Shown: piece after piece, positions 1-45,288 of the stretch
How the letters are laid out: the number at the start of each line of letters is the position of its first letter
Position numbering within the stretch: position 1 is the first letter of the stretch
Source of the DNA: Escherichia phage vB_EcoS-phiEc3
DNA length: 45,288 bases
Sequence record: NC_073323.1
Direction: 5' to 3' (one strand)
Made by a program: the position numbers and the translations under genes
Notes under the pieces: generated by a model
The model's input: only the letters and a program-made list of their open reading frames with translations
Databases searched by the model: none
What the model was told of the DNA's origin: nothing

Positions 1-1251
1 ACGGAGCCGCAAGGCGCGTTTCTCGGTATGCATTGCAAGTTTCCGGCATTCGTAGCTGGCTTCGGTACGGGTAAATCCGAAGTTATGTGCAACTCTGCAC
101 TACTCGACAGCATGGAAGGTGGTAGCGATTCTATCATCGCCATGTATGAGCCGACCTATGACCTGGTGCGCCTCATCCTTGCACCGCGTATGGAAGAAAA
201 GCTCACCGACTGGGGTATCCGGTACAAATACAACAAGTCTGACAACATAATCTATACGTCTTCCGGACAATTTGGGGATTTTGTTCTGCGTACACTTGAT
301 AATCCAGCAAGAATCGTTGGCTACGAATCGTTTCGTGCGAAAATCGACGAGTTGGACACCCTTAACATGGAGCACGCCGAGCACGCGTGGAACAAAGTCA
401 TCGCCCGTAACCGCCAGTTGCCGCGGACATATAAACCTATTACACCGAAACCTGCTAATACCGTTTCCGTGTTCACTACCCCGGAAGGATTCCGTTTCGT
501 ACATGACCGCTGGGTAGTCAAAAAGAATCCAGGCTACGAGATGATTCAGGCGTCCACCCTGTCTAACCCGTTCCTGCCAGAAGATTATGTGCAGTCGTTA
601 CGCGACACATACCCAGGTCAGTTGATTGACGCCTACATCGACGGCAAGTTCGTAAACCTCACGTCCGGAACGGTATACTATGCTTACGACCGCAGGAAAA
701 ACAGCAGTCGCGAAACAATCAATCCCGGCGAGACTCTGTATATTGGGCAGGACTTTAACGTAGGTCACATGGCGAGCACGGTTTACGTGCAACGCGGTAA
801 GGTCTGGCACGCTGTTGCCGAGTTGGTTGATATGTTCGATACGCCTGACGTAGTGCGGGCCATAACTGAGCGATGGAAAAGTAAGGGCCACTATATCGTT
901 ATGTACCCGGACGCCAGCGGCAAAAACCGTAAAAGCAACAACGCCAGTACCTCAGACATCGCTCAGTTACAGCAGGCCGGTTTCGAAGTACGCGCCAAAT
1001 CAACAAACCCGCCGGTTAAAGACCGCGTATCAGCAATGAACAAGGCGCTTGAATCTGGTATGGTCATGATTAATGAGCAGGCATGCCCGGTTACGGCGCG
1101 ATGCCTTGAGCAACAGGCTTACGACAAGAACGGCGAACCGGATAAATCGGGTGGTGTGGACCACCAGAACGACGGGACCACATATCCTATCGCGTATGAA
1201 ATGCCGATTCGCAAACCAGTTATTAATGTCCCGGTGACTTTCGCACTTTAA
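1..1251 (+). CDS. Terminase large subunit, 5'-partial at window edge (frame open from base 1)
   Basis: Walker A-like AGFGTGKSEV near N-terminus, C-terminal nuclease-like region; lies between small terminase and portal; no stop upstream of first ATG at 28. Confidence 0.8.
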   Translation, partial: TEPQGAFLGMHCKFPAFVAGFGTGKSEVMCNSALLDSMEGGSDSIIAMYEPTYDLVRLILAPRMEEKLTDWGIRYKYNKSDNIIYTSSGQFGDFVLRTLDNPARIVGYESFRAKIDELDTLNMEHAEHAWNKVIARNRQLPRTYKPITPKPANTVSVFTTPEGFRFVHDRWVVKKNPGYEMIQASTLSNPFLPEDYVQSLRDTYPGQLIDAYIDGKFVNLTSGTVYYAYDRRKNSSRETINPGETLYIGQDFNVGHMASTVYVQRGKVWHAVAELVDMFDTPDVVRAITERWKSKGHYIVMYPDASGKNRKSNNASTSDIAQLQQAGFEVRAKSTNPPVKDRVSAMNKALESGMVMINEQACPVTARCLEQQAYDKNGEPDKSGGVDHQNDGTTYPIAYEMPIRKPVINVPVTFAL

Positions 1252-1263
1252 GAGGATTATTCA

Positions 1264-2745
1264 ATGTTAACTATGAACGGTCAGAATCAGGGTGTTAAGA
1301 CAAAACACCGGGAATGGCTGCACCACTTCGATAAATGGCAGAAGGTGCGCCACGCGCTGGAAGGCGACCTTATCCGCTATCTGCGCAACGTTGGGAAGAA
1401 TGAGCCGGACCCGACCTACGCGGCACAGCGCCAGGAAGAATACGAGAACGGCGCTATCTGTTACAACTTCACCAAGAGAACGCTGGCGGGGATGGTCGGC
1501 AGTGTCATGCGCAAAGACCCCGAGCAGATTATACCGCCTGAACTGGAGTACCTGTTACGTAACGCGGACGGTTCTGGTGTCGGGCTGTGGCAGCACGCAC
1601 AGGATACGCTAATGGAGATTAACTCGATAGGACGTGGTGGGTTGCTGGTTGACGCCCCGGAGACTGCTGCCGCAACGGCAGCTGAACAGAACGCCGGGTT
1701 ATTAAACCCGGTCATCGCATTCTACACCGCAGAGAACATCATCAACTGGCGACTGACCCGCGTCGGTTCTGTTAACCGTGTGACAATGGTCGTGTTGCGT
1801 GAAGTGTGGGAATACTCAGAACCTGGAGCAGAGTTCGAAACTAAGTTCGGTGAACAGTACCGCGTCCTTGACCTGATTGATGGCCGCTACCGCCAGCGCA
1901 TTTACCGTTTCGACGCCGAGGGCGGCGCTCAGGGCGAAGTAATCGAAATCTTCCCGGAACTCGGCGAACAGTTACGCGGCAAAATCCCGTTCACGTTCAT
2001 TGGTGCAAGCAACAACGATGCAACCATTGACGATGCACCTTTGCTGCCGTTGGCTGAGCTTAATATTGGGCATTTCCGCAACAGTGCAGACAATGAGGAG
2101 TCCAGCTTCGTCGTAGGCCAGCCTACTCTGTTCATCGCCCCCGGTGAGAACATGAGCATGGAACAATGGAAAGAAGCCAACCCGCACGGAGTGCGTATGG
2201 GGTCACGTTCTGGCCATAACATCGGTTACGGCGGCAATGCGTTTCTGGTCCAGGCCGGTGAGAACAACCTAGCCAAGCAGAACATGCTGGATAAAGAGAA
2301 TCAGGCCATCCAGATTGGTGCGCAGCTTATCACCCCTACCCAGCAAATCACCGCTGAATCAGCCCGCCTGCAACGTGGTGCCGACACGTCCGTTATGGCG
2401 ACAATTGCACGTAACGTAAGCATGGCATATACCGATGCGCTAAAGTGGGTTGCGGGTATGCTTGGGCTTAGTGAAGATACTGAGATTGAGTTCAAGCTGA
2501 ATATGGAATTCTTCCTGCAACCTATGACAGCTCAGGACCGCGCTCAGTGGATGGCGGATATTAACGCTGGCCTGCTACCCGCCACCGCTTACTATGCTGC
2601 GTTGCGCAAGGCAGGTGTGACTGACTGGACAGATGAGGACATTCAGAACGCTATTGAAGACGCACCTCTGCCGTTGGGTTCTGTTGCTCAGGTAGCGGGA
2701 GAGATTCCGCAGTCGGCGCAGCAACAGGACACCACTCAGCAGTAA
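1264..2745 (+). CDS. Portal protein
   Basis: 493 aa ORF directly after terminase, RBS AGAGGA upstream, acidic C-terminus, canonical position. Confidence 0.75.
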   Translation: MLTMNGQNQGVKTKHREWLHHFDKWQKVRHALEGDLIRYLRNVGKNEPDPTYAAQRQEEYENGAICYNFTKRTLAGMVGSVMRKDPEQIIPPELEYLLRNADGSGVGLWQHAQDTLMEINSIGRGGLLVDAPETAAATAAEQNAGLLNPVIAFYTAENIINWRLTRVGSVNRVTMVVLREVWEYSEPGAEFETKFGEQYRVLDLIDGRYRQRIYRFDAEGGAQGEVIEIFPELGEQLRGKIPFTFIGASNNDATIDDAPLLPLAELNIGHFRNSADNEESSFVVGQPTLFIAPGENMSMEQWKEANPHGVRMGSRSGHNIGYGGNAFLVQAGENNLAKQNMLDKENQAIQIGAQLITPTQQITAESARLQRGADTSVMATIARNVSMAYTDALKWVAGMLGLSEDTEIEFKLNMEFFLQPMTAQDRAQWMADINAGLLPATAYYAALRKAGVTDWTDEDIQNAIEDAPLPLGSVAQVAGEIPQSAQQQDTTQQ

Positions 2746-2755
2746 GTTCACCTAT

Positions 2756-2777
2756 AGCCCCGAAAGGGGCTTTCTTA
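2756..2777 (+). terminator. Intrinsic terminator-like hairpin (AGCCCC-GAAA-GGGGCT plus T-rich tail)
   Basis: GC stem with GNRA loop followed by TTCTTAT after portal stop. Confidence 0.45.
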
Positions 2778-2781
2778 TAGT

Positions 2782-3858
2782 ATGCTATTAACTTTAGCGC
2801 CACAGGGTTTATCTATGAGCTTACTTACATCCCTAATCAGCCATCAGATATGGCTGCAACGCACCGCATCCGGTGAGGTGAAAGACCTCACGCCGTTCAT
2901 TCAGGAGATAAGGGATGAAATCAAACGGCAGGTGCTGTTATTCGGTGACGACGGTCGCAGCACTGCGCGACTGAATAAACTGTTACGCGACCTGGAAGAA
3001 GCACTAACCGGTATTACGGGTGACTGGCAAACAAAGCTAACAGACGACCTTAAGGAACTGGCGGCGTACGAGGCTGAGTGGAACGTAAAGACACTGACCG
3101 CCAACGTAGACGCGGAATTTGTTACGCCTACCGCTGAGCAGGTATGGGCCGCTGCCGAGTTTCAACCATTATCATTGAGCGACAAGCCCGTTGATTTCAC
3201 CAAGCTGATGTCTGGATGGGGCGAAACGGAAGTAGCACGTCTTGTAACTGGAGTTAAGATGGGCTTTGTGCAAGGTCAAACCACACGGCAGATTGTTAAG
3301 AATGTTGTTGGCGCTGGTGGACTAGCCGACATCTCAGAACGTAACGCGGCTACGGTAATCCGCACCGCGCTGTCCCACGTATCCAACGAGGCCCGTAACG
3401 AGACGTACCGCCAGAACGACAACATCATCGAGAAGTACGAGTGGGTGTCAACGCTTGACAGCCGCACCAGTACGATTTGCAGGGTCAGAGACGGGATGAC
3501 GTGGGAAATTGGTAAGGGGCCGATGCCCCCAGCCCATCCGAACTGCCGGTCGTGCACGGCTCCGGTAATCAGTTCCGAGTTCGACTTCCTCGATAAAGGC
3601 GCAAAACGCGCGGCTAAAGGCGCGGAAGGTGGCACTCAGGTAAGCGCAGACACCACTTACTACGAGTTCCTTAAACAACAACCGGCGTGGTTTCAGGACC
3701 AGGCGCTCGGCCCGGTGCGAGGTAAGATTTTCCGTAACAGCGGTATATCGCCGGAAGAGTTTCGCGTAATATCTGTAGATGGTTTCGGGAATCCGCTCAC
3801 GCTTAAGCAGATGGCGGAACTCGATAAACGTGTTGCTGATTATCTGAAAGGGGATTAA
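2782..3858 (+). CDS. Head morphogenesis protein (minor head protein, SPP1 gp7/Mu F-like)
   Basis: 358 aa ORF following portal; start may be internal ATG at 2815. Confidence 0.6.
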   Translation: MLLTLAPQGLSMSLLTSLISHQIWLQRTASGEVKDLTPFIQEIRDEIKRQVLLFGDDGRSTARLNKLLRDLEEALTGITGDWQTKLTDDLKELAAYEAEWNVKTLTANVDAEFVTPTAEQVWAAAEFQPLSLSDKPVDFTKLMSGWGETEVARLVTGVKMGFVQGQTTRQIVKNVVGAGGLADISERNAATVIRTALSHVSNEARNETYRQNDNIIEKYEWVSTLDSRTSTICRVRDGMTWEIGKGPMPPAHPNCRSCTAPVISSEFDFLDKGAKRAAKGAEGGTQVSADTTYYEFLKQQPAWFQDQALGPVRGKIFRNSGISPEEFRVISVDGFGNPLTLKQMAELDKRVADYLKGD

Positions 3859-4319
3859 TGATGGGCTTTTTCAAAGTAACTGATGTGCCGTCGCGTCGCG
3901 TAGTTCAGTACGCCCGCGTATCTGGCTCTGGTGAGAACGTGGTGTTTATTGAAGACGAAAGTGTACTGGGTACCCCTGTAGACGACATGCCGTTTGCGGA
4001 TAAAACCGGCATTGCGCTGCCTGCGGCCGGTATGCTCTATGAGATTCCGTATCTGGCGGACGCAGGCGATGTGTATTTCTCTGTGCAACCAAAAGACGCT
4101 GAACTGGCCGACGGCAGCGCGACTATCACTGTCGAAGTTAAAGCAGGTGAAGCGCCGTATGCACTGACCTGGTACAAAGACGGTAAGGAAGTTGTCAACG
4201 CCCCGGAAGAGGCACTTTCCTTGACGGTTAACGCAGTGGGTGAATACTTCGTTAAAGTTACCGATGCTGATGGTGTAGAGGCTGTCAGTAAAGCTGCGAA
4301 GGTCACTAAGCCCGAATGA
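3858..4319 (+). CDS. Ig-like domain protein (possible capsid decoration)
   Basis: ATGATG start after AGGGGA RBS; C-terminal beta-rich segment with APYxLxWYKDG motif typical of Ig-like folds. Confidence 0.6.
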   Translation: MMGFFKVTDVPSRRVVQYARVSGSGENVVFIEDESVLGTPVDDMPFADKTGIALPAAGMLYEIPYLADAGDVYFSVQPKDAELADGSATITVEVKAGEAPYALTWYKDGKEVVNAPEEALSLTVNAVGEYFVKVTDADGVEAVSKAAKVTKPE

Positions 4320-4323
4320 TAAA

Positions 4324-4349
4324 AGGCCCCATTAAGGGGCCTTAGTTTT
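4324..4349. terminator. Bidirectional intrinsic terminator (GGCCCC-ATTAA-GGGGCC flanked by A and T runs)
   Basis: Perfect GC stem, AAAA upstream and TTAGTTTT downstream, between convergent genes. Confidence 0.6.
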
Positions 4350-4552
4350 CAACGGAATCTTGTGTTTAAATCCTGCTCGTGGACGACCCTCAGAACAGTG
4401 TCATAATCCCCGTATCTTCCAGGTTCAAATACATCTAATGCCTTGTAAGCAGACATTGCGTCAGGGAAAACCTGCAGAACCTTTTTAACACGGCACAAGT
4501 CACCGTCGAACTCTTCATCGAACTCTTGAACTACTTCGCAAATTGCATACAT
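4349..4552 (-). CDS. Hypothetical protein, 67 aa, opposite-strand insert in head module
   Basis: ATG start, own minus-strand promoter at 4580-4608, ends at bidirectional terminator. Confidence 0.55.
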   Translation of the reverse strand: MYAICEVVQEFDEEFDGDLCRVKKVLQVFPDAMSAYKALDVFEPGRYGDYDTVLRVVHEQDLNTRFR

Positions 4553-4579
4553 TTTTCACCTCCTGCTTAAGTTAACTGA

Positions 4580-4608
4580 ATAGTACCCTATTATATTGGG
4601 GTGTGCAA
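4580..4608 (-). promoter_or_regulatory. Sigma70-like promoter TTGCAC-17-TACTAT (conserved element copy)
   Basis: -35 at 4603-4608, -10 at 4580-4585 on minus strand; 33-bp core repeated near-identically at 13949-13977 and 37708-37736. Confidence 0.5.
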
Positions 4609-4674
4609 ACTATTTATTTACTTATTCCAGTTATTCCGCTCAATTGTAAATGTTGGAATAAACTATTCGAATAG

Positions 4675-4703
4675 TTGACTTTTCACTAAAAATATGATAA
4701 GCT
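4675..4703 (+). promoter_or_regulatory. Sigma70-like promoter TTGACT-17-TGnTAAGCT (extended -10)
   Basis: Conserved with 37399-37427; 17-nt spacer, TG at -15/-14. Confidence 0.5.
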
Positions 4704-4707
4704 CCAC

Positions 4708-4817
4708 CTGAGCTTGTGAAGTATGAACAAGCGACCGCGGCGCTGGCAGGTAACGGAGCGGGACGTAAGTCCTGAGTGTAGTTACGCTGACGCGTTCGGA
4801 AGGGCCATACTCTATTG
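4708..4817 (+). ncRNA. Candidate structured leader RNA, copy 1
   Basis: Paralogous to 37431-37541; three helices supported by compensatory changes; no conserved ORF. Confidence 0.5.
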
Positions 4818-4883
4818 CTTGTGTAAAAAGTAACAGGTTTACTTAGATTACGCCGTTTCTATGTTTAAATGATAAGGACTAGC

Positions 4884-4910
4884 GCCCTGCTTTAAGGCAG
4901 GGCTTTACTT
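4884..4910 (+). terminator. Terminator/attenuator-like hairpin GCCCTGC-loop-GCAGGGC plus TTTACTT
   Basis: 7-bp GC stem then T-rich tail, between leader RNA and spanin gene RBS. Confidence 0.45.
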
Positions 4911-4927
4911 ATCGAGAAAGGGGAAAC

Positions 4928-5314
4928 ATGAATCTTAAAGCAACCGTCGTAGCAGGAGCATGTTTCATCATCCTGGCTTACACACACGGCATTTATCAGT
5001 ACCGCAGCGGCTGGCACGAAGGCCGCGCTAATCTCGTTTCGCAGCAACAGCAGAAAGCACAGGCCGAGTTAGCGAAGAAAACACAACGGCAGCAGCAAGA
5101 TGAATCAAAGGCCGCCGCCGCTGACAACGAAGGCAAGACGAAATCAGAGGTGATCACCCGTGAAGTCGTTAAGTACATTAAAACTCCTGGTCGCAGCGTG
5201 TGCACTTTCGACCCTGAGCGCGTGCAGCTCAAGTCCCGCGCCGTCGCAAACGCCAATTCCATCCCCGGATACGACGATGATGCAGCCGCCGTGCAAGCTG
5301 GCACCGCCGAGTAG
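4928..5314 (+). CDS. Rz-like i-spanin
   Basis: N-terminal TM helix, Gln/Ala/Lys-rich coiled coil, RBS GAGAAAGGGG; contains embedded out-of-frame lipoprotein gene. Confidence 0.6.
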   Translation: MNLKATVVAGACFIILAYTHGIYQYRSGWHEGRANLVSQQQQKAQAELAKKTQRQQQDESKAAAADNEGKTKSEVITREVVKYIKTPGRSVCTFDPERVQLKSRAVANANSIPGYDDDAAAVQAGTAE

Positions 5315-5423
5315 CGACGCTGACGAGGATTTAGCTATCGACGTTCAGAACGCTGAATGCGTACGGCAGCTGCGGCTGAAAGTGTTCATGTTGCAGGATT
5401 ACGTGAGGAATATTCTGGAATAG
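5160..5423 (+). CDS. Rz1-like o-spanin (lipoprotein), overlapping Rz in another frame
   Basis: GTG start after AGAGGTGA; signal peptide with lipobox LSAC, Pro-rich mature region. Confidence 0.5.
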   Translation: MKSLSTLKLLVAACALSTLSACSSSPAPSQTPIPSPDTTMMQPPCKLAPPSSDADEDLAIDVQNAECVRQLRLKVFMLQDYVRNILE

Positions 5424-5505
5424 TTGCCTTGCATGTTGGAATAATTTATTCTTGACATGTAAATCCGGGTGGCCCGGGTTCCAACGTCCAGGGGACATAC
5501 TGACT

Positions 5506-6210
5506 ATGAATCGTTTTTTACGTTATCCGTTCCAGGAAGAAGCTGGGGCAGAAGATAAAGCTGGTGGCGGTGACGCGCCGAAAATGTTCACCGCTGAAGA
5601 AGTTCAGGCGCTGATTGAGAAAGAAGTTGCCGGGCTTAAGGCTAATCAGGAAGCATTGTTGGCGGAGAAGAAAGAAGCCGCTCGCAAAGCAAAAGAGGCC
5701 GAAGAAGAACGGCAGCGCGCGCACCAGGAGGCGTTAAAAGCCGCTGGTAAGATGGATGAGTTCGAAAAGACGATTCGTAGCCAGTATGACCCGGTGTTAG
5801 CCGAGAAAGACGGTCGCATCTCCAGAATGGCAGAGCGTATCCTCGGCAGCGAACGTAAAGCGGTGCTAGGCTCTTTCGCGGGTGACTTTATTACCCCAGA
5901 AGCAGTGGACATTCTTGCGCCGTTCGTTAAGACTGAGTTCGAAGGCGATGATGTGGTTACTAAGTTTGTTGGCGCAGACGGCAACGTAATCACGACTGAC
6001 CCGGAACAGTTCCGCAAATACTTGCGAGAACACAAAGCGTTTTCACATTTGATTAAAGCAAATGCAGCTTCCGGCGGCGGGGCTTCCGGTAGCAAAGGCG
6101 GCGGGGCCGCACCAGCGTTTAAAGACATGAGTGAAGCGGAGCGTATCGCTCTGTACGAATCGAACCCTGCCGAATTTGAACGGCAACTTAAAGCCCTGAG
6201 GAAAAAATAA
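5506..6210 (+). CDS. Scaffolding protein
   Basis: Coiled-coil Ala/Glu/Lys-rich protein immediately upstream of major capsid gene; ATG at 5506 after AGGGGA (track ORF starts 5452). Confidence 0.6.
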   Translation: MNRFLRYPFQEEAGAEDKAGGGDAPKMFTAEEVQALIEKEVAGLKANQEALLAEKKEAARKAKEAEEERQRAHQEALKAAGKMDEFEKTIRSQYDPVLAEKDGRISRMAERILGSERKAVLGSFAGDFITPEAVDILAPFVKTEFEGDDVVTKFVGADGNVITTDPEQFRKYLREHKAFSHLIKANAASGGGASGSKGGGAAPAFKDMSEAERIALYESNPAEFERQLKALRKK

Positions 6211-7259
6211 TGGCAATTACTACTATCGGCGACATCGTAACTGGTAAAGAATCGGTAATCCTGTCCTACATGACAGAGGACCCGGTAGAGAAAACCGCGT
6301 TCTTCCAGTCCGGTATCCTTACCTCGACTCCGTATGCCGCCGCTATCGCAAACGGCCCGTCCAACAAAGCGGTCCTGCCGTACTGGAAAGCTATTGATAC
6401 CTCTATCGAGCCGAACTACTCGAACGACGTATATCAGGACGTCGCCACCCCGCGTAACGTGCAAACCGGTGAGATGGATGTTCGCGTAGCTTACCTGAAC
6501 GAAGGTTTTGGTCAGGCTGACCTGACGGTAGAACTGACCAGCCAGAATCCGCTGCAATCCGTGGCTTCCCGTCTGGATAACTTCTGGCAGCGTCAGGCAC
6601 AACGCCGTCTTATTGCTACCGCGCTCGGTCTGTACAATGATAACGTAGCGGCTACCGATGCGTACCACGAGCAGAACGACATGGTTATTGACGTGTCCGC
6701 TACTCTGGGCTTCGACTCCGGCGCGTTCATCGATGCTACCCAGACTATGGGCGATGCGCTGATGGGTAACGGTGGTGAAGTGCTTGGCGCTATCGCGATG
6801 CACAGCTTCGTTTATGCGCAGGCGCGTAAGCAGCAGCTTATCGACTTCATTCGCGACGCTGACAACAACACCATGTTCGCCACCTACCAGGGCTATCGTG
6901 TGATTGTTGACGACAGCATGACCGTAGTCGGAACTGGCAACAGCCGTAAGTTCATCTCCATCATCTTCGGCAACGGTGCTATCGGTTACGGCGAAGGTTC
7001 TCCGTCAAACCCGCTGGAATACGAGCGCGAAGCGTCTCGCGGTAACGGTGGTGGTGTCGAAACCCTGTGGACCCGTAAGACCTGGTTGCTGCATCCGTTT
7101 GGTTACAGTTTCACCAGCACTGTAATCACCGGCAACGGCACCGAGACTATCGCCCGCTCTGCTTCCTGGCAGGACCTGGCGAACGCTTCCAACTGGAACC
7201 GTGTGGTTGACCGTAAGCATGTACCGATTGCCTTCCTGGTAACTGGTGTCGGGGCTTAA
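6210..7259 (+). CDS. Major capsid protein
   Basis: 349 aa, follows scaffold with overlapping stop/start, followed by strong terminator. Confidence 0.7.
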   Translation: MAITTIGDIVTGKESVILSYMTEDPVEKTAFFQSGILTSTPYAAAIANGPSNKAVLPYWKAIDTSIEPNYSNDVYQDVATPRNVQTGEMDVRVAYLNEGFGQADLTVELTSQNPLQSVASRLDNFWQRQAQRRLIATALGLYNDNVAATDAYHEQNDMVIDVSATLGFDSGAFIDATQTMGDALMGNGGEVLGAIAMHSFVYAQARKQQLIDFIRDADNNTMFATYQGYRVIVDDSMTVVGTGNSRKFISIIFGNGAIGYGEGSPSNPLEYEREASRGNGGGVETLWTRKTWLLHPFGYSFTSTVITGNGTETIARSASWQDLANASNWNRVVDRKHVPIAFLVTGVGA

Positions 7260-7274
7260 GGTTAAGATATAATC

Positions 7275-7298
7275 GAGAGGGACTTCGGTCCCTCTTTT
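7275..7298 (+). terminator. Intrinsic terminator (GAGGGAC-TTCG-GTCCCTC then TTTT)
   Basis: Perfect stem with UUCG loop and T run after capsid gene. Confidence 0.65.
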
Positions 7299-7318
7299 CA
7301 TTTACTAAGAGGTAAATT

Positions 7319-7618
7319 ATGGCTAAGACCGGAAAAGGCTTGCCTCGCAGCCTTCAGAATGTCGACTTCGGCGACTTTGACATCCCAGTAACGCCGGCTA
7401 CTACCAGCGTAGTTGGTGGGGTTAAAAAGTCAGCTACTGTAGCCGCCCCCGCGGCCATTACCGCTGCCGCCGGGTCGCAGTCCGCTGCGGCCCCGACTAA
7501 GACCGAGTTCGATGCCCTTGTAGCCGAGTACAACAAACTTCGAACTGATGTAACCGCGCTGCGCACTACCGTAGCAAATCTGTTGACTGCGCTTAAAAAT
7601 GCAGGAACTGTAAGCTAA
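7319..7618 (+). CDS. Hypothetical head-associated protein, 99 aa
   Basis: RBS AAGAGG, Ala-rich with C-terminal amphipathic helix. Confidence 0.5.
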   Translation: MAKTGKGLPRSLQNVDFGDFDIPVTPATTSVVGGVKKSATVAAPAAITAAAGSQSAAAPTKTEFDALVAEYNKLRTDVTALRTTVANLLTALKNAGTVS

Positions 7619-7630
7619 AGGAGCTTAAAA

Positions 7631-7981
7631 ATGGTTGATGTAATCAAACGTCGTATTACTGGTGTTTCTGATGATTCTCCTGCCGATGGTCAGGTTGAAA
7701 TCGATATGGCGAATATCTCGCCCGCATCTTTTTCTACCGCACTTGCCGCTACCACTACCAAGTCTACGGGGCAGACGATGACTCTTACCGTAGCCGTAAC
7801 TGGCGGTCTGGCCCCGTACACATACCAGTGGTACAAAGATAACAACGCTATCCCAGGCGCTACCGCCGCCACCTACGAGAAAACTTCGCTCGCTACTACC
7901 GATTCCGGTACGTATAAAGTGGTTGTTCACGATGTGTATGGTAATATTATCTCCAGCAGCACTGTAGCAACTGTGTCTTAA
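7631..7981 (+). CDS. Ig-like domain protein
   Basis: RBS AAAGGAG; motif LAPYTYQWYKD shared with 3858-4319 product. Confidence 0.55.
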   Translation: MVDVIKRRITGVSDDSPADGQVEIDMANISPASFSTALAATTTKSTGQTMTLTVAVTGGLAPYTYQWYKDNNAIPGATAATYEKTSLATTDSGTYKVVVHDVYGNIISSSTVATVS

Positions 7982-8017
7982 TACAACGGCCCTTCGGGGC
8001 CGTAATAAGGAAAGGTC

Positions 8018-8197
8018 ATGGCAGATAATTATGTAATCCGCGAAAAGTACACCCACGTTGATGTTGTTGACGGTCAGGTGATGCCTGTTCGCGGTGCGGT
8101 AGAAGCGGAAGAACTGGTTGCAACACAACCGGACAACGAAGAAGCGCACAACAACGGTGGTGGTACTAAGCGACGTCGCCGTAAGTCAGAGGAATAA
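8018..8197 (+). CDS. Hypothetical small protein, 59 aa
   Basis: RBS AAGGAAAGG 7 nt before ATG; basic C-terminus; below ORF-track size cutoff. Confidence 0.4.
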   Translation: MADNYVIREKYTHVDVVDGQVMPVRGAVEAEELVATQPDNEEAHNNGGGTKRRRRKSEE

Positions 8198-8200
8198 TTT

Positions 8201-8713
8201 ATGCCGCTAATCGTGGAAGATGGGTCGATAGTACCTAACGCTGACAGTTACGTTAGTCTGGCTGACGCCCGCGCGTTAGCGGCTAATTATGGCCTGGAGC
8301 TACCGGAAGACGATACTGCCACCGAAGTAGCCTTGCGCAACGGCGCTACTTATGTCGGGCTTGCAGAACCGCAGATGTGCGGCCGCCGTGTGTCCGCCGA
8401 GCAGTCCCTGGCGTACCCACGTACGGGAACAACACTAAACGGCTTCACCGTAGCTGATAATGTTATCCCACCGCAGTTAATCCGGGCGCAGGTAATCGCC
8501 GCTGTTACGTATGGAGCGGGCACTGATGTTCGGGCTAACTCCGATGGACGTTCCGTGCAGACCGAGCGTGTAGAGGGTGCGGTAACAGTTACCTACTTCA
8601 ACAACGGCAACAGCGGGGCCACAACCGCGATTACCGCCGCTGACGACGCCTTACGCCCGTTACTGTGTGGTGGTCTTAACAACGGCTTCTCATTTAATGT
8701 GTACCGGGGTTAA
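8201..8713 (+). CDS. Putative head-tail connector/adaptor protein
   Basis: Position and N-terminal pattern MPLIVEDGS...ADARALAANYGLELPEDD resemble gp6-like connectors. Confidence 0.5.
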   Translation: MPLIVEDGSIVPNADSYVSLADARALAANYGLELPEDDTATEVALRNGATYVGLAEPQMCGRRVSAEQSLAYPRTGTTLNGFTVADNVIPPQLIRAQVIAAVTYGAGTDVRANSDGRSVQTERVEGAVTVTYFNNGNSGATTAITAADDALRPLLCGGLNNGFSFNVYRG

Positions 8714-8715
8714 AA

Positions 8716-9330
8716 ATGGCGAAGACTAAATCAGAGATGTTTACTCTTATCGGCGCAAACCTCCCCGATAACACTACCGGGCTTATTACCCCAGCAGCGT
8801 TGCGCGAGGTAATGACACAGATGGCTGACTCACCTATTTACGCCACTCCAGGTGTTAAAGAGGTTGAAGTTCTCCGTGCCGCGTCTACGGTAACCCAAGC
8901 GCCTACCGCGGTAGATACGGCATTGCAGTTAACTTTCGGTGCAGCTCAGGGTAGTGCATCCGACCCGGTAATGATTAATGCTGCGGGGCTGGTTACATTC
9001 AACACCGCCGGTAACTACGCCGTTCGCATCAAGTTACAGGCAGGCCGCACAGGTGCCAGCGGAACGTCAATCCTGCTATCACGTATTTTAGTAAACGGCG
9101 CTCAGTACGGCTCACCAGCCGCCACGAAACTGGTAAGCGCGGACACCACAATCCCGATTGAATCTCGCGTTGTTATTAACCCAACAGCAGGCCAGACTTT
9201 TGCCGTTCAGATTATGCGGGATAGCGCCGGAAGCAACTTCGGCGGCGTATACCCGCAAGCGGCTACCGTAACCGCATGGGGTACAGCACCATCCGCGCTA
9301 CTGGTTATCTCGAGACTGGAGGCCGCCTGA
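8716..9330 (+). CDS. Structural module protein, function unassigned
   Basis: 204 aa ORF in tight gene array. Confidence 0.55.
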   Translation: MAKTKSEMFTLIGANLPDNTTGLITPAALREVMTQMADSPIYATPGVKEVEVLRAASTVTQAPTAVDTALQLTFGAAQGSASDPVMINAAGLVTFNTAGNYAVRIKLQAGRTGASGTSILLSRILVNGAQYGSPAATKLVSADTTIPIESRVVINPTAGQTFAVQIMRDSAGSNFGGVYPQAATVTAWGTAPSALLVISRLEAA

Positions 9331-9689
9331 TGAGCACAGCTTTCAGTAAACGTATGCAAGGCGTAGGTACACGCCTGTTAACCAAATTCGGTAGCACGGT
9401 ATCTCTGATTCGCGCTGGCTCGAAAGTGTGGGATGAAGTTCTCGGTGAGTACGTCTGGTCTGCGGATGAAGTGTTGCCGTTGAAGGCCGTTCCGGTTCCT
9501 GTTAATGCGGGTCTGGTGAACGGTACGACGATTCAGGCTGGTGACATGATTGTTAAAGCCGATTACAGCGTCGTTCCTAAGATGGAAGACAAAGTGCAAT
9601 TCGGCGGCGAGCAATGGTCCGTCGTAGCCATTGAGAAGAAGGTGGTTAACGATGATGTTGTGTCCTACTTTATTCAGGTGAGAAAATGA
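9330..9689 (+). CDS. Head-tail joining / head closure protein (putative)
   Basis: ATG overlapping upstream stop (TGATG), RBS GGAGG; track ORF begins further upstream at 9276. Confidence 0.55.
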   Translation: MSTAFSKRMQGVGTRLLTKFGSTVSLIRAGSKVWDEVLGEYVWSADEVLPLKAVPVPVNAGLVNGTTIQAGDMIVKADYSVVPKMEDKVQFGGEQWSVVAIEKKVVNDDVVSYFIQVRK

Positions 9690-10081
9690 GTTTCGCGCTG
9701 GACGTCTCTAAGTTCGTGGAAAAGGCGAAGAAGAACCCTGAGAAGGTGATGCGTCAGGTGTCTATCAAGCTGTTTTCCGCTATTATAAAGGCGAGTCCGG
9801 TAGATACTGGTCGGTTTCGCATGAACTGGATGGCATCTGGCGGTACTCCTGCTTCCGGGATTACGGATGCTACGGATAAATCAGGAAACACAGCAACCGG
9901 AAACGCTACAAGTTTCGTGCTGAAAGCCACCGACTGGCATGAGTTCACGCTGACAAATAACCTGCCGTATGCACAACGGCTGGAGTATGGCTGGTCGCAA
10001 CAGGCCCCGCAAGGATTCGTCAGGACTAACGTGTCCCGCTTCCAGCAACTCATTAACGAAGAAGCTAGCAAGGTGAGATGA
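9686..10081 (+). CDS. Tail completion / neck protein (putative)
   Basis: 131 aa ORF, overlapping coupled starts. Confidence 0.55.
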   Translation: MSFALDVSKFVEKAKKNPEKVMRQVSIKLFSAIIKASPVDTGRFRMNWMASGGTPASGITDATDKSGNTATGNATSFVLKATDWHEFTLTNNLPYAQRLEYGWSQQAPQGFVRTNVSRFQQLINEEASKVR

Positions 10082-10494
10082 TGGGCTACTTTGAGGACTT
10101 AACAAAAGCGTTTGATGTGCCGCTGGTAGCCTTCGGAACCACCAACGGCATCAAGGTAGCGCTTGAAAACATCGACGCGCCGACGTCAACAGATACGCCG
10201 TATCTGGCAAGTTACATGTTGCTGGCGGATACCGAGCAGGCTGACTTATTCTTCACGGAACAACGCGCCGGTGTCTATCAGATAGACATTAACTACGCAT
10301 CGGTGAAAGGTAGCGCGCCAATCAATAAAATGGCAGACTTACTTAACACGGCGTTTAAAGCAGGTAAGTCATTTTCACGTAACGACATCTGCGCCGAGGT
10401 TCAATCGGTAAGCCTGGGGCCGCTGATTGTAGAAAACGGATGGGCCAAAAGACCATTGTCAATTAACTTTATTGCATTCACCAAGAGGCTGTGA
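10078..10494 (+). CDS. Tail terminator-like protein (putative)
   Basis: 138 aa ORF immediately before major tail gene. Confidence 0.5.
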   Translation: MMGYFEDLTKAFDVPLVAFGTTNGIKVALENIDAPTSTDTPYLASYMLLADTEQADLFFTEQRAGVYQIDINYASVKGSAPINKMADLLNTAFKAGKSFSRNDICAEVQSVSLGPLIVENGWAKRPLSINFIAFTKRL

Positions 10495-10496
10495 AT

Positions 10497-11663
10497 ATGG
10501 CTACAACTCCTTTTAAGGGCGCGAATACCGCGCAATTCTATGTGGCGGAAGTGACCCCGGGCGTAACACCGGCTAACCCGGTATGGTCGCCGTTGCGCAA
10601 CACGGGCGGCGTTCCTGCCATTACCCGCGACACGCTGACCTCCAACGAACTTGACGGCAGCCGAGAAACCACATCCATCCGCACCGGTAACAAGCAGGTT
10701 AGCGGAGAATACGCTATTGAGCTTAGCTCTAAAAGTCAGGACGACTGGTTAGCCGGGGCTTTAGGCTCTACGTGGCAATCCGGCGTTTCCCTGTCAGGAC
10801 TATCGATTACCGTCGCACCCGCGGGCAAGACGTTCACACGCGCTACCGGCAGTTTTATCACTGACGGAGTTGGGGTAGGCGACCTGATTGCGTTTACCGA
10901 TTTAACAGGCGATAACGCAAAACCATTTATTGTTACTGCAGTAACGGCTACGGTTGTTACTGGTGCGGGCATCCAACACACCCTGACCACCGAGACAAAA
11001 ACTAGTAAGGCTAAAACTGGCGACACGTTGGAAACCGGTAACACGTGTAAGACGTTCTCTATCCTTACCTGGTACAAAGGCCAGTGCGGCGGTACTGACG
11101 CGTACACGTTAACCAAAGGCGTGGAAGTTTCTGGTTTTACCATCGAACAGGCTGTTAACGCGATGGTAACTGGCAGCTTCCCATTCATCGGTCGCAGTCA
11201 GGAGATTCTCACTACGCCGCCGACCGGTTCCAACTTCTCATCTGTTACTTTTGGTGATGAGCCGTTCTCTTCGGTTGACGTTTCCGTGTTCGATGGCTCT
11301 ACGCCGTTGCGTTGTGATAGCCTTACCATCACCAACGACAACAGCGCGTCCGCGCAGTTCGAACTCGGCAACTCTAACGTTGCGTTTGTGGAACGTAGCC
11401 GCGCAGCTAACACCTTCTCCATCTCCGGTAAGCTGTATGACATGGCTATGATTCAGAAGTTTATCAACGAGCAGCAGGTAGAGATTAACTCTATTCTGGC
11501 AGGGGTAAACGGGGCTATGTCTTTCAGTCTGAAACGAGCCGAACTTACGGCGGTTACACCAGAGATTGGCGGCCCGGAGTCAATCACCCAGAGCATAGAA
11601 GGACAGTCCACAGGCAACCAGTACCAGTCGTCTATTGTAATTCAACGTATCACCTACGCATAA
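10497..11663 (+). CDS. Major tail protein (gpV-like N-terminal domain with C-terminal extension)
   Basis: N-terminus FKGANTAQFYVAEV...PANP resembles lambda V; RBS AGAGG; strong terminator follows. Confidence 0.55.
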   Translation: MATTPFKGANTAQFYVAEVTPGVTPANPVWSPLRNTGGVPAITRDTLTSNELDGSRETTSIRTGNKQVSGEYAIELSSKSQDDWLAGALGSTWQSGVSLSGLSITVAPAGKTFTRATGSFITDGVGVGDLIAFTDLTGDNAKPFIVTAVTATVVTGAGIQHTLTTETKTSKAKTGDTLETGNTCKTFSILTWYKGQCGGTDAYTLTKGVEVSGFTIEQAVNAMVTGSFPFIGRSQEILTTPPTGSNFSSVTFGDEPFSSVDVSVFDGSTPLRCDSLTITNDNSASAQFELGNSNVAFVERSRAANTFSISGKLYDMAMIQKFINEQQVEINSILAGVNGAMSFSLKRAELTAVTPEIGGPESITQSIEGQSTGNQYQSSIVIQRITYA

Positions 11664-11666
11664 AAC

Positions 11667-11692
11667 TAAGGCCCCGAAAGGGGCCTTTTTCT
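11667..11692 (+). terminator. Intrinsic terminator (GGCCCC-GAAA-GGGGCC then TTTTT)
   Basis: Perfect 6-bp GC stem with GNRA loop and T run. Confidence 0.7.
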
Positions 11693-11828
11693 CATCTAGG
11701 CTTCTCTTTATGCCACAACCAAGTATCAAAATTAGGGTCATACACTAGCCAACCCCCGTCAATCTCAAAATCGTTACCTGTTAAGGCTTTAAAGAAGTTA
11801 ATAATGAGTTTCATAAAATACCTCGTAG

Positions 11829-12059
11829 TTATTCGTCGATATTGCTTCTATACTCCCGTAACTTCTCCAGACTTTCAATTGCTTCCGCTAAGTCGGTTCC
11901 TGTGTCCTTGTGCCCACGAAGACCCATACACAGCAGCTTCTTCAATGCGTGCTGTAGCGCCGGGTCGCGGATATCGAAGGCGCGGAGCACATCGTAAACG
12001 TCTACAGTCATAGTGCTGCCGTGGGTGTTTGCCATTGTGCGGTTGTATTTATTGGTCAT
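11829..12059 (-). CDS. Hypothetical protein, 76 aa
   Basis: Last gene of minus-strand cassette. Confidence 0.5.
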   Translation of the reverse strand: MTNKYNRTMANTHGSTMTVDVYDVLRAFDIRDPALQHALKKLLCMGLRGHKDTGTDLAEAIESLEKLREYRSNIDE

Positions 12060-12060
12060 C

Positions 12061-12549
12061 TTACTTGTCCTTTCCGTGTGATTTTAAGTGCGTTGAGTCA
12101 CCGCCGCACGCATAACCCGTAACCGCGTGCGTCGTGATTCCTAAGCTGCGGAAATGCTTAATCACCACCGGCGAGTCGTCGAATGCGCACAAGATTCTTT
12201 CCAGTCCGAAAGCACGCAACACCTCTTCTTTAATTACGATGTCTTTTCTGTTGTCGTGTTTGCTGCGCATGATTAGCGTGTCAAACCTAACGTTATTCTC
12301 TCGTAACCATTCGCGAGTCTCCTCCTCAGCGTCATCACTTCGCCCGGTAAGGATAATTATAGTAAGTCCGGAATGCCACAGTACGCTACACAAATGGATA
12401 TTGTCGTATATCGGAGCGTCATCTTTGCAGGCCATGTTAAATGGCTTCCACGCCCACGTTTCTCCGTAGTTATCTTTTGGTAACAGGTGTAAGCGATGGG
12501 TACCGTCGGCCAATGTCCCGTCTAAATCGAAAATTACAATATCTTTCAT
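12061..12549 (-). CDS. HAD-family phosphatase, T4 Pnk 3'-phosphatase-domain-like
   Basis: N-terminal DxDGT motif (VIFDLDGTLA) and C-terminal RKDIVIKEEV...AFDDSPVVI pattern as in polynucleotide 3'-phosphatases. Confidence 0.65.
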   Translation of the reverse strand: MKDIVIFDLDGTLADGTHRLHLLPKDNYGETWAWKPFNMACKDDAPIYDNIHLCSVLWHSGLTIIILTGRSDDAEEETREWLRENNVRFDTLIMRSKHDNRKDIVIKEEVLRAFGLERILCAFDDSPVVIKHFRSLGITTHAVTGYACGGDSTHLKSHGKDK

Positions 12550-13676
12550 CCCAGCATCTCCGGTGAAATAGTTAAACGTGCGACCTCGCCATATTCGGCG
12601 CTATAAGTAATTACATTTGCACTGCGGCCCGACATCCATCCGCCGCGAGAGGCGTAGGCGTCTTTAGCCGCTAAGGTGCGGTGTTGCTCAACAATCATGT
12701 TACGGCTTTCTACAATCTTCTGGTGGTGCAGATGGCCTACGTGGGCGTAGCTGTAAACACTCTCGCCGAACGCTTTACGGAACTTGGCAATCATAACCGG
12801 TTCGATAGCGTCGAATCGTGCTTTATGCCCGTGATGGAAGAACAGCGTCGTTTTGCCGTGTTGCACCATCTTGTAAACATCCGGCGACGTATCGACGAAT
12901 ACACGAGGCTCGTTGTCGTACAGTGTGCTGAACATCTCCGCCAGCCAAATCATCCCGGATTCGTCGTGGTTCCCCTGAACTATAAGCAAGCGAACAGTTT
13001 TATGCTTAACCAGAGCCATATCAACAACACGGCGGACCATGCGAATCATGTAGCGGACAAGTTTCTGGTAACGCGTGTCGGCGTCAAGGACATGACCACT
13101 CGCCGGTGTAACGGCGTCAAGACTATCGAAGTGAGCTAAGTCGCCAAGAAGATTAATAACCCCCGTACCTGCATCCGGTGCTTTCTGAAACGCAGCATCA
13201 AACCAACGAGAGAATAAGTCCTCCGCGATTTTCATATCCCAGTCGTCGCCGCTCTCGTCAGCCCAGGCTAACATACCGAGATGGAAATCAGATACCGTGT
13301 AAAGATTGAGTAGTTTATCGTCACGTTTGGCTCGTGCCGGTTTAACAGGCGCAACGGGCGTAATCTCTGACTTCATGCCCTCTATTACGGCTTTCATCAA
13401 TTCAACCTGACGTTCGGCATCAGCGTCGGTCTTAACCCATTGCAACTTAGTGTTGCCGAACTCGTCCACCAGGGACGACGTTCCTTTAATCTTGTAACCG
13501 TCTGGTACAAGGTGACTAACGTCGCGCCCGTGGCCTACGCCTTTCTTAGCCAGCTTCGCTTTACGGATTCGGATAACGCGGTCTGAGATTCCGTATTTAC
13601 GGGCGATATCGATATTCTTCATCCCGGCGTTCAATTCTTCCTGTAATTGCTCGTCGGTTATTTTCTTCTGGGCCAT
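12546..13676 (-). CDS. Calcineurin-like metallophosphoesterase with N-terminal HTH-like region
   Basis: Motifs SDFH, GDLAHFD, GNHD, GHLHH in canonical order; ATG at 13676 after GAGGAAG (track ORF extends to 13781). Confidence 0.65.
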   Translation of the reverse strand: MAQKKITDEQLQEELNAGMKNIDIARKYGISDRVIRIRKAKLAKKGVGHGRDVSHLVPDGYKIKGTSSLVDEFGNTKLQWVKTDADAERQVELMKAVIEGMKSEITPVAPVKPARAKRDDKLLNLYTVSDFHLGMLAWADESGDDWDMKIAEDLFSRWFDAAFQKAPDAGTGVINLLGDLAHFDSLDAVTPASGHVLDADTRYQKLVRYMIRMVRRVVDMALVKHKTVRLLIVQGNHDESGMIWLAEMFSTLYDNEPRVFVDTSPDVYKMVQHGKTTLFFHHGHKARFDAIEPVMIAKFRKAFGESVYSYAHVGHLHHQKIVESRNMIVEQHRTLAAKDAYASRGGWMSGRSANVITYSAEYGEVARLTISPEMLG

Positions 13677-13714
13677 GCTTACTTCCTCGTGTTTAGGATT
13701 TGTCTTATAGTAGC

Positions 13715-13906
13715 CTACTTCTCTTTCACGTTCGAGTTGCAAGCCCAGATTAAAATGAATACCCACGGCAACAGAATCCACCCGAGAAATAAGTTAGCCA
13801 TGAATATCGCCAGCTTTGCTTTATGGTTACGCATATGTGCCACCAAAAACGGGATAAAATAAACGGCTACAAAAATAATTAAGAAGAACATAGTGATACC
13901 GGTCAT
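13715..13906 (-). CDS. Small membrane protein
   Basis: Two predicted TM helices; start at internal ATG 13906 with AGGAG RBS (track start 13933 lacks RBS). Confidence 0.5.
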   Translation of the reverse strand: MTGITMFFLIIFVAVYFIPFLVAHMRNHKAKLAIFMANLFLGWILLPWVFILIWACNSNVKEK

Positions 13907-13948
13907 AACATAACTCCTGATTTGAGATAACATCGTTGGTGTAAGTGA

Positions 13949-13977
13949 ATAGTACGCTATTATATTGGGGAGTGCAA
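13949..13977 (-). promoter_or_regulatory. Sigma70-like promoter TTGCAC-17-TACTAT (conserved element copy)
   Basis: Same 33-bp core as 4580-4608; drives minus-strand cassette; plus-orientation -10 TATATT overlaps. Confidence 0.5.
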
Positions 13978-14084
13978 GTAGTGTGCTAGAATAATTTTGC
14001 GCCTAGTGTCGCACACGAAAAGCGGGTGGTTCCCGTCTGGCGCATTTCCTTTAACCAGTAACCTCTTAACCAAAGGATTAAAGA

Positions 14085-14501
14085 ATGAAACTTTCTGATT
14101 TTTATTACGAAGCGGAAGCCGAAAAGGGCGCACGTATGCCGATACCGCTAAAAGACGGTACTGATTCCGGGGAATGGCTTAATGTTGTTTCTCCTGAGGC
14201 GGACGTTGCCGTTAAGGCTATGCGCGCGTTCACCCTTGCATACCGGGCAGTATTAGGGAAATTAAAACCGCTTCGTGATAAGTGCGAAGAGATGAAAGAT
14301 TTCTCTGAATACAACCTGAAGATGGAAGACGCGGCGACGGACCTTAACCGTCAGTTAGCGATTGAATTGGTTAACGGGTGGAGCCTTGACGACGAATTCA
14401 ATAAAGAGAATCTGAACACACTCCTGACGCAATATAAACGACTCGCGGAACTTGTTGTTGTGTTTCATAACGAACAACTGCACCAGCTACAGGAAAAGTA
14501 G
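14085..14501 (+). CDS. Tail assembly chaperone (gpG-like)
   Basis: Acidic 138 aa protein directly upstream of tape measure region. Confidence 0.55.
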   Translation: MKLSDFYYEAEAEKGARMPIPLKDGTDSGEWLNVVSPEADVAVKAMRAFTLAYRAVLGKLKPLRDKCEEMKDFSEYNLKMEDAATDLNRQLAIELVNGWSLDDEFNKENLNTLLTQYKRLAELVVVFHNEQLHQLQEK

Positions 14502-14506
14502 ACGCG

Positions 14507-14866
14507 TTGCTCCAGTTCGCCCGTTGGAACTTCATAACCCGCCACAAACGGCGGGAATTTGACAGTATCGCCGATGGGCATAAAGCCGCGCTAATTGCTA
14601 TGGGGGTTATGCAAGACGCGCCGGATGCAACGCAGGCCGCTGGGCCGGAATGCCCCCCTGAGCTACTAACCACATTTGAGAAGTACAGGGAAATTAAATT
14701 CACCCGCCGAGTGGACGACGACGGCATCAAGATGTACCCGCGCGAGCAATTACGATGGTCAGATTTAGTGGCGTACAGCACCGTTTCAGGCCAGAATATA
14801 GGGATGTTCGAATCCGACATCATCATGAGCTTAGACGCTATTTTCGAGGGTAGAAACGATGGCTGA
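14507..14866 (+). CDS. Tail assembly protein (gpT-like; possible frameshift extension of upstream ORF)
   Basis: ORF in -1 frame relative to 14085-14501, open from 14471; TTG start only. Confidence 0.35.
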   Translation: MLQFARWNFITRHKRREFDSIADGHKAALIAMGVMQDAPDATQAAGPECPPELLTTFEKYREIKFTRRVDDDGIKMYPREQLRWSDLVAYSTVSGQNIGMFESDIIMSLDAIFEGRNDG

Positions 14867-17198
14867 TGTAGCTAGTTTAGTAGTAAAAGTAACAGAGCAA
14901 GGCGCGAAAGCCACATCAGACCGTCTTGACAACCTTTCAAAGTCCGCAAAAGTAGCGGGGGCCGCCGTAGCAGGCCTTGCTTCTATCGTAGCGGCTACCG
15001 CGTATAAAGCTGCCCAAGAACTGGTTGACTCACAGCGGCAACTGGACAAGATGTCCGCCAGTTTGAAGACCTTAACAGGAAGTACCCAAGGTGCTAAACA
15101 GGCGCTAAGTATCCTGCAAGATTTTGCCCGCGATACCCCATACGGACTGGAGCAGGCGGTGGAAGGCTTCCGTAAGCTGGTGGCCCTTGGCCTTACCCCA
15201 TCCGAGGAGGCGTTGCGGTCCTACGGCAATACCGCATCGGCTATGGGCAAGGACCTTAATCAGATGATTGAGGCGGTAGCCGACGCCAGTACGTTTGAGT
15301 TCGAACGCCTAAAAGAATTCGGCATCAAAGCCAAGCAGAACAAAAACGACGTAGAGTTTACATTCCAGGGGACAACAACCGTAGTTAAGAAAAGCGCTGC
15401 CGATATTGAGCAGTATTTACTTAATATTGGTAACGTAAATTTTGCCGGTGCCATGGCGGACCAGGCCAACACCCTTAATGGCGCTATCGCGAGCGCCAGT
15501 GACTCATGGTCGCAGCTAAAAATGACGCTTGCCACCAGTCTTGATGTTGGCGCACTTGCGGAACCTATCAGGTATATCGATGACTTGATCCAGGAATTAA
15601 ACGCGTCTGTTGCTTCCGGTGAATTAGCCGCTGAAATGCAGATGTGGGGCGACATAGCGTCGGAAGTAGGAAGCGCTATCGAGATGTCATTCGACGCTGC
15701 GTTTGGCTTTGTTGGTGATGCCATCAACGGGCTTAATGAACTGTGGGATTTCAGCAGCAAGAGTATTACCGATAGCGGAGAACAAACGGCCACCACCATC
15801 GCTGAATCCGCCGCCGATGCTCTTGACTTCATCGCGGAAGAGTTCACCGCGATGGAGAGATTCTTTGAAGATATGGTTAAAGGTGCTCAGGACGCTGGCC
15901 GTCTTGTACGCGCCGCTTTTACCCCCGGGGAATCAGTAGACGTAGCTAAAAATATCAACTTCCAGCTTGGCATGGCTTTGGATACCCAGCGCGATGTCGC
16001 CGACGTTACGCGTAAAAGTTTCCGCGAACAGGTAGAAGCTCAACAGGATATTGTAGCGTTAAAACGCGCGGCGTATGACATCGATAAGGAGTCCGCAAAA
16101 GCTGAGGGGTTAAACAAATTTAAGGTAACCGGAACCGGCGGCGGTTCTGACGATGACGGGTCAGCCGCAAAAGCCGCTAAGAAAGCAGCGGACGCGTTCG
16201 AGCGCCAGAAAAAGGCGGCGGAAGACTTCTACTATCAGTCAATCCATCTTAATGATGACGTATTTCAGAAAATAGAAGCTAACCAGGAAGAGCAACTGTC
16301 TAAGTTGCAGGATTTTTATAGCAATAAGCTTCTTAGCGACCAACAGTACGAAAACGCCAAGACGCAGATTATGCTCTCTGCCGAACAGGCCCGCCAGGAA
16401 GAACTGGACAAGAAAAGGAAAGAAGCCCAGGAGAAGCAGCAGAAAGGTGATGATTTCATGGCTCAGATTATGGGCCAGAACGCCACCGAGCTTGAGCTTC
16501 TGGATATTCAGGAACAGCAGAAACTGGCGGTAGCCGATAAGTACCGGGAACAAGGTCTGATTAGCGAGAAGCAGTATCAGGCCGCGCTTAACGCCATCAA
16601 CGAGCAGTACGCAACCAAGCGTGCCGACGCAACGGCAACAGCTTTCGGTAACATGGCTTCAAACATCGGGTCTGCGTTGGGCGAGGCTTCTGGTGCGTAC
16701 AAGGCATTCGCTATCGTACAGGCCACTATAGCCACGTACACCGCAGCTATCGAGGCGTACAAGTCAACGGCTGCTATCCCTGTTGTTGGCCCGTTCCTGG
16801 CCCCTGTAGCCGCTGCCGCTGCCGTCGGGGCAGGTATGGCGCAGATTTCCGCTATCAGGTCAGCACGTGAACAGGGTGGACAGTTATCCGCCGGGCAGGC
16901 TTCCACCATCGCTGAACGCGGTAAACCCGAAGTTATCATGCCCGCTGGCGCATCGCGTGTGCGCACCGCGCAGCAGATGAAAGAAATTATGGGGCAAAAC
17001 GGGTCTTCTTCCGGCCCATCTAATGTTACCATTGTAAATAATACATCGAGTCAGATTGGCAACGTATCCACCGAGCAGGATGATGAAGGCCGTCTGCGTA
17101 TCATCATAGAAGAGCAAGTTGCTGCATCTTTGCAGAACAGCAACAGTAAGATTAGCAAGGCCCGCAAGGCCACAAGAAACGCGCCGGGGTTTAAATAA
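14859..17198 (+). CDS. Tail tape measure protein
   Basis: 779 aa, long alpha-helical/coiled-coil, Ala/Gln/Glu-rich, position after chaperones. Confidence 0.8.
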   Translation: MADVASLVVKVTEQGAKATSDRLDNLSKSAKVAGAAVAGLASIVAATAYKAAQELVDSQRQLDKMSASLKTLTGSTQGAKQALSILQDFARDTPYGLEQAVEGFRKLVALGLTPSEEALRSYGNTASAMGKDLNQMIEAVADASTFEFERLKEFGIKAKQNKNDVEFTFQGTTTVVKKSAADIEQYLLNIGNVNFAGAMADQANTLNGAIASASDSWSQLKMTLATSLDVGALAEPIRYIDDLIQELNASVASGELAAEMQMWGDIASEVGSAIEMSFDAAFGFVGDAINGLNELWDFSSKSITDSGEQTATTIAESAADALDFIAEEFTAMERFFEDMVKGAQDAGRLVRAAFTPGESVDVAKNINFQLGMALDTQRDVADVTRKSFREQVEAQQDIVALKRAAYDIDKESAKAEGLNKFKVTGTGGGSDDDGSAAKAAKKAADAFERQKKAAEDFYYQSIHLNDDVFQKIEANQEEQLSKLQDFYSNKLLSDQQYENAKTQIMLSAEQARQEELDKKRKEAQEKQQKGDDFMAQIMGQNATELELLDIQEQQKLAVADKYREQGLISEKQYQAALNAINEQYATKRADATATAFGNMASNIGSALGEASGAYKAFAIVQATIATYTAAIEAYKSTAAIPVVGPFLAPVAAAAAVGAGMAQISAIRSAREQGGQLSAGQASTIAERGKPEVIMPAGASRVRTAQQMKEIMGQNGSSSGPSNVTIVNNTSSQIGNVSTEQDDEGRLRIIIEEQVAASLQNSNSKISKARKATRNAPGFK

Positions 17199-18616
17199 TG
17201 AGCGACTTATACTTTCCACGTAGCCTTAAGCCGGTGGTATCAAAAGGCTACTCAATGACCAGACGTAACAACGTCTGGAGTGTAGATTTAGCCGGTGGCG
17301 GGGTGCGTCAGGGCCGTGACACGTATTACGACGTGTTCCCTGTTAGCGTAACCCTGATTACATCCGCAATGGGGCGGCAGGCGTTTCTGTCGTTCCTCGA
17401 GAAAGTCGATGGTGGCGCGTCAAGTTTCTGGATGGCGCACGACTTCGGCATGGGTATTGAGGATTATCAGGTAACCATCACGTCCACTATAGCGGAGTCC
17501 ACCGAAGACGGGATTAACTGGACAATTACCTTCACGGCAACCGCCGAGAAATCGCCGTTCCAGGACCTTGAGAACCAGTGTCTGATTAACAATCTGCCAG
17601 ATTTGTATGGCTGTTATGGTGATTGCCTGGGCAGTTTCCTGAAAATATACGCGAACTATGAAACGACGTTCCCGCGTATCTGGAGTGACGAAGGCCCCGC
17701 CGGTTATCCGCCGATTAACCTTCTGGCGTCCGCGCTGGATAGCCGCATTGTTTATGAGGGGCCACAGGTTTACTACATCAACCGAAATGGCAATCTTGTG
17801 CGGTCAGCCGCCAATGAATGGCCTCTTACGTTTATCGATGGGGTTGCGGTTGGGCGTGTGCCGCCAGAAGGCGGTTCTATTAACTACCAGATAGGTGGAT
17901 TAGGTATTGGGTGGGTAAGTAGTTTCAACCGTATACCCCTAACATCAACAGAGGACAGTGTATACCAAGGCAACCTGGCGGGCGCAGTCACCCCAACAAC
18001 AGAAAATAACAGCCATTTCTTGTATGCCAAATCGCTAGGGGATTCAGTAATAGATGTTGGGGAAACATATACTGCTACGGTAATTCTTAAGGCGAATGGT
18101 GTCCAGTTTATTCAGGTTTATTGGAACGCAGGTAGCACAGGGATTTCATCGCACTACTCTAACTTCGACCTTATTAATAAAGCTGTATCAGGCACGGCGA
18201 CATCGGCTTTCATAACTGAAATATCCGATGGGTGGGTTCTATGCTCAACTACCACAATCGCGACGGGGGACGGTTCTTCGCTATCCTCCATATCGGTGGC
18301 AAGCATACCGTCTATGGCGTCTACCAGACTCCCGTCTTACGCATCGGATGGAGAATCTTCTTTTTCAGTTGCGTCCGCTCAGGTTGAAAAAAACCCATTC
18401 GCCACGTCACCAATAGTAACTGACGCATCACCATCCGCACGCCAAACGGCGTCAGCAAAGGTAGTAATGAGCGGAGCCGCAAGTATTGACATCACCTATT
18501 CCGACGGCACTGTGGTAAACGTTCCGTCTGTAGATGATTACGCGACTATCCCTCAGGCCGATTCTGCGTGGGGTAGTAAATATATCACTCGTATTGATTT
18601 TAATGTGGACGGTTAA
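17198..18616 (+). CDS. Minor tail protein (gpM-like N-terminal domain, long C-terminal extension)
   Basis: N-terminal pattern GYS...YSVTL...FLSFLE resembles lambda M; ATG overlaps tape measure stop. Confidence 0.55.
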   Translation: MSDLYFPRSLKPVVSKGYSMTRRNNVWSVDLAGGGVRQGRDTYYDVFPVSVTLITSAMGRQAFLSFLEKVDGGASSFWMAHDFGMGIEDYQVTITSTIAESTEDGINWTITFTATAEKSPFQDLENQCLINNLPDLYGCYGDCLGSFLKIYANYETTFPRIWSDEGPAGYPPINLLASALDSRIVYEGPQVYYINRNGNLVRSAANEWPLTFIDGVAVGRVPPEGGSINYQIGGLGIGWVSSFNRIPLTSTEDSVYQGNLAGAVTPTTENNSHFLYAKSLGDSVIDVGETYTATVILKANGVQFIQVYWNAGSTGISSHYSNFDLINKAVSGTATSAFITEISDGWVLCSTTTIATGDGSSLSSISVASIPSMASTRLPSYASDGESSFSVASAQVEKNPFATSPIVTDASPSARQTASAKVVMSGAASIDITYSDGTVVNVPSVDDYATIPQADSAWGSKYITRIDFNVDG

Positions 18617-18619
18617 CTT

Positions 18620-19135
18620 ATGAGTCAGGAATCAGTAGAAGCAGCCTACCGCCGTAAGCTGGCCTCAAACCCCGACGGCGAGATTGACTACACGACGCTG
18701 GAGATAGTGCATCCGCTTCTTTCGAAGCGGTATTTACTTGTGCGCGGGCTACAGGAACTTACGGCAACACTGGAGACAGGCGAAACTATCACATTCGAAC
18801 CTACCCCGATGGAGGCGTCGGGGGCGGCTAACAACAGTGATATGGACCAGACGACAACATTCACTCTGCCGGATATTCTCAATCAACTGGATGATGAGAT
18901 GGATAAAATCCCGATGAGTAATACCGAGTTACCGAAGTTCATATTCCGCCGTTACGTCAGCACTGACCTGTCTTACCCGGCTGACGGCCCTGTCGTGTAC
19001 GAGTTACAGGCCATTAATCAGGAGAAGGGCGAGTTCTCCGCAGATGTCGGTACACCTATGCTGAACCAACGAAGCACTGGTATACTGATGACACCTAAAG
19101 AGATACCGTTATTACGCGGCCTGTTGACCACATGA
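18620..19135 (+). CDS. Minor tail protein (gpL-like)
   Basis: Position and size within lambda-like tip cluster. Confidence 0.5.
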   Translation: MSQESVEAAYRRKLASNPDGEIDYTTLEIVHPLLSKRYLLVRGLQELTATLETGETITFEPTPMEASGAANNSDMDQTTTFTLPDILNQLDDEMDKIPMSNTELPKFIFRRYVSTDLSYPADGPVVYELQAINQEKGEFSADVGTPMLNQRSTGILMTPKEIPLLRGLLTT

Positions 19136-19497
19136 ATATTAACGACTACACGGGAATACCTTACGACTTTCGCAAACGTAATTGCTGGCATCACGTGCGC
19201 ATTGTCCGCGCGGATGCCGGGTTAGAAACCCCAGCGTTCGACGTTGCAAGCCCAACGGCGATTAACGAAGCGTTTGACGAAGGGCATCGCAACACGAAGG
19301 GGCTTACAAAAATTGATAAGCCTGAAAACTTCTGTGCGGTGCTTATGGGGTATCGCCGCGGCGGTCGTATCGTGTGGCACGCAGGAGTTTACTTCGACGG
19401 GATGGTGAGCCATTGCGAGCTTGCTTCCCGTCAGGTACGGCTTGACAGGCTGGCGGATCTCAGAGACACGTACACGGAGATTGAATTTTGGCGATAA
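19132..19497 (+). CDS. Tail assembly protein with NlpC/P60-like Cys-His motifs (gpK-like)
   Basis: NCWHHV and WHAGVY motifs, position between L-like and tip protein. Confidence 0.55.
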   Translation: MNINDYTGIPYDFRKRNCWHHVRIVRADAGLETPAFDVASPTAINEAFDEGHRNTKGLTKIDKPENFCAVLMGYRRGGRIVWHAGVYFDGMVSHCELASRQVRLDRLADLRDTYTEIEFWR

Positions 19498-22055
19498 TCC
19501 TGCACTACACGCGAAACGCTGATGGCGCTTTCAACCGTACAAAACACGTCGGGATGCCGATGGAGTTTGTCGTTAACCGTATCCCGGACGGCGTTCCGGT
19601 ACGCGTCTATCTTGGCGAGATTGGTGATGATACTGATGTTACAGACGACTTCGACGCGCTCAAAGACGAGGACGCCGTGTACCACATTATTGAGGGCGCT
19701 GGCGGCGGCATTGGCGACGCCATCGGGAGTGTATTCAGTTTCATCCTTAAGCCAATCGCCAAATTGTTCGGGCTAAACACAGCGGCTAACGCTAATTATT
19801 CCGCTACCAACAATCAGGCTACGTCGCCTAACAACAGTCTCACCGACCGCTCAAACAAGCCACGACCTTATGAGCGTTCCTATGATATCTGCGGGACAGT
19901 GCAGACCATCCCCAATGACCTGATGCAGACATATAAGGTGTTTAATGCCGCGGGGGCGCTTATTGAATACGCGTACTACGACGCCGGTCGTGGGTATCTA
20001 CATATTGAGGAAGACGGTGTAACGGAGGCGGATACCCGAATCAGCGAGATAACTGGCTCGTCGGTGACGGTGTATCCCCCTTATACTTCGCCAAATAATA
20101 CCAGCACCCCACAATTGCATATCGGCGACCCTATAGACCAGAAATTGTACGTTACATTTAAAAACGCCGATGTCGATGGCGCTGTTCTTCCCGCACCTAA
20201 TGACATCGCTATAGACGTGCAGGACTACACTGTCCAGCGGCAGGGAACAACAGGTGTTGTAATAGGCGATGACGCTGGTTTCGATGAGTTTTTGGCGGTC
20301 GGGGACCTGGCATACTTCGATAACGTATATGCAGATACAACCCCAGGGTCTTTGGGTAATGAGGTTAACCTGGACGGGAGGTACACGGTTCTTTCTGTTA
20401 GTGAAACGACCCTTATTGTGGACGTCAGTACAAATCAATCAATATGGAACCAGCTAGGGACGTCTGTGTGGTTTATAGGTGAAGAGGGCAACCATCTTAT
20501 AGGCCCGGCGGATACTTACGCGGCTTCCCTCTCTGAATGGGCGTACATTACCCGCGGAACCGTCGACCGTGTTGTAGCCAATGTGGCTGCCAGCAACGGC
20601 ATGTACAAATACAACGGCGACTATAACCGCGCTTCAGTGACAGTCGAACTGCAATACCAGATGGTAGATGAATTGAAACAGCCTGTAGGTGACATATTTA
20701 CCGTACGAGGAACCGTAACAGGCCGGAACACGGATTACACAGGGATTACTCTTTACGGAAGTTTACCAACTGCTTCCAGATTCCGCGCCCGTATGCGTCG
20801 TGTTTCGGACACCGATAAAGATTTTGAAGGTACTGTTAGCGACGAGGTTACTTTCACTAATCTGTATGGGCAGTCGCTGGACACAACCCCCCACTACGGC
20901 AACCGTACTACCGTACACTGCGCCCGTAAACAAACCCCACGTGCAGCCGAGGTGTCCGAACCGGAACTGCGCATGATTGCAACCGAGATGTGCTACAAAT
21001 ACTTAGGTAACGGCGTATTCGATACGGTAATGACACCGAACACTCAGGCCGTGCAGTCGCTAATCAGGCTGGCGCGTGACCCTGTGGTGGGTAATCTGGA
21101 ACTGACAACGGCAAATATGGACAAGTTACTTGCCGTGCAGGAAGAAATTGAGTCGTATTTTGGCAGTGAATTAGCCGGGCAGTTCTGCTACACGTTCGAC
21201 GACTACGACACCACGATGCAGGACATCGTTCAGACCATCGCGGAAGCCGTTTTCTGTACTGCGTACCGTAAAGGTGCGGATATTATGCTGCGATTTGATC
21301 GTCCGGTTGCGGGGCCCGAAATGGTGTTCACCCACCGCAGCAAAACTACTGGTACAGAGAAATGGACGCGCACGTTCAACGATTCGACAACCTATGATAG
21401 CCTGTCGTTCTCATACATCGACCCGGATACTAACGTACAGGAAACGATTTATATCCCGGAAGAACTCGGAGCAAACACCGAGGAATATGAATCGAAGGGC
21501 GTACGTAACTATCAGCAGGCATATTGGCTGGCGTGGCGTCGCTACCAGCGCAACGCGTTAAGTAAAGTTGTCGTAGAGTTCGAAGCTACCGAAGAGGGTG
21601 CACTCGCTACACCGGGTGGTGTAATCAGCGTGGTTAAAGGTTCACGTATCGCGCCTCAGGATGGTTATGTTGTTGCCGTTAATGGGCTTACGCTGACACT
21701 GTCGCAACCTGTTACGTTTACCCCCGGCGATGACCACTCCATCATCCTCAAGAAGCGCGATGGCTCCGTGCAGAGTATTTCTGTTATCAAAGGAAGCCAC
21801 GACCGCGAGGTGATTATGCTCTCCGCGCCGGAGGAGGCAATCTACACGGGGAATAGCGCACTAAAAACTGAGTTTTCATTCGGCAACGAAGCAAGGCATA
21901 ATGCTCAGAAGATAGTTGTTTCTTCAATCGACCCCGGCGACGACCGCACGGTCAAGATTACTGGTTACAACTATGACGACGGATTCTATAAATACGACGG
22001 CGTCGCGCAACACGGCAGCAGCTTCTCCGACGGATTCAGCAATGGTTTTAATTAA
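19488..22055 (+). CDS. Tail tip / host specificity protein (gpI-J-like)
   Basis: 855 aa; N-terminus resembles gpI (GGGIGDAIGSVFSFILKPIAK); TTG start overlapping upstream gene. Confidence 0.6.
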   Translation: MAIILHYTRNADGAFNRTKHVGMPMEFVVNRIPDGVPVRVYLGEIGDDTDVTDDFDALKDEDAVYHIIEGAGGGIGDAIGSVFSFILKPIAKLFGLNTAANANYSATNNQATSPNNSLTDRSNKPRPYERSYDICGTVQTIPNDLMQTYKVFNAAGALIEYAYYDAGRGYLHIEEDGVTEADTRISEITGSSVTVYPPYTSPNNTSTPQLHIGDPIDQKLYVTFKNADVDGAVLPAPNDIAIDVQDYTVQRQGTTGVVIGDDAGFDEFLAVGDLAYFDNVYADTTPGSLGNEVNLDGRYTVLSVSETTLIVDVSTNQSIWNQLGTSVWFIGEEGNHLIGPADTYAASLSEWAYITRGTVDRVVANVAASNGMYKYNGDYNRASVTVELQYQMVDELKQPVGDIFTVRGTVTGRNTDYTGITLYGSLPTASRFRARMRRVSDTDKDFEGTVSDEVTFTNLYGQSLDTTPHYGNRTTVHCARKQTPRAAEVSEPELRMIATEMCYKYLGNGVFDTVMTPNTQAVQSLIRLARDPVVGNLELTTANMDKLLAVQEEIESYFGSELAGQFCYTFDDYDTTMQDIVQTIAEAVFCTAYRKGADIMLRFDRPVAGPEMVFTHRSKTTGTEKWTRTFNDSTTYDSLSFSYIDPDTNVQETIYIPEELGANTEEYESKGVRNYQQAYWLAWRRYQRNALSKVVVEFEATEEGALATPGGVISVVKGSRIAPQDGYVVAVNGLTLTLSQPVTFTPGDDHSIILKKRDGSVQSISVIKGSHDREVIMLSAPEEAIYTGNSALKTEFSFGNEARHNAQKIVVSSIDPGDDRTVKITGYNYDDGFYKYDGVAQHGSSFSDGFSNGFN

Positions 22056-22067
22056 AGAGGACTCTAT

Positions 22068-24053
22068 ATGTCAAGCGGATGCGGTGACGTTTTAAGCCTG
22101 GCGGATTTACAGACCGCCAAGAAACATCAGATTTTCGAGGCCGAGGTTATCACTGGCAAATCCGGCGGTGTAGCTACGGGTGCAGACATTGATTACGCAA
22201 CAAATCAGGTTACCGGGCAGACGCAGAAGACGCTTCCTGCCGTGTTGCGCGACGCGGGTTTTTCTCCGGTGTCATGGGATTTCTCCACAGGCGGCACGTT
22301 AACCGTTAACGACCGGGACAAGGTGGTGTATGACCCTGTTAGCGAAACATGGTACTCGTACGCAGGTACGTTACCAGTTGTTGTCCCTGCATCGTTTAAT
22401 CCAGTCGGTAACGCTAACTGGAAGCCGCAGACAGACCCAAATTTGCGTAATGATTTGGCGTCAAGTACCGCCGGTTTGGGGGCTTCACTGGTGTCTTTTT
22501 CCAACGGTAACACCGTTGAAACATTATCTGACGCGGAAGGTGCCAAGAACATAGGCAGTGGCGAAAGGAGTTTGCTTGCACGTAACAATGATATTAAGCA
22601 TTCTGGCGACTTTTCTACCCTTCAAGCCGCGGTAGATGCGTCGTTAACTAAAAACGACTTAATTGTTTCTCCGGGTGAGTATACAGAAGCAATCACTCTG
22701 GGTAGTAAGCAGATAAAAGGTGTAGGTGGTGCTGCAATATTAAAACCATCGGCAAACTATGCAAATACTGTACAGGTTAATTTATCCACCCCGCACTGGC
22801 AGTTTCGACACAGCGGTGGTTTTGCCGTAGATGGTACAGGTACAACTGGGGCCGTAGGTATTAGTTTTGACCCGTCAGACCAATATTCCGGACGTCATAA
22901 TTTTAGTGATTTATACATCCACAACATCAACAAGGCCATTCAGAAGCCTTCCGGGAACATCGGCAATACGTGGAGAAGTATTGGGGTATCTACGTGTGAT
23001 TGGGGGTATTACGCGATTAGTGGCTCAGAGATGCATTGCGGGGCCGATACCCTCTACAATATCCACTTCGACGGCATCTCCACCTATGCCGTCTACCTAA
23101 ACGGTACTGTCGATAACGGTGGGATAGGCGGATGGTGGCTTAAAGACTCCATTATTGAGGCTTCCGGAGGCGGCGGGATATACTTAAAAAGCAAATCGGG
23201 TGACTGTCCTACATCTCCATGCGGGGTATCCAATGTATGGATGGAAGCTATTGCAACATCATCGGCTGTTCAGGTAGATGGCGTGGCGCAAAAACCGCGA
23301 GTTCTCAAGTTGGTAGACACCGCGATATTCTTTGCTGAGTATTCTTATCTCAACAACATCGAGCTATCCAACTCCAACTTAGTAACTTATGGTTGCCGTT
23401 TTGACAACGCTGATGGTAATCAGGATATTGTAGTGGATGCACAAAGCACCATTGTAGCCCACGATGTGTATTTAAACGGCAGTTCTGGAAAGGACGTTAT
23501 TGTAGAGTCTGTCGCGTCGCAATCCGCAACGGTAGCCACTACAAACTTGTCTCTACGAGGAAATTTAACAAGGGGACGAGTGTTTAATACGCCGACGGGG
23601 AATAAGTTAAAAGCTATCACATTTGACTCAGGTAGCCATAATTTTTCTGGTAGCGGTACCGTTAACGGTTCGACTGTATCTGACGGACTTCACGCCGCTA
23701 CATGTACCGAATTTTCATTCCCTGGGTCCGGTTTATATGAAATGGTAGCGTCAAGAACGACACTTACATCCGGTAGATGGTACGTGTGGGGCGTCAACTC
23801 TCGCCTCCAATCAGGAACAGCAGATGTGAGTATAACGTTAGGTATTACTATGGGTAGCGTTTATACTAAGTCTGGTGAGTGGATTAGCACATTTGGGGTG
23901 GGTAAAGCTTCCGCTAACGGTACTGTAGGTCTGTACGTCTCTACTGGGGGAGGTTCAGGTGCTGTTATCAGATTTAGTGACTTCTTCATCGCTGAGTTTA
24001 CGACGCAGGCTCAGGCTTTAGCTTTCGCTAACTCCCGAATGTCGTTGGCTTAA
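22068..24053 (+). CDS. Tailspike / tail fibre with predicted beta-helical receptor-binding or depolymerase domain
   Basis: 661 aa, last structural gene, Gly/Ser/Thr/Asn-rich repeats, followed by terminator. Confidence 0.55.
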   Translation: MSSGCGDVLSLADLQTAKKHQIFEAEVITGKSGGVATGADIDYATNQVTGQTQKTLPAVLRDAGFSPVSWDFSTGGTLTVNDRDKVVYDPVSETWYSYAGTLPVVVPASFNPVGNANWKPQTDPNLRNDLASSTAGLGASLVSFSNGNTVETLSDAEGAKNIGSGERSLLARNNDIKHSGDFSTLQAAVDASLTKNDLIVSPGEYTEAITLGSKQIKGVGGAAILKPSANYANTVQVNLSTPHWQFRHSGGFAVDGTGTTGAVGISFDPSDQYSGRHNFSDLYIHNINKAIQKPSGNIGNTWRSIGVSTCDWGYYAISGSEMHCGADTLYNIHFDGISTYAVYLNGTVDNGGIGGWWLKDSIIEASGGGGIYLKSKSGDCPTSPCGVSNVWMEAIATSSAVQVDGVAQKPRVLKLVDTAIFFAEYSYLNNIELSNSNLVTYGCRFDNADGNQDIVVDAQSTIVAHDVYLNGSSGKDVIVESVASQSATVATTNLSLRGNLTRGRVFNTPTGNKLKAITFDSGSHNFSGSGTVNGSTVSDGLHAATCTEFSFPGSGLYEMVASRTTLTSGRWYVWGVNSRLQSGTADVSITLGITMGSVYTKSGEWISTFGVGKASANGTVGLYVSTGGGSGAVIRFSDFFIAEFTTQAQALAFANSRMSLA

Positions 24054-24056
24054 AAC

Positions 24057-24082
24057 TAAGGCCCCAAACGGGGCCTTTTCTC
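24057..24082. terminator. Bidirectional intrinsic terminator (GGCCCC-AAAC-GGGGCC then TTTT)
   Basis: Between convergent structural and replication modules. Confidence 0.7.
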
Positions 24083-24219
24083 TACTCTTCTGATAACTTC
24101 TCCAGTACAAACGCCAGTTGCGCATTAGCGGCGTCTCTTTGCTGACGTAGCCGCAGAACCTCTTCTTCGAGTTCCTTGATACGTTTTTGCAATGCCGGAA
24201 TTGGGGCTATGATGTTCAT
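24082..24219 (-). CDS. Small coiled-coil protein, 45 aa
   Basis: ATG overlapping upstream TGA (ATGA), RBS GAGGAAA; heptad-like KELEEEVLRLRQQ; below track cutoff. Confidence 0.35.
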   Translation of the reverse strand: MNIIAPIPALQKRIKELEEEVLRLRQQRDAANAQLAFVLEKLSEE

Positions 24220-24731
24220 CTGGTAAATTTCCTCGCAAGATACGTTATTTCTTCTTCACAAAGTTCATCAAGGTCGTTAGATACAAATCCTCTGGTGAAT
24301 GTTTTGCTGAACTTTAATCCAGCTTTATCACTGTCACCGGCGCACACCCATTCATACGGCAAAAGTGACATTTGCTGCCGTAAGTCAGCTGGTATGTTCG
24401 ACCCCAATGCGCTAACTGCATTAAACCCGCAATTCATCAAAGCAACAGCTTTAAATATGCTTTCGGTAACAAATACCACCCCGCTACTTGGCAAATACTC
24501 AAGTCCCCATAAACACGGCCTTGTTGTTCGGGTAAAGTACCGCGCGTCTTTAGGGTTTTTACAGTTCTTTTCAGCATGCGGCTTGTAATGCTGGTATCCT
24601 CGTAGCCTGCCGTCAAAACCCCACAAGTAGAATGTAGCAACGCCAGGGGCTAAGACTACCTGGAGACGGTCTGCGTCAAAACCTCGTGACAGCAGATGCG
24701 CCTTAAGTAGAAACTCTTCGAAATCCATCAT
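24216..24731 (-). CDS. TOPRIM-domain protein (primase/nuclease-like)
   Basis: Conserved Glu in VFVTESIFKA and DxD in AGDSDKAG. Confidence 0.5.
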   Translation of the reverse strand: MMDFEEFLLKAHLLSRGFDADRLQVVLAPGVATFYLWGFDGRLRGYQHYKPHAEKNCKNPKDARYFTRTTRPCLWGLEYLPSSGVVFVTESIFKAVALMNCGFNAVSALGSNIPADLRQQMSLLPYEWVCAGDSDKAGLKFSKTFTRGFVSNDLDELCEEEITYLARKFTR

Positions 24732-26152
24732 TTCTTACTCCTACGTTTCATATAATTAAGTAGTTCATCCTGTACAGACCTTTTCTCGTCTGTACGCGCC
24801 GCAACAACCTCGTCCAGAGTGTCTTTAGCAACGATGTGATAAAGGAACACCGGGCGCTCGTGACCCGCCTGTTTCTGGCGGACTGGGCCTATGCGCTCAA
24901 CAACCTGCAAATAGTGCTCAAGGTTCCAGCCTTGCGAGATGAACGCCAGATGATGACCCCCGTCCTGTAAATTCAAACCATGCCCGGCTGACGCAGGATG
25001 CACGCATAAAATCTCGATTTCCCCACGGTTCCACGCTTCCATCTGCTTGTTCCCCCTAGCGCCTTTGGCGAACGCCTGTGCCTGTGGGAATCGCTTAAGG
25101 ATACGCTCCAGTTCGTGTTTAAACTGATAGGCTACCAGCAACGGCGCACCCTGCAACTCCTCAACAATCGACTCGAGCGCATCCAGTTTCGTGTCGTGCA
25201 CTTTCTCCCAGTCTTTGGTCGCTTCGCCGTCTGGCCCGGATACATATACAGCACCAGATGCAATCTGCAAGCACTTTGAGGTCTTCGCCGCAGCGTTAGC
25301 CGCTTCAACTTCCCCGCTCTCCAGTTCTGCGAATAACTTCTCCTCCATATCTATGTACGCCTGACGCGCTTTCTTCGGCAGGTCTATTTCAACCGGCACG
25401 ATAACAGGCGCTTCACAACCGAACCACTCGGCAGGGTCTATGGTCAGGCTGATGTCTTTCATCTTCTGATGAATCTCATTATCCGCACCCGGTCGTGCAT
25501 GATACTCGCGGGCCATAGCCGATTTACCTTTCTGTACCGAGTTAAACCAGCGGTCGGTGAATGCTGTGTACGAAGAGCCGAGGCGCTCGCCAGCGTCGAT
25601 AAACCAGTTCTGACCCCACAAGTCTTTGAGGCCGTTTGGTGACGGTGTGCCTGTCAGGTTGATGAAACGCTTAACCTTTCCGAACGCAACCTTGCTGAGC
25701 GCCTTTGCCCGCTTGCTACCACCCGAACGGCTGCGGAACGATTTAAGCTTCGTGCTTTCATCGGCAACGATAACCGTAAAAGGCCAGTCGTCTTTGCCGT
25801 AGTAGTCAATTAGCCACTCGATAACTTCGTAGTTAGTGCACACCACGTTAGCATCTGACTCCAGCGCTGCGATGCGGCGCTTCTCCGAACCAGTTGCATC
25901 TACGACACGCAGACAAGGGAATTGCCATTTCTCTTGTTCAGCAGGCCACGTACCGGACGCAACACGTAACGGGGCAAGGATTAACACGCGGTCCTCTTCC
26001 GTAAGCTGCCCGTTGCGGAACAGGCGGTTGAGCACCCACATAGTGGAGGAGGTTTTACCTCCCCCCATTCCGCACCAGATATTACAGCGCGGGTGTTGCA
26101 GCATGAACGAGGTCATGAGCTTCTGGTACTCGCGTCTTTGAAACTTACTCAT
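24728..26152 (-). CDS. SF2 helicase (DEAD/DEAH-like)
   Basis: Walker A GMGGGKTSS, motif II DESTK, 474 aa. Confidence 0.7.
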   Translation of the reverse strand: MSKFQRREYQKLMTSFMLQHPRCNIWCGMGGGKTSSTMWVLNRLFRNGQLTEEDRVLILAPLRVASGTWPAEQEKWQFPCLRVVDATGSEKRRIAALESDANVVCTNYEVIEWLIDYYGKDDWPFTVIVADESTKLKSFRSRSGGSKRAKALSKVAFGKVKRFINLTGTPSPNGLKDLWGQNWFIDAGERLGSSYTAFTDRWFNSVQKGKSAMAREYHARPGADNEIHQKMKDISLTIDPAEWFGCEAPVIVPVEIDLPKKARQAYIDMEEKLFAELESGEVEAANAAAKTSKCLQIASGAVYVSGPDGEATKDWEKVHDTKLDALESIVEELQGAPLLVAYQFKHELERILKRFPQAQAFAKGARGNKQMEAWNRGEIEILCVHPASAGHGLNLQDGGHHLAFISQGWNLEHYLQVVERIGPVRQKQAGHERPVFLYHIVAKDTLDEVVAARTDEKRSVQDELLNYMKRRSKK

Positions 26153-27089
26153 TTACCGCCCCCATGAATGCCTTTATAAATTCAGCGGCTACTTGCGGGA
26201 CGATGGCATTGCCGTAACCGCGCAATCGTCCCACTCTGGCGGGTATCCCATTAGCCAGCGGGAATGCGCCGGGTTCAACTGGCCGGAATTTTCCATCCCG
26301 GCAGCCGAGCCAGTCAGCATCTGACCAGAAGCCGTGATGCGAATTGGTTGCGTTATCGCCGCTGCTTGTGCCACGTCTTGAGGTCCACCCTTCCTCTGAA
26401 TCTCCGATAGTGCCCCCTCTAGTGTTCTCACGTTCTTTTCCCCGTCCGCACTGCGAGGAGTAGGCCAATTCGTCAGTTTTAGCCCCTGTTCCGTTGAGTA
26501 GTCCAGCCTGTCGAATGTTCTGTCCTTCCCGTCCTTGCGGATAACAGTCTCTCCGCTCCCTTTGTAATCGTTCGCGGTCGGTGTCGGCCAATTCGTGCGC
26601 ACCAAAGAAGAGTCGTTCTCTTTTGTGCGGAGCGCCGACGCTACAAGCTGGGAGTACGGCAAACCCGACGGCGTAGTCTTCTCCTTCCAGGTGAGTTTGT
26701 AAATCGCACATCCACGATTTTGCAATTGCTGGCGCAACCTGCTCCCCAAAGAGGACTGGAGGGTGGCACTCGCTGATGAGGTCAAGGAATACGGGCGCGA
26801 GGTGTCTCGGGTCGAACTGTCCGAGTTGCTTTCCTGCCGTGCTAAACGGTTGGCAAGGCGGGCTTCCCGTCCAGAGAGGCGTATCTTCCGGAACTCCCGC
26901 AAGTCTGAGCGCGAGAGGCCAGCCGCCGATACCAGCGAAAAAATGACACTGGGTGAATCCGTCGAGGTCTTCTGGCTTAACTTCAGTAATGCTTCTTTCA
27001 TCTACAACTCCAAAAGGTATGTGACCCTGTTTTATTAATTCACGCAGCCACGCGGCTGCGCCTTTATCCCATTCGTTGTAATAGTTCAT
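26145..27089 (-). CDS. DNA (cytosine-5)-methyltransferase with apparent frame discontinuity
   Basis: Motifs I FAGIGG, IV PCQPFS, VIII PHKRERLFF and X YGNAIVPQV in this frame; motif IX and TRD-like repeats lie in overlapping frame 26189-27001. Confidence 0.6.
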   Translation of the reverse strand: MNYYNEWDKGAAAWLRELIKQGHIPFGVVDERSITEVKPEDLDGFTQCHFFAGIGGWPLALRLAGVPEDTPLWTGSPPCQPFSTAGKQLGQFDPRHLAPVFLDLISECHPPVLFGEQVAPAIAKSWMCDLQTHLEGEDYAVGFAVLPACSVGAPHKRERLFFGAHELADTDRERLQRERRDCYPQGREGQNIRQAGLLNGTGAKTDELAYSSQCGRGKERENTRGGTIGDSEEGWTSRRGTSSGDNATNSHHGFWSDADWLGCRDGKFRPVEPGAFPLANGIPARVGRLRGYGNAIVPQVAAEFIKAFMGAVNE

Positions 27090-27277
27090 TTTGCCACCAG
27101 AACTAACTCTTTACGCCCGAACGCCGTAACGTTACCGGTTACATCTTCGATAACCAGTTTACCGTTCGACTCGACGTACACCGTATCAACGGCAACAGGC
27201 CGACGGGTCTTAACGTTGAAAATCATGTCGCCAGGTACGATGTCACGTGCTGGTTTGCGGTCATATTCGTGTTTCAT
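27086..27277 (-). CDS. Hypothetical protein, 63 aa
   Basis: ATG with AAGGAA RBS, downstream of promoter at 27311-27339. Confidence 0.5.
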   Translation of the reverse strand: MKHEYDRKPARDIVPGDMIFNVKTRRPVAVDTVYVESNGKLVIEDVTGNVTAFGRKELVLVAK

Positions 27278-27307
27278 TTCTCAATTCCTTATATTGTTGG
27301 TGTAGGA

Positions 27308-27595
27308 CTAACTATAATAGTTCGCTATTAGGGCGTCAACCTGTTTAAACGAACCAACGACAAAAACATTAGCACCACGCTTACGCATCCGCTCGTGCTC
27401 CCGTAACTGGTGTGGATCCGGCTTCGTGCTTTCGTCTTTCTTTATCTCGACGAACCAGATGACGCCGCCGGGGAGAATTACCAGCAGGTCAGGGGCGCCG
27501 GAACGTCCTTCGTAGGAAAGTTTACGAACGAGGCCACCAATGGCCTCGAATCGGTCTTTTGCGTATTTCTGTATTTTGCCCTCAGGCGTACTCAT
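27308..27595 (-). CDS. VRR-NUC domain nuclease
   Basis: Motif VIWFVEIKKDESTKPDPHQ (PD-(D/E)XK-like); ATG at 27595 after GAGGGG (track starts at GTG 27631). Confidence 0.6.
   Translation of the reverse strand: MSTPEGKIQKYAKDRFEAIGGLVRKLSYEGRSGAPDLLVILPGGVIWFVEIKKDESTKPDPHQLREHERMRKRGANVFVVGSFKQVDALIANYYS
27311..27339 (-). promoter_or_regulatory. Sigma70-like promoter TTGACG-17-TATAGT with AATAG-N4-CTATT dyad in spacer
   Basis: Same architecture as 31071-31099 and 33982-34010. Confidence 0.5.
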
Positions 27596-27797
27596 CCACA
27601 CACCCCTCACGTTTCGTATGCGCAATACCACAGCGCGGACAGATCCGGCTGTCTTCTTCGTAGAACCAGTAAATTTTCATTCCAGCACCCACAGATAAAT
27701 TGTTACTAACATACCTAATACGGCAACCATCATGCCGTATTGACCCTCGTGACAGTAGACACCGGCGGCGAATCCCGCCAGTACCGCAATAATCAGT

Positions 27798-30062
27798 TTA
27801 CTTGGCATATCGCTTCATCTCCGCACCTTCAGCTACAAGAGGGAACCCCTCCGCCCATTCCGGCAATTCGCACATCAACCGCTCAAGCTCTGCTACATTG
27901 TATTCCGGTGAATCTGGTGTCTCGCAGATAATCTCATCGTGTACGTGAAGTACAATCGGGTAGCCGTTTGCTTCTACGTTCAGCAGGGCATTAGCCAGCA
28001 AATCACGGCACAATGCCTGAGTGCAGTTTTCCACCAGTTTACCGGAGTAGGTGTACTGGAAGCCCCACTGCCTGGTTAACTGATTTTCACCCTGATACTT
28101 GATGCGCACGTTAGTAGAAACTTTTCCGTCTTCGTCTGTCTCTTTTGACACGCTCAACCCGACGCCCGGGTATGACATAACGCGACCTGACGGCAACGTC
28201 ATGCGCAACCACCAACCAGCGACTTTGTTGCCGTTGTTGTCTGTTTCTACGTTGCGAGAAAACTTAACCCCGCGAGGGCCAGCGGTGAACTCTTTACCTG
28301 GATTGCGGATAGCTGCCATAGCGGCGTCTTCAATATCCCGCCAGAACGCTACTGTTTCCGGGTGGGACTCCCGCCACATACGCTTGATAGCGTCGCAGGT
28401 ACGCCACACTTTCTTATCAAGAATATATGATGGTCGGTCATCTTTTTCACCGGGCCGCGGAGGTCGCTTTGCTTCCTGAATACGCGCCCATTCATAGCCG
28501 CGTGCAGTAGCGGCCCATATATGGTCCGGGAAAGTACCGTCCATTGTTTTAGCCATATCAACCAGGTTTAAGCCGAGGTTCTTAGCAAACTGAACGAAAG
28601 CACCGACACCACCAGCATAGCCAAGTCCCAATTCACATGCTTTACCTATCTGGCGTAGGTCACTACGGCTTTCGAGAATGTAATCAGGGTCCATGCCGAA
28701 CATCTTACCCGCGGTTACACAGTAAATATCCAATCCCGCACGGAAGGTATCGAGAGCGGTTTCTTCTCCCGCCAGCCATGCCAACCCGCGACCTTCAACG
28801 TTAGAGTAATCAGCTACGACAAACTTACGCCCGGCTTCCGGTATGATGCAGCTACGCACCGTCGATGCCGTTAGCTTGGCTACATCGAAACGGCGATGCG
28901 CGCGGCCTTTAAACAACAGGTCGATTCCGTAGGACAATGGGTGTGTTACTCTCCACCAATCCTTCTCTGACATCCAGTCATAACGTACTTTCTTCTTTTT
29001 ATTCTTCGGGTCGTCGTGATAGTACCCACGCGCGAGGTTCTGCGGCTGGAAGCCTTTACCTGCAAACCGTAACGTACGCTTAGCTCCACCATATTGTATG
29101 CAACCGCGACGGCGGTCGTCAGAAGAGCGGCCTAACAGCAGCGGGTTATATTTCGTGGACGCTGTTGACGCGGCCCCGAGGCGCATTTCGATAATCGTGC
29201 GGGCGTCGTCAGGTAAATCATCATCGGCCAGCAGGTCATTCAGCGTCGACTTCTGTGCGTTGTGTACGCGGTGTGCGGGGGCCAGTTCACGTAGAATAGG
29301 CAGAAAGTCCTTACCGGTAAGCGAGCCGCCGTATTTACGTTGAGCTTCTTCCTGTAACTGTGCCTTGTGCTTCTCTACGGCTTCAATCGCGGCTTCCGCC
29401 AGTGCGACGTCAACCTTAAATCCGCGGTCGTTGATTAACTGGTCAAGTTCCAGTACACGGTCTTCGAACTCGGAGTTACCCCAACGCGGCAGCTTATGGA
29501 AGACTTCACGCATCGCAGTGATGTCGCTCACGGCGTACCTGATGAACATCGCCCACTCGTCAGGGTGAGTTTCTGCGGTGTAGCGGCGGATTTTGTAGTT
29601 CTTCGGCGTCGGTTTAGAGAAACGCTTAATCAGAGCCTTGCCGCGTTTATCTTTCGCGTTGTCTGCAGACACGCCCAGCACTTCGCACAGCGCATCAAGA
29701 GAACCCGGCAGCGCGTGACGGAACGCCCAAATCATAGTATCAATGGTGTTACTTACCGGAATATCAAAGCCCCAGCAGTGTTTCATGATTAGGCGATCGA
29801 AAAGTCCACCGTTGTGCCACACAATCTTGATGCGGCTGTTGGGCTTAACAAGGCGGCGCAGTGCGCGGTGCAAATCCCCCGGCATGTCGCTGCCGTCGGT
29901 GCAATCCCATACCTGCACAGGCTCTTCGTCAAAAGCATAGGTACAGATAAGCACTTCGGTTGACGGGTGTTCAGCGTAAGCGTAGGAACCTACTTTCTTC
30001 AAATCGATGTCGCTGTAGGTTTCAAAGTCTAAGTAAAGCAATGTGTTCATAGTCTGTACCAC
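27798..30062 (-). CDS. DNA polymerase, family A, with 3'-5' exonuclease domain
   Basis: Exo motif YLDFETYSD, Pol A motif A DYSNVEGRGLAWL, motif B RQIGKACELGLGYAGG, motif C VHDE; start may be ATG at 30050. Confidence 0.85.
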   Translation of the reverse strand: MVQTMNTLLYLDFETYSDIDLKKVGSYAYAEHPSTEVLICTYAFDEEPVQVWDCTDGSDMPGDLHRALRRLVKPNSRIKIVWHNGGLFDRLIMKHCWGFDIPVSNTIDTMIWAFRHALPGSLDALCEVLGVSADNAKDKRGKALIKRFSKPTPKNYKIRRYTAETHPDEWAMFIRYAVSDITAMREVFHKLPRWGNSEFEDRVLELDQLINDRGFKVDVALAEAAIEAVEKHKAQLQEEAQRKYGGSLTGKDFLPILRELAPAHRVHNAQKSTLNDLLADDDLPDDARTIIEMRLGAASTASTKYNPLLLGRSSDDRRRGCIQYGGAKRTLRFAGKGFQPQNLARGYYHDDPKNKKKKVRYDWMSEKDWWRVTHPLSYGIDLLFKGRAHRRFDVAKLTASTVRSCIIPEAGRKFVVADYSNVEGRGLAWLAGEETALDTFRAGLDIYCVTAGKMFGMDPDYILESRSDLRQIGKACELGLGYAGGVGAFVQFAKNLGLNLVDMAKTMDGTFPDHIWAATARGYEWARIQEAKRPPRPGEKDDRPSYILDKKVWRTCDAIKRMWRESHPETVAFWRDIEDAAMAAIRNPGKEFTAGPRGVKFSRNVETDNNGNKVAGWWLRMTLPSGRVMSYPGVGLSVSKETDEDGKVSTNVRIKYQGENQLTRQWGFQYTYSGKLVENCTQALCRDLLANALLNVEANGYPIVLHVHDEIICETPDSPEYNVAELERLMCELPEWAEGFPLVAEGAEMKRYAK

Positions 30063-30325
30063 GTCTGATAGTCTGCTTCTGTGAGATGGTCGTCGCGATC
30101 TTGTTTCTTGTTTTTACCGCGTTCTATGATTTCTGCCCAAGTCCGGTCTGGGTCTGTGTCTTCTATTAAATGTTTATGCTCCTCGCATGCATAGTGTTTA
30201 TACCAGTCTCGTACACCGTAAGCTGGAGGGTATTTAGTCATCCAAATTGCTCTAACTTTTTTACCTTCTGCCTTACAAAATTTGCAGTATGTGATGCGTC
30301 TGTATCTCTTAAGTTCCGCTGCCAT
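30047..30325 (-). CDS. Hypothetical Cys/His-rich small protein
   Basis: CxxC...CxxH pattern; overlaps polymerase start. Confidence 0.5.
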   Translation of the reverse strand: MAAELKRYRRITYCKFCKAEGKKVRAIWMTKYPPAYGVRDWYKHYACEEHKHLIEDTDPDRTWAEIIERGKNKKQDRDDHLTEADYQTWYRL

Positions 30326-30342
30326 TATTTTCGACCCTTAGT

Positions 30343-30365
30343 AAAAAGGCCCAATGAAGGGCCTT
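30343..30365 (-). terminator. Intrinsic terminator (AGGCCC-loop-GGGCCT, T run on minus strand)
   Basis: Hairpin with AAAAA on plus strand downstream of SSB-like gene. Confidence 0.55.
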
Positions 30366-30384
30366 AGTTAAACAGATTCAGATA

Positions 30385-31017
30385 TTAACCACGGCGACGA
30401 CGTTCGCGGCGCGGTGCTTCATCTTCTTCGTCGTCTTCCAGGTCGTCGGTGCTCGCTACTACACTGGAGCCGCCGAAGCGTTTACCTTCGCCCATATACT
30501 TGATGCCGAGGATGGTAGCGCACAGGTTTTTCCAATCTTTGTGCCACCATAATTCTACAGATACGTTTGCGATACATCCGCTATATACCTGCTCGCCTTC
30601 TATTTCTTTCCCGTCGATGTTGAAATCAGGTTCGGTTTGTTTTTCACCTTTAGCCGATGTCATAATCACCGGTTGGCGGTTGTTTGTAGCGCGGAAATAC
30701 AGACCTTCTTCAAAATCCTCAATCGGATTATCTCGCATTGCCAGGTCACGGACGCAGCATTTGTCTGCGTGGTGGTCTACACCGTAGTTGGCCTTCATCC
30801 ATTTCTCGGCAGCAGCGGCCCCGATTGCATCTGTTACAACTTCCAACGCGGTGTCGTAAAGCGCATCAATTTGAGGATGGTCAGGCTGCATAAGAACAGT
30901 AACCTGATACTTACCCTTAATCAGTTTACCGGTTTTCTTGTCCTCAGAGTCGGCGGCACGTTCAAATACGTTAACCCAAGCAGTGTTTACTTTACGCAGA
31001 TTCAGTTTAATACCCAT
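30385..31017 (-). CDS. Single-stranded DNA-binding protein (T7 gp2.5-like, acidic tail)
   Basis: Acidic C-terminus DDLEDDEEDE and overall gp2.5-like layout; own promoter and terminator. Confidence 0.5.
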   Translation of the reverse strand: MGIKLNLRKVNTAWVNVFERAADSEDKKTGKLIKGKYQVTVLMQPDHPQIDALYDTALEVVTDAIGAAAAEKWMKANYGVDHHADKCCVRDLAMRDNPIEDFEEGLYFRATNNRQPVIMTSAKGEKQTEPDFNIDGKEIEGEQVYSGCIANVSVELWWHKDWKNLCATILGIKYMGEGKRFGGSSVVASTDDLEDDEEDEAPRRERRRRG

Positions 31018-31070
31018 CGTGATTTCTCGCTTTTAAGTTTACTCCGGGAGCTGCCCGGCCAGTGATTAGA

Positions 31071-31099
31071 ACTATAATAGCTAACTATTCATGTGTCAA
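31071..31099 (-). promoter_or_regulatory. Sigma70-like promoter TTGACA-17-TATAGT with AATAG-N4-CTATT dyad
   Basis: Perfect -35, 17-nt spacer. Confidence 0.55.
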
Positions 31100-31318
31100 A
31101 TAAAATTTTGCAATAGGGATTATGTTCTCGAAATTAAGCATATTGGCCGGTTCGAACTCATCCTCTACAGGGTAGTATCGCATCATGGTACCGTTCAAGA
31201 ACGTGAACGATTCCGAGTGTAGATACCCATCCCAGCGCCATACCATCAAAAAATCTTTATCAGTCGGCATTTCATTTACTTGAATCATTCTAAATCCTCC
31301 TCTGTAACTTGATTCCAC
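31085..31318 (-). CDS. Hypothetical protein, 77 aa
   Basis: ORF coupled to upstream nuclease gene. Confidence 0.45.
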   Translation of the reverse strand: MESSYRGGFRMIQVNEMPTDKDFLMVWRWDGYLHSESFTFLNGTMMRYYPVEDEFEPANMLNFENIIPIAKFYLTHE

Positions 31319-32526
31319 TCAGGACGTTTGTCATCTGCCGTTGCGACGCATGGCGCACCGGGCTTACGGGTAATGAAGTCTTTCAGTTCTTCTTCCGGTA
31401 CAATTTTAACCGCTTCGGTCGGTGTCATAAGAACTACCTTTTGCAGCATAGTACCGTACTTCTCGAATACTGCATCGGTATCTTTCCACGCACGATTACC
31501 CGGGCGTCCTTCAACCAGTTTATACCCCGGCACTTTCTTACCGGAATGTAACGCAGCAGCCATAGCTTTCTCAACCTTGTCGATGTGCTGGCGCAACAAC
31601 GGCAACTTCTCATACTCAGCTACGAGTTGCTCTGGCGTAAGCTCAAGTGCAAAGTCGTCCTCCAGTTCTTCAGCCAGTACAGAGTTAACGGTTTTTGTAC
31701 GCGCGGCGCATTGTTCAGAGAACCGGCACCACTGGCAACCATCTACCGACGGCTTAAAGTCTGACGCTTTCAGGTCCTTCTTGCCGCGGAAATAAGCATC
31801 AAGCGCTAACAGCGCGCGTTTCTGTGCGAACTTAGCGAACAGTTCCAGTCCTTCAACCGAGATGTCCCACTCTGTCGCACCCCCAGCGTAAGGCTGGAAG
31901 ATGACCAGACGAACGGTTGTTATGCTATAACGTCTCTTGAGTCGACGATAAACACCGAGAGCGTAAAGCATAAGCTGCTTGTTTTCTTTCGCTTCGACGC
32001 GATGCCGCCCGGTTTTCAGGTCGCCGATAATGAGCATGTGCTCGTCGGTGTTTGCCAGTTCCTGGACAGCAACGAGGTCAGCGGTTCCGAACGTCTCAAC
32101 GCCTTCATACCCCGGATGCAATACCTCAGTAAGATTAACACGCATTTCCAGCTTGGCGTAAGTCGCTACGTCTATAATCGCTTTGCAGTAGTCGGTGTAC
32201 TTGCGCACCTGCTCAATCATGTCCGCCGTAATCAGTACCGCGCCTTTCATCGGGCTGATTAGTGCCTTAATCTGGCCTTTGCCTTCATCCAGCACGTAAG
32301 CACCGACTTCACGCTCTAACGGCAGCGCAGTTCCGCGAATATAAGCGTTGAGATGGACCTCAGCTATGGTGTGCATTGCCGTGCCTAATACAGCGGCTTT
32401 ACCTGACGTGTTAGGGATATCTTTTTCACAGGCCAGTGATGCCGCGCAACTTAGCCACTTTTTAGCCCCTGACGGCGACAGTAAGGCATGTACATCGTTA
32501 TTGCCGCCGCGTTCTTTAAGAATCAT
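31285..32526 (-). CDS. PD-(D/E)XK exonuclease, Cas4/RecB-like with Fe-S cysteine set
   Basis: N-terminal Cys plus C-terminal CQWCRFSEQC (C-x2-C-x5-C); IGDLKTG nuclease motif. Confidence 0.65.
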   Translation of the reverse strand: MILKERGGNNDVHALLSPSGAKKWLSCAASLACEKDIPNTSGKAAVLGTAMHTIAEVHLNAYIRGTALPLEREVGAYVLDEGKGQIKALISPMKGAVLITADMIEQVRKYTDYCKAIIDVATYAKLEMRVNLTEVLHPGYEGVETFGTADLVAVQELANTDEHMLIIGDLKTGRHRVEAKENKQLMLYALGVYRRLKRRYSITTVRLVIFQPYAGGATEWDISVEGLELFAKFAQKRALLALDAYFRGKKDLKASDFKPSVDGCQWCRFSEQCAARTKTVNSVLAEELEDDFALELTPEQLVAEYEKLPLLRQHIDKVEKAMAAALHSGKKVPGYKLVEGRPGNRAWKDTDAVFEKYGTMLQKVVLMTPTEAVKIVPEEELKDFITRKPGAPCVATADDKRPEWNQVTEEDLE

Positions 32527-32885
32527 CGTAAACTCTCCAAATACAAGTTTAATGCCTGTAACTGTTCTTCTGTAGGAATGAAAGAATCATCGCGATGTAA
32601 GTCGCTTAACTGTTGCAACATTCCTGCGAACTGACGTCTTGCGTCAACAGCGTCCATGTGATGCTTTTCACTTTTATATATTAATGTTTTCGGGTAATCC
32701 TCAAGCCTGCCAGACGATTTATTCACGCGGAGCGCACGAGCTTCATGCACAATGTGAATGTACTTTTTGCCGTTTTGTAACACAGTAGCTACGCCGCTGC
32801 TCTTTCTGCGGTCGCCGACTGTGTAAACCTTGTCGCCACTACGCAGATTAAGCCACCATTTATCGGTCATACCCTGTTCTCCCAC
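32523..32885 (-). CDS. Hypothetical protein, 120 aa
   Basis: ORF in coupled array. Confidence 0.5.
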   Translation of the reverse strand: MGEQGMTDKWWLNLRSGDKVYTVGDRRKSSGVATVLQNGKKYIHIVHEARALRVNKSSGRLEDYPKTLIYKSEKHHMDAVDARRQFAGMLQQLSDLHRDDSFIPTEEQLQALNLYLESLR

Positions 32886-33139
32886 TGGTCAATTAAATGT
32901 CGTGTCTTATGGTCGCAGTGCATGGTCCACCCATACATCGACTCGAAGACATAAAAGTCAGGCTTGGCGAAAGTTGTGCGCTTAATCTGTGACACGTGAC
33001 GGCCTATATCTTTAGGCCGTGGTACTTTTCCTAAGTACGCCATCTCTTCCATCTGGTGCGCACCGGACGGAGCACGCAATAGCCATAGCGCCTCTGTGTT
33101 ATCCCGCCTGTCGACGGCTCGGTAGAGTTGGTAAATCAT
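32867..33139 (-). CDS. Hypothetical protein, 90 aa
   Basis: ORF in coupled array. Confidence 0.45.
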   Translation of the reverse strand: MIYQLYRAVDRRDNTEALWLLRAPSGAHQMEEMAYLGKVPRPKDIGRHVSQIKRTTFAKPDFYVFESMYGWTMHCDHKTRHLIDQWENRV

Positions 33140-33156
33140 AATTCCGACCCTCAGTT

Positions 33157-33176
33157 AAAGCGGCCCGAAGGCCGCG
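33157..33176 (-). terminator. Terminator-like hairpin (GCGGCC-CGAA-GGCCGC)
   Basis: GC stem; short T run on minus strand. Confidence 0.35.
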
Positions 33177-33182
33177 AGATAG

Positions 33183-33701
33183 TTATTCTTCTTCGAAATA
33201 CTTGTTCTTGATTGCTGTCAGGCGTTCCAGGTACTCAACCAGGTCTTCGTCTTTAATCGCGGCAATCTTCATCTTCTTACCTGTGAACTCTTCCAGCAGT
33301 TCATCAGAATCATCGCACGCGGCATCGCTAGGACCTTCATTAATTGCATCGTCGATGGCCTGAATCTGGTCACGCAGAGACTTGTAATCGACTTCTTCTT
33401 TCTCTTCTTCCGGTTCGGGCGCAGGTTCCTCTACTTTAGCTTTACGCGGCTTGCGTTTTGGCTTCTCTTCCTCCGCCGGTTTAGTGTCAACTACGTCTTC
33501 ACCCTCGACCGGGATTTCTTTTGTTTCTTCTTTTACAACAGTAGGCGTGATTGTTGCAGTTTCTGCGACACCACTGTCGACGTCTTTACCATATGGCGCC
33601 GTGATAGCCTTCGGCAGTTCAGTACGGCGTGCACTGTTCGCAGCAATCAGTTCATGCGCAACTACGAAACGTTCCAGTAATACTAAGAATTTCTCTAACA
33701 T
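33183..33701 (-). CDS. Hypothetical acidic protein with Lys/Pro-rich linker
   Basis: 172 aa, KPKRKPRKAK segment and acidic C-terminus. Confidence 0.5.
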   Translation of the reverse strand: MLEKFLVLLERFVVAHELIAANSARRTELPKAITAPYGKDVDSGVAETATITPTVVKEETKEIPVEGEDVVDTKPAEEEKPKRKPRKAKVEEPAPEPEEEKEEVDYKSLRDQIQAIDDAINEGPSDAACDDSDELLEEFTGKKMKIAAIKDEDLVEYLERLTAIKNKYFEEE

Positions 33702-33725
33702 TATTTATTCTCCTGTTTATTTGGG

Positions 33726-33953
33726 TTACTCGCCGTCGCCTTCTGTAAGGCTATCGTCTATTAATTCAAATTTACCGTTTGGGTGTTGAATAGCTTCTTG
33801 CCCGCAATGGTCGCAGACAACAAGTTTATCGAACCCATCAAACTCGTCCCCGACTACGCAAGAAAGTACAAATTTATGTTTTGTGCACACTTCCTGCGAT
33901 TCTCCGAAAATTACCCGGAAACATTTAGTTATAGCTCCAGTGATTATGTTCAT
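33726..33953 (-). CDS. Hypothetical Cys-rich small protein
   Basis: C...C...CDHC pattern; first gene downstream of promoter at 33982-34010. Confidence 0.5.
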   Translation of the reverse strand: MNIITGAITKCFRVIFGESQEVCTKHKFVLSCVVGDEFDGFDKLVVCDHCGQEAIQHPNGKFELIDDSLTEGDGE

Positions 33954-33981
33954 ATCTTCACCTCTCGTTTGGTATGGGCTA

Positions 33982-34010
33982 ACTATAATAGCGAACTATT
34001 CACTTGTCAA
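33982..34010 (-). promoter_or_regulatory. Sigma70-like promoter TTGACA-17-TATAGT with AATAG-N4-CTATT dyad
   Basis: Perfect -35, 17-nt spacer; divergent from HTH gene. Confidence 0.55.
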
Positions 34011-34014
34011 TGGG

Positions 34015-34043
34015 CTTTTCTAAAATAATTAATATGGTACTAT
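34015..34043 (+). promoter_or_regulatory. Candidate promoter for HTH gene (TACTAT -10, weak -35)
   Basis: -10 TACTATTCA matches conserved element; AAGGAG RBS at 34061. Confidence 0.3.
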
Positions 34044-34074
34044 TCACACATCAACTGACTAAGGAGTAATTGAC

Positions 34075-34290
34075 ATGCAACCATCCGAACTAGGCATCCG
34101 TGTAGAGCAACGCCGTAAAGAACTCGGCATCTCCCAGCGCCGTCTGGCTGTCCTGGCCGGTGTCTCCCAGGGCGCAATTAACCAGCTGGCTCTCGGTGTA
34201 ACTCAGGACGTCCGCCCGGCAACGTTGTTTAAACTGGCGGAAGTGCTGGAAGTAGACGCTAAGTGGCTGGCGTTCGGTGAAGGGGCTTGA
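34075..34290 (+). CDS. XRE-family helix-turn-helix transcriptional regulator
   Basis: HTH pattern LGISQRRLAVLAGVSQGAINQL; own RBS and terminator; opposite strand to neighbours. Confidence 0.7.
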   Translation: MQPSELGIRVEQRRKELGISQRRLAVLAGVSQGAINQLALGVTQDVRPATLFKLAEVLEVDAKWLAFGEGA

Positions 34291-34306
34291 CGCCCCTTTC
34301 TTTTTA
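34281..34306 (+). terminator. Intrinsic terminator (AGGGGC-TTGAC-GCCCCT then T run)
   Basis: Overlaps HTH stop codon; TTTCTTTTTAT tail. Confidence 0.6.
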
Positions 34307-34501
34307 TTGCACCTTTATCGGGTATCTTTTGCGAAACTTACCTAACCCGCAGTACACGCTGTAAGCCTCTGTGTAACTGAACACAACATGATACCCGCGC
34401 CCATAAGGAACTACGTTAAGAACTTCTACTACTTCGCCTCTGTGGTTGGTGTATTTATTACCTTTCAGTTCGTCGCTTACTTCTTTAAATTTACCGCTCA
34501 T
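34304..34501 (-). CDS. Hypothetical protein, 65 aa
   Basis: ORF coupled downstream of primase-helicase. Confidence 0.45.
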   Translation of the reverse strand: MSGKFKEVSDELKGNKYTNHRGEVVEVLNVVPYGRGYHVVFSYTEAYSVYCGLGKFRKRYPIKVQ

Positions 34502-36777
34502 TCCAAATCCTCCTCTGTCACTGTCAACATTTCATTCGGTTCGTATATTGTCTTTGGAATCTTGTTATCAGTTATTCTGGTGTTCAGCCTGTAACGACCT
34601 GGGATTATCTGATTGTTTTCGTCAGTACCCGGAACAAGATACCCAGCCTCAACCATTTTCTTAATCTTCCCGCGTTCTATGGCTTCTTTGGAGTTAAACG
34701 CCTTTGCGTTGGGGTCAGACTGCGCGAGCTTATTCGCTGCGGATACCGTGATGCCCTCGTTGCCGTTGTAGGTCCCCTCCGCCAGTTCAAACGCCGCGAG
34801 TATCGTGGCCTCGGAACTGTTGACGGCGTTCTCTATGGTTTTACGTACATTTTGTTTACCTTCGTTAGTTAACCCTTCTTCCCTCTCTTTCTCCTCGTCG
34901 GTCTTGAATGGCTCGAAGCCCCACGGCATCAATACAAGCGCCTTGTGCGGCTCAGGCAGGTCGAGGTTTACTATTGTGCCGTATTCCTCTGTGCTACCGA
35001 GGAACTCAACCGCGCGGTACTCTTTCGGCGGCGGTGCTTCACGGAACTGTACAGACTCCAGTACCATGCCAACCGTCTTCTGTTGAGGACCGTGCTTAAA
35101 TTTAGAGTGGTATACGTTTATCTGACGGTCGGTAGCGCGTTCGATTGTCAGTTCCACGTCGACACCCGCATACAATGCTCCACTGCCGCGGGCTTTCTTT
35201 CCGCCCTTCGGAGTATGGTGAACGACACCGACAGCGGCTTTAGTTGCATCGCGCACTTCTTTCAGGATGGCGATAACTTTACCCATACCGATTGCCGTTG
35301 ATGAACTGTTCTCGTCGAACTTATCAATCGTCAGGGCCAGCGTCTGGTTAAGGGTGTCGAAGGCAACCATGCCAATAGGTTCATCCCCTGCGGTTTCGCG
35401 CATCCTGCGGATTAGAGCTGGAATTTTTTTATCACCATGCGTAGCGAGTATTTCGCCCATATCGATGACATGTACATAATCTTTACCTTCCTCGCCATAT
35501 TTAGCCGCGAGTGCATCAATACGTGTTCGTGTAGCTGCACCACCCTCGCCGTCAATATAGAAATGGTGGCAACGTTGGGTGTCAGCCCCCGCAAACCGGT
35601 ACCCGGCGGCGCTCAGGTACATCATCCCCAGCGTATAGAATGATTTGTACGTGCCGGATTCCCCGACAATATCCCAGATACAATCCGACGGCATGTACCC
35701 CTCAACGACGAAATCAGCCTTTACCGGTTCTGGTAACTCGTCCTCTTCTTCAAGGTCTTCCAGGTCGTCGAGGCTGCATGAGACAGATTCACGCGCCCCC
35801 CAACCGATGGCCTCTGCGACTTCACTGAACGGCAGCCCGGTCGCATCGCACGCGTACTTCCACACCTCTTTCGGTGACAGGCCTTCTGTCGCCGTAATGT
35901 CTGTGTCGTGAATCATGGTTACGTTTGGCGCTTCATACCCCTCGCGCGGGAAGCACAGCAGGAAGTCGTCCGGGCGCGGTGTCGGGTCGCTGTAGTTTTC
36001 GGCATGTTCCGGTGTGGCTGGCATCTTAAGGCCGCGCGGCGTCATGACGCCGCCGTACTCAAACGCCAGTGCTTCAAACGCGTCTGTAAACGCGGTGCGC
36101 AGTTCTTCCGGTATCTGGTAATCCGATGCGCTGCTAACGTCAACGGCTGGGATGCCTTCCAGTAACTCGTTCGGGTCGATCAGGTCGTTGCGGCGCGACC
36201 AGATAACGGTAGCGCCGACCGGCGGCAGGTACATCGGCTGCGACAGAGTGAACCCGCTGCGGTCAGCGCCCATGCCTTCGAAGAAGTGCTCCAGCAAGCC
36301 ATGACGAACACGGATGATGTCGCCGCCTTCAACCGGGCGGCTCAGCGGCATGACGACGCGAAAGCGCGGTGACTCATCGGTATGTGATGCCGTGGTGTAG
36401 AGACACATCGCCCGGCGGCTGCGATTAACCAGGCGCACCGCTTCCTGGTACTCTTCCGGTGTTGCACTGTCGAAGTCCAGATACGCCAGCGACGATTTGC
36501 TCACAGACGCGTCACAGCGATAGAAGAAGCCTTTACGCGCTTGCTTAAAGTCACCGGTTTCCGGGTCTTTTACAGTGCTGTGCGCAGAGTCGCACGCGGC
36601 AGTAATATAGCCTGGCGCTGTCTTCGGGTTGATCCCGTCACGAACAGCATCGAGCGGCTGGATTAACTCTTTCAGGTCATCCAGTGTTGCCGTGTGTGTG
36701 GTTCTGACGTTTATATCCTTTTTCTCTGCCCGCGCGTTGCGACGTGACCACGAGTAGGATAAAATTACATCGGACAT
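34498..36777 (-). CDS. Primase-helicase (prim-pol-like N-terminus, RecA-like NTPase C-terminal half)
   Basis: YLDFDS and TASHT motifs N-terminally, P-loop-like GESGTYKS, 759 aa. Confidence 0.6.
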   Translation of the reverse strand: MSDVILSYSWSRRNARAEKKDINVRTTHTATLDDLKELIQPLDAVRDGINPKTAPGYITAACDSAHSTVKDPETGDFKQARKGFFYRCDASVSKSSLAYLDFDSATPEEYQEAVRLVNRSRRAMCLYTTASHTDESPRFRVVMPLSRPVEGGDIIRVRHGLLEHFFEGMGADRSGFTLSQPMYLPPVGATVIWSRRNDLIDPNELLEGIPAVDVSSASDYQIPEELRTAFTDAFEALAFEYGGVMTPRGLKMPATPEHAENYSDPTPRPDDFLLCFPREGYEAPNVTMIHDTDITATEGLSPKEVWKYACDATGLPFSEVAEAIGWGARESVSCSLDDLEDLEEEDELPEPVKADFVVEGYMPSDCIWDIVGESGTYKSFYTLGMMYLSAAGYRFAGADTQRCHHFYIDGEGGAATRTRIDALAAKYGEEGKDYVHVIDMGEILATHGDKKIPALIRRMRETAGDEPIGMVAFDTLNQTLALTIDKFDENSSSTAIGMGKVIAILKEVRDATKAAVGVVHHTPKGGKKARGSGALYAGVDVELTIERATDRQINVYHSKFKHGPQQKTVGMVLESVQFREAPPPKEYRAVEFLGSTEEYGTIVNLDLPEPHKALVLMPWGFEPFKTDEEKEREEGLTNEGKQNVRKTIENAVNSSEATILAAFELAEGTYNGNEGITVSAANKLAQSDPNAKAFNSKEAIERGKIKKMVEAGYLVPGTDENNQIIPGRYRLNTRITDNKIPKTIYEPNEMLTVTEEDLE

Positions 36778-36835
36778 GTTGTATTTCCTTCAGCAAATAA
36801 TTTGGCCTCGGCGTTCACCGCGTCGGGGCTTTCTT

Positions 36836-37126
36836 TTATCTTTTAGCCAGACATTCCATCAAATGTGCGTACTTACGATAATAATCTGCGACAATCTCAT
36901 CACCGAAATACTGATAAACGTAGGATAGGTGGTCGGAGACATCGATGGAAGCCGACATTGTGCTGAGTCTTCTTAGACTAATCGACTGCAATTCTTCTGT
37001 AACGCAAAACGGCAAATATGAGTCCAGTTTACAGGAAACGTTAAAACACAACGCATACTCACCTTGCACTAAATAGACCATATAAGCACTGTCATTTTCT
37101 TTATCGTGGAAAATTACACCTTTCAT
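36836..37126 (-). CDS. Hypothetical protein, 96 aa
   Basis: ORF in leftward early operon. Confidence 0.45.
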   Translation of the reverse strand: MKGVIFHDKENDSAYMVYLVQGEYALCFNVSCKLDSYLPFCVTEELQSISLRRLSTMSASIDVSDHLSYVYQYFGDEIVADYYRKYAHLMECLAKR

Positions 37127-37293
37127 TTCACGTTCTCCTTAATCCACGCTTCAACTTTATTACGGTCAAATGTTCCTGGTAAACGGCGCCCCATTACTTT
37201 AACGCTGCAATCAGGAAACTTTCCACTCTTAATCCAGTTATTGATTGTCTGGCGGGTGACGCCGATTAATTCTGCAACTTCATTGATAGTCAT
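37123..37293 (-). CDS. AlpA/excisionase-like HTH DNA-binding protein
   Basis: Motif MTINEVAELIGVTRQTINNWIKSGKFP; ATG at 37293 after AGGAG (track extends to 37383 via TTG). Confidence 0.6.
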   Translation of the reverse strand: MTINEVAELIGVTRQTINNWIKSGKFPDCSVKVMGRRLPGTFDRNKVEAWIKENVK

Positions 37294-37322
37294 CTCGCGC
37301 TCTCCTGTGTAATATGTATCGA

Positions 37323-37351
37323 AGTATAAGGCGGTAACTTTGTAAAAGCAA
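37323..37351 (-). promoter_or_regulatory. Sigma70-like promoter TTGCTT-17-TATACT (leftward early)
   Basis: 17-nt spacer; 8-bp inverted repeat TAACTTTG/CAAAGTTA at 37335-37342 and 37365-37372. Confidence 0.45.
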
Positions 37352-37398
37352 CCAAAACACCACGCAAAGTTACTAAAATACAAAAGATGCTACTGGTA

Positions 37399-37427
37399 TT
37401 GACTTTTACTTGAAAATATGCTAAGCT
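37399..37427 (+). promoter_or_regulatory. Sigma70-like promoter TTGACT-17-TGnTAAGCT (rightward early)
   Basis: Conserved with 4675-4703. Confidence 0.5.
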
Positions 37428-37430
37428 TCA

Positions 37431-37541
37431 CTGAGCTTGTGAGATATCGCAAGCGACCGCGGAGCGGCAGGGAACGCAACGCGTGCCATTAGGCACTTGA
37501 GTGTAGTTCCGCTGACGCTTTCGGAAGGGTCAAAGTCTATT
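37431..37541 (+). ncRNA. Candidate structured leader RNA, copy 2
   Basis: Paralogous to 4708-4817 with compensatory substitutions in two helices. Confidence 0.5.
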
Positions 37542-37609
37542 GTTAATCCCGCCTAAATATCCAAGTCACTGATAATTAAAAGTTTCTATAGTTGCCGTGA
37601 GCAAGGTAG

Positions 37610-37666
37610 AGAGTACTTCACTCCGCTGGGGTGGGCTAAAGCCCACCCGCTGCGTTGCGTACTCTT
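37610..37666 (+). terminator. Extended stem-loop, terminator/attenuator-like
   Basis: Inner GGGTGGGC-TAAA-GCCCACCC closed by AGAGTAC/GTACTCT, then TTTAAAG. Confidence 0.35.
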
Positions 37667-37707
37667 TAAAGAAACAAAAGAATCACAACGGCAACGTAAC
37701 TATTCTC

Positions 37708-37736
37708 TTGCACACCCCAACATAATAGGATACTAT
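37708..37736 (+). promoter_or_regulatory. Sigma70-like promoter TTGCAC-17-TACTAT (conserved element copy)
   Basis: Same core as 4580-4608 and 13949-13977; AGGAG RBS follows. Confidence 0.5.
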
Positions 37737-37770
37737 TCACTTATCGGAACGAGACAGAGGAGTGATGGTT

Positions 37771-37956
37771 ATGTTTAAGAAGGGTCAGTTGGTTAAAACA
37801 AAACGCGGCGGACAGTACGTAATAGTTACCCAGAATGAGGATGAATATAGTACCGCTGTAGACGTATGGGGTCTTGTACGAAAGAAACATGGTTACGCTT
37901 TCAGAGATAATTTAACACTCATCGGCAACAATTTTAAATTCAAAGGGGTGAAGTGA
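37771..37956 (+). CDS. Hypothetical early protein, 61 aa
   Basis: ATG 9 nt after AGGAG; track ORF begins at GTG 37762. Confidence 0.5.
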   Translation: MFKKGQLVKTKRGGQYVIVTQNEDEYSTAVDVWGLVRKKHGYAFRDNLTLIGNNFKFKGVK

Positions 37957-38189
37957 TGCAAATCATAATTACAGATAACACCGTTATATACGAAGAAGAT
38001 GGTGATACTCCCGAGAAAATAGGCGTAAATGTGGGTGATGTTTTCAATGTACTGGATTCCTGTGAGGATGGCTGGTGGATTAAGACAGGAAGATACACAA
38101 TCCTGGTAACTAAGGCAGAAGCGAAGGTATACACAACGGCATCTAATCATGATGCTCGTGCCGACGACTCTGAGGGAGGTTGCCGTTAA
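37953..38189 (+). CDS. Hypothetical early protein, 78 aa
   Basis: ATGA-coupled start. Confidence 0.5.
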   Translation: MMQIIITDNTVIYEEDGDTPEKIGVNVGDVFNVLDSCEDGWWIKTGRYTILVTKAEAKVYTTASNHDARADDSEGGCR

Positions 38190-38344
38190 TGAAAATTCGA
38201 ATAACTGACCGCAGGCTTATAGATTTCGGTATCTCGGTAGGTGATGTTTTTCTGGCGTTCAGCAGCAACCATTATGGTTTTATGATTGAGTACAAAGGGT
38301 CATTATTGTTCGTGTATCGGGATGAATGCGAGGTTCTGGTATGA
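38189..38344 (+). CDS. Hypothetical early protein, 51 aa
   Basis: RBS GAGGGAGG, TAATG coupling; below track cutoff. Confidence 0.4.
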   Translation: MKIRITDRRLIDFGISVGDVFLAFSSNHYGFMIEYKGSLLFVYRDECEVLV

Positions 38345-38502
38345 GAGAAGCATTCGAACGGTGGGCCATCGTCGAGGGTCTGCCGGTTAATAAGGGTTCG
38401 AAGAAAGAGTACCTGAACGTTAAGACGCGTCTCGCGTGGCGGGCGTGGAAAGCTGGTGCGAATGTAATGGCTGGCGCATTTGAGAAGAGAGGCGATTTAT
38501 GA
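38341..38502 (+). CDS. Hypothetical early protein, 53 aa
   Basis: ATGA coupling at both ends; below track cutoff. Confidence 0.4.
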   Translation: MREAFERWAIVEGLPVNKGSKKEYLNVKTRLAWRAWKAGANVMAGAFEKRGDL

Positions 38503-38684
38503 GCAAGTGGATTAAGTGTAGTGAGCGGATGCCGGAGCCTTATGAATACGTTCTTGTAACTGATTGTTTTGTTGGCTGTGAGGTTATGCGTGTTAATTCA
38601 GATGGCTACTGGGGGCCTGCAAAGAGTTTATATCACGGTGATATAACGCACTGGATGCCGTTACCTGAGCCGCCGGAGGTGTGA
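38499..38684 (+). CDS. DUF551-like phage protein
   Basis: C-terminal HWMPLPEPP motif characteristic of DUF551. Confidence 0.55.
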   Translation: MSKWIKCSERMPEPYEYVLVTDCFVGCEVMRVNSDGYWGPAKSLYHGDITHWMPLPEPPEV

Positions 38685-38718
38685 TGTTCAATAGTTTAAG
38701 ATTTTACTGAGTGACTTA

Positions 38719-38746
38719 CGCTGCTACACAGCAGCGTATCATTTTT
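38719..38746 (+). terminator. Intrinsic terminator (CGCTGCT-ACAC-AGCAGCG then T-rich)
   Basis: 7-bp stem followed by TATCATTTTTCT. Confidence 0.6.
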
Positions 38747-38808
38747 CTCATTTTTGTTCTATTTCACCAAACGCAACAATCGAAGCGACTATTGCAGGAG
38801 ACGCAACA

Positions 38809-38985
38809 ATGAAAACGTTCACAGAGAAACTTATGGGGTTCGTTGCAAAGCGAGACGCTGCGGCTCGTAGTTACCGTAAATGTGCCAACTGCGGCAGCGA
38901 GCAGGTACAGTTAATCTCGTACCTGGGCGACTCGGTTACACATAAGTGCAGAAAGTGCCGCCACGTACATTCGCAACACCAATAA
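38809..38985 (+). CDS. Zinc-ribbon small protein, 58 aa
   Basis: CANCGS...CRKCRH (two CxxC pairs), RBS AGGAG 8 nt upstream. Confidence 0.45.
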   Translation: MKTFTEKLMGFVAKRDAAARSYRKCANCGSEQVQLISYLGDSVTHKCRKCRHVHSQHQ

Positions 38986-38992
38986 AATTTAC

Positions 38993-39021
38993 TTGCACAC
39001 TAAGATAGAATAGGCTACTAT
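38993..39021 (+). promoter_or_regulatory. Sigma70-like promoter TTGCAC-17-TACTAT
   Basis: Contains GAATAGG-N-CTACTATTC dyad. Confidence 0.5.
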
Positions 39022-39052
39022 TCATTTACACAAACTAGAGGAGAGACAGAGG

Positions 39053-39181
39053 ATGAAAGATTATAGCGAAGTGACTTTAGGCGAGTTGCAGGACGAGTAT
39101 GAAGATATGCTCTACCCGTTCATCTGCGACGGAGATTACAACGGCGTCTATAACGGAGTGAGTGAAGAATATGAATACTAA
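39053..39181 (+). CDS. Hypothetical acidic peptide, 42 aa
   Basis: RBS GAGGAGAGACAGAGG then ATG; below track cutoff. Confidence 0.35.
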   Translation: MKDYSEVTLGELQDEYEDMLYPFICDGDYNGVYNGVSEEYEY

Positions 39182-39359
39182 AAACGAGCATTTGATTAAA
39201 GTTACCCCGGTATGGTCGGCGTGGGTTATCGCCCCCGACGGAAAGCACGTACCGAAATTTGTGTTCACTGATGAGAAAGTTGCGCGTGAGTGGCTTCGTG
39301 CAGGCAAGAAAGGTGAACGCGGCGTCATGAAGGTTGGGTTAGTAGGAGACGTAGTATGA
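39171..39359 (+). CDS. Hypothetical early protein
   Basis: Track ORF from GTG 39162; ATG at 39171. Confidence 0.45.
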   Translation: MNTKNEHLIKVTPVWSAWVIAPDGKHVPKFVFTDEKVAREWLRAGKKGERGVMKVGLVGDVV

Positions 39360-39796
39360 GTAACAAAAACGAAGTATTCGAGTACCTGATTGACCAGCTA
39401 CGGCAGCAGGTAAATAACAACCGGTGCGAAGACCTGGCGCATGAGGTGCAGTCACTTAAGAATCAGTTACGCGATGCGTCGGCGCAGATTAAGGAGTTGC
39501 AGAGTGAGTTACAGCATCAGATTGACCTGGCGGCGGGTGTGTATAGATGGTCTACCGCACATTTCGACGAGAAAGGTAAAGTCTTCAAGGTCGAGCGTGG
39601 GATTAAGACTGAGCAATCTGGTTGCCGTAAAGAAGATACTCATAGCCAAGGAACCGGAGTATCCGGGCGAGTTCGGGAAGGCGGTGTTAGGGTGACAGGA
39701 TGTCAGTCGGAGTGCAGTCATTTATGGCATTACACCGACGACCACTTAGTACATTGCGTTTTGTGTGGGTTAAAAAGGAGCGACGAAGCGCTATGA
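39356..39796 (+). CDS. Hypothetical protein, N-terminal coiled coil, C-terminal Cys/His cluster
   Basis: ATGA coupling to next gene supports full length; alternative frame 39441-39695 rejected. Confidence 0.5.
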   Translation: MSNKNEVFEYLIDQLRQQVNNNRCEDLAHEVQSLKNQLRDASAQIKELQSELQHQIDLAAGVYRWSTAHFDEKGKVFKVERGIKTEQSGCRKEDTHSQGTGVSGRVREGGVRVTGCQSECSHLWHYTDDHLVHCVLCGLKRSDEAL

Positions 39797-39996
39797 CCAG
39801 CATCTTATTTATCTGGGTATTGTCGGCGGGCCAGATGCAACTGGCGGCAACAGAAACGTTTTACTCAATGGAGGCGTGCCAGTCAGCGGCACGCGCCGCA
39901 GAGAACGCGCACTTCCTGTTTCAGGGGGACAAGCCCATCGATTCAGAGGTACGCGCTATCTGCTCACCTAAGCGACTTGGTAAACAGGAGAAATAA
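39793..39996 (+). CDS. Small secreted/membrane protein, 67 aa
   Basis: AAGGAG RBS; hydrophobic N-terminus TSILFIWVLSAG. Confidence 0.5.
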   Translation: MTSILFIWVLSAGQMQLAATETFYSMEACQSAARAAENAHFLFQGDKPIDSEVRAICSPKRLGKQEK

Positions 39997-39997
39997 C

Positions 39998-40192
39998 ATG
40001 GTACAGAGATACGAGTTAGAGTTGTTTCATCAGAAAGGTGGCTCGGTAAACCCGTGCGATGATGGTGGATACATAGAGTACGAAGATTACGCGAAACTCG
40101 AAGCCGAGTTACAGAAATACAAGGACCAGTTTCCTGATTACGTTGAGTGCGCGAACTGTGGGTCAGTTACACATGTGGAAGGGGTGGAGTGA
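39998..40192 (+). CDS. Hypothetical early protein, 64 aa
   Basis: RBS CAGGAG then ATG at 39998. Confidence 0.45.
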   Translation: MVQRYELELFHQKGGSVNPCDDGGYIEYEDYAKLEAELQKYKDQFPDYVECANCGSVTHVEGVE

Positions 40193-40485
40193 TGTCTCTG
40201 GCAACTGACATCCTGAAACGAAGCGGCCTTGCGCCGCTGTCACCGAGAGCGAACACCCGAATATACAAGCGCCGCCGTAACGCGCTGTACCCCGAGATAC
40301 AAGAACGGCGTAAAGCTATCCGCGCCTGTGGATTCCAGAACGGGAAGGCCGTTAATCTAGGTGAGTTCAAAACACAGGAACGTGCTGCAATCGCTAATCG
40401 GCTATTTAATTACTGGAAATCTCTTGGTTATGATGATATTCCGACGAAACCGCAGAGACGACAATACATCTGGAGACATAAATGA
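40192..40485 (+). CDS. Hypothetical basic protein, 97 aa
   Basis: ATG overlapping upstream stop. Confidence 0.45.
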   Translation: MSLATDILKRSGLAPLSPRANTRIYKRRRNALYPEIQERRKAIRACGFQNGKAVNLGEFKTQERAAIANRLFNYWKSLGYDDIPTKPQRRQYIWRHK

Positions 40486-40922
40486 CTACTATCGCGTTCG
40501 ACGGAAAGACAATGGCCTGCGACACCCGTGTTGTGTGCGGGAGTAACTGTTACAACACAGACACAAAGATATACGAGAACGATTTTGCTGTTATCGGGGT
40601 GGCTGGTGATGCGGGGGTGGGGACTATGCTTATCGATTGCCCTGATATTCTTCAGGCAAAGCACTATGACTTCGATTTCGAAGCCCTTGTGTTCGTGAAA
40701 GACACAGAAAAGGTGTATAAAGTCGCTTTTTATAAATCGTGGGATTGCGCCCTTAGTTCGGTTATTCCGGTTGCGGATGGCTTTGCAGCTGTTGGTTCCG
40801 GCGCACCTTATGCACTGGCGGCTATGGAATGCGGATATTCGGCACATGGTGGCGTAGCCGTTGCGTCGAAGTTCGACACCAACACCGGCGGCAAGATTAT
40901 TACCAAACAACTATTAGGATAA
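40482..40922 (+). CDS. HslV-like Ntn-hydrolase (proteasome beta-type peptidase)
   Basis: N-terminal MTTIAF (Thr nucleophile at position 2), [17 protein letters not shown] and [12 protein letters not shown] alignable to HslV. Confidence 0.6.
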   Translation: [146 protein letters not shown]

Positions 40923-40981
40923 TTCCTAAGCGTGGTATCCTCCAGTTACTGCATACTTAATACGCACCTGGAGGATTCATC

Positions 40982-41290
40982 TTGGATAAATTTACTGAAA
41001 CAGTGACAGGCTGGCTTCTCGCTGCCGCACTCGCCGGAGGGGTCATCGGACTACGACAACATAAGTCCGTTATTTCTGGACCCATCGACGGCTTATTCTT
41101 TATTGTAACCGGCTTCGCTTGCGCCGTATTCGGTGCGCCTCTCGCTGCCCAATGGTTCGGCATTACCGGGGAGCGTGAAATCGCTGGTCTGGGTTTCATC
41201 ATCGCTATTCTCTGGATGCCTATCTATTCCCGCCTCTCCGGTATCGTCGCCGGGGAATACATCTCACGTCGAGGAGGCCCGGATGAATGA
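40982..41290 (+). CDS. Holin (three predicted TM helices)
   Basis: TTG start 7 nt after GGAGGA; precedes endolysin. Confidence 0.55.
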   Translation: MDKFTETVTGWLLAAALAGGVIGLRQHKSVISGPIDGLFFIVTGFACAVFGAPLAAQWFGITGEREIAGLGFIIAILWMPIYSRLSGIVAGEYISRRGGPDE

Positions 41291-41555
41291 GTTATTCTGG
41301 TTCGGCGGTATGCTGGCAATCGGGGGTACATCGCTGTTTAATGTGTACCATCCCAGCGTTGATGACGGGCTGTTCGGCCGGGTGCTCTATATCCTGACTG
41401 CTATCGTCTGCGCCGCCGGATGTATCCACCTGTTACAGGGCAGCGTGTCACCAACGCTGCCTGAGACATTAATCACATTAGTTGCGCTGCGCCAGATTCG
41501 TCAGGCGTGGCTGTCATACGGAGGACATAAGCGTGTCTCGAAATATTTCAGATAA
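41283..41555 (+). CDS. Holin-like / antiholin membrane protein (two TM helices)
   Basis: ATG after GGAGG; between holin and endolysin. Confidence 0.5.
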   Translation: MNELFWFGGMLAIGGTSLFNVYHPSVDDGLFGRVLYILTAIVCAAGCIHLLQGSVSPTLPETLITLVALRQIRQAWLSYGGHKRVSKYFR

Positions 41556-42021
41556 TGGACTGCATTTCACCGCCGCGTTCGAGGGGTTCCGTGGTACTGC
41601 ATATCGTGCTACGCCAAATGAGAAGTACCTGACTATTGGGTACGGTCATTATGGGCCAGACGTAACGCCAGGCAAGACCATCACCCCCGGACAAGGCCTC
41701 CTGTTACTGAACCGTGATATGGCTAAGGCTGTAGCTGCTGTTGACGCAGCAGCACACCATTCATTGACACAGGCACAGTTCGACGCTGTTTGCGACCTGG
41801 TCTACAACGCAGGTGCTGGTGTGATTGCTGCTACTACCGGCACGGGTAAGGCACTGCGTTCTGGTGATATTGCAACGCTGCGGGCTAAGCTGGCGCTGTT
41901 CATCAACCAGAACGGCAAACCGATACTTGGACTGCGTCGTCGTACCGCCGGTCGTCTGGCGCTGTTCGACGGTAAACCGTGGCAGGAGGCTGAGGCTATC
42001 GGGCGCGCGGTGAAAGGTTGA
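41533..42021 (+). CDS. Endolysin, lysozyme-like (GH24-type)
   Basis: Motif GLHFTAAFEGFRGTAYRATPNEKYLTIGYGHYG; GTG start 8 nt after GGAGG. Confidence 0.7.
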   Translation: MSRNISDNGLHFTAAFEGFRGTAYRATPNEKYLTIGYGHYGPDVTPGKTITPGQGLLLLNRDMAKAVAAVDAAAHHSLTQAQFDAVCDLVYNAGAGVIAATTGTGKALRSGDIATLRAKLALFINQNGKPILGLRRRTAGRLALFDGKPWQEAEAIGRAVKG

Positions 42022-42086
42022 CACATAAGACTAATCCGACGATACTTAAATCACCTCCTGCTCCATCCCTCTGCTCTCCAGTTTTA

Positions 42087-42117
42087 TCCCGGCCCTGACC
42101 CAGCCGGGATTTTTTTT
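42087..42117 (+). terminator. Strong intrinsic terminator (TCCCGGC-loop-GCCGGGA then TTTTTTT)
   Basis: 7-bp GC stem and 7-T run after lysis cassette. Confidence 0.75.
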
Positions 42118-42202
42118 ATCTATTTTCTGTGATGACGAGTTGACTATTATCCTCGACCCTATTATATTTACTTCATCGACAACGAGAACGGAGTAGAGAG
42201 AA

Positions 42203-42403
42203 ATGGGCAACGTATCGACGATAGAAATAACCGAAGAACTCGAAGTTAAATGTATCGCATCAGCTATAATAGGGAATGGTTCGGTGGAAAAACTACAGAT
42301 GAGGGCTGCTGCGGGCTACATACGCAGGGCTAATAGCGCGCAGACTGATGTTTTACGTAAACGTTACCTCGTGAAAGCGTTAGAAATACTGGAGAATAAC
42401 TAA
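42203..42403 (+). CDS. Hypothetical protein, 66 aa
   Basis: ORF with ATG start. Confidence 0.45.
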   Translation: MGNVSTIEITEELEVKCIASAIIGNGSVEKLQMRAAAGYIRRANSAQTDVLRKRYLVKALEILENN

Positions 42404-42552
42404 TGAAAATCACAGATATCGAAGCATTCAAAGACGCGCAACTGATGGCGCGCATCGCAGTTAGTAACCTGAGCAACAGCATTCCAGCGGACGCGTTCTG
42501 GTTCGCTGCGATGCAGACACTTAAAGCAGCTTATGCAGGAGAGAAGAAATGA
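42403..42552 (+). CDS. Hypothetical protein, 49 aa
   Basis: TAATG coupling, RBS GGAGAA; below track cutoff. Confidence 0.35.
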   Translation: MKITDIEAFKDAQLMARIAVSNLSNSIPADAFWFAAMQTLKAAYAGEKK

Positions 42553-42746
42553 AAGTTAAAGCCGCTAAAATTCTCTGGTTAGCCGCCCTTGACTATGTGA
42601 CAGAGGGTAAAGTGTACGATGTGTACAACCCGACAGCTACTGGTTTCGGTTATATAGACTCCGACGACGACTGCTGTATTTTCATAGACTTTGGTAACGA
42701 TGAAGGTGATGGCTTCCACGGCGTTAAATGGGAGATTGTAGAATGA
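42549..42746 (+). CDS. Hypothetical protein, 65 aa
   Basis: ATGA-coupled. Confidence 0.45.
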   Translation: MKVKAAKILWLAALDYVTEGKVYDVYNPTATGFGYIDSDDDCCIFIDFGNDEGDGFHGVKWEIVE

Positions 42747-42901
42747 GCGAACAAGGTCAAGTAAGCCAACCACTACGGGTAGGCCGTAAAGTCAGCCACA
42801 CCCCGTTCCCGACACGCGAGGAACTGATGAAACGTAACAGTTTCCCTGGGCCGGACAAGAACAAGTATCTCAATCGCATGTGGGGAGAGCGTAAAGAATG
42901 A
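42743..42901 (+). CDS. Hypothetical protein, 52 aa
   Basis: ATGA coupling both ends; below track cutoff. Confidence 0.35.
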   Translation: MSEQGQVSQPLRVGRKVSHTPFPTREELMKRNSFPGPDKNKYLNRMWGERKE

Positions 42902-43101
42902 TTGTTAGCTATGAAATGCCATCACAGGGCCAATTTGTTGCGGTGTGGTTTGTACGGGATGCCCCATATTCGGCAACTCTTAGATGGGAATACGGGCAAC
43001 TTAAAGCCTATAACCACTCCGATGACTCCTGGGATTGCGAATGCGACCATGGGTATAGCGCCCAGGTGCTGGAATCATTAGAAGCAACTTTTTACAGGTG
43101 A
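42898..43101 (+). CDS. Hypothetical protein, 67 aa
   Basis: ATGA-coupled. Confidence 0.45.
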   Translation: MIVSYEMPSQGQFVAVWFVRDAPYSATLRWEYGQLKAYNHSDDSWDCECDHGYSAQVLESLEATFYR

Positions 43102-43107
43102 TAAGAA

Positions 43108-43281
43108 ATGACTAACAACGAATACGAGAAAGCATGCGTCGAACACGCGACAGGTGAGTCCGAAATCGCATGGATTGACGCCCACATCGAGCACCACTTA
43201 CGGCGGGTCGATAAACTGATGGAACGTCGCCGTGAGTTGATTAACCGCTTCAACCTGAACAAAGGTGACAGCAATGCCTAA
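43108..43281 (+). CDS. Hypothetical protein, 57 aa
   Basis: RBS AGGTGA; below track cutoff. Confidence 0.35.
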   Translation: MTNNEYEKACVEHATGESEIAWIDAHIEHHLRRVDKLMERRRELINRFNLNKGDSNA

Positions 43282-43552
43282 AATAACAATCGCATCACTC
43301 GAGCGTCGTATTCTGGTGCTTGAGTCGGAGAGACAGACGTTAGGTGGGCAACTGTCAATTAACGGTGAGTTTCAACTGGAGGCGTTTAAGCAGTTACTCA
43401 CACTCACGGCGGACATAGAAAATATGCTCAGCTTGCTGGAGTCAGGAGAGTGGTCAGAGCATTGCACTAAATCAGAGTTAGGCCAACGGCTTGAGTCGGA
43501 GATTACTAACATGCTTAGTGGTCTTGGGTGGTCGCAAGATGAAAGCGCCTGA
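43274..43552 (+). CDS. Hypothetical coiled-coil protein
   Basis: ATG at 43274 within track ORF 43265-43552. Confidence 0.45.
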   Translation: MPKITIASLERRILVLESERQTLGGQLSINGEFQLEAFKQLLTLTADIENMLSLLESGEWSEHCTKSELGQRLESEITNMLSGLGWSQDESA

Positions 43553-43721
43553 GCCAGTAGTTATCGATGGTGTCCTGTGGAAACCTTACTCGGTTAACCA
43601 CCTCGACGCTGACGGGAAGAAGTTCAGCTTCTACATTTTTGCAATCAGCCGAGAGCACGCCGCCTGTGTGGTCGATGATATACGAGAAACGGCGTGGCTC
43701 GGTGATGAGATAGTGGGGTGA
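43539..43721 (+). CDS. Hypothetical protein, 60 aa
   Basis: ATG at 43539 within track ORF 43491-43721. Confidence 0.4.
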   Translation: MKAPEPVVIDGVLWKPYSVNHLDADGKKFSFYIFAISREHAACVVDDIRETAWLGDEIVG

Positions 43722-43808
43722 GGGTATGAGTCTTGAGGCGGTTATTGGTCTTGTAGTGGCAAGCTATTTTATCGGCGTATTGGTTGGTTTTGTGTGGGGT
43801 CGAGAATA

Positions 43809-44090
43809 ATGGCGCGTACTGTTGCATCGAGATTCACTGATATTGAATCTGCGATAGAAGAGGCCGTCTATCGTAAATATGCAAACGCCAGTGAAACACA
43901 GAATTACGGTGTTATCTCGGTCAATGGCATGTTCGAAACACGCAGGGTGCGCGCTTGTCGACCGCAAGAGTTTATATGGTCTACAGAGGGGTTGGTTCCT
44001 CGGTGCCTCGTTCTTACTAACGGCAGCCATACGGTGTTCGTAGACCTGGATAAGAAAGACATAACGGTTACTAAGGGAGAGATTAATTGA
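43809..44090 (+). CDS. Hypothetical protein, 93 aa
   Basis: ATG at 43809 within track ORF 43794-44090. Confidence 0.45.
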   Translation: MARTVASRFTDIESAIEEAVYRKYANASETQNYGVISVNGMFETRRVRACRPQEFIWSTEGLVPRCLVLTNGSHTVFVDLDKKDITVTKGEIN

Positions 44091-44323
44091 TTACCAGCAT
44101 TCCGAACCTGATTGAAGAATTTGGCACGATGGCGGAGACATGCCGTCAAACCGGCATCAATGAGATGACGATTGCCAAGTACAGCAAAGACGTTGATTGC
44201 GAACGCCATGTAATTTATAACAACCGTCTGATGACGCACGTTAAGACAAGCCCGGTGTTATTCACGCGCCGTGGTATCACTAAAACAGAGCAACGCATTG
44301 CGCGAGAGGAGAGCGGGGAATGA
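44087..44323 (+). CDS. Hypothetical protein, 78 aa
   Basis: TTG start after GGGAGA. Confidence 0.4.
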   Translation: MITSIPNLIEEFGTMAETCRQTGINEMTIAKYSKDVDCERHVIYNNRLMTHVKTSPVLFTRRGITKTEQRIAREESGE

Positions 44324-44592
44324 TTGAATATGATAACTACCACATAAACCGGTGTGAGGCACTTGAATTTTTGTCCAGAAACTTCCGCGATTTCCCAGAA
44401 CACATGCCTAATGTACGCGAAGTTGCGGAGGGTATTTCCGAGAACATATTCAAAGGCTGGCGATTCGTCGTTATTGATTCTGGTGAGTTGGTTTTCGCTG
44501 ATTGCCTTTCACCATGTATTCGTAAAATAGACCTTGAGGAATTTAATGCAACTTTTAGTCTTTCCGAATGCCTGGGTTATAGCGGTAGCTAA
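44320..44592 (+). CDS. Hypothetical protein, 90 aa
   Basis: ATGA-coupled. Confidence 0.45.
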   Translation: MIEYDNYHINRCEALEFLSRNFRDFPEHMPNVREVAEGISENIFKGWRFVVIDSGELVFADCLSPCIRKIDLEEFNATFSLSECLGYSGS

Positions 44593-44651
44593 CGACCATT
44601 ACGGCGGCGACGGTAAACGAGCGCCACGCCACGGCCTATATAACTGATACA

Positions 44652-44676
44652 AGCCCTCTACGGAGGGCTTTTCTGT
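44652..44676 (+). terminator. Intrinsic terminator (GCCCTC-TACG-GAGGGC then TTTTCTGT)
   Basis: GC stem plus T run upstream of small terminase. Confidence 0.55.
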
Positions 44677-44768
44677 ACATCCCGCCCAATCCCCTTATAT
44701 AATCCCTTTAGACGCGTAGGGCGCGTCTGGTGCGCTCTGATGGTCAGACGCATATGCAAGGGGATTCT

Positions 44769-45278
44769 ATGAAGCTGAAACTTAAGCAGCCATCGCCAGA
44801 GGTGGTACAAGCTGCACATGAAGAAGCTGTTAGCGCAAACCGTCGCCGTAAACGACCGCGCGGTAAACAGAGCCTTTATCAATCATCCCGTAATTCCGCT
44901 GCGCTGTGGGACCCGGACTATTGCGACGAATTGATTCGTTTCTTTGACCGCACGTCGTGGGAGCTTGTGCCCACGTCCAAAGGTGACGAACGCCCGCTGA
45001 TTCAGGATAAACCGCCATCACTGGCCCGCTTCGCCTTACACATCGGCGTCACTATCCCTATTATTAAGCTTTGGCTGCGTGAGATTCCCGCATTTGCAGA
45101 AGCCTGGGAGACAGCACAGGCGCTGGAAGAGGCATACTTCACTGAAACGGGGGCCGCGGGCATCTCTGCTACGTTTGCTGCCGCGAAACTGGGCCTGAAT
45201 AAAACAGTTGTCGCCGAAGAAGTACGCGACGAGCCAATCAGCGAAGTAACAATTAAGGTGGTGTCCGGTGAACGTTAA
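44769..45278 (+). CDS. Terminase small subunit
   Basis: Basic N-terminal region (RRRKRPRGK), position directly upstream of large terminase frame; ATG after AAGGGGA (track ORF from 44730). Confidence 0.6.
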   Translation: MKLKLKQPSPEVVQAAHEEAVSANRRRKRPRGKQSLYQSSRNSAALWDPDYCDELIRFFDRTSWELVPTSKGDERPLIQDKPPSLARFALHIGVTIPIIKLWLREIPAFAEAWETAQALEEAYFTETGAAGISATFAAAKLGLNKTVVAEEVRDEPISEVTIKVVSGER

Positions 45279-45288
45279 TATCACGGCA

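Follow-up and report, generated by a model that had tools for sequence, protein, structure and literature searches.

Our analysis shows that a family of short inverted repeats is present in the genome of Escherichia phage vB_EcoS-phiEc3 and confirmed that all of its copies sit in sigma-70-type promoter cores that point at downstream genes. The 14-bp dyad is very likely the operator of a phage-encoded dimer and, judging from the sequence, it is probably bound by a dimer of a 434-Cro-like XRE protein, which would repress eight sigma-70 promoters. The window, as we call the whole stretch of 45,288 bp that was analysed, is in essence a whole genome, that of a virulent siphovirus of E. coli belonging to Kagunavirus (Guernseyvirinae), and is 99.8% and 98.8% identical in its two halves to Escherichia phage vB_Eco_K-01, with Golestan, phiEc4 and others at 90-96% identity. 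Rightward structural genes occupy positions 1-24053, broken by two short leftward inserts, leftward replication and recombination genes run from 37383 down to 24216, and from 37771 rightward lie small early genes, the lysis genes and the terminase.

The exact dyad, AATAG-N4-CTATT, occurs 7 times in the window, starting at 4579, 13948, 27316, 31076, 33987, 37724 and 39009, against 0.04 expected, and none of 100 shuffled sequences reached 7. For the looser core AATA-N6-TATT there are 8 matches where 0.70 would be expected, and the additional one is AATATGGTACTATT at 34031, upstream of the XRE gene. With both counts far above expectation, the family of at least eight dyad-bearing promoters proposed in the initial annotation is borne out, and its coordinates were all correct to within 1-2 bases; the 33-bp core that it had described as starting with AGTG reads ACTG at 4575. 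It had also sorted the sites into three near-identical classes, of which the family itself stands, but the grouping is better put as two architectures plus variants. Its description of a 5-N4-5 dyad, of the size used by dimeric HTH proteins, inside sigma-70-type promoters is supported.

In the first architecture (class 1) the promoter reads TTGCAC-17-TACTAT, a pattern found exactly 4 times in the window (0 expected), and the dyad begins 10 nt past the -35 and covers the -10 hexamer, at about -19 to -6, the hexamer itself being formed by the right half-site plus two central bases (TA-CTAT-T). The site at 4580-4608(-), whose dyad AATAGTACCCTATT (4579-4592) lies over the whole -10 hexamer, drives a 67-aa ORF at 4349-4552(-) that is antisense within the head-gene region, while the site at 13949-13977(-), with its dyad at 13948-13961, heads a leftward operon that extends from 13933 to about 11800 and codes for a superinfection-immunity protein (Pfam Imm_superinfect), an SbcD-like phosphoesterase and a polynucleotide kinase/phosphatase. 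On the plus strand lie two promoters that each serve a block of small rightward genes: the one at 37708-37736(+) (dyad 37724-37737) drives the first of these, made up of early genes, from the ATG at 37771, and the variant at 38993-39021(+) (dyad 39009-39022), located downstream of the terminator at 38717-38738, drives the one after it, from about 39053.

The second architecture (class 2), TTGACR-17-TATAGT, is found at three sites, all on the minus strand, which are the best-scoring promoter-like matches in that half of the window, their TTGACA/G-17-TATAGT hexamers scoring 10-11/12 against the sigma-70 consensus. Here the dyad, which begins 4 nt past the -35, reaches as far as the first base of TATAGT, at about -25 to -12, as in the TTGACG promoter at 27311-27339(-), where the dyad at 27316-27329 fills spacer positions 5-18 and the genes driven are an ORF at 27086-27277, a DNA methyltransferase and a helicase. 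The TTGACA promoter at 31071-31099(-) (dyad 31076-31089) serves units with a Gp2.5-like ssDNA-binding protein (30385-31017) and the DNA polymerase, and the TTGACA promoter at 33982-34010(-) (dyad 33987-34000), which is back-to-back with the XRE promoter, serves an ORF at 33726-33953 followed by exonuclease/recombination genes.

The XRE promoter itself, as read from the sequence, consists of an extended -10 (TGgTACTAT) at 34035-34043 and has no good -35; the operator-like dyad over this -10, AATATGGTACTATT at 34031-34044(+), departs from AATAG only by G to T, a change that yields the TG of the extended -10 and leaves the AATA-N6-TATT core intact. A doubtful extra site, TATAGTATGCTATT at 2776-2789(+), has one core mismatch and no convincing -35, is located directly after the portal-gene terminator and ahead of a head-morphogenesis gene, and is among the PHIRE-listed sequences of Golestan. 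The window also contains promoters that are free of the dyad: TTGCTT-17-TATACT at 37351(-), which serves the unit of HTH_17 and primase-helicase, TTGACT-17-TGnTAAGCT at 4675(+) and 37399(+), and two promoters located after the lysis genes at 42018(+) and 42140(+).

The context of the dyads is that of sigma-70 promoters, for which hexamers close to TTGACA and TATAAT, 16-18 bp apart and upstream of a gene, are expected: the hexamers are near consensus with 17-bp spacing, a good -35 is present in seven of the eight, and an RBS and then a start codon follow within 20-60 nt of each site in the direction of the promoter. The annotated genome of Golestan, with only 6.4% non-coding DNA, has 9 homologous sites, of which 7 lie entirely between genes and two overlap the 3'-terminal codons of the gene upstream. 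A third register is seen in the promoter of the immunity gene of Jerseyvirus Ent1, where the dyad lies 7 nt from the -35 and the -10 reads TATTAT. The dyad flanks occur in either orientation, and the common 20-mer TGAATAG-N4-CTATTATA lies in opposite orientation to transcription in class 1 versus class 2. Such a variable register, together with the symmetry of the repeat, is what would be expected of an operator and not of a polymerase recognition element. Moreover, since the dyad lies over the -10 or the spacer, its position is one that would block rather than recruit polymerase, unlike the MotA box of T4, and the arrangement of T4-type middle promoters, with an activator box near -30 and no -35, is not the one found here.

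The repeat itself is already published and is not new. Golestan was reported to have seven "conserved promoter sequences" detected by PHIRE, located before ORF3, 7, 23, 48 (twice), 54 and 59 (Table S4, PMC7203180), and seven "Phage RNAP promoters" with the consensus tgAATAGTa-ccTATTat-T were listed for fBC-Eco01 (Table S2, PMC9825357); these PHIRE repeats are the same sequences, at positions homologous to the dyads of the window. Those papers differ from our reading in that the sites were taken as phage RNA polymerase promoters or simply as conserved repeats, and neither the dyad, nor its overlap with the sigma-70 hexamers, nor a regulator is noted in them (PMC7203180, PMC9825357). The literature searched yielded no functional work on promoters or repressors of Jerseyvirinae/Guernseyvirinae.

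Motif searches of related genomes, with counts compared to shuffle expectations, located the dyad at orthologous promoters in other genera, with lineage variants, as the initial annotation had suggested looking for. The exact AATAG-N4-CTATT is present 7 times in the window (E. coli), 8 times in Golestan (E. coli), 4 times in Ent1 (Salmonella, Jerseyvirus) and twice in Tsm2 (Serratia). phiEap-2 (Enterobacter) has 8 copies of AATA-N6-TATT, and AH01 (Pantoea) has 9 copies of this core and 5 of AATAC-N4-GTATT (0.02 expected). The core is thus found in 6 of 8 Guernseyvirinae genomes, and a variant is carried by the two Cornellviruses of Salmonella, St162 and VSiA (TATTA-N6-TAATA, 3; AWTA-N6-TAWT, about 10), while the unrelated lambdoid control HannyBb has 0 of any of these dyads. 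In AH01 the -10 changes from TACTAT to TAGTAT, at a position that is neutral for the polymerase, and the far half-site is altered in step, both arms being affected. In a set of about 100 unique class-2 copies, drawn from 35 Kagunavirus genomes or loci, both half-sites and the -35 are invariant and the central 4 bp and the flanks vary freely. Jerseyvirus and Cornellvirus both infect Salmonella and have different dyads, whereas Kagunavirus, Jerseyvirus and Tsm2 share one dyad on three different hosts; the dyad therefore follows phage lineage and not host, which indicates that the specificity belongs to the phage. A common phage regulator, one of the options raised in the initial annotation, is the best explanation for the family.

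The gene proposed to code for the repressor is located at 34075-34290(+) and forms a one-gene unit closing in a terminator at 34279-34299; the nearest GenBank record has no XRE annotation, a minus-strand ORF being called there instead. Its 71-aa product matches Pfam HTH_3 (PF01381, E 2.3e-12), and its best match among solved structures by sequence is 434 Cro (71 aa; E 5.4e-7 over residues 6-68; PDB), with the 434 repressor and P22 C2 as other close relatives. A single-sequence AlphaFold (AF2) model has the five helices of the HTH_3 DNA-binding domain (pLDDT 84), and its top Foldseek match is 2cro (TM 0.73-0.79, 40% identity). Between Guernseyvirinae genera the protein is 38-52% identical, and its gene was found in each of the eight Guernseyvirinae genomes compared, as no other DNA-binding gene was. 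The operators of 434 are 14 bp long, and in each half-site the four outer bases are conserved (ACAA-N6-TTGT; crystal structures 2OR1 and 3CRO); the geometry of AATA-N6-TATT is likewise 4+6+4. Gln28 of 434 reads the outer adenine of the operator, and the residue aligned with it, Gln32, is invariant in five aligned Guernseyvirinae XRE proteins, and so is the dyad's outer A.

The location of the gene is also that of a Cro-type regulator, divergent beside its putative operators and with one of them over its own promoter. The XRE gene diverges from a class-2 dyad promoter and has a second dyad, 44 bp apart, over its own -10, with the back-to-back promoters flanked by this pair (33987 and 34031). 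The dyad is kept in close relatives, being exact in 33 of 33 Kagunavirus-type loci at 88-89 bp upstream of the XRE start, and in 7 of 8 subfamily genomes XRE is adjoined by a promoter whose dyad is exact or has a single core mismatch; the operator next to the Jerseyvirus XRE gene has a core mismatch, CGATT, and Serratia phage Tsm2 has no dyad beside its XRE gene, though dyads are present elsewhere in that genome. When 64 IMG/VR loci around XRE homologues were retrieved, all 44 with a Kaguna- or Jersey-type XRE carried 1-6 exact AATAG-N4-CTATT dyads and the other 20 carried 0. Alignment of the XRE proteins of six lineages did not reveal covariation of the recognition helix with the half-site variants, and no residue pattern splits AATA- from ATTA-type, or G- from C-type, operators; as far as sequence can tell, the proposed link between XRE and the dyad is one of lineage, not of a readable residue code. 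Nevertheless, of the candidate binders named in the initial annotation, it is the XRE HTH, universal in the eight genomes, matching 434 Cro and flanked by two dyads, that fits.

The operator could belong to another phage protein, either a small uncharacterised early protein or HTH_17, a 56-aa protein coded at 37123-37293(-), and this we consider unlikely. The recognition-helix residues of XRE do not follow the dyad variants, and the Tsm2 XRE gene is without a neighbouring dyad, both of which would be accommodated by a different binder, as would RNA-seq data on the Kagunavirus K1B4, in which a "Helix-turn-helix domain" gene is among only four that peak early and may, by gene order, be HTH_17. 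That data set is per gene, with samples from 5-120 min and most genes "middle", and lists gene 008 ("Helix-turn-helix domain") as early and gene 004 ("specific DNA binding") as middle (PMC12645636). By gene order these are probably HTH_17 and XRE, respectively, but gene numbers cannot be mapped with certainty and the time points are too coarse for shut-off to be seen. However, tblastn of the eight genomes found HTH_17 in Kagunavirus and Jerseyvirus only; it is missing in AH01, phiEap-2, Tsm2 and Cornellvirus, although dyads are present in each, and this distribution led us to reject the AlpA-like HTH_17 as binder, contrary to its nomination in the initial annotation. HTH_17/excisionase-type proteins are, besides, not typical binders as symmetric dimers. 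The HTH-like N-terminus of the metallophosphoesterase, nominated there as well, was discarded since it has no Pfam match at E <= 0.01. The 14-bp 4+6+4 geometry fits specifically the 434 Cro family, and a Pfam scan of 20 ORFs, which took in only part of the many small early ORFs, returned XRE HTH_3 and HTH_17 as the only DNA-binding domains.

Readings that dispense with a phage-encoded dimer have still less to commend them. It is quite improbable that the motif is a specificity element, the other option of the initial annotation, for a phage RNA polymerase or for a host polymerase redirected in the manner of MotA/AsiA. In Golestan and fBC-Eco01 these 20-mers are indeed picked by PHIRE as "phage promoters", and conservation does reach past the hexamers, but a near-consensus -35 and -10 are already there at 17-bp spacing, and the dyad is symmetric and found in three registers relative to them, where a polymerase element would be asymmetric and fixed. 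Furthermore, the window is without an RNA polymerase or sigma gene: no similarity to RNA polymerase was found among its large ORFs, those above 400 aa coding for terminase, portal, tape measure, tail protein, tailspike, helicase, polymerase, exonuclease, primase-helicase and phosphoesterase, and the sole unassigned one, of 472 aa, lying in the tail-gene block, annotated as hypothetical and without a Pfam match. Because no RNA polymerase gene is present, the published label of "phage RNA polymerase promoters" is unsupported. An Enterobacterales transcription factor of the host, coupling early transcription to host physiology, has slightly less in its favour again; all the hosts are indeed Enterobacterales, yet the dyad variant goes with the phage lineage and no E. 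coli regulator is known to have this consensus. Least credible of all is the idea that no separate regulator exists and that the repeats reflect duplicated promoter cassettes plus the intrinsic symmetry of A/T-rich -10 regions. Class members share a nearly identical stretch of about 33 bp, the right half-site also serves within the -10 (it overlaps the -10-like sequences CTATT/TATTAT/TACTAT, and promoter constraint may explain part of its conservation), and the leftward promoter at 13948 is overlapped by a rightward extended -10 promoter (TTGGGG-16-TGcTAGAAT, 13965-13992). However, sigma-70 has no base preference in the spacer, where the left half-site AATAG is located, and this half-site is nonetheless invariant across about 100 copies while its neighbours drift, and both half-sites change together in AH01 and in Cornellvirus. 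Symmetry arising from bidirectional promoters was rejected as an explanation of the family, since only 13965-13992 is plausible as an opposing promoter at the class-1 sites.

Repression by the XRE protein is thus the reading we favour, and we infer from it how the circuit may work in time. Host RNA polymerase with sigma-70 would fire all eight promoters on phage entry; as the XRE dimer accumulates, it would bind each operator and exclude polymerase at the -10 or the spacer. The small rightward early genes and the 67-aa ORF would be turned down in this way, as would the three leftward replication/recombination units and the superinfection-immunity/SbcD/PNK operon, and XRE would last repress its own extended -10 promoter, an autoregulation. 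The dyad-free promoters at 37351(-), 4675(+), 37399(+), 42018(+) and 42140(+) would escape and keep firing.

The mechanism proposed is a familiar one, a classic Cro-type repressor and operator, which in this virulent phage would bring about an early shut-off across the genome. 434 Cro, and likewise P22 Cro/C2, is similar to the XRE protein in being a five-helix HTH_3 protein of about 70 aa and is its best match in sequence and fold; the 434 operators (OR1-3 and OL1-3) are similar to the dyad in having 14 bp, with 4-5 outer bases conserved in each half-site and the centre free to vary, and in overlapping the -10 or -35 of sigma-70 promoters; and the cro gene is divergent beside its operators with its own promoter autoregulated, as we propose for XRE. 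The half-site is ACAA in 434 and AATA in phiEc3, where the operator role is predicted. The systems differ in that the 434 operators are clustered in two tripartite sets and those of phiEc3 are single and scattered over eight promoters, and in that phiEc3 is virulent and without a cI partner, integrase or lysogeny module. Neither a cI-length repressor nor an integrase was found in the annotations of K-01, Golestan, Ent1 and other subfamily genomes, which thus lack the cI partner and the integration/lysogeny module of a lambdoid cI-cro switch.

A single repressor acting across the genome on many operators, all of which either overlap a promoter or follow one, has been described for the C1 repressor of P1 and for the "stoperators" of gp71 of mycobacteriophage L5, although these belong to other protein families and maintain lysogeny, and their operators are asymmetric (17 bp and 13 bp, respectively), in contrast to the symmetric dyad of the non-lysogenic phiEc3. 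The C proteins of restriction-modification systems (C.AhdI, C.BclI and C.Esp1396I) are small XRE-family dimers found among the fold matches of XRE, and they bind short dyads over promoter cores and autoregulate, as is proposed here; as a further parallel, the promoter at 27311-27339 heads a unit containing the phage methyltransferase. C-boxes have a consensus of the GACT-N3-AGTC type and are paired operators at a single promoter, whereas the putative regulon of phiEc3 is genome-wide and the phage has no restriction endonuclease partner.

For therapy and biocontrol, phages of Kagunavirus and Jerseyvirus have been isolated widely, and they have been proposed as small engineering chassis. The published label for their repeats is misleading, and what engineers would have instead are host-type promoters with a built-in operator, that is, eight characterisable and probably repressible promoters and one candidate repressor. 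Our reading also offers a clean hypothesis of how a virulent siphovirus may achieve early shut-off, and the operator variants AATAG, AATAC and ATTA, along with the diverged 434-Cro-like proteins, form a series in which a change of specificity can be studied.

An element of about 150 bp is duplicated in the window (80% identical), and the promoters at 4675 and 37399 head its two copies. The copies contain structured leaders, at 4710-4820 and 37434-37545, with a like fold in both, a small hairpin plus a long stem, and compensatory pairs (CG/AU/UA and AU/GC/UA) are seen among ten unique versions; the leader had no match in Rfam. Each copy opens a long rightward unit that is crossed by several terminators, among them those at 4884-4903 and 37628-37650, and the duplicated leader suggests a put-like antitermination RNA. 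A tentative extension, which we regard as doubtful, is that the whole temporal programme of Guernseyvirinae operates without a phage polymerase or sigma factor, through a Cro-only timer plus put-like nascent RNAs. Operators in all early, replication and immunity promoter cores, in three registers, would bring about shut-off, while put-like leader RNAs made from the strong dyad-free promoters would take polymerase through terminators into the lysis and structural genes; at 13948, XRE may also aid the overlapping rightward promoter that leads into tail genes. If such a two-device programme were true, the symmetric drift of the operators would provide a natural series in which repressor and operator have co-evolved in virulent phages. 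Directly after the rightward extended -10 promoter at 13965-13992, which overlaps the class-1 site 13949-13977, lies a match to the Rfam int-alpA RNA motif, at 13996-14060(+), which scores just above threshold.

An approximately 150-bp non-coding element is present in two copies on the plus strand (4675-4820 and 37399-37545), which are roughly 80% identical and in which a promoter is followed by a leader. Each copy carries a strong promoter, TTGACT-17-TGnTAAGCT, and then a leader of about 110 nt that folds in both cases into a small hairpin and a long stem-loop. Compensatory base pairs were seen among ten unique versions of the leader element from relatives, and an Rfam search of the duplicated leader returned no match. 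The duplicated leader may be a put-like antitermination RNA, since each copy stands at the head of a long rightward unit with several terminators across it.

A bidirectional terminator, AAGGCCCC-N4-GGGGCCTT, recurs at 4323-4343, 11668-11687, 24058-24080 and 30346-30368, at junctions of rightward with leftward gene blocks, and is the source of the dyad that ranks second in frequency across the genome. Between the promoter at 37399 and the class-1 promoter (TTGCAC-17-TACTAT with the AATAG-N4-CTATT dyad) at 37708, about 260 nt (37445-37700) contain no convincing ORF, and a GC-rich hairpin, GGGGTGGGCTAAAGCCCACCC, lies at the end of this stretch (37625-37650). In Ent1, a Jerseyvirus, a gap of 1 kb occupies the matching place.

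Half-sites of the dyad, with no full dyad, were found at strong promoters around 42135-42168 and 4670-4683. The promoter at 42140 reads TTGACT-17-TATATT, with CTATT directly adjoining its -10, and its homologues in Ent1 and Golestan have AATAG or ACTAG directly 5' of the -35; an everted arrangement, CTATT-CG-AATAG, is located at 4661-4674, just 5' of the -35. The Rfam model int-alpA RNA (RF02996) matches 13996-14060 on the plus strand, scoring 36.6 bits where the gathering score is 35.8, and the match has the immunity gene on one side and the gene for the tail assembly chaperone on the other. Directly upstream of it is a rightward extended -10 promoter, TTGGGG-16-TGcTAGAAT (13965-13992, plus strand), and its -35 overlaps the -35 of the leftward class-1 promoter.

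The primase-helicase block (34304-37293) is leftward in Kagunavirus and Jerseyvirus, with the HTH_17 (AlpA-like) gene at its head. Comparison with Cornellvirus, AH01, phiEap-2 and Tsm2 showed that in these phages the block is inverted and lies directly 3' of the XRE gene, and that the HTH_17 gene is absent from them. The XRE gene itself (434-Cro-like, 34075-34290, plus strand) is annotated in Golestan and fBC-Eco01 and unannotated in PQ435593.1, the nearest GenBank record, where a 45-aa minus-strand ORF (~34040-34177) is called in its place. The Gp2.5-like ssDNA-binding gene (30385-31017, minus strand) is mosaic: in tblastn its protein is 100% identical to that of EF2-1 but only ~63% identical to those of Golestan and most Kagunaviruses, whereas the flanks of the gene show ~90% identity.

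Follow-up and report, generated by a model that had tools for sequence, protein, structure and literature searches.

To our knowledge, put and EAR are the sole natural cases of RNA-mediated control of transcription elongation. In the lambdoid phage HK022, the paralogous putL and putR lie near the starts of operons, and their structure has been kept while the helices diverged (PMC9378689). put causes read-through of terminators in cis without the help of a protein, an activity that is lost when the zinc-binding domain of the beta' subunit, to which put binds, is mutated. In the PR'-6S-tR'/Q system of lambda and the AlpA system of Pseudomonas, a strong promoter and a short, terminator-ended leader precede lysis and then morphogenesis genes; these systems employ DNA elements and a protein, with no leader fold needed (PMC9371919, PMC7969949). 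Both Q and AlpA require a -10-like element near the start site (PMC9371919). The nut sites of lambda act in cis and are found as paralogous copies, one promoter-proximal element per operon. They consist of boxA, which is a linear consensus, and boxB, a hairpin of 15 nt, and work with the N protein. In T7, the RNase III sites are repeated irregular hairpins between genes, with several paralogous copies per genome.

Among the E. coli and Salmonella phages that are isolated for therapy and biocontrol, those of Kagunavirus and Jerseyvirus are some of the commonest, and we know of no account of how these phages, relying on the host RNA polymerase alone, set the timing of their late genes. We describe here a leader located exactly where a late switch would be expected in these phages, a compact candidate for RNA-mediated control of elongation.

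A promoter-proximal block is present twice in the genome

The window analyzed, 45,288 nucleotides, is the complete genome of vB_EcoS-phiEc3, a Kagunavirus-like phage (Guernseyvirinae). An earlier note on this DNA had described a recurring block of about 145 bp and given coordinates for its promoter and helices in both copies; all of these agree with the sequence (Table 1). The promoter (TTGACT-17-TGnTAAGCT) plus ~108 nt is found at 4675-4817 (copy 1) and 37399-37542 (copy 2), with no third site. In an alignment of ~260-nt stretches, the mean column identity of the two copies was 79%. A degenerate pattern for the promoter matched the window exactly twice, as did one for the 3' half of the block, with 0 matches expected from shuffles in either case, and a covariance model search of the window recovered the sites of copy 1 and copy 2 only. 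These searches confirmed both the recurrence and the conserved sigma-70-type promoter directly upstream of each copy. The flanks had been called unrelated; the likeness does fall off 3' of the block, but the linkers of both copies have the short motifs GTTTCTAT and GCCGT in common. As judged from the ORF list and the annotation of relatives, the copies head two long + strand operons, one each.

Table 1. Features of the copy 1 (late) and copy 2 (early) loci in the window
Feature	Position	Strand	Basis and details
Perfect palindrome AACTATTCGAATAGTT	4661-4676	.	Read from sequence; overlaps the -35 of the copy-1 promoter
Copy-1 promoter	4675-4703	+	-35 TTGACT 4675-4680; 17-nt A/T-rich spacer; extended -10 TGaTAAGCT 4695-4703 (TG 4695-4696, TAAGCT 4698-4703)
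Copy-1 RNA core, type A	4710-4817	+	Covariance-model match, 128.6 bits; MFE fold; covariation counts
Copy-1 P1 hairpin	4712-4717 with 4727-4732		Predicted fold
Copy-1 P2-P3-P4, long bulged hairpin	4735-4799		Predicted fold
Copy-1 P3	4750-4754 with 4781-4785		GTAAC with GTTAC
Copy-1 apical P4	4759-4774		GGAC/GTAA/GTCC at 4761-4772; GUAA loop 4765-4768
Copy-1 single-stranded tail	4800-4817		AAGGGCCAUACUCUAUUG
AU-rich linker, predicted unstructured	4818-4883	+	Left mostly open in centroid fold; carries GCCGU motif
GC-rich hairpin GCCCUGC-UUUAAG-GCAGGGC, then UUUACUUAU	4884-4912	+	Terminator scan (4884-4903 plus tail)
Rz-like i-spanin gene, first downstream gene	4928-5314	+	ORF list; annotation of near-identical phages
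Scaffold gene	5452-6210	+	ORF list; annotation of near-identical phages
Major capsid gene	6210-7259	+	ORF list; annotation of near-identical phages
HTH_17 gene, divergent from copy-2 promoter	37123-37383	-	Domain scan
Copy-2 promoter TTGACT-17-TGcTAAGCT	37399-37427	+	Sequence; pattern match
Copy-2 RNA core, type B	37433-37542	+	Covariance-model match, 101.1 bits; MFE z = -2.8; fold
Copy-2 P3	37471-37475 with 37506-37510		GGAAC with GTTCC
Copy-2 P4	37483-37496		GTGCC/ATTA/GGCAC
Long hairpin AGAGUAC...GGGGUGGGC-UAAA-GCCCACCC...GUACUCU, then UUUAAAG	37610-37669	+	Fold; sequence
Second promoter TTGCAC-17-TACTAT	37708-37736	+	Repeat family D4; sequence

The block encodes a structured RNA with covarying helices

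The predicted fold runs from a 5'-terminal hairpin (P1) through a long irregular hairpin (P2-P3-P4) to a conserved single-stranded tail. P2 contains an invariant bulged C and tandem G.U pairs, and a conserved internal loop lies between P3 and the apical P4. Including a 21-nt P1, a 65-nt arm and an 18-nt tail, the core amounts to ~95-108 nt and begins 1-3 nt from the inferred start of a sigma-70 promoter with an extended -10. It is followed by an open linker of ~65-80 nt and then a GC hairpin. The core of copy 2 shows the architecture of copy 1 built from other helix sequences, with P1 lengthened to 8 bp.

From phage and metagenome records we distinguished six sequence types (A-F), and each of them, folded alone, gave one common shape. 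In every type P1 began at a distance of 1-3 nt from the inferred 5' end, also where its sequence was wholly replaced, and in the conserved tail (CGGAAGGGYC...CUAUUG) the CGGAAGGGYC portion was invariant throughout types A-F. With 33 distinct sequences, 96.4% of cells were paired, compared to 29-42% with the partners slid, and none of 500 shuffles reached the covariation score. Double-sided (compensatory) changes were present in 12 of the 27 pairs when type F was included; in that type, P1 is almost fully swapped (GCUUGU/ACAAGC to UACGCU/AGCGUA). Owing to the G.U pairs and the changes from A-U to G.U, the structure fits RNA of the + strand only. Compensatory changes had been proposed from the two copies in the window, with a covariance model and a homologue search as the check; when these were run, the paired positions of the homologues did covary. 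These results established the blocks as paralogs, both specifying a structured non-coding RNA of the + strand.

A helix closing the arm (P0, GACC/GGYC) was considered for the main fold and rejected: it competes with a CCG/CGG register, which is favored by the covarying pair N32:N92 (C-G, A-U, U-A).

Attenuation had been suggested as one role of the leader. As candidates for a switch, the 5' strand of P2 and the 5' arm of the terminator showed matches of 5-6 nt only, without covariation between phages, and Bas75 has a CCCUGC arm yet the common P2 sequence. Full-leader folds of both copies kept the core and the downstream hairpin, which formed together. Because these folds offered no alternative pairing of the core with the terminator, a classical attenuation switch is unlikely; the predicted coexistence of the two favors a processive effect over a switch.

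The possibility of a small protein-coding gene was rejected because no reading frame is conserved across the types. The ORF of copy 1 has 36 codons (4723-4833), not 5 as previously counted, and is without a Shine-Dalgarno sequence; that of copy 2 does have the reported 24 codons (37418-37492), and its start lies upstream of the likely transcription start. In K1ind, the ORF variant stops at codon 10. There is no ATG within the transcript of type B and none in type F, and indels between types shift the reading frame. Annotators miss the leader or label it 'hypothetical protein', and such spurious ORF calls need correcting.

Organization of the late and early loci

Judged from the promoter sequence, transcription of copy 1 probably starts at G4710 or A4711. 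Taking G4710 as the start, the palindrome overlapping the -35 is centered at -41.5. Almost every copy-1 locus has the palindrome block, which is degenerate in type F and does not occur at copy 2; it may be a binding site for a regulator. The promoter, including its spacer, is kept in all type A-E loci, and an identity profile of E. coli and Salmonella phage loci showed the linker to be at least 95% conserved among copy-1 loci.

The GC hairpin and T run noticed before the Rz-like gene were called by the terminator scan as well (8 pairs, 6 of them GC, then TTTACTTATC). The stem covaries between phages (CCCUGC/GCAGGG vs CCCCGC/GCGGGG in relatives). The U-run is weak: type A has a short one (UUUACUU) and Salmonella type F next to none (UUAGCGU). 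By its sequence the hairpin is a putative, leaky-looking intrinsic terminator, and in view of the weak U-tract it may be no terminator at all. A stretch of 15 nt, without a promoter, separates it from the Rz-like start codon downstream; late genes fed by the copy-1 promoter must therefore be transcribed by reading through 4884-4912.

At copy 2, the long hairpin downstream of the core is a putative terminator-like end of the leader, as suggested by the fold; it was not called by a strict terminator scan. The second promoter, whose spacer holds an AATAG-N4-CTATT palindrome, follows the copy-2 leader and precedes the first early gene (37762).

The family occurs in two genera only

Members of the family were found in ~450 genomes of E. 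coli and Salmonella phages (181 + 269 phage records), all of them Kagunavirus or Jerseyvirus. The late copy is near-universal in the two genera, where it always lies upstream of the spanin-scaffold-capsid operon, and it is conserved above the flanking genes: in Salmonella phages, the leader block is 90-98% identical and the flanking genes ~60-90%. Across genera, the identity of the element is 95-100%. The early copy is optional, and many relatives lack it. Bas75 carries an unrelated leader in its place and the Salmonella phages have no copy 2; the early operon can therefore do without this copy.

Employing the capsid protein to fetch more distant loci, we searched 78 distinct loci with both covariance models and found the element in close relatives only (capsid identity of at least ~87%), and not in all of those. 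A pattern scan of metagenomes returned types A, B, C and E only, amid many GC-rich chance matches. Considering an origin from the host or a prophage, we compared the element with 5,426 complete E. coli genomes by blastn, to which short seeds are invisible, and detected no homologue. No description of the element was found in the literature, in which the Kagunavirus transcriptome paper is at gene level only. The leader is the best-conserved non-coding sequence of Kagunavirus and Jerseyvirus genomes, and the RNA family is previously undescribed.

Comparison with known RNA families and antitermination systems

The element had not been recognized as a known RNA family in the earlier note, and a search of Rfam 15, which includes EAR, 6S, riboswitches and ribozymes, agreed. 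At the gathering threshold there was no match in the window except an int-alpA motif elsewhere in the genome, and none for the element in 9 related loci; at E up to 10, both loci gave chance-level matches only (20 bits or less).

Like put, the element has two paralogues per genome, which stand close to the heads of long operons and have terminators or terminator-like hairpins downstream; their helices have diverged with the structure retained. Both RNAs have two adjacent stem-loops with bulges (predicted for the element), no known dedicated protein and a range limited to phages of enteric bacteria. putL lies just 3' of its promoter, as does the element. The two differ in size, put consisting of ~70 nt in two stem-loops and the element of stem-loops of 21 and 65 nt plus the tail of 18 nt, and in setting, the phage studied here being a virulent siphovirus. 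put is known by its activity and its binding partner, whereas the element is known from sequence and predicted fold. Homology was rejected: the whole HK022 genome gave no match to covariance model R1 (E up to 10) or R2 (E up to 5), and putL, located at 28310-28240 (- strand) of that genome, shares no motif with the element on direct reading.

The resemblance to lambda nut lies in the placement and copy number described above. The element is five to seven times larger and has neither boxA nor boxB: no conserved hairpin of boxB size was found, and the tail ACUCUAUUG resembles boxA only loosely. A Pfam/PHROG scan of 20 small proteins detected no member of the Q, N or AlpA families, and found one HTH_17 protein (86 aa at most) and one HTH_3 protein. 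With the RNase III sites of T7 the element shares irregular hairpins with an internal loop, long mRNAs and a virulent phage. The T7 sites are spread between genes, whereas the element lies at +1 of host-type promoters, and the conservation of its loop and tail exceeds what RNase III needs.

Possible functions of the leader

Our favored reading, which we hold tentatively as quite possible though short of probable, is that of a put-like, cis-acting leader altering transcription through downstream hairpin-terminators. The RNA would act on the very transcription complex making it. The element, being the first RNA out of RNA polymerase, would fold, and the folded RNA would let elongation withstand both the leaky terminator next in line and the terminators inside the operons, either unaided, like HK022 put, or helped by a factor of the host or the phage. 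Distal late genes would then be reached only by transcripts from these promoters. A gain in mRNA stability from the 5'-terminal hairpin would be compatible with such a model. The case for it is circumstantial: placement at the heads of operons, a hairpin after each copy, and internal terminators downstream (strong + strand terminators lie inside both operons, at 38717-38738, 2756-2771 and 7275-7296). Counted in its favor as well were the divergence of the helices under a constant structure, as in putL/putR, the lack of a recognized Q-, N- or AlpA-family protein among the 20 scanned, and the conservation of the leader block above its flanking genes. Several observations count against it. Copy 2 is followed by the early genes' own promoter; a core that binds RNA polymerase would not by itself explain the near-invariant, unstructured linker; there is no similarity to put and no match in Rfam; the U-tract is weak; and relatives dispense with copy 2. 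Partial terminators after capsid genes are, in addition, common in phages without an antitermination system.

A bolder form of the proposal is that the family represents a second, independently evolved RNA-only processive antiterminator after HK022 put, in virulent siphoviruses of E. coli and Salmonella, whose nascent RNA would bind host RNA polymerase via the invariant stem with tandem G.U pairs and bulged C and the GGAAGGGYC tail and permit read-through over a late operon of 7-12 kb; this we consider rather unlikely. The six natural helix-swapped variants constitute a ready-made mutagenesis series, and even if the element is only a stabilizer or an sRNA, it merits an Rfam entry.

The same unit could be a stand-alone sRNA, measuring ~195 nt for copy 1 and ~235 nt for copy 2, that ends at the downstream hairpin and acts in trans on RNAs or proteins of the host or the phage, with late read-through being incidental. 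Its own promoter, structured 5' domain, AU-rich open linker and 3' hairpin are in line with this, as are the separate promoter of the early genes past the hairpin of copy 2 and the invariance of the single-stranded tail; the strong purifying selection from +1 to the hairpin, linker included, would suit a seed or a protein-binding region. We nevertheless regard an sRNA as fairly improbable, since trans action needs no two diverged copies exactly at the heads of operons, a typical Hfq-dependent sRNA has a longer U-tail than either type A or type F, and the blastn comparison, blind to short seeds, revealed no homologous or complementary stretch in the E. coli genomes. Moreover, with the copy-1 hairpin so close to the Rz-like start codon and no promoter in between, the late 5' UTR must include the unit. 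The placement upstream of the structural genes most needed would equally suit an element that stabilizes or processes mRNA, in which the 5' hairpin blocks 5'-end-dependent decay and the long hairpin serves as a T7-like processing or protective site, so that more scaffold and capsid mRNA is available. P1 occupies the very 5' end of all types, the long hairpin has ~20 bp with an internal loop, and several paralogous copies per genome are, as is generally known, the pattern of T7. Such a function is unlikely, however, because a generic stabilizer could do without invariant bulges and tail, without the tandem G.U pairs and the conserved internal loop, and without an identity of 95-100% across genera.

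Closer to the lambda PR' layout is a protein-dependent late switch of the Q/AlpA type, in which a DNA-binding protein of the phage would read the promoter spacer, load on RNA polymerase halted by a -10-like sequence at the start and take it past the leader terminator, the RNA fold being secondary. The order of promoter, ~190-nt leader, terminator, lysis gene and head genes is that of PR'. The spacer (TTT.ACT..AAATRTG) is common to both copies and to types A-E despite the divergence of the helices, and an early HTH_17 protein is encoded beside copy 2. A -10-like hexamer, GAGCTT, lies at the inferred start site (4710-4715; its second base is A and its sixth T), and type F carries its -10, TACGCT, a second time, without change, over the start. 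The GAGCTT match is weak and could be due to chance, however, and the spacer of type F differs. The switch would also leave unexplained the compensatory changes that maintain the helices, which indicate selection on the RNA fold itself; no Q or AlpA domain was present among the proteins scanned, and the HTH_17 protein, given its size, has no room for a ring-forming N-terminal part. We consider this type of switch quite unlikely. Invariant nucleotides at the junction, bulge and internal loop amid covarying helices are the pattern of an aptamer, and the element resides in a 5' UTR with a hairpin downstream; an attenuator sensing a ligand or a protein (riboswitch-like aptamer or protein site) could tune termination or translation of the late operon. 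That hairpin, however, is 65-80 nt away, has no sequence in common with the core and is predicted to form no mutually exclusive fold with it, while Rfam gave no riboswitch match and the gene context suggests no ligand, all of which makes an attenuator very doubtful. Finally, a T7-type origin at which replication is primed by transcription from a host-RNA-polymerase promoter next to an AT-rich region would be consistent with the AT-rich linker after the promoter, with the T7-like replication module of the phage (Gp2.5-like SSB, helicase-primase and DNA polymerase) and with the cumulative GC-skew minimum near copy 2 (~36.5-37.5 kb). It is barely credible: the GC skew merely tracks gene orientation, the universal copy is copy 1 rather than copy 2, and covariation specific to the RNA strand is not expected of an origin.

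The int-alpA motif (RF02996) lies at 13996-14060, directly after a promoter, and heads a third + strand operon. It is a three-way junction of ~65 nt, unrelated to the element in sequence and fold. An operon headed in this way by a promoter and a structured RNA was counted in favor of the cis logic, and the int-alpA RNA is perhaps a sister leader in function.

A leader RNA recurs at the heads of two operons

The phage is a Kagunavirus-like siphovirus (Guernseyvirinae) with a complete genome of 45.3 kb, to which Escherichia phage vB_Eco_K-01 is 99.9% identical over both queried regions. The operon layout was deduced with the annotation of a close relative, Bas75, as a guide.

Features of the leader RNAs and their surroundings (window coordinates unless a locus of a related phage or contig is named)
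Feature	Position	Strand	Remark
Unit 1 (very long)	~37.4 kb to ~4.3 kb	+	small early genes, holin and endolysin, terminase, portal, head morphogenesis
Unit 2	~4.7 kb to terminator at 11.67 kb	+	Rz-like spanin, scaffold, major capsid, connectors, tail
Unit 3	from ~14.0 kb	+	tail chaperones to tailspike
Replication genes	24-37 kb	-	
Copy 1 (late copy)	4675-4817		type A
Copy 2 (early copy)	37399-37542		type B
Late leader block	~4607-4927		
Palindrome AACTATTCGAATAGTT	4661-4676		16 bp, perfect
Copy-1 hairpin	4884-4903		
Copy-2 hairpin	37610-37665		long, irregular
GCCGU linker sites	4851-4855, 37593-37597; Bas75 (L039) ~36897-36901		
Promoters with AATAG-N4-CTATT spacer	4573-4608, 13942-13977	-	
	37708-37736	+	
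	27310-27339, 31070-31099, 33981-34010	-	
Small genes	4349-4552, 13715-13933	-	look like morons
Strong terminators inside operons	38717-38738, 2756-2771, 7275-7296		
Terminator hairpin families	2744-2775, 11658-11689, 24048-24079; also 4320-4347, 30342-30369		AAGGCCCCGAAAGGGGCCTTTT and variants
int-alpA (RF02996)	13996-14060	+	36.6 bits
int-alpA in Bas75	L039 14309-14373		35.8 bits
Type E core in late-locus flanks	L071 2220-2328		
Early copy of the same contig	L072 9596-9705		type B
Bas75 module at copy-2 locus	L039 36700-36960		
Leader of Jerseyvirus-like phage	L118 2100-2215		
Region of ~800 nt	L094 780-1620		

An earlier note had described a promoter-plus-leader block occurring twice, and its coordinates were all correct on re-reading of the sequence. 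The two copies align at 79% mean column identity in aligned stretches of about 260 nt, the likeness fading 3' of the block of about 145 bp. A degenerate promoter pattern and another for the 3' half gave 2 matches each (0 expected from shuffles), and in the window a covariance model built from the family matched copy 1 and copy 2 only. The claim that no ORF is conserved was upheld, with lengths corrected to 36 and 24 codons instead of 5 and 24. A coding ORF over the core was rejected: variants stop at codon 10, are without ATG or are frameshifted by indels. Genome records leave the leader un-annotated or call it a hypothetical protein.

Sequence types and distribution

Pattern scans of IMG/VR, BLAST against 50,697 phage records, loci fetched via the capsid protein and a metagenome scan yielded 6 sequence types (A-F). 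Type A, a late copy, was found in 181 records of E. coli and Salmonella phages (175 at no less than 95% identity), and type F, also a late copy, in 269 records, mostly Salmonella Jerseyvirus; types C, D and E are early copies of other Kagunaviruses. The early copy is optional (~40 of ~180 type-A genomes), and Salmonella phages carry the late copy only. In these phages, the late leader block shows 90-98% identity, compared with ~60-90% for neighbouring genes; directly 5' of it lies a variable, moron-like minus-strand gene. Neither of two covariance models found the leader RNA in capsid-fetched loci of relatives with capsid identity below ~87%, and a blastn search of 5,426 complete genomes of E. 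coli found no homologue. In the metagenomic phage IMGVR_UViG_3300045988_039442, whose own early copy is of type B, a type E core, normally early, occupies the late locus, evidence that the two loci have exchanged sequence by recombination or gene conversion.

A common architecture supported by covariation

Each type, folded alone without alignment, gave one common architecture. P1 is a hairpin starting 1-3 nt from the inferred 5' end. At the base of the long arm (P2-P3-P4), CCG and GGNGC, with a bulged C between them, pair with GCN'UU-CGG, including two invariant tandem G.U pairs; next, GGCAG/CUGAC with a G.A mismatch (G-C in type E and one type F variant) leads to P3. An internal loop (strand 1, AACG.AGC, or GAAGC in type F; strand 2, AG[U/C]G(U)A[G/A]) separates P3 from the apical hairpin P4. 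The single-stranded tail 3' of the arm, CGGAAGGGYC...CUAUUG, is near-invariant across all types.

Compensatory changes of the kind noticed earlier between the two copies recur across types: in P1 (GCUUGU/ACAAGC or UACGCU/AGCGUA), at pair N32:N92 (C-G, A-U, U-A), at position 2 of P3 (U-A, G-C, A-U) and in P4 (GGGAC/GUCCU, CGGAC/GUCCG, GUGCC/GGCAC, ACGUC/GACGU, CACG/CGUG, GGUGC/GCACU, GGGCG/CGCCC). In an alignment of 33 distinct sequences of types A-E, fitted to the model and so biased towards the structure, paired cells amounted to 96.4% versus 30-42% with partners slid 1-3 columns, and the covariation score was reached by none of 500 shuffles. With type F included, in an alignment fitted and biased in the same way, both sides changed in 12 of 27 pairs, a count reached by 2 of 500 shuffles. 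The model-independent evidence, from single-sequence folds and RNAalifold on a plain MAFFT alignment, agrees with the fitted structure. Many G.U pairs and A-U to G.U changes are sensible on the plus strand only, which makes this an RNA rather than a DNA cruciform or protein-binding site.

The leader RNA is a real feature, kept by strong selection, and its structure and distribution are solid. No family in Rfam 15 matched it, in line with the earlier note, and to judge from Rfam 15 and the searchable literature it is undescribed; the family is new, of a general kind already known, that of regulatory or 5' leader RNAs of phages. In membership tests it did not qualify as put, nut or EAR, nor as a member of any other curated family.

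Promoters, linker and downstream hairpins

The leader promoter, A/T-rich spacer included, is kept in both copies and in types A-E (TTGACT TTT.ACT..AAATRTG.TAAGCT); that of type F is TTGACT/TAGACT-17-TGTTACGCT. The palindrome AACTATTCGAATAGTT is centred at -41.5 from the inferred copy-1 start, the classical class II activator position. The copy-2 promoter lacks it, and Salmonella type F has a degenerate form. Its half-site, GAATAGT, is as in the putative AATAG-N4-CTATT operators, with the arrangement opposite. The AATAG-N4-CTATT palindrome, which looks like a phage repressor operator, lies in the spacer of two near-consensus sigma-70 promoter families (TTGCAC-17-TACTAT and TTGACA-17-TATAGT) serving small minus-strand morons, the first early gene and replication operons. 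The two small minus-strand genes, each with a TTGCAC-type promoter, break up the plus-strand late region; the 67-aa product of one has no family match and its gene is absent or replaced in many relatives, and the other encodes an Imm_superinfect (superinfection immunity) protein.

The 65-80 nt 3' of the core are predicted to be open, followed by a GC hairpin. At copy 1, the hairpin and T-run reported earlier were picked up by a terminator scan. This hairpin covaries among phages (CCCUGC/GCAGGG versus CCCCGC/GCGGGG) and is followed by UUUACUUAU and, 15 nt further, the Rz-like start codon, with no promoter between; type F retains it, again with compensatory changes, and its tail is merely UUAGCGU. 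The promoter 3' of the copy-2 hairpin (37708-37736) is of a different class and serves early genes. A switch of the attenuation type looks unlikely: core and downstream hairpin are predicted to coexist, and their short complementarities do not co-vary.

GCCGU (as ACGCCGU or UGCCGU[AG]G), often with GUUUCU alongside, is conserved in all leaders examined, 25-70 nt 5' of the 3' hairpin, including the linkers of loci L117 and L041 and even Bas75's unrelated early leader. A (CTCA)n microsatellite lies ~100 nt 3' of the core, just 5' of the early-leader hairpin (L043, L045, type D), and its copy number differs between otherwise near-identical phages. Families of near-identical terminator hairpins recur in the window; hairpins at operon ends have long U-runs, and those inside operons, the copy-1 hairpin included, have short, interrupted ones.

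Possible action in cis on transcription

We tentatively favour a role in cis, in which the core, as the first RNA out of the polymerase, would act on its own transcription complex. This role is favoured because the element is the first RNA to emerge, because one copy heads each operon, and because the copies are structurally equivalent despite sequence drift, as in putL/putR and in nutL/nutR, cis elements that have likewise drifted. The drift also curbs direct-repeat recombination. Further grounds are that polymerase from the late promoter can express nothing without passing the hairpin at 4884-4912, that both operons hold strong terminators directly 5' of essential genes, that the third plus-strand operon starts alike, with a promoter and then a structured int-alpA RNA, and that a scan of 20 small proteins recognised no member of the Q, N or AlpA families. 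The invariant bulges, tandem G.U pairs, internal loop and tail, with near-identity between E. coli and Salmonella phages, would fit recognition of a conserved host machine, e.g. RNA polymerase. The closest working analogy is putL of phage HK022, an RNA with two stem-loops just 3' of its promoter; the other operon has a paralogue of it. This RNA binds the zinc-binding domain of beta' and, with no protein needed, suppresses terminators that lie many kilobases off (PMC9378689). The stricter version of the cis role, in which RNA alone would act as in put, seems unlikely. Homology with put was rejected: neither model had a match anywhere in the HK022 genome, and direct reading of putL showed no likeness.

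A stand-alone sRNA would explain why the open linker is so strongly conserved and why a separate early promoter lies 3' of copy 2, but it leaves the operon-head placement and the very short U-tail unexplained, and we consider it improbable. A stabiliser or processing element, a rather more doubtful proposal, could account for a P1 placed strictly at the 5' end and for the long hairpin, but not for the invariant unpaired nucleotides. Less probable again is a protein-dependent switch of the lambda PR'/Q/AlpA type. Such a switch is suggested by the conserved promoter spacer, the terminator and gene order, and by a hexamer resembling a -10 element that overlies the start site (GAGCTT or, in type F, a duplicated TACGCT; requirements per PMC9371919), but the RNA covariation would go unexplained and the 20 proteins scanned include no recognisable candidate. 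Little argues for a ligand- or protein-sensing attenuator, which is very improbable, or for a T7-like transcription-primed origin, which is hardly credible.

Other leaders and odd relatives

The int-alpA leader (gathering score, 35.8 bits), also present in Bas75, starts close to +1 of a TGnTAGAAT promoter and heads the tail operon (first gene at 14085); its outer stem and U-run look like a terminator. The usual site of int-alpA is beside alpA/integrase genes of integrative elements, so it was not expected at the head of a late operon in a virulent phage. At the copy-2 locus, Bas75 carries an unrelated module made up of a promoter, a long hairpin with near-perfect pairing (GGAGTTGACGAA...TTCGTCAACTCC) and a terminator (GGGCAGGCTTAAGCCTGCCCTTT), so that the early-leader position holds interchangeable RNA cassettes.

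The leader of a Jerseyvirus-like phage (L118) has GACCGCG and CGGAAGGGUC adjacent, as a mini-hairpin, and 5' of it a separate long hairpin with GUAGCGA...AACGAGC; it had no covariance-model match and may belong with the family as a domain-permuted relative. In a relative with 91% capsid identity (L094), the region of ~800 nt 5' of a holin-like gene has no sizeable ORF and no Rfam hit; it might encode a large non-coding RNA or be what is left of a degraded gene.

Follow-up and report, generated by a model that had tools for sequence, protein, structure and literature searches.

Among the described two-component spanins, the lambda Rz/Rz1 pair consists of a type II inner-membrane protein and a small, proline-rich outer-membrane lipoprotein encoded in the +1 frame, with Rz1 fully embedded in Rz and the genes placed in the S-R-Rz lysis cassette. 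The P2 LysB/LysC genes, which sit in the lysis cassette as well, are overlapped, i.e. the o-spanin gene continues beyond the i-spanin stop. The T7 spanin genes 18.5/18.7 are located between both terminase genes and are unlinked. For T4, the spanin genes PseT.3/PseT.2 were likewise reported not to be adjacent to holin or endolysin (Kongari et al. 2018, Fig. 8 legend, PMC6139136). The same study defined a 'Jersey' overlapped spanin family of 27 members, including Jersey, SETP3, K1G, K1H, K1ind1-3 and HK578, for which it predicted i-spanins with two helices and a beta-strand linker, described a 155-bp overlap in phage Jersey and o-spanin cysteines 45 and 67 that are constant in the family, and also discussed separated variants (PMC6139136). 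Membrane fusion is the proposed spanin mechanism according to a further study (PMC5295617). In the genome announcement of phage Schulenberg, overlapping spanins were described as genetically separate from holin, antiholin and endolysin, and the papers on phages Golestan and fBC-Eco01 list the spanins as ORF7/8 or gp11/12, with holins and endolysin toward the opposite map end. Our literature search retrieved no experimental report on any member of the Jersey spanin family.

We analysed the 45,288-nt sequence of Escherichia phage vB_EcoS-phiEc3 (NC_073323.1, hereafter the window), which is a complete, circularly permuted Kagunavirus (Guernseyvirinae) genome. Region 4000-6500 exhibits 100% identity to Escherichia phage vB_Eco_K-01 and 92-98% identity to many Kagunavirus coliphages, in whose records the two ORFs at 4928-5423 are labelled 'Rz-like spanin' or 'putative spanin'. 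Judged from sequence comparison, the two ORFs very probably encode the two-component spanin of Kagunavirus and belong to the published Jersey family, of which the pair is a plain member, as both its overlap and its unlinked position are already known from the literature. The features discussed below are compiled in Table 1.

Table 1. Coordinates of the spanin genes, the preceding regulatory elements and the distant lysis genes in the window.
Feature	Position	Strand	Description and basis
Perfect 12-bp palindrome CTATTCGAATAG	4663..4674	+	Abuts the -35 element; candidate regulator-binding site, proposed from its sequence
Promoter-like site	4675..4703	+	-35 TTGACT (4675-4680), 17-nt spacer, extended -10 TGaTAAGCT (4695-4703)
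Structured leader RNA, copy 1	4704..4818	+	Short hairpin, long bulged hairpin, unpaired CGGAAGGG tail; covariance model R1, 136.9 bits
GC-rich hairpin	4884..4903	+	8 bp, loop TTAA, weak T-tract; 24 nt before the i-spanin start; terminator-like scan
i-spanin gene	4928..5314	+	ATG, 128 aa; predicted N-terminal transmembrane helix and periplasmic helix, invariant Cys92; ORF, phrog_2536, hydropathy, AlphaFold
Shine-Dalgarno GAGGTGA	5147..5153	+	Inside the i-spanin gene; 6 nt before the o-spanin GTG
o-spanin gene	5160..5423	+	GTG, 87 aa, +1 frame; signal peptide 1-21, predicted-lipidated Cys22, Cys45, Cys67; ORF, PHROG, conservation
Motif repeat TGTTGGAATAA...TTGACA	5434..5456	+	Between o-spanin and scaffold gene; no -10 after it
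Promoter and leader RNA, copy 2	37399..37543 (RNA 37428-37543)	+	79% identical to copy 1; 104.1 bits
Holin-like protein, class II holin-like in relatives	40982..41290	+	phrog_2359 holin, E = 7e-29; fEg-Eco06 annotation
Holin-like protein, class I holin-like in relatives	41283..41555	+	phrog_2508 holin, E = 6.2e-34
Endolysin, lysozyme family	41533..42021	+	phrog_7 and phrog_33703; start placed by comparison with fEg-Eco06

Profile searches assigned the upstream ORF to phrog_2536 'Rz-like spanin' (E = 1.1e-56). Hydropathy analysis revealed a single hydrophobic segment at residues 5-23 (Kyte-Doolittle 19-residue mean 1.59), behind which lies a Gln-rich stretch, and we infer a single N-terminal transmembrane domain that would orient the protein N-in/C-out. 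In a single-sequence AlphaFold prediction, residues 3-64 form one helix (block-mean pLDDT 74-88), and the C-terminal half is of low confidence, with residues 78-128 mostly at pLDDT <50. All 28 representative homologues keep Cys92, which lies inside the motif ITREVVKY..PGR.VC.FD.

The downstream ORF has 155 nt in common with the i-spanin gene and runs 109 nt beyond its stop. Its N-terminus, MKSLSTLKLLVAACALSTLSAC followed by SS, features Lys2 and Lys8, a hydrophobic core, the lipobox LSAC, Cys22 and a serine at +2, and MKSLSTLKLLVAACALSTLSAC satisfies a PROSITE-PS51257-like rule for a signal peptidase II signal. The mature part of 66 aa contains 13.6% proline and further cysteines at positions 45 and 67. 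The protein shares 95% identity with the K1ind2 o-spanin and matches phrog_1267 (E = 2.7e-20, residues 9-86) as well as phrog_5672 (E = 4.4e-30), a profile of 47 residues built from truncated gene calls. The lipobox pattern by itself is weak evidence, as it also matches five other phiEc3 ORFs, none of them credible-looking; one of the five was compared with a relative and found not to be conserved. It is conservation that decides the case for the o-spanin, which is the only credible lipoprotein ORF in the phiEc3 genome. A single-protein spanin would likewise require a lipoprotein signal, and no credible one was found in the other ORFs of the genome. Ahead of the second holin, a lipobox-like extension (41175) was rejected, as a stop interrupts the frame in phage fEg-Eco06. 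The main structural proposals of the first-pass annotation, namely a membrane protein with a Gln-rich stretch, a proline-rich lipoprotein ORF with an LSAC lipobox in another frame, and an overlap in which the latter runs past the stop of the former, were all recovered.

To assess conservation, phiEc3 was combined with 84 related loci (80 from viral metagenome contigs, the rest from annotated phages) into a set of 85 sequences chosen by the conserved C-terminal o-spanin motif. In all 85, down to approximately 40% identity, the frame opens with GTG or ATG and encodes a hydrophobic signal as well as a lipobox cysteine at position 15-23, and a purine-rich ribosome site precedes the o-spanin start in nearly all tabulated relatives. 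An upstream ORF with a transmembrane segment was paired automatically in 80/85 sequences, a comparable N-terminal hydrophobic segment being defined by a 17-residue mean >1.4. The overlap between both genes amounts to 155 nt in 42 loci, with 143, 119 and other values elsewhere and only 8 nt in 'separated' variants. Alignment of six representatives revealed that Cys22, Cys45 and Cys67 of the o-spanin are invariant. The +2 residue of the mature o-spanin is S, G, Q, A, N, P, R or K in the 80 tabulated loci and Asp in none, and with Ser at this position the phiEc3 protein is predicted to be sorted to the outer membrane.

These data bear directly on the proper start of the second gene. GenBank records of close relatives, including vB_Eco_K-01 and Bas75, call an ORF of only 47 aa from the ATG at 5280, in agreement with the 47-residue length of phrog_5672; such a product would contain no signal peptide, and no outer-membrane lipoprotein would be made. 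We regard this as highly improbable, since in all relatives, even at only about 40% identity, the 40 upstream codons stay open despite dual coding and keep the start, ribosome site, hydrophobic core and lipobox cysteine, since phrog_1267 aligns with residues 9-86 of the o-spanin, and since a ribosome site is absent before the ATGs at 5277/5280. The full-length overlapping gene is moreover present in the BASEL annotation of phage KarlBarth and in the Schulenberg paper. The o-spanin is systematically mis-annotated in the records of relatives: in PQ435593 and PQ850596 it is called as 47 aa from the internal ATG, with loss of signal peptide and lipobox, in MN336266 the i- and o-spanin labels are swapped, and in ON602745 and NC_028695 the o-spanin is missing. 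As a side observation, the 1990s record of Salmonella phage MB78 (X87092) annotates the o-spanin frame as 'p11.5' (1232-1555) from an upstream ATG. The same record marks a ribosomal frameshift site at 2252-2258 in the scaffold gene (p26/p28); the scaffold gene of phiEc3 lies at 5506-6210.

We also compared the genomic context of the pair among relatives. In 80/80 metagenome-derived loci, the spanin pair is located between the head-morphogenesis gene, often trailed by a Hoc-like decoration gene, and the scaffold/major capsid genes, and the same position was found in annotated Jerseyvirus, Klebsiella and Enterobacter Guernseyvirinae phages and Dhillonvirus. The placement in the head module is ancestral to this phage lineage. 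Such constant neighbours could also be expected if the pair served head assembly or packaging, for example as a membrane-anchored assembly factor. We consider such a function very improbable, as the combination of an inner-membrane protein and an outer-membrane lipoprotein, a +1 overlap and conserved periplasmic cysteines represents the spanin signature, and as the T4 spanin genes are not located beside holin and endolysin either (PMC6139136). Furthermore, the genome encodes holins and an endolysin, and no other spanin candidate was found in it. Phage-encoded outer-membrane lipoproteins with exclusion functions exist, as exemplified by T5 Llp and the Cor proteins. That the lipoprotein acts in superinfection exclusion or receptor masking in this way, with an unrelated role for the membrane protein upstream, is exceedingly improbable, given that both genes are strictly linked and co-vary in the 80/85 automatically paired loci, that a separated-gene form of the Jersey family exists (PMC6139136), and that superinfection immunity has a gene of its own at 13715-13933.

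Comparison of the phiEc3 spanin pair with the Jersey family revealed homology to the Jersey and K1G spanins, the 155-bp overlap, the constant Cys45 and Cys67 and a proline-containing linker before the conserved C-terminal part, all of which argue for membership. The only difference is not substantive, with LSAC/Cys22 in phiEc3 as opposed to LASC/Cys23 in some Kagunavirus relatives. Cysteines that could form intermolecular disulfides in the periplasm would be Cys45 and Cys67 of the o-spanin and Cys92 of the i-spanin. The phiEc3 pair also shares the overall design of lambda Rz/Rz1, including the overlapping o-spanin gene in the +1 frame, and the same expected role in outer-membrane disruption via membrane fusion. 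In contrast to lambda, the genes are overlapped and not embedded, and they lie in the head module, downstream of the endolysin, and not in a lysis cassette. Lambda Rz1 is smaller than the phiEc3 o-spanin and has one periplasmic cysteine, whereas the mature phiEc3 protein of 66 aa has two. The overlapped arrangement resembles that of P2 LysB/LysC, although the sequence match to P2_Rz1 is sub-threshold only, and the genes of T4 (separated) and T7 (embedded) are both unrelated in sequence to the phiEc3 pair.

In line with this, neither spanin gave a significant Pfam match; Rz or Rz1 models were absent among the matches at E<=0.1, and DUF2514 alone gave a weak match (16.4 bits vs a cut-off of 26). 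In NCBIfam, the sole Rz1-like model to appear was P2_Rz1 (P2 LysC, NF038368), at 13.3 bits (E = 0.07) and thus far below the cut-off of 27. As the Pfam and NCBIfam scores stayed below threshold, assignment to the Rz/Rz1 or the LysB/LysC family at the sequence level was rejected, which led to the conclusion that the pair is Rz/Rz1-like in design, not in sequence. The earlier designation 'Rz/Rz1-type' accordingly holds for the architecture and fails for the sequence, while the reading of the locus as a head-module spanin pair without linkage to holin and endolysin is upheld by PHROG profiles, GenBank annotations and the Jersey family.

PHROG profiles also confirmed the positions proposed initially for the holins and the endolysin; in the endolysin, a sequence inspection by eye revealed no evident N-terminal signal-anchor. 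An HslV-family peptidase homologue is encoded directly upstream of the two holin genes (40482-40922, plus strand; phrog_1040, E = 2e-34). The first-pass annotation had placed holin and endolysin about 36 kb away from the spanins, a value that turned out to be an artefact of linear coordinates. Joining the last 1000 and first 1000 bases of the window afforded one collinear alignment with 98.3% identity across the junction to fEg-Eco06, whose record opens elsewhere on the circle. As the junction between end and start is unbroken, the circular map has 8,194 nt between the endolysin stop (42021) and the i-spanin start, with the endolysin as the upstream gene and both genes on the plus strand. Besides small genes, the interval holds those for the portal, the two subunits of the terminase, head morphogenesis and the Hoc-like protein, and its plus-strand run is interrupted solely by the minus-strand ORF 4349-4552. 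A corresponding arrangement is found in fEg-Eco06, with the endolysin at 2501-2986, the i-spanin at 11901 and one small minus-strand ORF in between.

Several further observations concern this interval. The distance between the Hoc-like gene and the leader varies in length and content across relatives, and the small minus-strand gene inserted there in phiEc3 occurs in only 3/80 related loci. Its insert (4323-4620) carries a promoter-like repeat at 4573-4608 and a hairpin at 4323-4343 with a stem that is identical when read on either strand. The head-morphogenesis gene of fEg-Eco06 contains an 894-nt insertion (9553-10446) annotated as an intein, which is absent from phiEc3 at 3473/3474.

As stated by the first-pass annotation, the i-spanin gene is preceded by a copy of a leader RNA and a terminator-like hairpin. 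A covariance model built from Kagunavirus leader copies (R1) detected exactly two sites in the phiEc3 genome. The second copy lies in a divergent intergenic region, as deduced from the gene orientation in phage phiEc4, and heads the plus-strand block with holin, endolysin and small terminase subunit. R1 further identified a single site ahead of the i-spanin gene both in phiEap-2-like phages and in Jerseyvirus, the old MB78 fragment among the latter, and no leader site in the Klebsiella group or Dhillonvirus. Copy 2 is present in only a minority of relatives, with 220 matching places in 179 records. The promoter-like site is kept in copy 2 (37399-37427) and in relatives, and a promoter is annotated at the corresponding place in phage fBC-Eco01; a simple sigma-70 scan did not call the site at 4675-4703, and literature on MB78 promoters yielded nothing relevant.

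Across relatives, 93% of cells in the leader alignment are paired and 16/29 pairs show compensatory changes, compared with 27-41% pairing in slid-partner controls, figures that are biased toward structure by an alignment fitted to the covariance model. RNAalifold on a plain MAFFT alignment gave a partial structure with misaligned hairpins and was replaced by the covariance-model alignment. Rfam searches yielded no match at the leader, neither over the whole genome at gathering thresholds nor at permissive E-values for both leader copies and the Jerseyvirus and phiEap-2 loci. Homology to the put RNA of phage HK022 was also considered and rejected, as an unfiltered R1 search over HK022 27600-30100, which we take to be the location of the put sites, gave 5.7 bits at best, i.e. 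no similarity in the region searched. Relatives annotate a 36-aa 'hypothetical protein' inside the leader (4723-4833, plus strand in phiEc3), which is probably not a gene: in copy 2 the frame has no start codon and contains an internal stop, and start positions differ between genera.

The stem of the hairpin at 4884-4903 is kept via compensatory changes in Kagunavirus and Jerseyvirus. Jerseyvirus does not retain the T-tract, so that a role as terminator is uncertain, and the hairpin could possibly act as an attenuator, a terminator or a stabilising element. An antiterminator/terminator pairing between the leader tail and this hairpin was dropped, as inspection by eye revealed only 4-5 bp that are not conserved.

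In the intergenic region behind the o-spanin gene, an inverted repeat GAATAATTTATTC followed by TTGACA (5438-5456) is related to the palindrome at 4663-4674. Palindromes with AATAG/CTATT half-sites were observed beside or within promoter-like sites at 4663-4674, 5438-5456, 13942-13977, 27310-27339, 31070-31099, 33981-34010 and 37708-37743; one of them abuts the -35 element of the leader promoter and others lie in the spacers of minus-strand, probably early, TTGACA-17-TATAGT promoters. They look like the operator set of one regulator, with early promoters possibly repressed and late ones activated. An HTH_17 protein is encoded on the minus strand (37123-37383) adjoining leader copy 2. The sole Rfam match at gathering score in the genome was an int-alpA RNA (13996-14060, plus strand; 36.6 bits vs a cut-off of 35.8) directly ahead of the tail assembly chaperone gene (14085), at the point where, past a minus-strand block, the late genes on the plus strand start again; it is a second leader-type RNA at a late-gene restart point.

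By analogy to lambda and T4, on which our view of localisation, complex formation, membrane fusion and timing is modelled, and following the mechanism summarised in PMC5295617 and by Kongari et al. (PMC6139136), the N-terminal helix would hold the i-spanin in the inner membrane, with the helical domain reaching into the periplasm. Translation of the o-spanin would begin at the GTG within the i-spanin gene, in the +1 frame; after export, the protein would receive its lipid at Cys22 and be sorted to the outer membrane, in its inner leaflet. Binding of both proteins via their C-terminal parts, with covalent dimerisation through the conserved cysteines, would then give rise to disulfide-linked complexes across the periplasm. 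The peptidoglycan mesh would hold these complexes inactive until holins and endolysin destroy the wall, upon which the freed complexes may fuse the inner and outer membranes as the last step of lysis. As the spanins would be restrained by peptidoglycan, only their late accumulation is needed, which leaves them free to occupy a map position other than that of the lysis cassette; since late accumulation would be sufficient, a place in the head module is compatible with spanin function.

This distance in the map does not imply separate control. The spanins are the first cistrons behind leader RNA and hairpin in Kagunavirus, Jerseyvirus and phiEap-2-like phages and share their place behind the leader with the scaffold/capsid genes. 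The initial proposal that they are co-regulated with structural genes rather than with holin and endolysin is unsupported, as the same promoter and leader, in copy 2, head the holin/endolysin block, and we see no reason to assume a regulation apart from these genes. In the low-resolution transcriptome of the relative K1B4, lysozyme and capsid genes fall into the same 'middle' class, with the spanins unmentioned. Whether the leader acts as a cis-acting control element, for example by antitermination, by attenuation or by being bound by a phage protein, and coordinates outer-membrane disruption, capsid production and wall degradation, is a tentative idea that we consider rather unlikely.

Overall, the locus adds nothing new to spanin biology, as family, overlap and unlinked position are all published. 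The analysis flags a recurrent annotation error, in which many GenBank records shorten the o-spanin to 47 aa, leave it out or swap its label with that of the i-spanin. It also corrects the layout of the lysis genes: on the circular map, 8 kb of the same strand separate the holin-endolysin block from the spanins, which are not at opposite ends. The structured leader before the spanins is the only element at the locus that may merit separate study; if the proposed control were true, one new RNA element, and not gene adjacency, would coordinate outer-membrane disruption, capsid production and wall degradation in these phages.

What the first reader, a model, noticed from the sequence alone, without database searches (positions are those of the whole stretch)
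11829..13977. Opposite-strand cassette inside the tail gene block: membrane protein, HTH-fused metallophosphoesterase and Pnk-like HAD 3'-phosphatase
Between the major tail gene (terminator at 11667-11692) and the tail chaperone genes lies a four-gene minus-strand unit with its own conserved promoter (13949-13977): a two-TM protein, a calcineurin-like phosphoesterase with HTH-like N-terminus, a HAD phosphatase resembling the T4 Pnk 3'-phosphatase domain, and a 76-aa protein. No kinase or ligase accompanies the two phosphoesterases, so this is not a classical end-healing/sealing system. It has the footprint of an accessory (moron) module; nucleic-acid 3'-end processing, nucleotide-signal degradation or anti-defence roles are all speculative.
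Basis: partly seen in the sequence, partly recalled or inferred. Interest (0 to 1): 0.7.

Follow-up and report, generated by a model that had tools for sequence, protein, structure and literature searches.

The report
Early accessory operon inside tail genes
This is a real, separately promoted backward-facing operon in a known E. coli phage (Kagunavirus). It joins a superinfection-blocking membrane protein, a widely conserved DNA-nuclease-like enzyme with a DNA-binding head, and a swappable 3'-phosphatase; the gene families are all known and annotated, but what the operon does has never been tested.

Summary
The window is Escherichia phage vB_Eco_K-01 (PQ435593.1, Kagunavirus). Between the tail-tube gene and the tail chaperone genes lies a minus-strand operon, from a conserved promoter (13949-13977) to a bidirectional terminator (11668-11687).

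Genes:
- T4 Imm-type superinfection-immunity protein.
- 376-aa HTH-fused metallophosphoesterase (MPE): all catalytic motifs invariant, fold closest to PolD-DP1/SbcD/Mre11 nucleases.
- T4-Pnkp-type HAD 3'-phosphatase.
- 76-aa divergent DUF3310-like protein.
- 40-aa ORF.

The interpretation needs correcting.
- Imm and MPE are near-universal at this site in Guernseyvirinae. The MPE occurs in about 2,050 phage genomes, so it is a core gene, not a moron.
- Only the genes downstream of the MPE are swappable.
- "No kinase" reflects a local gene swap. Close relatives carry a T4-gp1-like dNMP kinase exactly where this phage has the 76-aa and 40-aa ORFs.
- No ligase exists in the genome, so RNA repair is unlikely.

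Most likely this is an early DNA-processing module: a nuclease acting on host or replicating DNA, plus 3'-end or nucleotide dephosphorylation. T5 A1 and mycobacteriophage Gp48 are the experimental precedents. This function is inferred, not shown.

It is a new member of known kinds, of moderate interest.

The parts
13949..13977 (-). Sigma-70-type promoter TTGCAC (13977-13972), 17-nt spacer, TACTAT (13954-13949). It overlaps a palindromic core AATAG-N4-CTATT.
   Evidence: Sequence read. There are four copies of the element in the window. It is conserved upstream of the cassette in 16/16 Kagunavirus loci, and as a variant in Jerseyvirus. Promoter function is inferred; the transcription start has not been mapped.
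13715..13906 (-). Superinfection-immunity (T4 Imm family) membrane protein with two TM helices, 63 aa. An alternative upstream ATG at 13933 would give 72 aa.
   Evidence: PF14373 E 1.8e-13 at 50.6 bits, above the 27.9 cut-off. phrog_1039 'immunity to superinfection' E 3e-24. AGGAG lies 7 nt before the ATG at 13906. GenBank XKC20978.1.
12546..13676 (-). HTH-fused metallophosphoesterase, 376 aa. It has a LuxR/sigma-4-like HTH (residues 8-44), a beta-hairpin plus helix (61-104) and an MPE core (119-376) with motifs D130xH132, G178D179xxH182, G235N236H237D238, H282, G314H315 and H317.
12061..12549 (-). HAD-superfamily 3'-phosphatase of the T4 Pnkp phosphatase-domain type, 162 aa, with no kinase domain. 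Motifs: D8-L-D10-G-T, T68-G-R70, R100-K101-D102, D124-D125.
   Evidence: PF25109 HAD_PNKP E 8.7e-20 at 71.7 bits, above the 27.6 cut-off. phrog_415 E 3e-64. Best PDB sequence matches are Pnkp1 4xrp and T4 Pnk 5uj0/1ltq, with the catalytic motifs aligned. The start codon overlaps the MPE stop (ATGA).
11829..12059 (-). 76-aa divergent DUF3310-like protein (beta-hairpin plus three helices). It is the usual downstream neighbour of the MPE in Guernseyvirinae.
   Evidence: Present at >=60% identity in 392 phage records. 99% identical to fBC-Eco01 gp25. No Pfam or PDB hit. hhalign against the DUF3310-containing neighbour cluster gives prob 91.9%, E 6.8e-7. AF2 pLDDT 85.
11692..11814 (-). 40-aa ORF preceded by GAGG and ending at the terminator. 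Low-confidence gene.
   Evidence: Annotated as XKC20982.1. The DNA segment is found in only 3 phage records. No family match.
11668..11687 (.). Bidirectional intrinsic terminator hairpin (AAGGCCCC-GAAA-GGGGCCTT) that ends both the tail-tube transcript (+) and the cassette transcript (-).
   Evidence: Scored on both strands. A 91%-identical copy lies at 24048-24079 (D1).

Best explanation
The cassette is a separately transcribed, non-structural operon set in opposite orientation between the tail-tube and tail-chaperone genes of a virulent Kagunavirus. It is driven by the same promoter class as the phage's block of small early genes. It has a fixed part and a swappable part. The fixed part, kept at this position across Guernseyvirinae, is a T4 Imm-type inner-membrane protein and an HTH-tethered two-metal phosphodiesterase. 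The Imm protein most likely blocks DNA entry from superinfecting phages. The phosphodiesterase has an intact active site and a fold closest to the DNA nucleases PolD-DP1, SbcD and Mre11. It most likely binds DNA through its LuxR/sigma-4-like head and cuts or resects it. The target would be either the host chromosome (shutting down host and defence gene expression and releasing nucleotides, as shown for the MPE proteins T5 A1 and mycobacteriophage Gp48) or DNA ends arising during phage replication and recombination. A small DUF3310-like protein usually accompanies it and is a candidate partner or regulator. The swappable part in this phage is a Pnkp-type HAD 3'-phosphatase. It would remove 3'-phosphates from DNA ends or 3'-nucleotides, restoring 3'-OH ends that the polymerase and the host ligase can use, or feeding nucleotide recycling. 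In relatives this phosphatase travels with a T4-gp1-like dNMP kinase. Shown here: gene structure, family membership, catalytic motifs, fold, distribution, mosaic junctions and the promoter repeat. Inferred: early timing, nuclease activity, the substrates, and any cooperation between the proteins.
Confidence: 0.5

Rival explanations
1. RNA (tRNA) end-healing as a counter-defence. The MPE would open 2',3'-cyclic phosphates, the HAD would remove 3'-phosphates and (in relatives) the kinase would phosphorylate 5'-OH ends, repairing tRNAs cut by anticodon nucleases, as T4 Pnkp/Rnl1 and bacterial Pnkp/Hen1 do.
For: The HAD belongs to the Pnkp phosphatase family, and its best solved relatives are the RNA-repair Pnkp1 (4xrp) and T4 Pnk. 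Relatives place a P-loop kinase directly after it. An MPE domain performs 2',3'-cyclic phosphodiesterase and 3'-phosphatase healing in Clostridium thermocellum Pnkp (my own knowledge).
Against: No RNA or DNA ligase is present in the genome. This phage has no kinase. The relatives' kinase matches T4 gp1 dNMP kinase and adenylate kinases; T4 Pnk is not among the 60 best PDB matches listed. The MPE carries a DNA-binding HTH and is structurally nearest to DNA nucleases. The MPE is near-universal, whereas the HAD and kinase are patchy.
Confidence: 0.12
2. Degradation of immune signalling nucleotides. The MPE and/or the HAD would hydrolyse cyclic (oligo)nucleotide or other nucleotide second messengers of CBASS, Pycsar, Thoeris or type III CRISPR systems.
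Confidence: 0.07
3. The HTH-MPE is mainly a DNA-binding regulator or architectural factor (a transcription switch, or a recombination/replication accessory like the MPE-fold Bxb1 gp47). It might act at the AATAG-N4-CTATT palindromes that overlap the phage's promoters, with catalysis secondary.
For: It has a LuxR/sigma-70-region-4-type HTH and a weak match to a 'late transcriptional activator' PHROG. It lies immediately upstream of the Q antiterminator in lambdoid-like relatives. Palindrome-bearing promoters recur across the genome. T5 A1 is reported to interact with RNA polymerase and dampen pre-early transcription. Bxb1 gp47 is an MPE-fold protein used as a recombination directionality factor (annotation of the neighbouring region; its role is from my own knowledge).
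Against: All metal-binding and catalytic residues are invariant across 98 homologues down to 31% identity, which argues that catalysis is under selection. No binding data exist.
Confidence: 0.13
4. The genes are functionally unrelated passengers that merely share a permissive insertion site and a promoter, with no joint mechanism: Imm for exclusion, the MPE for its own core role, the HAD as a stand-alone nucleotidase, and the small ORFs as selfish or neutral.
For: There is gene-by-gene mosaicism with junctions at gene boundaries. The HAD slot is otherwise filled by a 66-aa ORF, an HNH gene or nothing. The kinase slot is filled by the 76-aa gene. The 40-aa segment occurs in only 3 records. Imm is absent from the MPE neighbourhood outside Guernseyvirinae.
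Against: MPE-HAD-kinase adjacency recurs in Drexlerviridae at only 42% MPE identity and in IMG/VR loci L048 and L052. MPE-DUF3310 adjacency recurs in about 20 of 53 diverged loci with the gene order reversed. Start and stop codons overlap between the MPE and HAD genes.
Confidence: 0.18

Closest known systems
Annotated Guernseyvirinae cassette (e.g. Escherichia phages vB_EcoS-Golestan, fEg-Eco06 and fBC-Eco01; Salmonella Jerseyvirus phages)
   Same: Same position between the tail-tube and tail-chaperone genes, same orientation, same promoter element, and the same Imm and MPE genes (MPE 89-99% identical). The window itself is GenBank PQ435593.1, annotated 'superinfection immunity protein / DNA repair exonuclease / polynucleotide kinase / hypothetical x2'.
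   Different: This phage combines the HAD of the 'HAD + kinase' form with the 76-aa and 40-aa genes of the 'no-HAD' form. No other record among 50,697 phage records covered the whole 2.8-kb region in one piece, and none of the 80 IMG/VR loci had HAD together with the 76-aa gene.
T4 polynucleotide kinase/3'-phosphatase (Pnkp, pseT) and bacterial Pnkp1
   Same: The HAD domain is of the same Pfam family (PF25109), and the DxDGT, (S/T)GR, RKD and DD motifs align with T4 Pnk residues 161-294.
   Different: It is a stand-alone 162-aa phosphatase with no kinase domain and no partner ligase. The kinase gene adjacent in relatives is dNMP-kinase-like (1dek), not Pnk-like.
Mre11 / SbcD / archaeal PolD DP1 nuclease-type metallophosphoesterases
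   Different: Sequence identity is 12-18%. There is no capping domain, no OB fold, and no Rad50/SbcC or DP2 partner. There is a unique N-terminal HTH plus beta-hairpin module. Pfam Metallophos scores fall below the gathering thresholds.
Phage T5 pre-early operon (A2 DNA-binding protein, T5.005 2-TM protein, A1 metallophosphatase, Dmp 5'-dNMPase)
   Same: The component list matches by type: a small 2-TM membrane protein, a DNA-binding module, an MPE enzyme and a DLDGT-motif phosphatase, all under an early promoter. A1 alone degrades the host chromosome.
   Different: No specific homology: A1 against the MPE profile gives prob 17% over 19 columns, Imm against T5.005 gives E 0.13, and Dmp shares only the N-terminal HAD motif (E 5e-4). 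Here the DNA-binding module is fused to the enzyme. A1 does not appear among the 50 best BFVD fold matches.
Mycobacteriophage A10ZJ24 Gp48 / Bxb1 gp47 metallophosphoesterase
   Same: An early-expressed phage MPE. Gp48 is a DNase in vitro, is toxic, and degrades host DNA to silence defence genes (PMC12287305).
   Different: It is about 255 aa with no HTH, and similarity is only at superfamily level (hhalign prob 6% over motifs III-VI).
Lambda nin-region genes (NinB, NinG/Rap, DUF3310, Roi, NinI phosphatase)
   Same: In diverged relatives the MPE lies between NinB/DUF3310/NinG and Q. Jerseyvirus cassettes add a Roi-like gene. Like the nin region, the cassette is a non-structural, gene-by-gene mosaic block.

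Membership tests
T4 Imm superinfection-immunity family (PF14373) | HMM score above the curated cut-off | tested here: met
   50.6 bits against a cut-off of 27.9, E 1.8e-13; phrog_1039 E 3e-24.
T4 Imm superinfection-immunity family (PF14373) | Small protein with two transmembrane helices | tested here: met
   63 aa with two hydrophobic stretches, about residues 4-22 and 33-55, read from the sequence. No TM predictor was run.
T4 Imm superinfection-immunity family (PF14373) | Blocks DNA injection by superinfecting phage | not testable with these tools
   Needs superinfection/exclusion assays.
Metallophosphoesterase (calcineurin-like) superfamily | Motifs DxH, GDxx(D/H), GNH(D/E), H, GH, GxH | tested here: met
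   D130/H132, G178/D179/H182, N236/H237/D238, H282, G314/H315 and H317 are invariant or nearly invariant in 98 homologues.
Metallophosphoesterase (calcineurin-like) superfamily | Pfam Metallophos / Metallophos_2 score above the gathering threshold | tested here: not met
   21.7 bits against 27, and 18.8 against 21.5. Membership therefore rests on the motifs and the fold.
Metallophosphoesterase (calcineurin-like) superfamily | Beta-sandwich MPE fold | tested here: met
Mre11/SbcD nucleases | Nuclease-type MPE core | tested here: inconclusive
Mre11/SbcD nucleases | C-terminal capping domain | tested here: not met
   The protein ends at residue 376, directly after the MPE core.
Mre11/SbcD nucleases | Rad50/SbcC ATPase partner gene | tested here: not met
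   None is annotated in the genome. A Walker-A pattern in a recognisable ATPase was found only in the terminase ORF; three other pattern matches look like chance.
T4 Pnkp (bifunctional 5'-kinase/3'-phosphatase) | HAD 3'-phosphatase domain with DxDGT, (S/T)GR, RKD and DD motifs | tested here: met
   PF25109 at 71.7 bits against 27.6. The alignment to T4 Pnk 161-294 shows the motifs.
T4 Pnkp (bifunctional 5'-kinase/3'-phosphatase) | N-terminal P-loop polynucleotide kinase domain | tested here: not met
   The protein has 162 aa and no P-loop, and the window has no kinase gene. The separate kinase in relatives matches 1dek dNMP kinase instead.
T4 Pnkp (bifunctional 5'-kinase/3'-phosphatase) | Activity on 3'-phosphate / 2',3'-cyclic phosphate nucleic-acid ends | not testable with these tools
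   Needs enzyme assays.
RNA repair (healing plus sealing) systems | Associated ligase (Rnl1/Rnl2/Rnl5/RtcB or a Pnkp ligase domain) | tested here: not met
   No ligase among the 87 annotated genes.
DUF3310 (PF11753) | Pfam HMM match | tested here: not met
   No PF11753 hit for the 76-aa protein or for any of 22 homologues, even at E <= 10.
DUF3310 (PF11753) | Profile-level and positional relatedness to bona fide DUF3310 proteins | tested here: met
   hhalign prob 91.9%, E 6.8e-7 against the cluster of MPE-adjacent genes. That cluster's representative scores PF11753 E 1.9e-17. Intermediates (L065, L051) share 41-45% identity with the 76-aa protein and share a C-terminal tail with canonical members.
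Moron (autonomous accessory transcription unit) | Own promoter and terminator | tested here: met
   (sequence-level evidence only).
Moron (autonomous accessory transcription unit) | Sporadic presence among otherwise syntenic relatives | tested here: not met
   Imm and MPE are near-universal: MPE in 464 records against 493 for the tail tube at >=60% identity. Sporadic presence holds only for the HAD (69 records), the kinase (53) and the 40-aa ORF (3).

The most novel reading that the evidence does not exclude
The HTH-metallophosphoesterase and its DUF3310-like neighbour may form a very widespread (over 2,000 sequenced phages: Guernseyvirinae, Drexlerviridae including T1 relatives, Dhillonvirus, Vibrio and lambdoid-like phages) but uncharacterised host-chromosome-degrading, defence-silencing nuclease module. 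It would be the functional equivalent of T5 A1/A2 and mycobacteriophage Gp48. The small protein would act as its regulator or as a self-protection factor, and the optional 3'-phosphatase and dNMP kinase would channel the breakdown products into phage DNA synthesis. If so, it could identify the nuclease behind the host-DNA breakdown described for phage T1 in the older literature (as I recall it).
Probability: 0.25. Interest if true: 0.6.

Novelty: new member of a known kind. Interest (0 to 1): 0.35.

Why it matters
The cassette itself is already deposited and annotated, so the window adds no new kind of system. What this analysis adds is a sharper picture of which parts matter.

- The conserved element is the HTH-fused nuclease-like phosphoesterase, usually with a DUF3310-like partner. 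The Pnkp-like phosphatase is not the conserved part.
- This enzyme is a core gene in about 2,000 therapeutic-type coliphage, Klebsiella and Salmonella phage genomes, and no experiment on this family turned up in the literature searches run here.
- Two unrelated phage MPEs (T5 A1 and mycobacteriophage Gp48) have recently been shown to destroy host DNA and disable defences. This family is therefore an obvious and cheap candidate for the same test.
- The result would bear on phage-therapy genome curation. These genes are currently labelled "DNA repair exonuclease", "polynucleotide kinase" or "DNA polymerase II small subunit", all of which are misleading.

Tried and rejected
- **Split T4 Pnkp hypothesis.** I tested whether the HAD plus the neighbouring kinase of relatives is a split T4 Pnkp. 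Rejected: the kinase profile matches T4 gp1 dNMP kinase (1dek) and adenylate kinases, and T4 Pnk is not among the listed matches.
- **76-aa gene as a kinase remnant.** I tested whether the 76-aa gene is a remnant of the kinase gene. Rejected: there is no similarity. It is an intact gene that is 99% identical in other phages.
- **Homology to precedents.** Specific homology of the MPE to T5 A1 and to Bxb1 gp47 is not supported beyond the superfamily motifs. Imm against T5.005 shows no similarity.
- **Searches that gave nothing useful.**
  - PADLOC models: only weak P-loop matches (E >= 0.019) for the relatives' kinase, and none for the window's proteins.
  - NCBIfam: only weak, sub-threshold matches.
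  - PDB sequence search with the MPE: only a weak HTH match.
  - Profile and fold searches for the 76-aa protein: nothing meaningful.
  - Literature searches for Kagunavirus, Jerseyvirus or Drexlerviridae with phosphoesterase or kinase terms, and for T1 host DNA degradation: nothing.
  - The generic promoter scan did not pick up the cassette promoter, so support comes from repetition and conservation instead.
  - The search for related loci with the 98-sequence alignment failed; a 10-sequence alignment worked.
  - The greedy ORF maps of GC-rich environmental contigs are noisy, so only clusters confirmed by Pfam were used.
- **Not attempted.** An MPE-76-aa complex prediction could not be attempted with the available tools.
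Full report
**Identity of the window.** A megablast of 11500-14300 finds Escherichia phage vB_Eco_K-01 (PQ435593.1) at 100% identity over the full query. It also finds 453 further phage records, almost all Salmonella or Escherichia Guernseyvirinae (Kagunavirus, Jerseyvirus). The GenBank record already annotates the region as superinfection immunity protein, DNA repair exonuclease, polynucleotide kinase and two hypothetical proteins, on the strand opposite to the flanking tail genes.

**Checking the observation.**
- The first ORF most likely starts at the ATG at 13906, which follows an AGGAG box, and not at 13933.
- The MPE gene starts at the ATG at 13676, after GAGGA.
- The HAD start codon overlaps the MPE stop codon, and the 76-aa gene starts one base after the HAD stop codon.
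- A fifth ORF of 40 aa (11692-11814) ends at the terminator.
- The hairpin at 11668-11687 scores as an intrinsic terminator on both strands.
- The proposed promoter TTGCAC-17-TACTAT (13977-13949) is too weak in its -35 hexamer for the generic scan. It is nevertheless one of four copies of an about 35-nt element (for the repeat search).
  - Two copies head the plus-strand block of small genes at 37.7 and 39.0 kb.
  - Two copies head minus-strand islands within the structural block, at 4.57 kb and here.
- The element sits upstream of the cassette in 16/16 Kagunavirus IMG/VR loci with complete upstream sequence. A variant with the same AATAG-N4-CTATT palindrome occurs in Jerseyvirus loci.
- GC content dips to 0.47-0.49 across the cassette, against 0.52-0.53 in the neighbouring structural genes.

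**The proteins.**
1. *Membrane protein.* It is a member of the T4 Imm superinfection-immunity family (PF14373 at 50.6 bits against 27.9; phrog_1039).
2. *The 376-aa protein.*
   - It matches phrog_704 ("DNA repair exonuclease", E 6e-168) but only sub-threshold Pfam Metallophos models.
   - A search of 1.84 billion cluster representatives found 4,642 relatives.
   - In an alignment of 98 relatives (31-50% identity), D130, H132, G178, D179, N236, H237, H282, G314 and H317 are invariant, and H182, D238 and H315 nearly so. That is the full two-metal MPE signature (DxH, GDxxH, GNHD, H, GH, GxH).
   - The AlphaFold model is confident (pLDDT 93.3). It shows a three-helix HTH (8-44), a flexible linker, a beta-hairpin plus helix (61-104) and the MPE core (119-376).
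   - The HTH gives weak GerE/FixJ/LuxR-type matches.
   - There is no capping domain and no Rad50/SbcC-like gene in the genome. The protein therefore works like a nuclease-type MPE but is not an Mre11/SbcD family member.
3. *The 162-aa protein.* It scores 71.7 bits on PF25109 (Pnkp phosphatase domain). Its best solved relatives are Pnkp1 and T4 Pnk, with the DxDGT, (S/T)GR, RKD and DD motifs aligned. It has no kinase domain.
4. *The 76-aa protein.*
   - It has no Pfam, NCBIfam or PDB match, and its model (pLDDT 85) has no fold match.
   - It does match the C-terminal parts of several PHROG profiles.
   - In a neighbourhood clustering it falls in one cluster with MPE-adjacent genes, and that cluster's representative is a bona fide DUF3310 (PF11753, E 1.9e-17).
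   - hhalign between the two sets gives 91.9% probability, E 6.8e-7. Intermediates share 41-45% identity with it.
   - I therefore call it a divergent DUF3310-like protein. The function of DUF3310 is unknown.

**Distribution and mosaicism.**
- tblastn against 50,697 phage records gives the counts below.

| Protein | Records matched | Close matches |
|---|---|---|
| MPE | 2,051 (1,957 near full length) | 464 at >=60% identity |
| Adjacent tail-tube protein | 792 | 493 at >=60% identity |
| 76-aa protein | 772 | 392 at >=60% identity |
| Imm | 812 | 338 at >=60% identity |
| HAD | 2,286 | 69 at >=60% identity |
| Kinase of relatives | 1,532 | 53 at >=80% identity |

- The 60-80% MPE band also includes Dhillonvirus phages at 75-76% identity, so the 464-against-493 comparison is approximate.
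- The MPE is extremely conserved: the top 120 metagenomic clusters are 97-99% identical.
- DNA comparison shows junctions at the gene boundaries.
  - Against fEg-Eco06 (Imm-MPE-HAD-kinase), homology runs from 14400 down to 12061, the HAD stop, and resumes at 11692. The 76-aa and 40-aa ORFs (11693-12060) therefore replace the kinase gene.
  - Against fBC-Eco01 (Imm-MPE-66 aa-76 aa-52 aa), the 76-aa gene is 93% identical, but 12059-12538 (the HAD) replaces the 66-aa ORF.
- The 40-aa segment occurs in only three records. One of them, hz69, has Imm-like, MPE, 66 aa, 76 aa and 40 aa in that order.
- Jerseyviruses carry Imm-like, MPE, optionally an HNH gene, the 76-aa gene and a Roi-like gene.
- No other record covers the whole query in one piece. 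None of nine HAD-bearing Kagunavirus IMG/VR loci lacks the kinase.
- This phage is therefore a rare recombinant, and its lack of a kinase is secondary.

**Context outside the subfamily.**
- In Klebsiella phage KP36 (Drexlerviridae; MPE 42% identical) the MPE, HAD and kinase genes are adjacent, between Dam/helicase genes and the lysis genes. There is no Imm, and the block is not in the tail module.
- In a Dhillonvirus and in Vibrio phages the MPE stands alone near lysis genes.
- Among 53 diverged IMG/VR loci (47-60% identity), a few have HAD (+/- kinase) directly downstream (L048, L050, L052, L053).
- About 20 of these loci have a DUF3310(-like) gene 0-750 nt upstream of the MPE.
- The surrounding genes there are DnaB, NinB, NinG, Ref, Q antiterminator, holin and terminase, which is a lambda nin-like region.
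- The recurrent partners of the MPE are therefore DNA-metabolism genes and DUF3310.

**The relatives' kinase.** Its profile matches T4 gp1 dNMP kinase (1dek, E 1.9e-5) and adenylate kinases. T4 Pnk is not among the 60 matches listed.

**Timing.**
- The promoter class is shared with the small-gene block.
- In the only Kagunavirus transcriptome found (vB_Eco_K1B4), the Imm gene was classed with the DNA methylase and polymerase genes. It fell in a different class from the tail protein gene the paper names (PMC12645636).
- That study is coarse, so this is only supportive.

**Mechanism.**
- The best-supported reading is an early, non-structural operon.
- Imm excludes competitors at the membrane.
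- The HTH-MPE acts on DNA as a metal-dependent nuclease.
- The HAD removes 3'-phosphates from DNA ends or 3'-nucleotides.
- The DUF3310-like protein is a candidate partner.
- Two experimentally studied phage MPEs give precedents for what such a nuclease is for.
  - T5 A1 is necessary and sufficient for host DNA degradation. It is encoded with a 2-TM protein, the DNA-binding protein A2 and the DLDGT-motif phosphatase Dmp (bioRxiv 10.64898/2026.04.02.716235).
  - Mycobacteriophage A10ZJ24 Gp48 is early, toxic, a DNase in vitro, and silences host defence genes (PMC12287305).
- Neither is specifically related to this family, so these are analogies and not evidence of orthology.
- A role in processing ends during phage recombination and replication fits the nin-like context equally well.

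**Rivals.**
- RNA end-healing is weakened by three things: the absence of any ligase and kinase here, the dNMP-kinase character of the relatives' kinase, and the DNA-nuclease-like, HTH-bearing MPE.
- Hydrolysis of signalling nucleotides is not excluded by fold alone, but it does not explain the HTH or the core-gene conservation.
- A mainly regulatory role is contradicted by the invariant active site.
- The genes could also be unrelated passengers. That is partly contradicted by the recurrent MPE-HAD-kinase and MPE-DUF3310 adjacencies.

**Verdict.**
- The feature is real and was described correctly.
- The "accessory end-processing cassette lacking a kinase" framing should be replaced. The better description is a conserved Imm + HTH-nuclease-like MPE (+ DUF3310-like) core with a hot spot for gene swapping downstream. 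In this phage that hot spot happens to hold a Pnkp-type phosphatase without its usual dNMP-kinase companion.
- All the families are known and the locus is already annotated.
- The open question is the function of the MPE family, and it is directly testable.

Noticed in passing
window 4272-4608: A second opposite-strand island lies in the structural block. It is a single 67-aa minus-strand gene (about 4272-4475; GenBank CDS0083), preceded by a 92%-identical copy of the cassette promoter element (4573-4608) and followed by a hairpin at 4320-4347 (TAAAAGGCCCCATTAAGGGGCCTTAGTT). The design matches that of the cassette.
   Followed up: partly
window 27310-27339, 31070-31099, 33981-34010, 34028-34052, 37721-37745, 39006-39027, 4574-4595, 13943-13964: A palindromic core (A)ATAG-N4-CTATT(CA) is embedded in two promoter classes. 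One is TTGCAC-17-TACTAT (four copies). The other is TTGACA-17-TATAGT, read on the minus strand and driving the replication-gene block. It looks like a shared operator for an unidentified phage regulator.
   Followed up: partly
window 13965-13992 (+): A possible rightward promoter for the tail chaperone/tape-measure genes (TTGGGG-16 nt-TAGAAT, with a TG at the extended -10 position). Its -35 region lies inside the spacer of the leftward cassette promoter and vice versa, which would make the two mutually exclusive. The equivalent sequence at the 4.57-kb copy is not conserved.
   Followed up: no
window 13960-14073 (-): GenBank annotates a 37-aa ORF (CDS0062) in the divergent intergenic region upstream of the cassette promoter. 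It has no family match and is probably not a gene.
   Followed up: partly
loci L045-L087 (IMG/VR): In lambdoid-like environmental phages the HTH-MPE occupies the slot between NinG/DUF3310 and the Q antiterminator. That is the slot where lambda itself carries the unrelated NinI protein phosphatase (the lambda detail is from my own knowledge).
   Followed up: partly
window 14085-14866 (+): The tail assembly chaperone ORF (14085-14501) is followed by an ORF at 14507-14866 that starts only with TTG. GenBank annotates a shorter 'hypothetical protein' there, while relatives annotate two chaperones. This is the usual place for a programmed frameshift product, and it was not examined.
   Followed up: no
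window about 6133-7259 (+): GenBank splits the major head protein into two overlapping CDS (record 38034-39026 and 37900-38073). This suggests a frameshift, a sequencing error or a programmed event.
   Followed up: no
window 4773-4817 and 37498-37542: A 45-nt direct repeat at 89% identity (D5), lying 33 kb apart. One copy is near the 4.57-kb island and the other is just upstream of the early promoter at 37.7 kb. It is unexplained.
   Followed up: no
whole window: The window is 45,288 nt and the GenBank record is 45,245 nt. The ends of the window do not overlap each other, so the 43-nt difference is unexplained.
   Followed up: partly
L095 (Bxb1) 6021-6788: The Bxb1-type mycobacteriophage MPE (gp47) is the protein known, from my own knowledge, as the Bxb1 recombination directionality factor and as required for phage DNA replication. 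The GenBank record attaches the RDF label to the neighbouring gp46.
   Followed up: no

Follow-up and report, generated by a model that had tools for sequence, protein, structure and literature searches.

The window analysed, the whole stretch of 45,288 nucleotides from Escherichia phage vB_EcoS-phiEc3 (NC_073323.1), carries two long open reading frames that share the same DNA (Table 1). ORF B, whose product is here termed beta, is fully nested within ORF A, whose product is termed alpha. Of the 35 ORFs in the window that reach 150 aa, no other two on the same strand are nested, and the third frame contains 18 stops across the same gene. The ATG of alpha overlaps the stop of the upstream ORF. 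A sequence-only reading had reported two overlapping same-strand frames here, and both were confirmed at its coordinates. All of the motifs that it quoted were also found, namely FAGIGG, PPCQPFS, FGEQV, PHKRERLFF and GYGNAIVPQVAAEFI in frame A, and the TNWPTP segments and QLNPAHSRWLMGYPPEWDD in frame B.

Table 1. Features of the nested methyltransferase locus (positions in the window; residue numbers refer to the protein named).
Feature	Position	Strand	Description
ORF A (alpha subunit)	26145..27089	-	314 aa, coordinates including stop; catalytic/AdoMet-binding core, unconstrained linker, conserved C-terminal block and putative motif X
ORF B (beta subunit)	26189..27001	-	270 aa, coordinates including stop; +1 frame relative to ORF A; nested in ORF A
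Shine-Dalgarno-like GGAG	27008..27011	-	6 nt upstream of the beta ATG (27001-26999); inside alpha codons F-G-V-V-D-E
Beta N-terminal extension	26771..27001	-	Beta aa 1-77; alternate-frame 'shadow' of alpha motifs I-VI; stop-free, amino acids not selected
Motif I, FAGIGG (AdoMet binding)	26922..26939	-	Alpha aa 51-56; aligned to M.HhaI FAGLGG; G53 and I54 invariant, A52 and G55 at least 90% conserved
Motif IV, PPCQPFS (putative catalytic Cys79)	26841..26861	-	Alpha aa 77-83; aligned to M.HhaI PCQAFS; P78, C79, Q80, F82 and S83 invariant
Motif VI variant, FGEQV	26736..26750	-	Alpha aa 114-118; canonical form ENV; aligned to M.HhaI FMENV; G115, E116, Q117 and V118 invariant
Dual-coded block R2	26610..26729	-	Alpha: motif VII-VIII region; beta: conserved N-block YKLTWKEKTTPSG...ASALRT
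Motif VIII, PHKRERLFF	26604..26630	-	Alpha aa 154-162; aligned to M.HhaI PQKRERIYM; R157 and R159 invariant
Hypervariable middle	26340..26594	-	Beta: WPTP-repeat region (WPTP at 26579-26590 and 26456-26467), candidate target-recognition cassettes; alpha: R/G/E-rich low-complexity linker, aa 166-250
Dual-coded block R4	26220..26339	-	Alpha: C-block GFWSDADWLGCRDGKFRPVEPGAFPLANGIPARVGRLR; beta: C-block ending in motif IX-like QLNPAHSRWLMGYPPEW (26231-26281)
Putative alpha motif X, GYGNAIVPQVAAEFI	26175..26219	-	Alpha aa 291-305; A-only coding, beta ending at 26189; G293, N294, I296 and A301 invariant

Alpha bears the marks of a C5-cytosine DNA methyltransferase. Its motifs I, IV, VI and VIII are conserved in relatives, and the protein aligns with M.HhaI across motifs I and IV-VIII. 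The whole-protein score against PF00145 (59.8 bits, cut-off 22) passes the Pfam gathering threshold. The match covers only aa 71-166, corresponding to profile positions 63-162 of 324, and ends at motif VIII. The search of each frame against this model that had been proposed earlier thus left frame A without continuous coverage and gave no match for frame B. Alpha also matched phrog_363 over its full length (E=2e-87), and in NCBIfam it gave only a sub-threshold match to TIGR00675, with nothing meaningful for beta. The motif X candidate, with its invariant G293 and N294, is left unaligned by the Pfam and TIGR00675 models. Between motif VIII and the C-block, the R/G/E-rich linker of alpha includes the peptide ERLQRERRDCYPQGR. 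A TRD and motif IX were not found in the same chain as the catalytic motifs, the alpha middle having a pN/pS of 1.06; frame B alone carries the WPTP repeats and the motif IX-like block, both in the viral and in the cellular loci. The AlphaFold2 model of alpha was uninformative (pLDDT 33.6) because its alignment was restricted to sequences at least 74% identical.

Beta begins with MKEALLK and contains two WPTP segments, TNWPTPTAND (aa 136-145) and TNWPTPRSAD (aa 177-186), followed by the motif IX-like block QLNPAHSRWLMGYPPEWDD at aa 241-259. It matched phrog_1008 (E=2.4e-61), a family that PHROGs lists apart from phrog_363, to which the alpha product belongs. Homologues of beta are numerous: 4,732 were scored, and at least 9,447 beta clusters at 50% identity were counted. 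Beta is now and then fused to other domains, such as Dam in P0203 and DUF2800 in P0207. The sole hhalign alignment placed the beta block on motif IX of M.HhaI (residues 273-290), an 18-residue resemblance with a non-significant E value of 0.26. Motifs IX and X were not registered by Pfam in alpha, in beta or in a hypothetical A-B-A chimera. The chimera scored 61.4 bits vs 59.8 for alpha alone, and spliced IX and X tails brought no gain, so that these scores do not discriminate between the models. A beta profile compared with PDB sequences returned spurious matches only, and a 53-aa query from the beta C-block returned only a spurious repeat-protein match. AlphaFold2 modelling of beta aa 78-270 from a 76-sequence alignment gave a pLDDT of 64.8 and a pTM of 0.30, values too low to support a fold search; the N-block in R2 was modelled as a helix and a beta-hairpin at pLDDT 77-89.

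Comparison of the loci shows a dedicated, conserved start signal for beta, consisting of an ATG and a Shine-Dalgarno sequence that is shaped by the codon choice of alpha. The sequence ttGGAGttgtagATG at the beta start recurs in Kagunavirus-type relatives; at most of the other site-1 loci the corresponding stretch is merely purine-rich. In other clades, the alpha Arg-Ser codons (A/C)GG-AGY spell GGAG, and in 34/34 such loci an ATG lies a constant distance downstream. The beta start in the remaining 34 loci is GAT-G at site 1. In the 44/75 loci in which the two could both be placed, a frame B ATG precedes the conserved beta block by about 97-107 codons. An internal beta start and an apparently dispensable N-terminus, as in M.EcoHK31I, are present here at the level of sequence.

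The nested arrangement was compared across 75 viral loci, in which the identity of frame A falls to about 42%, and across 75 cellular loci representing many genera; in both sets the two frames are open and the third is not. Both frames were open in all 37 non-redundant viral loci. The nested pair was present in 75/75 complete cellular loci, in which the third frame had a median open length of 12 codons, and the identical two-frame layout was found in 227 phage records. Synonymous codon shuffling gave a geometric-mean probability per locus of only 0.04 that frame A stays open across the middle, and of 0.43 that frame B does so across its N-terminal part, although the loci are phylogenetically non-independent and combined probabilities overstate significance. 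The openness of both frames thus far exceeds the shuffle expectation and, with 18 stops in the third frame, bears out the earlier suspicion that it is not due to chance. Annotation of the relatives is inconsistent because of the nested two-frame architecture: only beta is annotated in phiEc4, both ORFs in K1ind1 and fTaEco01, and only alpha by PGAP. In an E. coli ECCTRSRTH03 prophage, PGAP calls two 'incomplete' pieces of a pseudogene. Near relatives in E. coli genomes and plasmids, no restriction partner was found, and the contexts were only prophage or phage-plasmid.

Selection was measured by pairwise pN/pS counts in each frame, with the third frame as control. The beta N-terminal extension had a pN/pS of 1.31 in B vs 0.33 in A, with variation falling at B codon position 2; it contained no stops in 37/37 representatives. 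In R2, values of 0.56 for A and 0.86 for B were set against 1.40 for the control frame, the synonymous rate of A fell from 0.755 to 0.555, and all three codon phases were damped. The hypervariable middle, measured in 16 close pairs, had a pN/pS of 0.23 in B, 1.06 in A and 1.40 in the control frame; frame A was nevertheless stop-free there in 37/37 representatives vs the expected 0.04 or so per locus. In R4, A (0.56) and B (0.69) both lay below the control (1.16), and the alpha and beta readings are both conserved in distant loci. The putative motif X segment returned to A-only constraint (0.33 in A, 1.50 in B). This pattern fits two proteins, with A alone constrained at the ends, both frames constrained in two blocks and B alone constrained in the middle. 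The nested architecture is family-wide, with both frames conserved, stop-free and under region-specific purifying selection.

These boundaries coincide with the junctions that the sequence-only reading had placed at 26590-26615 and 26215-26232. Of its overall interpretation, the coding nature of frame B, borne out by purifying selection and by conservation in relatives, the canonical order of the motifs on the DNA when two frame changes are allowed and the non-accidental openness of both frames all stood. The appeal to error, disruption or recoding, and to a double shift as a necessity, did not. The recognition region apparently lies in beta because selection in the variable region acts on the beta reading and leaves the alpha reading unconstrained. 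Relatives whose flanks are 93-100% identical have exchanged sub-blocks of the middle independently, and the middle behaves like a set of candidate exchangeable specificity cassettes. K1ind1, Golestan and the IMG/VR contig 3300010278_000001 are examples of Kagunavirus relatives in which the difference from this phage is confined to such sub-blocks.

The locus is best read as a nested gene pair that encodes the alpha and beta halves of one C5-cytosine methyltransferase of the M.EcoHK31I kind, to which a probability of nearly 0.8 is assigned. Alpha would be translated from the ATG at 27089 and supply the catalytic large domain with motifs I, IV, VI and VIII and, past a linker that is simply read through, a C-terminal part made up of the conserved block and the putative motif X. 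Beta would be translated independently from its own Shine-Dalgarno sequence and ATG at 27001. It would open with a dispensable alternate-frame extension, followed by the conserved N-block, the variable WPTP-repeat region as the most likely DNA target recogniser, and the motif IX-like block. Alpha and beta may then associate to form a single active m5C methyltransferase of the orphan type, a step we infer by analogy because M.EcoHK31I has been shown experimentally to be two-chain. The enzyme would presumably guard phage DNA against host restriction. Ancient compensating frame changes may be the origin of the arrangement.

Two other explanations treat the frames as fragments of one gene. Compensating indels caused by sequencing error, or a recent pseudogene, had been raised in the sequence-only reading, and automated annotation does at times treat relatives in this way, as with the 'incomplete' PGAP pieces in ECCTRSRTH03. 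The comparative data have already refuted this reading, which is left with next to no probability: the same nested ORFs occur in independently sequenced phages, in the 75 viral and 75 cellular loci and in the 227 phage records, down to about 42% identity, and purifying selection acts in both frames. An alignment of homologues, suggested as a way to locate indels, showed that relatives keep the same two-frame layout, and among close relatives no single-frame gene across the whole region was seen. A programmed double frameshift would instead have translation move from A by a +1 shift into B after motif VIII and by a -1 shift back into A before motif X, yielding one canonical enzyme, alone or beside alpha and beta. 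The order of motifs on the DNA (I-VIII, TRD-like, IX-like, X) becomes canonical if both shifts are granted, and the frame under strongest selection does run A-B-A. Yet an X_XXY_YYZ heptamer at the B-to-A junction was found in 0/69 loci, and in nine diverse loci the A-to-B junction showed no conserved +1, stop or hungry-codon context, its sequence varying freely within coding limits. Neither a conserved slippery site nor an abandoned frame free to close, the hallmarks of programmed frameshifting, was thus observed. Such shifting would also leave unexplained the stop-free frame A middle and the stop-free first 90 or so codons of frame B, the conserved Shine-Dalgarno sequence and ATG of beta, and the constraint on the alpha reading of 26220-26339 and on the beta reading of 26610-26729. 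Moreover, we know of no precedent for two efficient consecutive frameshifts, and this route is considered very improbable. The claim that a functional enzyme needs both frame changes is unnecessary, since M.EcoHK31I works as two separately translated nested chains (PMC2836561, PMC3404938).

The remaining explanation accepts two proteins and separates their functions. Alpha would be a self-sufficient short methyltransferase whose own C-block (FWSDADW..CRDGK.RP.EPG) serves as a minimal recognition element, and beta a separate overprinted protein, for example an accessory DNA-binding or regulatory factor. The alpha C-block is conserved even at a locus where beta diverges (L078), the beta match to motif IX is non-significant, and the fusions of beta to Dam (P0203) and DUF2800 (P0207) suggest some modular independence. 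Against this, with its middle unconstrained (pN/pS 1.06), a small domain in alpha could span no more than about 40 residues, while the conserved blocks of beta occupy the canonical TRD/motif IX position, with the best hhalign placement on motif IX of M.HhaI. M.EcoHK31I, with the same layout, also requires both chains. A self-sufficient alpha is therefore judged unlikely, though less so than a double frameshift.

If alpha and beta are indeed the two chains of one enzyme, a nested two-chain C5-methyltransferase would be common in phages. The target would then be recognised by a subunit that is translated separately, and this would change specificity prediction and engineering, for example of split-methyltransferase targeting tools. 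For research on overlapping genes, the locus provides a dual-coding system that spans about 270 codons, is deeply conserved and falls into cleanly separable regimes, in which A alone, B alone or both frames are constrained or a frame is only kept open; cassettes are swapped naturally under this two-frame constraint. The balance tilts slightly towards a wider proposal, that the M.EcoHK31I layout, far from being peculiar to one restriction system, is ancient and universal in a very large family of phage and prophage C5-methyltransferases (at least 9,447 beta clusters at 50% identity), in which the recognition subunit is written in the alternate frame as exchangeable, possibly multispecific WPTP cassettes that must remain stop-free in both frames. 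On this wider proposal, the gene pair (about 810 nt) would rank among the longest same-strand nested pairs in bacteria or phages and among the most deeply conserved ones. Specificity prediction and current annotation, whether as alpha alone, as beta alone or as a 'pseudogene', would then be systematically wrong for the whole family.

The nested architecture is known to have been characterised previously only in bacterial M.EcoHK31I, and in the literature on Guernseyvirinae methyltransferases and overlapping phage methyltransferase genes, no description of it in phages was found. In the literature consulted, only two natural two-polypeptide C5-methyltransferases are cited (PMC3404938). In M.EcoHK31I, from E. 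coli HK31 and specific for YGGCCR, two separately translated nested polypeptides reconstitute the enzyme and both are required; internal starts within alpha are used, and the first 42 aa of beta are dispensable (PMC2836561, PMC3404938). The likeness to the phage locus lies in the nesting of the beta gene in another frame and, on the putative motif assignment, in the distribution of the motifs, with I-VIII and X in alpha and IX or a IX-like block in beta. The dispensable beta N-terminus of M.EcoHK31I is matched here by the unconstrained N-extension, and the nesting of beta wholly inside alpha, on the same strand and in another frame, is found throughout the family. The two differ in that the TRD of M.EcoHK31I is predicted in alpha, with only motif IX in beta, whereas the phage variable region is selected in beta (0.23) and not in alpha (1.06). 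M.EcoHK31I is also part of a restriction-modification system, while the predicted phage enzyme is an orphan in the phage replication module. M.AquI (CYCGRG), a natural heterodimer split in the variable region, demonstrates that a C5-methyltransferase can be put together again from its detached halves (PMC3404938). Its large subunit carries motifs I-VIII and its small subunit motifs IX and X, a plain N/C split, whereas here the genes are nested, with the motif X candidate in alpha and the IX-like block in beta. Monomeric C5-methyltransferases such as M.HhaI (PF00145) can be aligned with alpha and share the canonical motif order along the gene, but at the phage locus no single frame holds all ten motifs. 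Multispecific Bacillus phage C5-methyltransferases of the SPR and phi3T type are orphan enzymes with several tandem recognition modules in the variable region of a single polypeptide. Beta resembles them in that its WPTP units, which number 0-5, are swapped in the form of sub-blocks, each unit being a candidate for recognition of its own target; those enzymes are single-chain, whereas the phage locus described here is written in two frames.

The C5-methyltransferase motifs of phage vB_EcoS-phiEc3 are split over two overlapping open frames, as the sequence-only reading had observed, and every motif that it quoted was found in the translations of ORF A (alpha) and ORF B (beta). With a probability of about 0.78, judged from sequence, the locus encodes a C5-methyltransferase of two subunits like M.EcoHK31I, conserved and nested, whose recognition region belongs to the nested subunit.

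The window is an essentially complete Kagunavirus genome (K1G-like, Guernseyvirinae), and over the locus it shares 99.8% identity with Escherichia phage vB_EcoS-phiEc4. The locus lies in the replication module between a small ORF and a gene for an SNF2-type helicase, adjoined by VRR-NUC nuclease and family-A DNA polymerase genes. No restriction enzyme gene was found near it in the window or in the annotated relatives examined. Alpha starts within the stop of the preceding 63-aa ORF (ATGA overlap, 27086-27089), and the alpha stop region shares 8 nt with the helicase start (26145-26152); these overlaps suggest translational coupling along a replication operon. Elsewhere, the longest antisense ORF of the window (5646-6803, minus strand; 385 aa, GTG start) lies opposite the plus-strand ORFs 5452-6210 and 6210-7259.

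Coordinates of the two ORFs and of the five selection regimes (control, the control frame)
Feature	Position	Strand	Character	pN/pS
ORF A	26145-27089	-	314 aa, intact	
ORF B	26189-27001	-	270 aa, intact; +1 frame relative to A, fully nested in A	
Regime 1	27089-26760	-	A only	A 0.33, B 1.31, control 1.40
Regime 2	26729-26610	-	both frames	A 0.56, B 0.86, control 1.40
Regime 3	26594-26340	-	hypervariable	B 0.23, A 1.06, control 1.40 (16 close pairs)
Regime 4	26339-26220	-	both frames	A 0.56, B 0.69, control 1.16
Regime 5	26219-26160	-	A only	0.33 vs 1.50

The PF00145 check proposed for each frame succeeded for frame A, only through motif VIII, and gave no match in frame B; Pfam saw neither motif IX nor motif X in any arrangement of the A and B sequences. 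Alignment of ORF A to M.HhaI covered motifs I and IV-VIII. The sole hhalign alignment of the beta profile with M.HhaI, whose sequence was only partly checked, fell exactly on motif IX (residues 273-290, E=0.26), and the putative motif IX of beta is assigned at motif level only. AlphaFold models were unusable for alpha (pLDDT 34) and, overall, for beta (pLDDT 65), in which an N-block helix and hairpin were confident and the middle floppy. Residues 3-13 of alpha (YYNEWDKGAAAWL, 27050-27083) resemble YSNEWDKYAQE of the M.HhaI motif II region, with a non-significant HMMER score, and stand before motif I instead of after it; an 'SI..V.P.DL' segment also precedes motif I. In this family the N-terminal motifs may have been locally permuted.

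Codon-phase entropy and Nei-Gojobori pN/pS across 33 non-redundant loci revealed the five regimes tabulated. In regime 2 the synonymous rate of A dropped from 0.755 to 0.555, and in regime 3 B is strongly constrained while A resembles the control frame. By the regional pN/pS and codon-phase pattern, the middle of alpha and the first ~77 residues of beta are without selection as protein. These same segments lack stops in all 37 non-redundant loci. In synonymous-codon shuffles that kept each gene's own codon usage, the frame A middle and the frame B N-terminal part stayed open with geometric-mean probabilities of 0.04 and 0.43 per locus respectively. Openness selected without sequence selection is expected if ribosomes cross these segments to a functional part downstream; thus, on the expected reading, both ORFs would be translated in full.

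Frame A, used to scan viral contigs, retrieved 79 loci, with identity down to ~42%. Nearly all of these loci keep frame A open throughout; the +1 frame opens ~50-115 nt after the A start and closes a few tens of nt before the A stop, occasionally just beyond. The WPTP and NP....WLMG motifs are confined to the +1 frame; open stretches in the third frame, of 45-110 codons, are of ordinary length. When the protein-like part of B was searched exhaustively, 9,447 clusters (50% identity) were returned, and in every case the match was C-terminal in proteins of 200-500 aa. Among ten proteins sampled, none carried PF00145 and two continued past the match into a fused domain (P0207, 758 aa; P0203, 497 aa). 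Seemingly conserved N-terminal motifs of the beta homologues, such as ISLPESEGGP, are the +1-frame reading of motif I DLFAGIGG, which indicates that the homologues are also nested in methylase genes. When one genome per species was scanned with a single strict beta pattern, 270 stretches matched; the 80 loci listed belong to Alpha-, Beta- and Gammaproteobacteria and a few other phyla. All 75 complete loci have the beta ORF enclosed by an open stretch of the -1 frame (median 314 codons for beta vs 370 for the enclosing frame, and 12 for the third frame at the same spot); motifs I, IV and X are present in the enclosing frame of 60 loci, and IV and X in that of 66.

N6-adenine methyltransferase fusions were seen in both frames: alpha of L030:600-2205 runs on into a Dam-like domain (…DPPY), and beta of P0203 into a PF05869 Dam domain. 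Beta is fused to DUF2800/PD-(D/E)XK in P0207, and P0187 has an HNH-like tail. In L028/L029:600-2034 and L077:591-1989, an in-frame insertion of ~170-180 aa, perhaps a domain or a mobile element, separates motif X of alpha from the conserved C-block (…CRDGK.RPVE…) and follows shortly after the beta end. In L063:600-1743 frame B closes early, after 203 codons and ahead of the motif IX-like block, and the part of alpha that precedes motif X is divergent; this copy may be decaying or rearranged.

In all loci frame B has an ATG close to the start of the alpha gene; for 44 of 75 loci this ATG and the conserved beta block could both be located, and there the ATG lies 97-107 codons upstream of the block. 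Two alternative sites are used across clades. In the clade of phiEc3, the alpha codons GTA-GAT-GAA (V-D-E) yield TAG-ATG, with GGAG (27008-27011) ahead. In other clades, a conserved alpha Arg-Ser is written (A/C)GG-AG(C/T), using the rarest Arg codon, and the resulting GGAG is followed by an ATG at a fixed distance. All 34 loci with GGAG at Arg-Ser possess the downstream ATG and lack the first, and GGAG at Arg-Ser occurs in none of the 34 that use the first, although the clades are kin and the 68 loci are not 68 independent events. Such codon choices in alpha are hard to explain except as a putative internal ribosome-binding site.

Error, disruption and recoding, the interpretations offered from sequence alone, are largely not supported. 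The same two ORFs in independently sequenced relatives argue against sequencing error or compensating indels, and a disrupted gene is at odds with two ORFs that are intact here and a layout that recurs in viral and cellular loci. Recoding would make an A-to-B-to-A product if ribosomes shifted by +1 once past motif VIII and then by -1 ahead of motif X. However, an X_XXY_YYZ heptamer is present at the second junction in 0 of 69 loci, the first junction has no conserved stop or hungry-codon context and varies freely within coding limits in the nine diverse loci printed, and frame openness, dual-coded blocks and the beta start are left unaccounted for; a minor frameshift product is possible. It is also possible that alpha is self-sufficient and beta serves another role, and alpha's own C-block is kept even in loci where beta diverges.

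The two-subunit reading is drawn from the architecture, which is that of M.EcoHK31I. Alpha would supply the catalytic core and motif X, beta the recognition part and motif IX, and together they would form one orphan m5C methyltransferase. An anti-restriction role would agree with what is generally known of phage orphan methylases. The E. coli chromosomal and plasmid relatives examined all lie in prophage or phage-plasmid contexts, with no restriction partner beside them.

The architecture, of which the locus is a variant, is known though seldom cited; the main interest is that it extends through the whole family, is ancient and has been annotated inconsistently. The phiEc4 record (MZ576218) has just the ORF of frame B, as 'putative methyltransferase'; both ORFs are annotated in K1ind1 and fTaEco01 ('C-specific methylase' and 'Mte8-like protein'), and ST20 has no more than 217 aa of frame B, labelled hypothetical. 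In E. coli prophages, PGAP gives alpha only or two 'incomplete' pseudogene pieces (strain ECCTRSRTH03).

M.EcoHK31I is a C5-methyltransferase of two chains whose association is required; the first 42 residues of its beta chain are dispensable, and internal methionines act as starts (PMC2836561). M.AquI and M.EcoHK31I have been cited as exceptions among otherwise monomeric C5-methyltransferases (PMC3404938). The phage locus shares the M.EcoHK31I architecture by layout. In contrast to M.EcoHK31I, for which the target-recognition region was predicted in alpha, selection on the phage variable region is confined to the beta frame. This region also behaves like cassettes: among Kagunavirus relatives with flanks 93-100% identical, sub-blocks of 26594-26325 are replaced or deleted independently. 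Across the viral loci there are 0 to 5 WPTP units, and beta length among close relatives varies from 217 to 342 aa.

Follow-up and report, generated by a model that had tools for sequence, protein, structure and literature searches.

A 71-residue helix-turn-helix (HTH) protein encoded by Escherichia phage vB_EcoS-phiEc3 is probably, at odds that we put near six in ten, a dimeric and autoregulated repressor of the 434 Cro type that lowers transcription from early and middle promoters through a short dyad, AATAG-N4-CTATT, as judged from sequence comparisons. The window analysed was sequence record NC_073323.1 at its full length of 45,288 nucleotides, which is a whole genome of the genus Kagunavirus, subfamily Guernseyvirinae. 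A role of this protein in early-gene shut-off is considered probable because the candidate dyad is built into nearly all strong promoters of the phage. Proteins of this type are ordinary, and the part that we could not find described is a genome-wide set of operators across a virulent subfamily. In the openly readable part of the literature, the search returned no study of transcription or regulation in Guernseyvirinae; no source searched linked the HTH gene to promoter dyads and no binding, expression or genetic data were found for the family.

The HTH gene, as read from the ORF, extends on the plus strand from an ATG at 34075 to a TGA at 34288-34290 and lies, as the original prediction had stated, amid minus-strand genes, with orf65 and the helicase-primase gene on its right and orf75 through the exonuclease gene on its left. 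The 71-codon frame is a real gene and its product is a member of the HTH_3 (XRE) family of Cro/CI type. Thus, the match to Pfam HTH_3 (PF01381) was obtained with an E-value of 2.3e-12 and a score of 47.2 bits (cut-off 23), the HTH_19 and HTH_31 profiles likewise scored above the Pfam threshold, and the frame was open in all 31 distinct Kagunavirus sequences. The antisense ORF at 34040-34177 (minus strand) was disrupted in 8 of these 31. Variable sites at first, second and third codon positions numbered 20, 7 and 57, respectively, in the same set of sequences, and from this pattern of variation the gene is evidently under purifying selection.

The ribosome-binding site, -10 hexamer and terminator that had been ascribed to this gene were each found (Table 1). 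The -10, TACTAT at 34038-34043, is the same hexamer as in four other promoters of the genome, and the TG at 34035-34036 on its 5' side makes it an extended -10; this promoter was unchanged across the 31 Kagunavirus sequences. The terminator, previously placed at 34281-34306, agreed to within a few bases with a G+C-rich hairpin at 34279-34299 (-14.6 kcal/mol) that is followed by UUUCUUUUUAUU, and the stop codon of the gene sits within the hairpin loop. The HTH gene is, in other words, a monocistronic unit with its own promoter and terminator. Transcripts from the leftward promoter of the primase operon converge on it, and since the minus-strand version of the terminator hairpin lacks a U tract, with no canonical terminator noted on that strand, these transcripts probably run antisense through the HTH gene.

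Annotation of the gene differed between database records. In the record of Escherichia phage vB_Eco_K-01 (PQ435593.1), the HTH gene is unannotated even though the sequence is 100% identical to the phiEc3 genome over 33000-36000, and a spurious antisense ORF of 45 aa is annotated at 11278-11415 instead. The RefSeq record of phage K1G (NC_027993.1) likewise contains an intact, unannotated HTH gene at about 33420-33640.

Among solved structures, the nearest relative of the protein by sequence was phage 434 Cro, also of 71 aa (phmmer, 1zug_A, E 5.4e-7, residues 6-68), followed by the N-terminal domain of 434 repressor. A single-sequence AlphaFold2 model (mean pLDDT 84) predicted helices at residues 5-17, 21-28, 32-39, 48-57 and 62-66, which is a five-helix fold like that of lambda repressor. 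The best match of this model in the PDB by Foldseek was again 434 Cro (2cro), with 434 repressor, HipB and SinR among the other top matches, and identity to 434 Cro was about 38-41% in structural alignments. Both 434 Cro and 434 repressor bind 14-bp operators of two-fold symmetry in which the outermost base is A (PDB 3CRO), and in the 3CRO structure this adenine is contacted by Gln28 of 434 Cro. Gln32 of the phiEc3 protein aligns with Gln28; this first-position Gln of helix 3 was invariant in every lineage examined, as was the outer A of the half-site. Apart from the shared length and (in phiEc3 predicted) five-helix fold, the candidate phiEc3 operator resembles that of 434 in its 14-bp length, two-fold symmetry, outer A and unconstrained centre, and the HTH gene, like the 434 cro gene, sits at a divergent promoter region. 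In contrast with 434 Cro (2CRO, 3CRO, 1ZUG), which has a CI partner and an OR1-OR2-OR3 array, the phiEc3 protein has neither, its candidate operators occur singly at seven or eight promoters spread over the genome of a virulent phage, and the half-site is AATAG as opposed to ACAA.

Seven perfect copies of AATAG-N4-CTATT were present in the phiEc3 genome compared with 0.04 expected, a number that was reached in none of 100 shuffles, and 10 copies were present when one mismatch was allowed, compared with 1.0 expected. All seven perfect dyads lie in the cores of strong or moderate sigma-70-like promoters, each with a Shine-Dalgarno sequence and a start codon after it. Across the 31 Kagunavirus sequences the half-sites were constant and the central N4 varied. 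The promoters fall into two classes, the first (class A) having the sequence TTGCAC-N17-TACTAT with -35 elements that start at 4608 and 13977 on the minus strand and at 37708 and 38993 on the plus strand, and the second (class B) having the sequence TTGAC(A/G)-N17-TATAGT with -35 elements that start at 27339, 31099 and 34010, all on the minus strand. The dyad lies across the -10 in class A and within the spacer in class B, where it ends on the first base of the -10. This difference of 7 bp in register between the two classes identifies the dyad as an element independent of the -10.

The strong minus-strand promoter from which the HTH gene had been said to diverge is the class B promoter with the -35 start at 34010, which carries a perfect dyad as claimed and serves orf75, orf172 and the genes beyond them as far as that for the PD-(D/E)XK exonuclease. 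The centre of this dyad is 44 bp from that of the imperfect dyad over the -10 of the HTH gene. The class A promoter in the tail region serves an island of genes for a superinfection-immunity-like protein, a phosphoesterase/exonuclease and a kinase. Between this promoter and the gene for the tail assembly chaperone, a match to the Rfam int-alpA RNA was noted at 13996-14060 on the plus strand, with a score of 36.6 bits against a gathering threshold of 35.8 bits (E 4.8e-4).

Two other good promoters lacked the complete dyad. The promoter of the late region has class B architecture with the right half-site only (TCCTC-gacc-CTAT, then TATATT), and the late-region promoter of a Jerseyvirus (L040, from 17914, plus strand) was likewise without the left half-site. 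The phiEc3 late-region promoter looks like one that escaped the operator, and it is predicted to escape repression. The other dyad-less promoter is that of the primase operon.

Table 1. Promoters, dyads and other features of the phiEc3 window, and helix 3 regions with the corresponding promoter elements in phiEc3 and related lineages.
Feature	Position	Strand	Sequence and context
Class A promoter	4580-4608	-	dyad 4579-4592; small leftward gene within head genes
Class A promoter	13949-13977	-	dyad 13948-13961; leftward island within tail genes
Class B promoter	27311-27339	-	TTGACG-N17-TATAGT; dyad 27316-27329; 5' of small ORF, methyltransferase and helicase genes
Class B promoter	31071-31099	-	dyad 31076-31089; 5' of Gp2.5-like ssDNA-binding protein and DNA polymerase genes
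Class B leftward promoter	33982-34010	-	TTGACA-N17-TATAGT; 11/12 consensus matches
Perfect dyad, candidate operator	33987-34000		AATAGCGAACTATT (AATAG-CGAA-CTATT); spacer of leftward promoter, touching -10
Imperfect dyad, candidate autoregulatory operator	34031-34044		AATATGGTACTATT; 1 mismatch; over -10 of HTH gene
HTH gene promoter	34035-34043	+	extended -10 TGgTACTAT; without good -35
Shine-Dalgarno of HTH gene	34061-34066	+	AAGGAG; 8 nt 5' of ATG
Intrinsic terminator of HTH gene	34279-34309	+	8-bp stem, 5-nt loop, U tract
Dyad-less promoter	37323-37351	-	TTGCTT-N17-TATACT; operon of HTH_17, orf96, helicase-primase and orf65
Class A promoter	37708-37736	+	TTGCAC-N17-TACTAT; dyad 37724-37737 over -10; first rightward small-gene block
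Class A promoter	38993-39021	+	dyad 39009-39022; second rightward small-gene block, continuing to lysis genes
Dyad-less promoter	42140-42168	+	TTGACT-N17-TATATT; small ORFs leading into terminase and structural region
Predicted recognition helix 3 of 71-aa protein	residues 32-39		QGAINQLA; AlphaFold2 model
Helix 3 region and element, Kagunavirus and L039			VSQGAINQLALG; AATAG-N4-CTATT
Helix 3 region and element, Jerseyvirus			VSQSLITHLATG; TAATAG-N4-CTATTA
Helix 3 region and element, Tsm2			VSQGMLNHLRGG; AATAG-N4-CTATT
Helix 3 region and element, L050 and L093			MTQGGIGHIVTG (L093: ITQGGIGHIVTG); AATAC-N4-GTATT
Helix 3 region and element, L052-54			FSQGRVSHICLG; AATAN-N4-NTATT
Helix 3 region and element, Cornellvirus			VTQSAISHLCCG; asymmetric, AATA(C/G)-N4-(C/A)TAAT
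Helix 3 region and element, L058 and L062			ASQGYISHLRSG; ATTAG-N4-CTAA(A/C)

A further sequence motif, A(C/T)CnAACGAG, was noted in 5'-UTRs at about +8 to +20 on the 3' side of the -10, right before the Shine-Dalgarno sequence. It was present at the promoters with -35 starts at 13977, 27339, 34010, 37708, 38993 and 42140, and thus at dyad-bearing and dyad-less promoters alike, and similar strings were seen in promoters of Jerseyvirus, Tsm2, L052 and L058.

The distribution of the HTH gene was followed in relatives of phiEc3. The 3-kb stretch from 33000 to 36000 was 100% identical to vB_Eco_K-01 and 99.5% identical to phiEc4, and the 3-kb region around the HTH gene matched 464 phage records, nearly all of them Kagunavirus or Jerseyvirus. 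In tblastn searches, the HTH protein was matched in about 115 Kagunavirus records (at least 94% identity) and about 350 Jerseyvirus records (about 50% identity) as well as in Cornellviruses and Serratia phage Tsm2. The gene was also present in 33 of 33 Kagunavirus loci from IMG/VR, in the type species K1G and in the sampled genomes of Jersey, Cornell and Tsm2 type. Numbers of records with the HTH gene and with a Gp2.5-like ssDNA-binding protein marker were 356 versus 354 for Salmonella and 11 versus 11 for records named 'Kagunavirus'. The combination of dyads kept and gene absent, which the original prediction had singled out, was not seen in any of the sampled lineages. Serratia phage eta has only the structural module in common with the Guernseyvirinae group and was uninformative on the HTH locus. 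Orthologues have already been annotated as gp42 of Ent1, ORF49 of SGP-C, 'transcriptional repressor DicA' of phiEc4 and 'CRO' of Golestan; each is the same gene in the same position with an identity of 50-100%, and these annotations in Guernseyvirinae were made by homology alone.

Gene order at the locus differed between lineages in the strand of the primase gene. The helicase-primase gene of Cornellviruses, Tsm2 and four metagenomic lineages is downstream of the HTH gene on the same strand, and in these phages the HTH gene is the first of a rightward replication operon that is divergent from the leftward operon. The Kagunavirus and Jerseyvirus primase module (34304-37351, minus strand, in phiEc3) is reversed and comes with an HTH_17 gene and a dyad-less promoter of its own; in comparisons with L003, L004, L005, L050, L052 and L058, the module showed only 26-33% identity to the primase encoded on the plus strand in other lineages. 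The low identity together with the HTH_17 gene and separate promoter indicates replacement of the module rather than a simple inversion. Because the HTH gene leads a primase-containing operon in other lineages, its 'opposite orientation' in phiEc3 is a derived condition. Comparison of these gene orders identifies the HTH gene as the fixed anchor of the divergent promoter region.

The promoter elements of different lineages were compared with the helix 3 regions of the corresponding HTH proteins (Table 1, where the region includes the residues before the helix, Gly-Val-Ser in phiEc3, and the Gly that follows). In an unbiased test, every near-palindrome within 170 bp upstream of the HTH gene was counted over the locus, and the lineage elements were recovered in five of seven lineages. 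Thus, the palindrome beside the HTH gene recurred 10 times in phiEc3 (0.85 expected), 7 times in Jerseyvirus (0.55 expected), 5 times in L058 (ATTAG-N4, 0.35 expected), 4 times in L050 (AATAC-N4, 0.4 expected) and 4 times in L052 (0.5-0.7 expected). Given that both half-sites change together across several promoters, the factor that recognises the dyad is likely to be dimeric, encoded by the phage and evolving with its sites.

These comparisons bear on the suggestion that the dyad is a binding site for a protein of the host, or an intrinsic component of promoter cassettes copied around the genome, which we regard as very unlikely. The finding of one core dyad in phages of E. coli, Salmonella and Serratia is in keeping with such an origin, and since the promoters share -35, -10 and 5'-UTR motifs besides the dyad, part of the dyad over-representation could reflect copied cassettes. 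The two registers of the dyad relative to the -10, 7 bp apart, are those of an independent element, however, and the half-sites change jointly in L050 (AATAC...GTATT) and in L058 (ATTAG...CTAA). Moreover, Jerseyviruses and Cornellviruses infect the same host species, Salmonella enterica, and nevertheless differ in promoter element, which argues against a host factor. We know of no E. coli regulator with a consensus that the dyad matches.

Helix 3 and dyad did not correspond perfectly. Helix 3 differs among Kaguna- (QGAINQ), Jersey- (QSLITH) and Tsm2-type (QGMLNH) proteins, and the AATAG core is common to all three; conversely, L052 and L058 have the same residues at the four helix 3 positions expected to face DNA and different dyads. 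A residue-by-residue code between helix 3 and half-site was sought over eight lineages and no decodable pattern emerged. Differences between lineages in the HTH protein and in the sites could both simply follow phylogeny. The HTH gene is kept in Cornellviruses, where only asymmetric elements and no clean recurrent palindrome were found, and in the metagenomic lineage of L091, L096 and L106, where no clean recurrent dyad was found in the locus. In L091 and L096, where the helix 3 region reads LSQSALSFVQNG, a perfect 12-bp palindrome, ATACTATAGTAT, was observed to enclose the -10 of the HTH gene (about 9904-9945). In Tsm2, the palindrome test gave no good site adjoining the HTH gene and dyads are located elsewhere.

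The results for Tsm2 and the imperfect match of helix 3 to dyad would both be accommodated if the HTH protein acted only at its own divergent promoter pair and the remaining dyads were bound by another phage protein of unrecognised fold, an arrangement that we consider unlikely although less so than a host or cassette origin. Such a binder could be a small protein with no family match, given that a Pfam search of 35 other ORFs (mostly small and of no assigned function) gave no confident match to a DNA-binding family; one sub-threshold NinH-like match was noted at 44129-44323, and PHROGs and PADLOC returned generic regulator or HTH matches only. As opposed to this arrangement, the sites in the divergent promoter and over the -10 of the HTH gene itself share their sequence with distant sites, the variant beside the HTH gene in L050, L058 and L052 is the one that recurs at distant promoters, and the HTH gene is universal, unlike the small genes, which show poor conservation from one lineage to the next.

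The HTH_17 protein (37123-37293, minus strand), encoded by the one further gene of the window with a confident DNA-binding match, was rejected as the dyad binder. Matches to it in tblastn were confined to Kagunaviruses and Jerseyviruses, where it accompanies the reversed primase module, and the regions retrieved from five dyad-bearing lineages (Tsm2, Cornellvirus, L050, L052 and L058) yielded no copy of its gene. The view of the original prediction that the 71-aa protein is the leading candidate for the regulator of the dyads was upheld, in that its gene was present in every Kagunavirus and Jerseyvirus locus examined, HTH_17 was not seen in the regions retrieved from several dyad-bearing lineages, and several lineages have their own variant element beside their HTH gene.

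Other identities for the HTH protein were rejected on gene context. An antitoxin of HigA/HipB type was ruled out on the basis that the HTH unit is monocistronic with both neighbours on the opposite strand, and a restriction-modification controller on the basis that no endonuclease gene adjoins it and the methyltransferase gene lies at a distance of about 7 kb; a defence-system reading was likewise ruled out on gene context. The controller proteins C.AhdI and C.BclI, which were among the Foldseek matches of the phiEc3 protein, are small HTH_3 dimers that regulate their own synthesis through palindromic boxes in their own promoter. Unlike the genes for these proteins, the phiEc3 gene has no adjacent restriction endonuclease gene, and the corresponding sites lie over many promoters.

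The preferred reading, that of a repressor of early and middle promoters, can be laid out as a model in which binding, dimerisation, repression and timing are proposed from the gene and its signals, the dyads and their statistics, conservation and lineage variants. At the start of infection, host RNA polymerase would fire all seven or eight promoters with dyads, and the modest extended -10 promoter of the HTH gene, together with a strong Shine-Dalgarno sequence, would give rise to the HTH protein. The protein would then bind the 14-bp dyad AATAG-N4-CTATT as a dimer and, with the dyad in the promoter core occupied, host polymerase would be blocked. As the protein accumulated, it would lower the leftward replication and recombination operons, and the same repression would fall on the rightward small-gene blocks and on the two leftward islands in the structural genes. 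Synthesis of the HTH protein would be restrained in turn by the weaker site that covers the extended -10 of its gene, and the promoters without a full dyad, those of the primase operon and late region, would stay on. The proposed behaviour has a functional analogy in lambda and P22 Cro, which are small early proteins that act through operators overlapping the early promoters and lower early transcription, their own included, in lytic growth. In contrast with phiEc3, lambda Cro has a different fold, and lambda and P22 Cro act on two promoters in the immunity region in competition with CI; phiEc3 has no competitor and no lysogeny genes.

The layout of the locus had been described as a Cro-like switch that lacks an integrase and long repressor. 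The likeness to Cro held, with 434 Cro as the closest relative, as did the absence of lysogeny functions. Thus, whole-genome annotations of phiEc4 and vB_Eco_K-01 listed no integrase, no long CI-type repressor and no partition system, and the only repressor listed in either was the 71-aa HTH gene. The divergent neighbour of the HTH gene is orf75, followed by orf172 and the exonuclease gene, with one site per promoter and no CI. A CI/Cro lysis-lysogeny switch was ruled out, given that the phage lacks CI, a tripartite operator and an integrase, and the word 'switch' overstates the locus since there is no second repressor.

Reports on related phages differ with respect to temperate behaviour. The family has been described as strictly lytic (PMC12919940), whereas the Jerseyvirus SGP-C was reported to produce turbid plaques, phage-releasing 'lysogens' and superinfection immunity, possibly as an episome, and its authors, who called the orthologue Cro-like, used it together with the plaque and immunity traits as evidence of a temperate phage (PMC8790156). 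When 5,426 complete E. coli genomes were searched with the region, no match was found. A search of 72,556 plasmid records gave a single match, a 44,086-bp circular 'plasmid' (L139, CP088689.1, pC16EC0033-2) from a clinical E. coli blood isolate, which matched 83% of the 3-kb HTH-region query at 97.5% identity and had the HTH gene and its neighbours in the same order. By this identity and gene order (5.9 kb read), CP088689.1 looks like a Kagunavirus genome, and its presence looks like the result of carriage or contamination. Since the 5,426 genomes of E. coli yielded no copy and the plasmids a single record, stable lysogeny is unlikely, and occasional carriage of Kagunavirus genomes may occur.

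The turbid plaques, immune phage-releasing clones and possible episome of SGP-C (PMC8790156), the Kagunavirus-like 'plasmid' in a clinical E. coli assembly and the coverage of replication promoters by dyads would each fit a protein that serves mainly as an immunity-type repressor, one that silences the whole genome and lets a superinfection-immune carrier or episomal state arise, instead of timing lytic growth. We hold this to be highly improbable, in view of the near absence of the region from E. coli genomes (0 of 5,426) and plasmids (1 of 72,556), the lack of an integrase, partition system or long repressor, and the description of the family as strictly lytic (PMC12919940). Moreover, full silencing is not expected of a repressor when the promoters of the primase operon and late region carry no dyad. 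A combined form, in which one 71-aa Cro-like protein, with no CI or integrase, was the master regulator of a regulon common to the virulent subfamily and at high dose brought about an unstable immune carrier state like that of SGP-C, is a long shot; if true, phages that are employed in therapy and regarded as strictly lytic would possess an immunity system made up of a single protein.

The phages most frequently isolated for biocontrol and therapy of E. coli and Salmonella include the Guernseyvirinae (Kaguna-, Jersey- and Cornellviruses), and Kagunaviruses have been proposed as a chassis for synthetic biology (PMC11990801). If the repressor model is right, about eight promoters in phages that depend on host polymerase would be turned down by a single small protein with a 14-bp operator, and the operator variants of different lineages would be a natural set of orthogonal repressor-promoter pairs. 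The findings also bear on decisions about phage safety, in which a gene labelled 'repressor', 'Cro' or 'DicA', once taken as a sign of a temperate phage, is to be read in a genome context that holds no lysogeny module.

A difference between phiEc3 and vB_Eco_K-01 was noted away from the HTH locus. Five CDS of PQ435593, for an HslV-like peptidase and its neighbours, had no exact match in phiEc3 at about 39800-41100, and this looks like a local mosaic difference between the two genomes.
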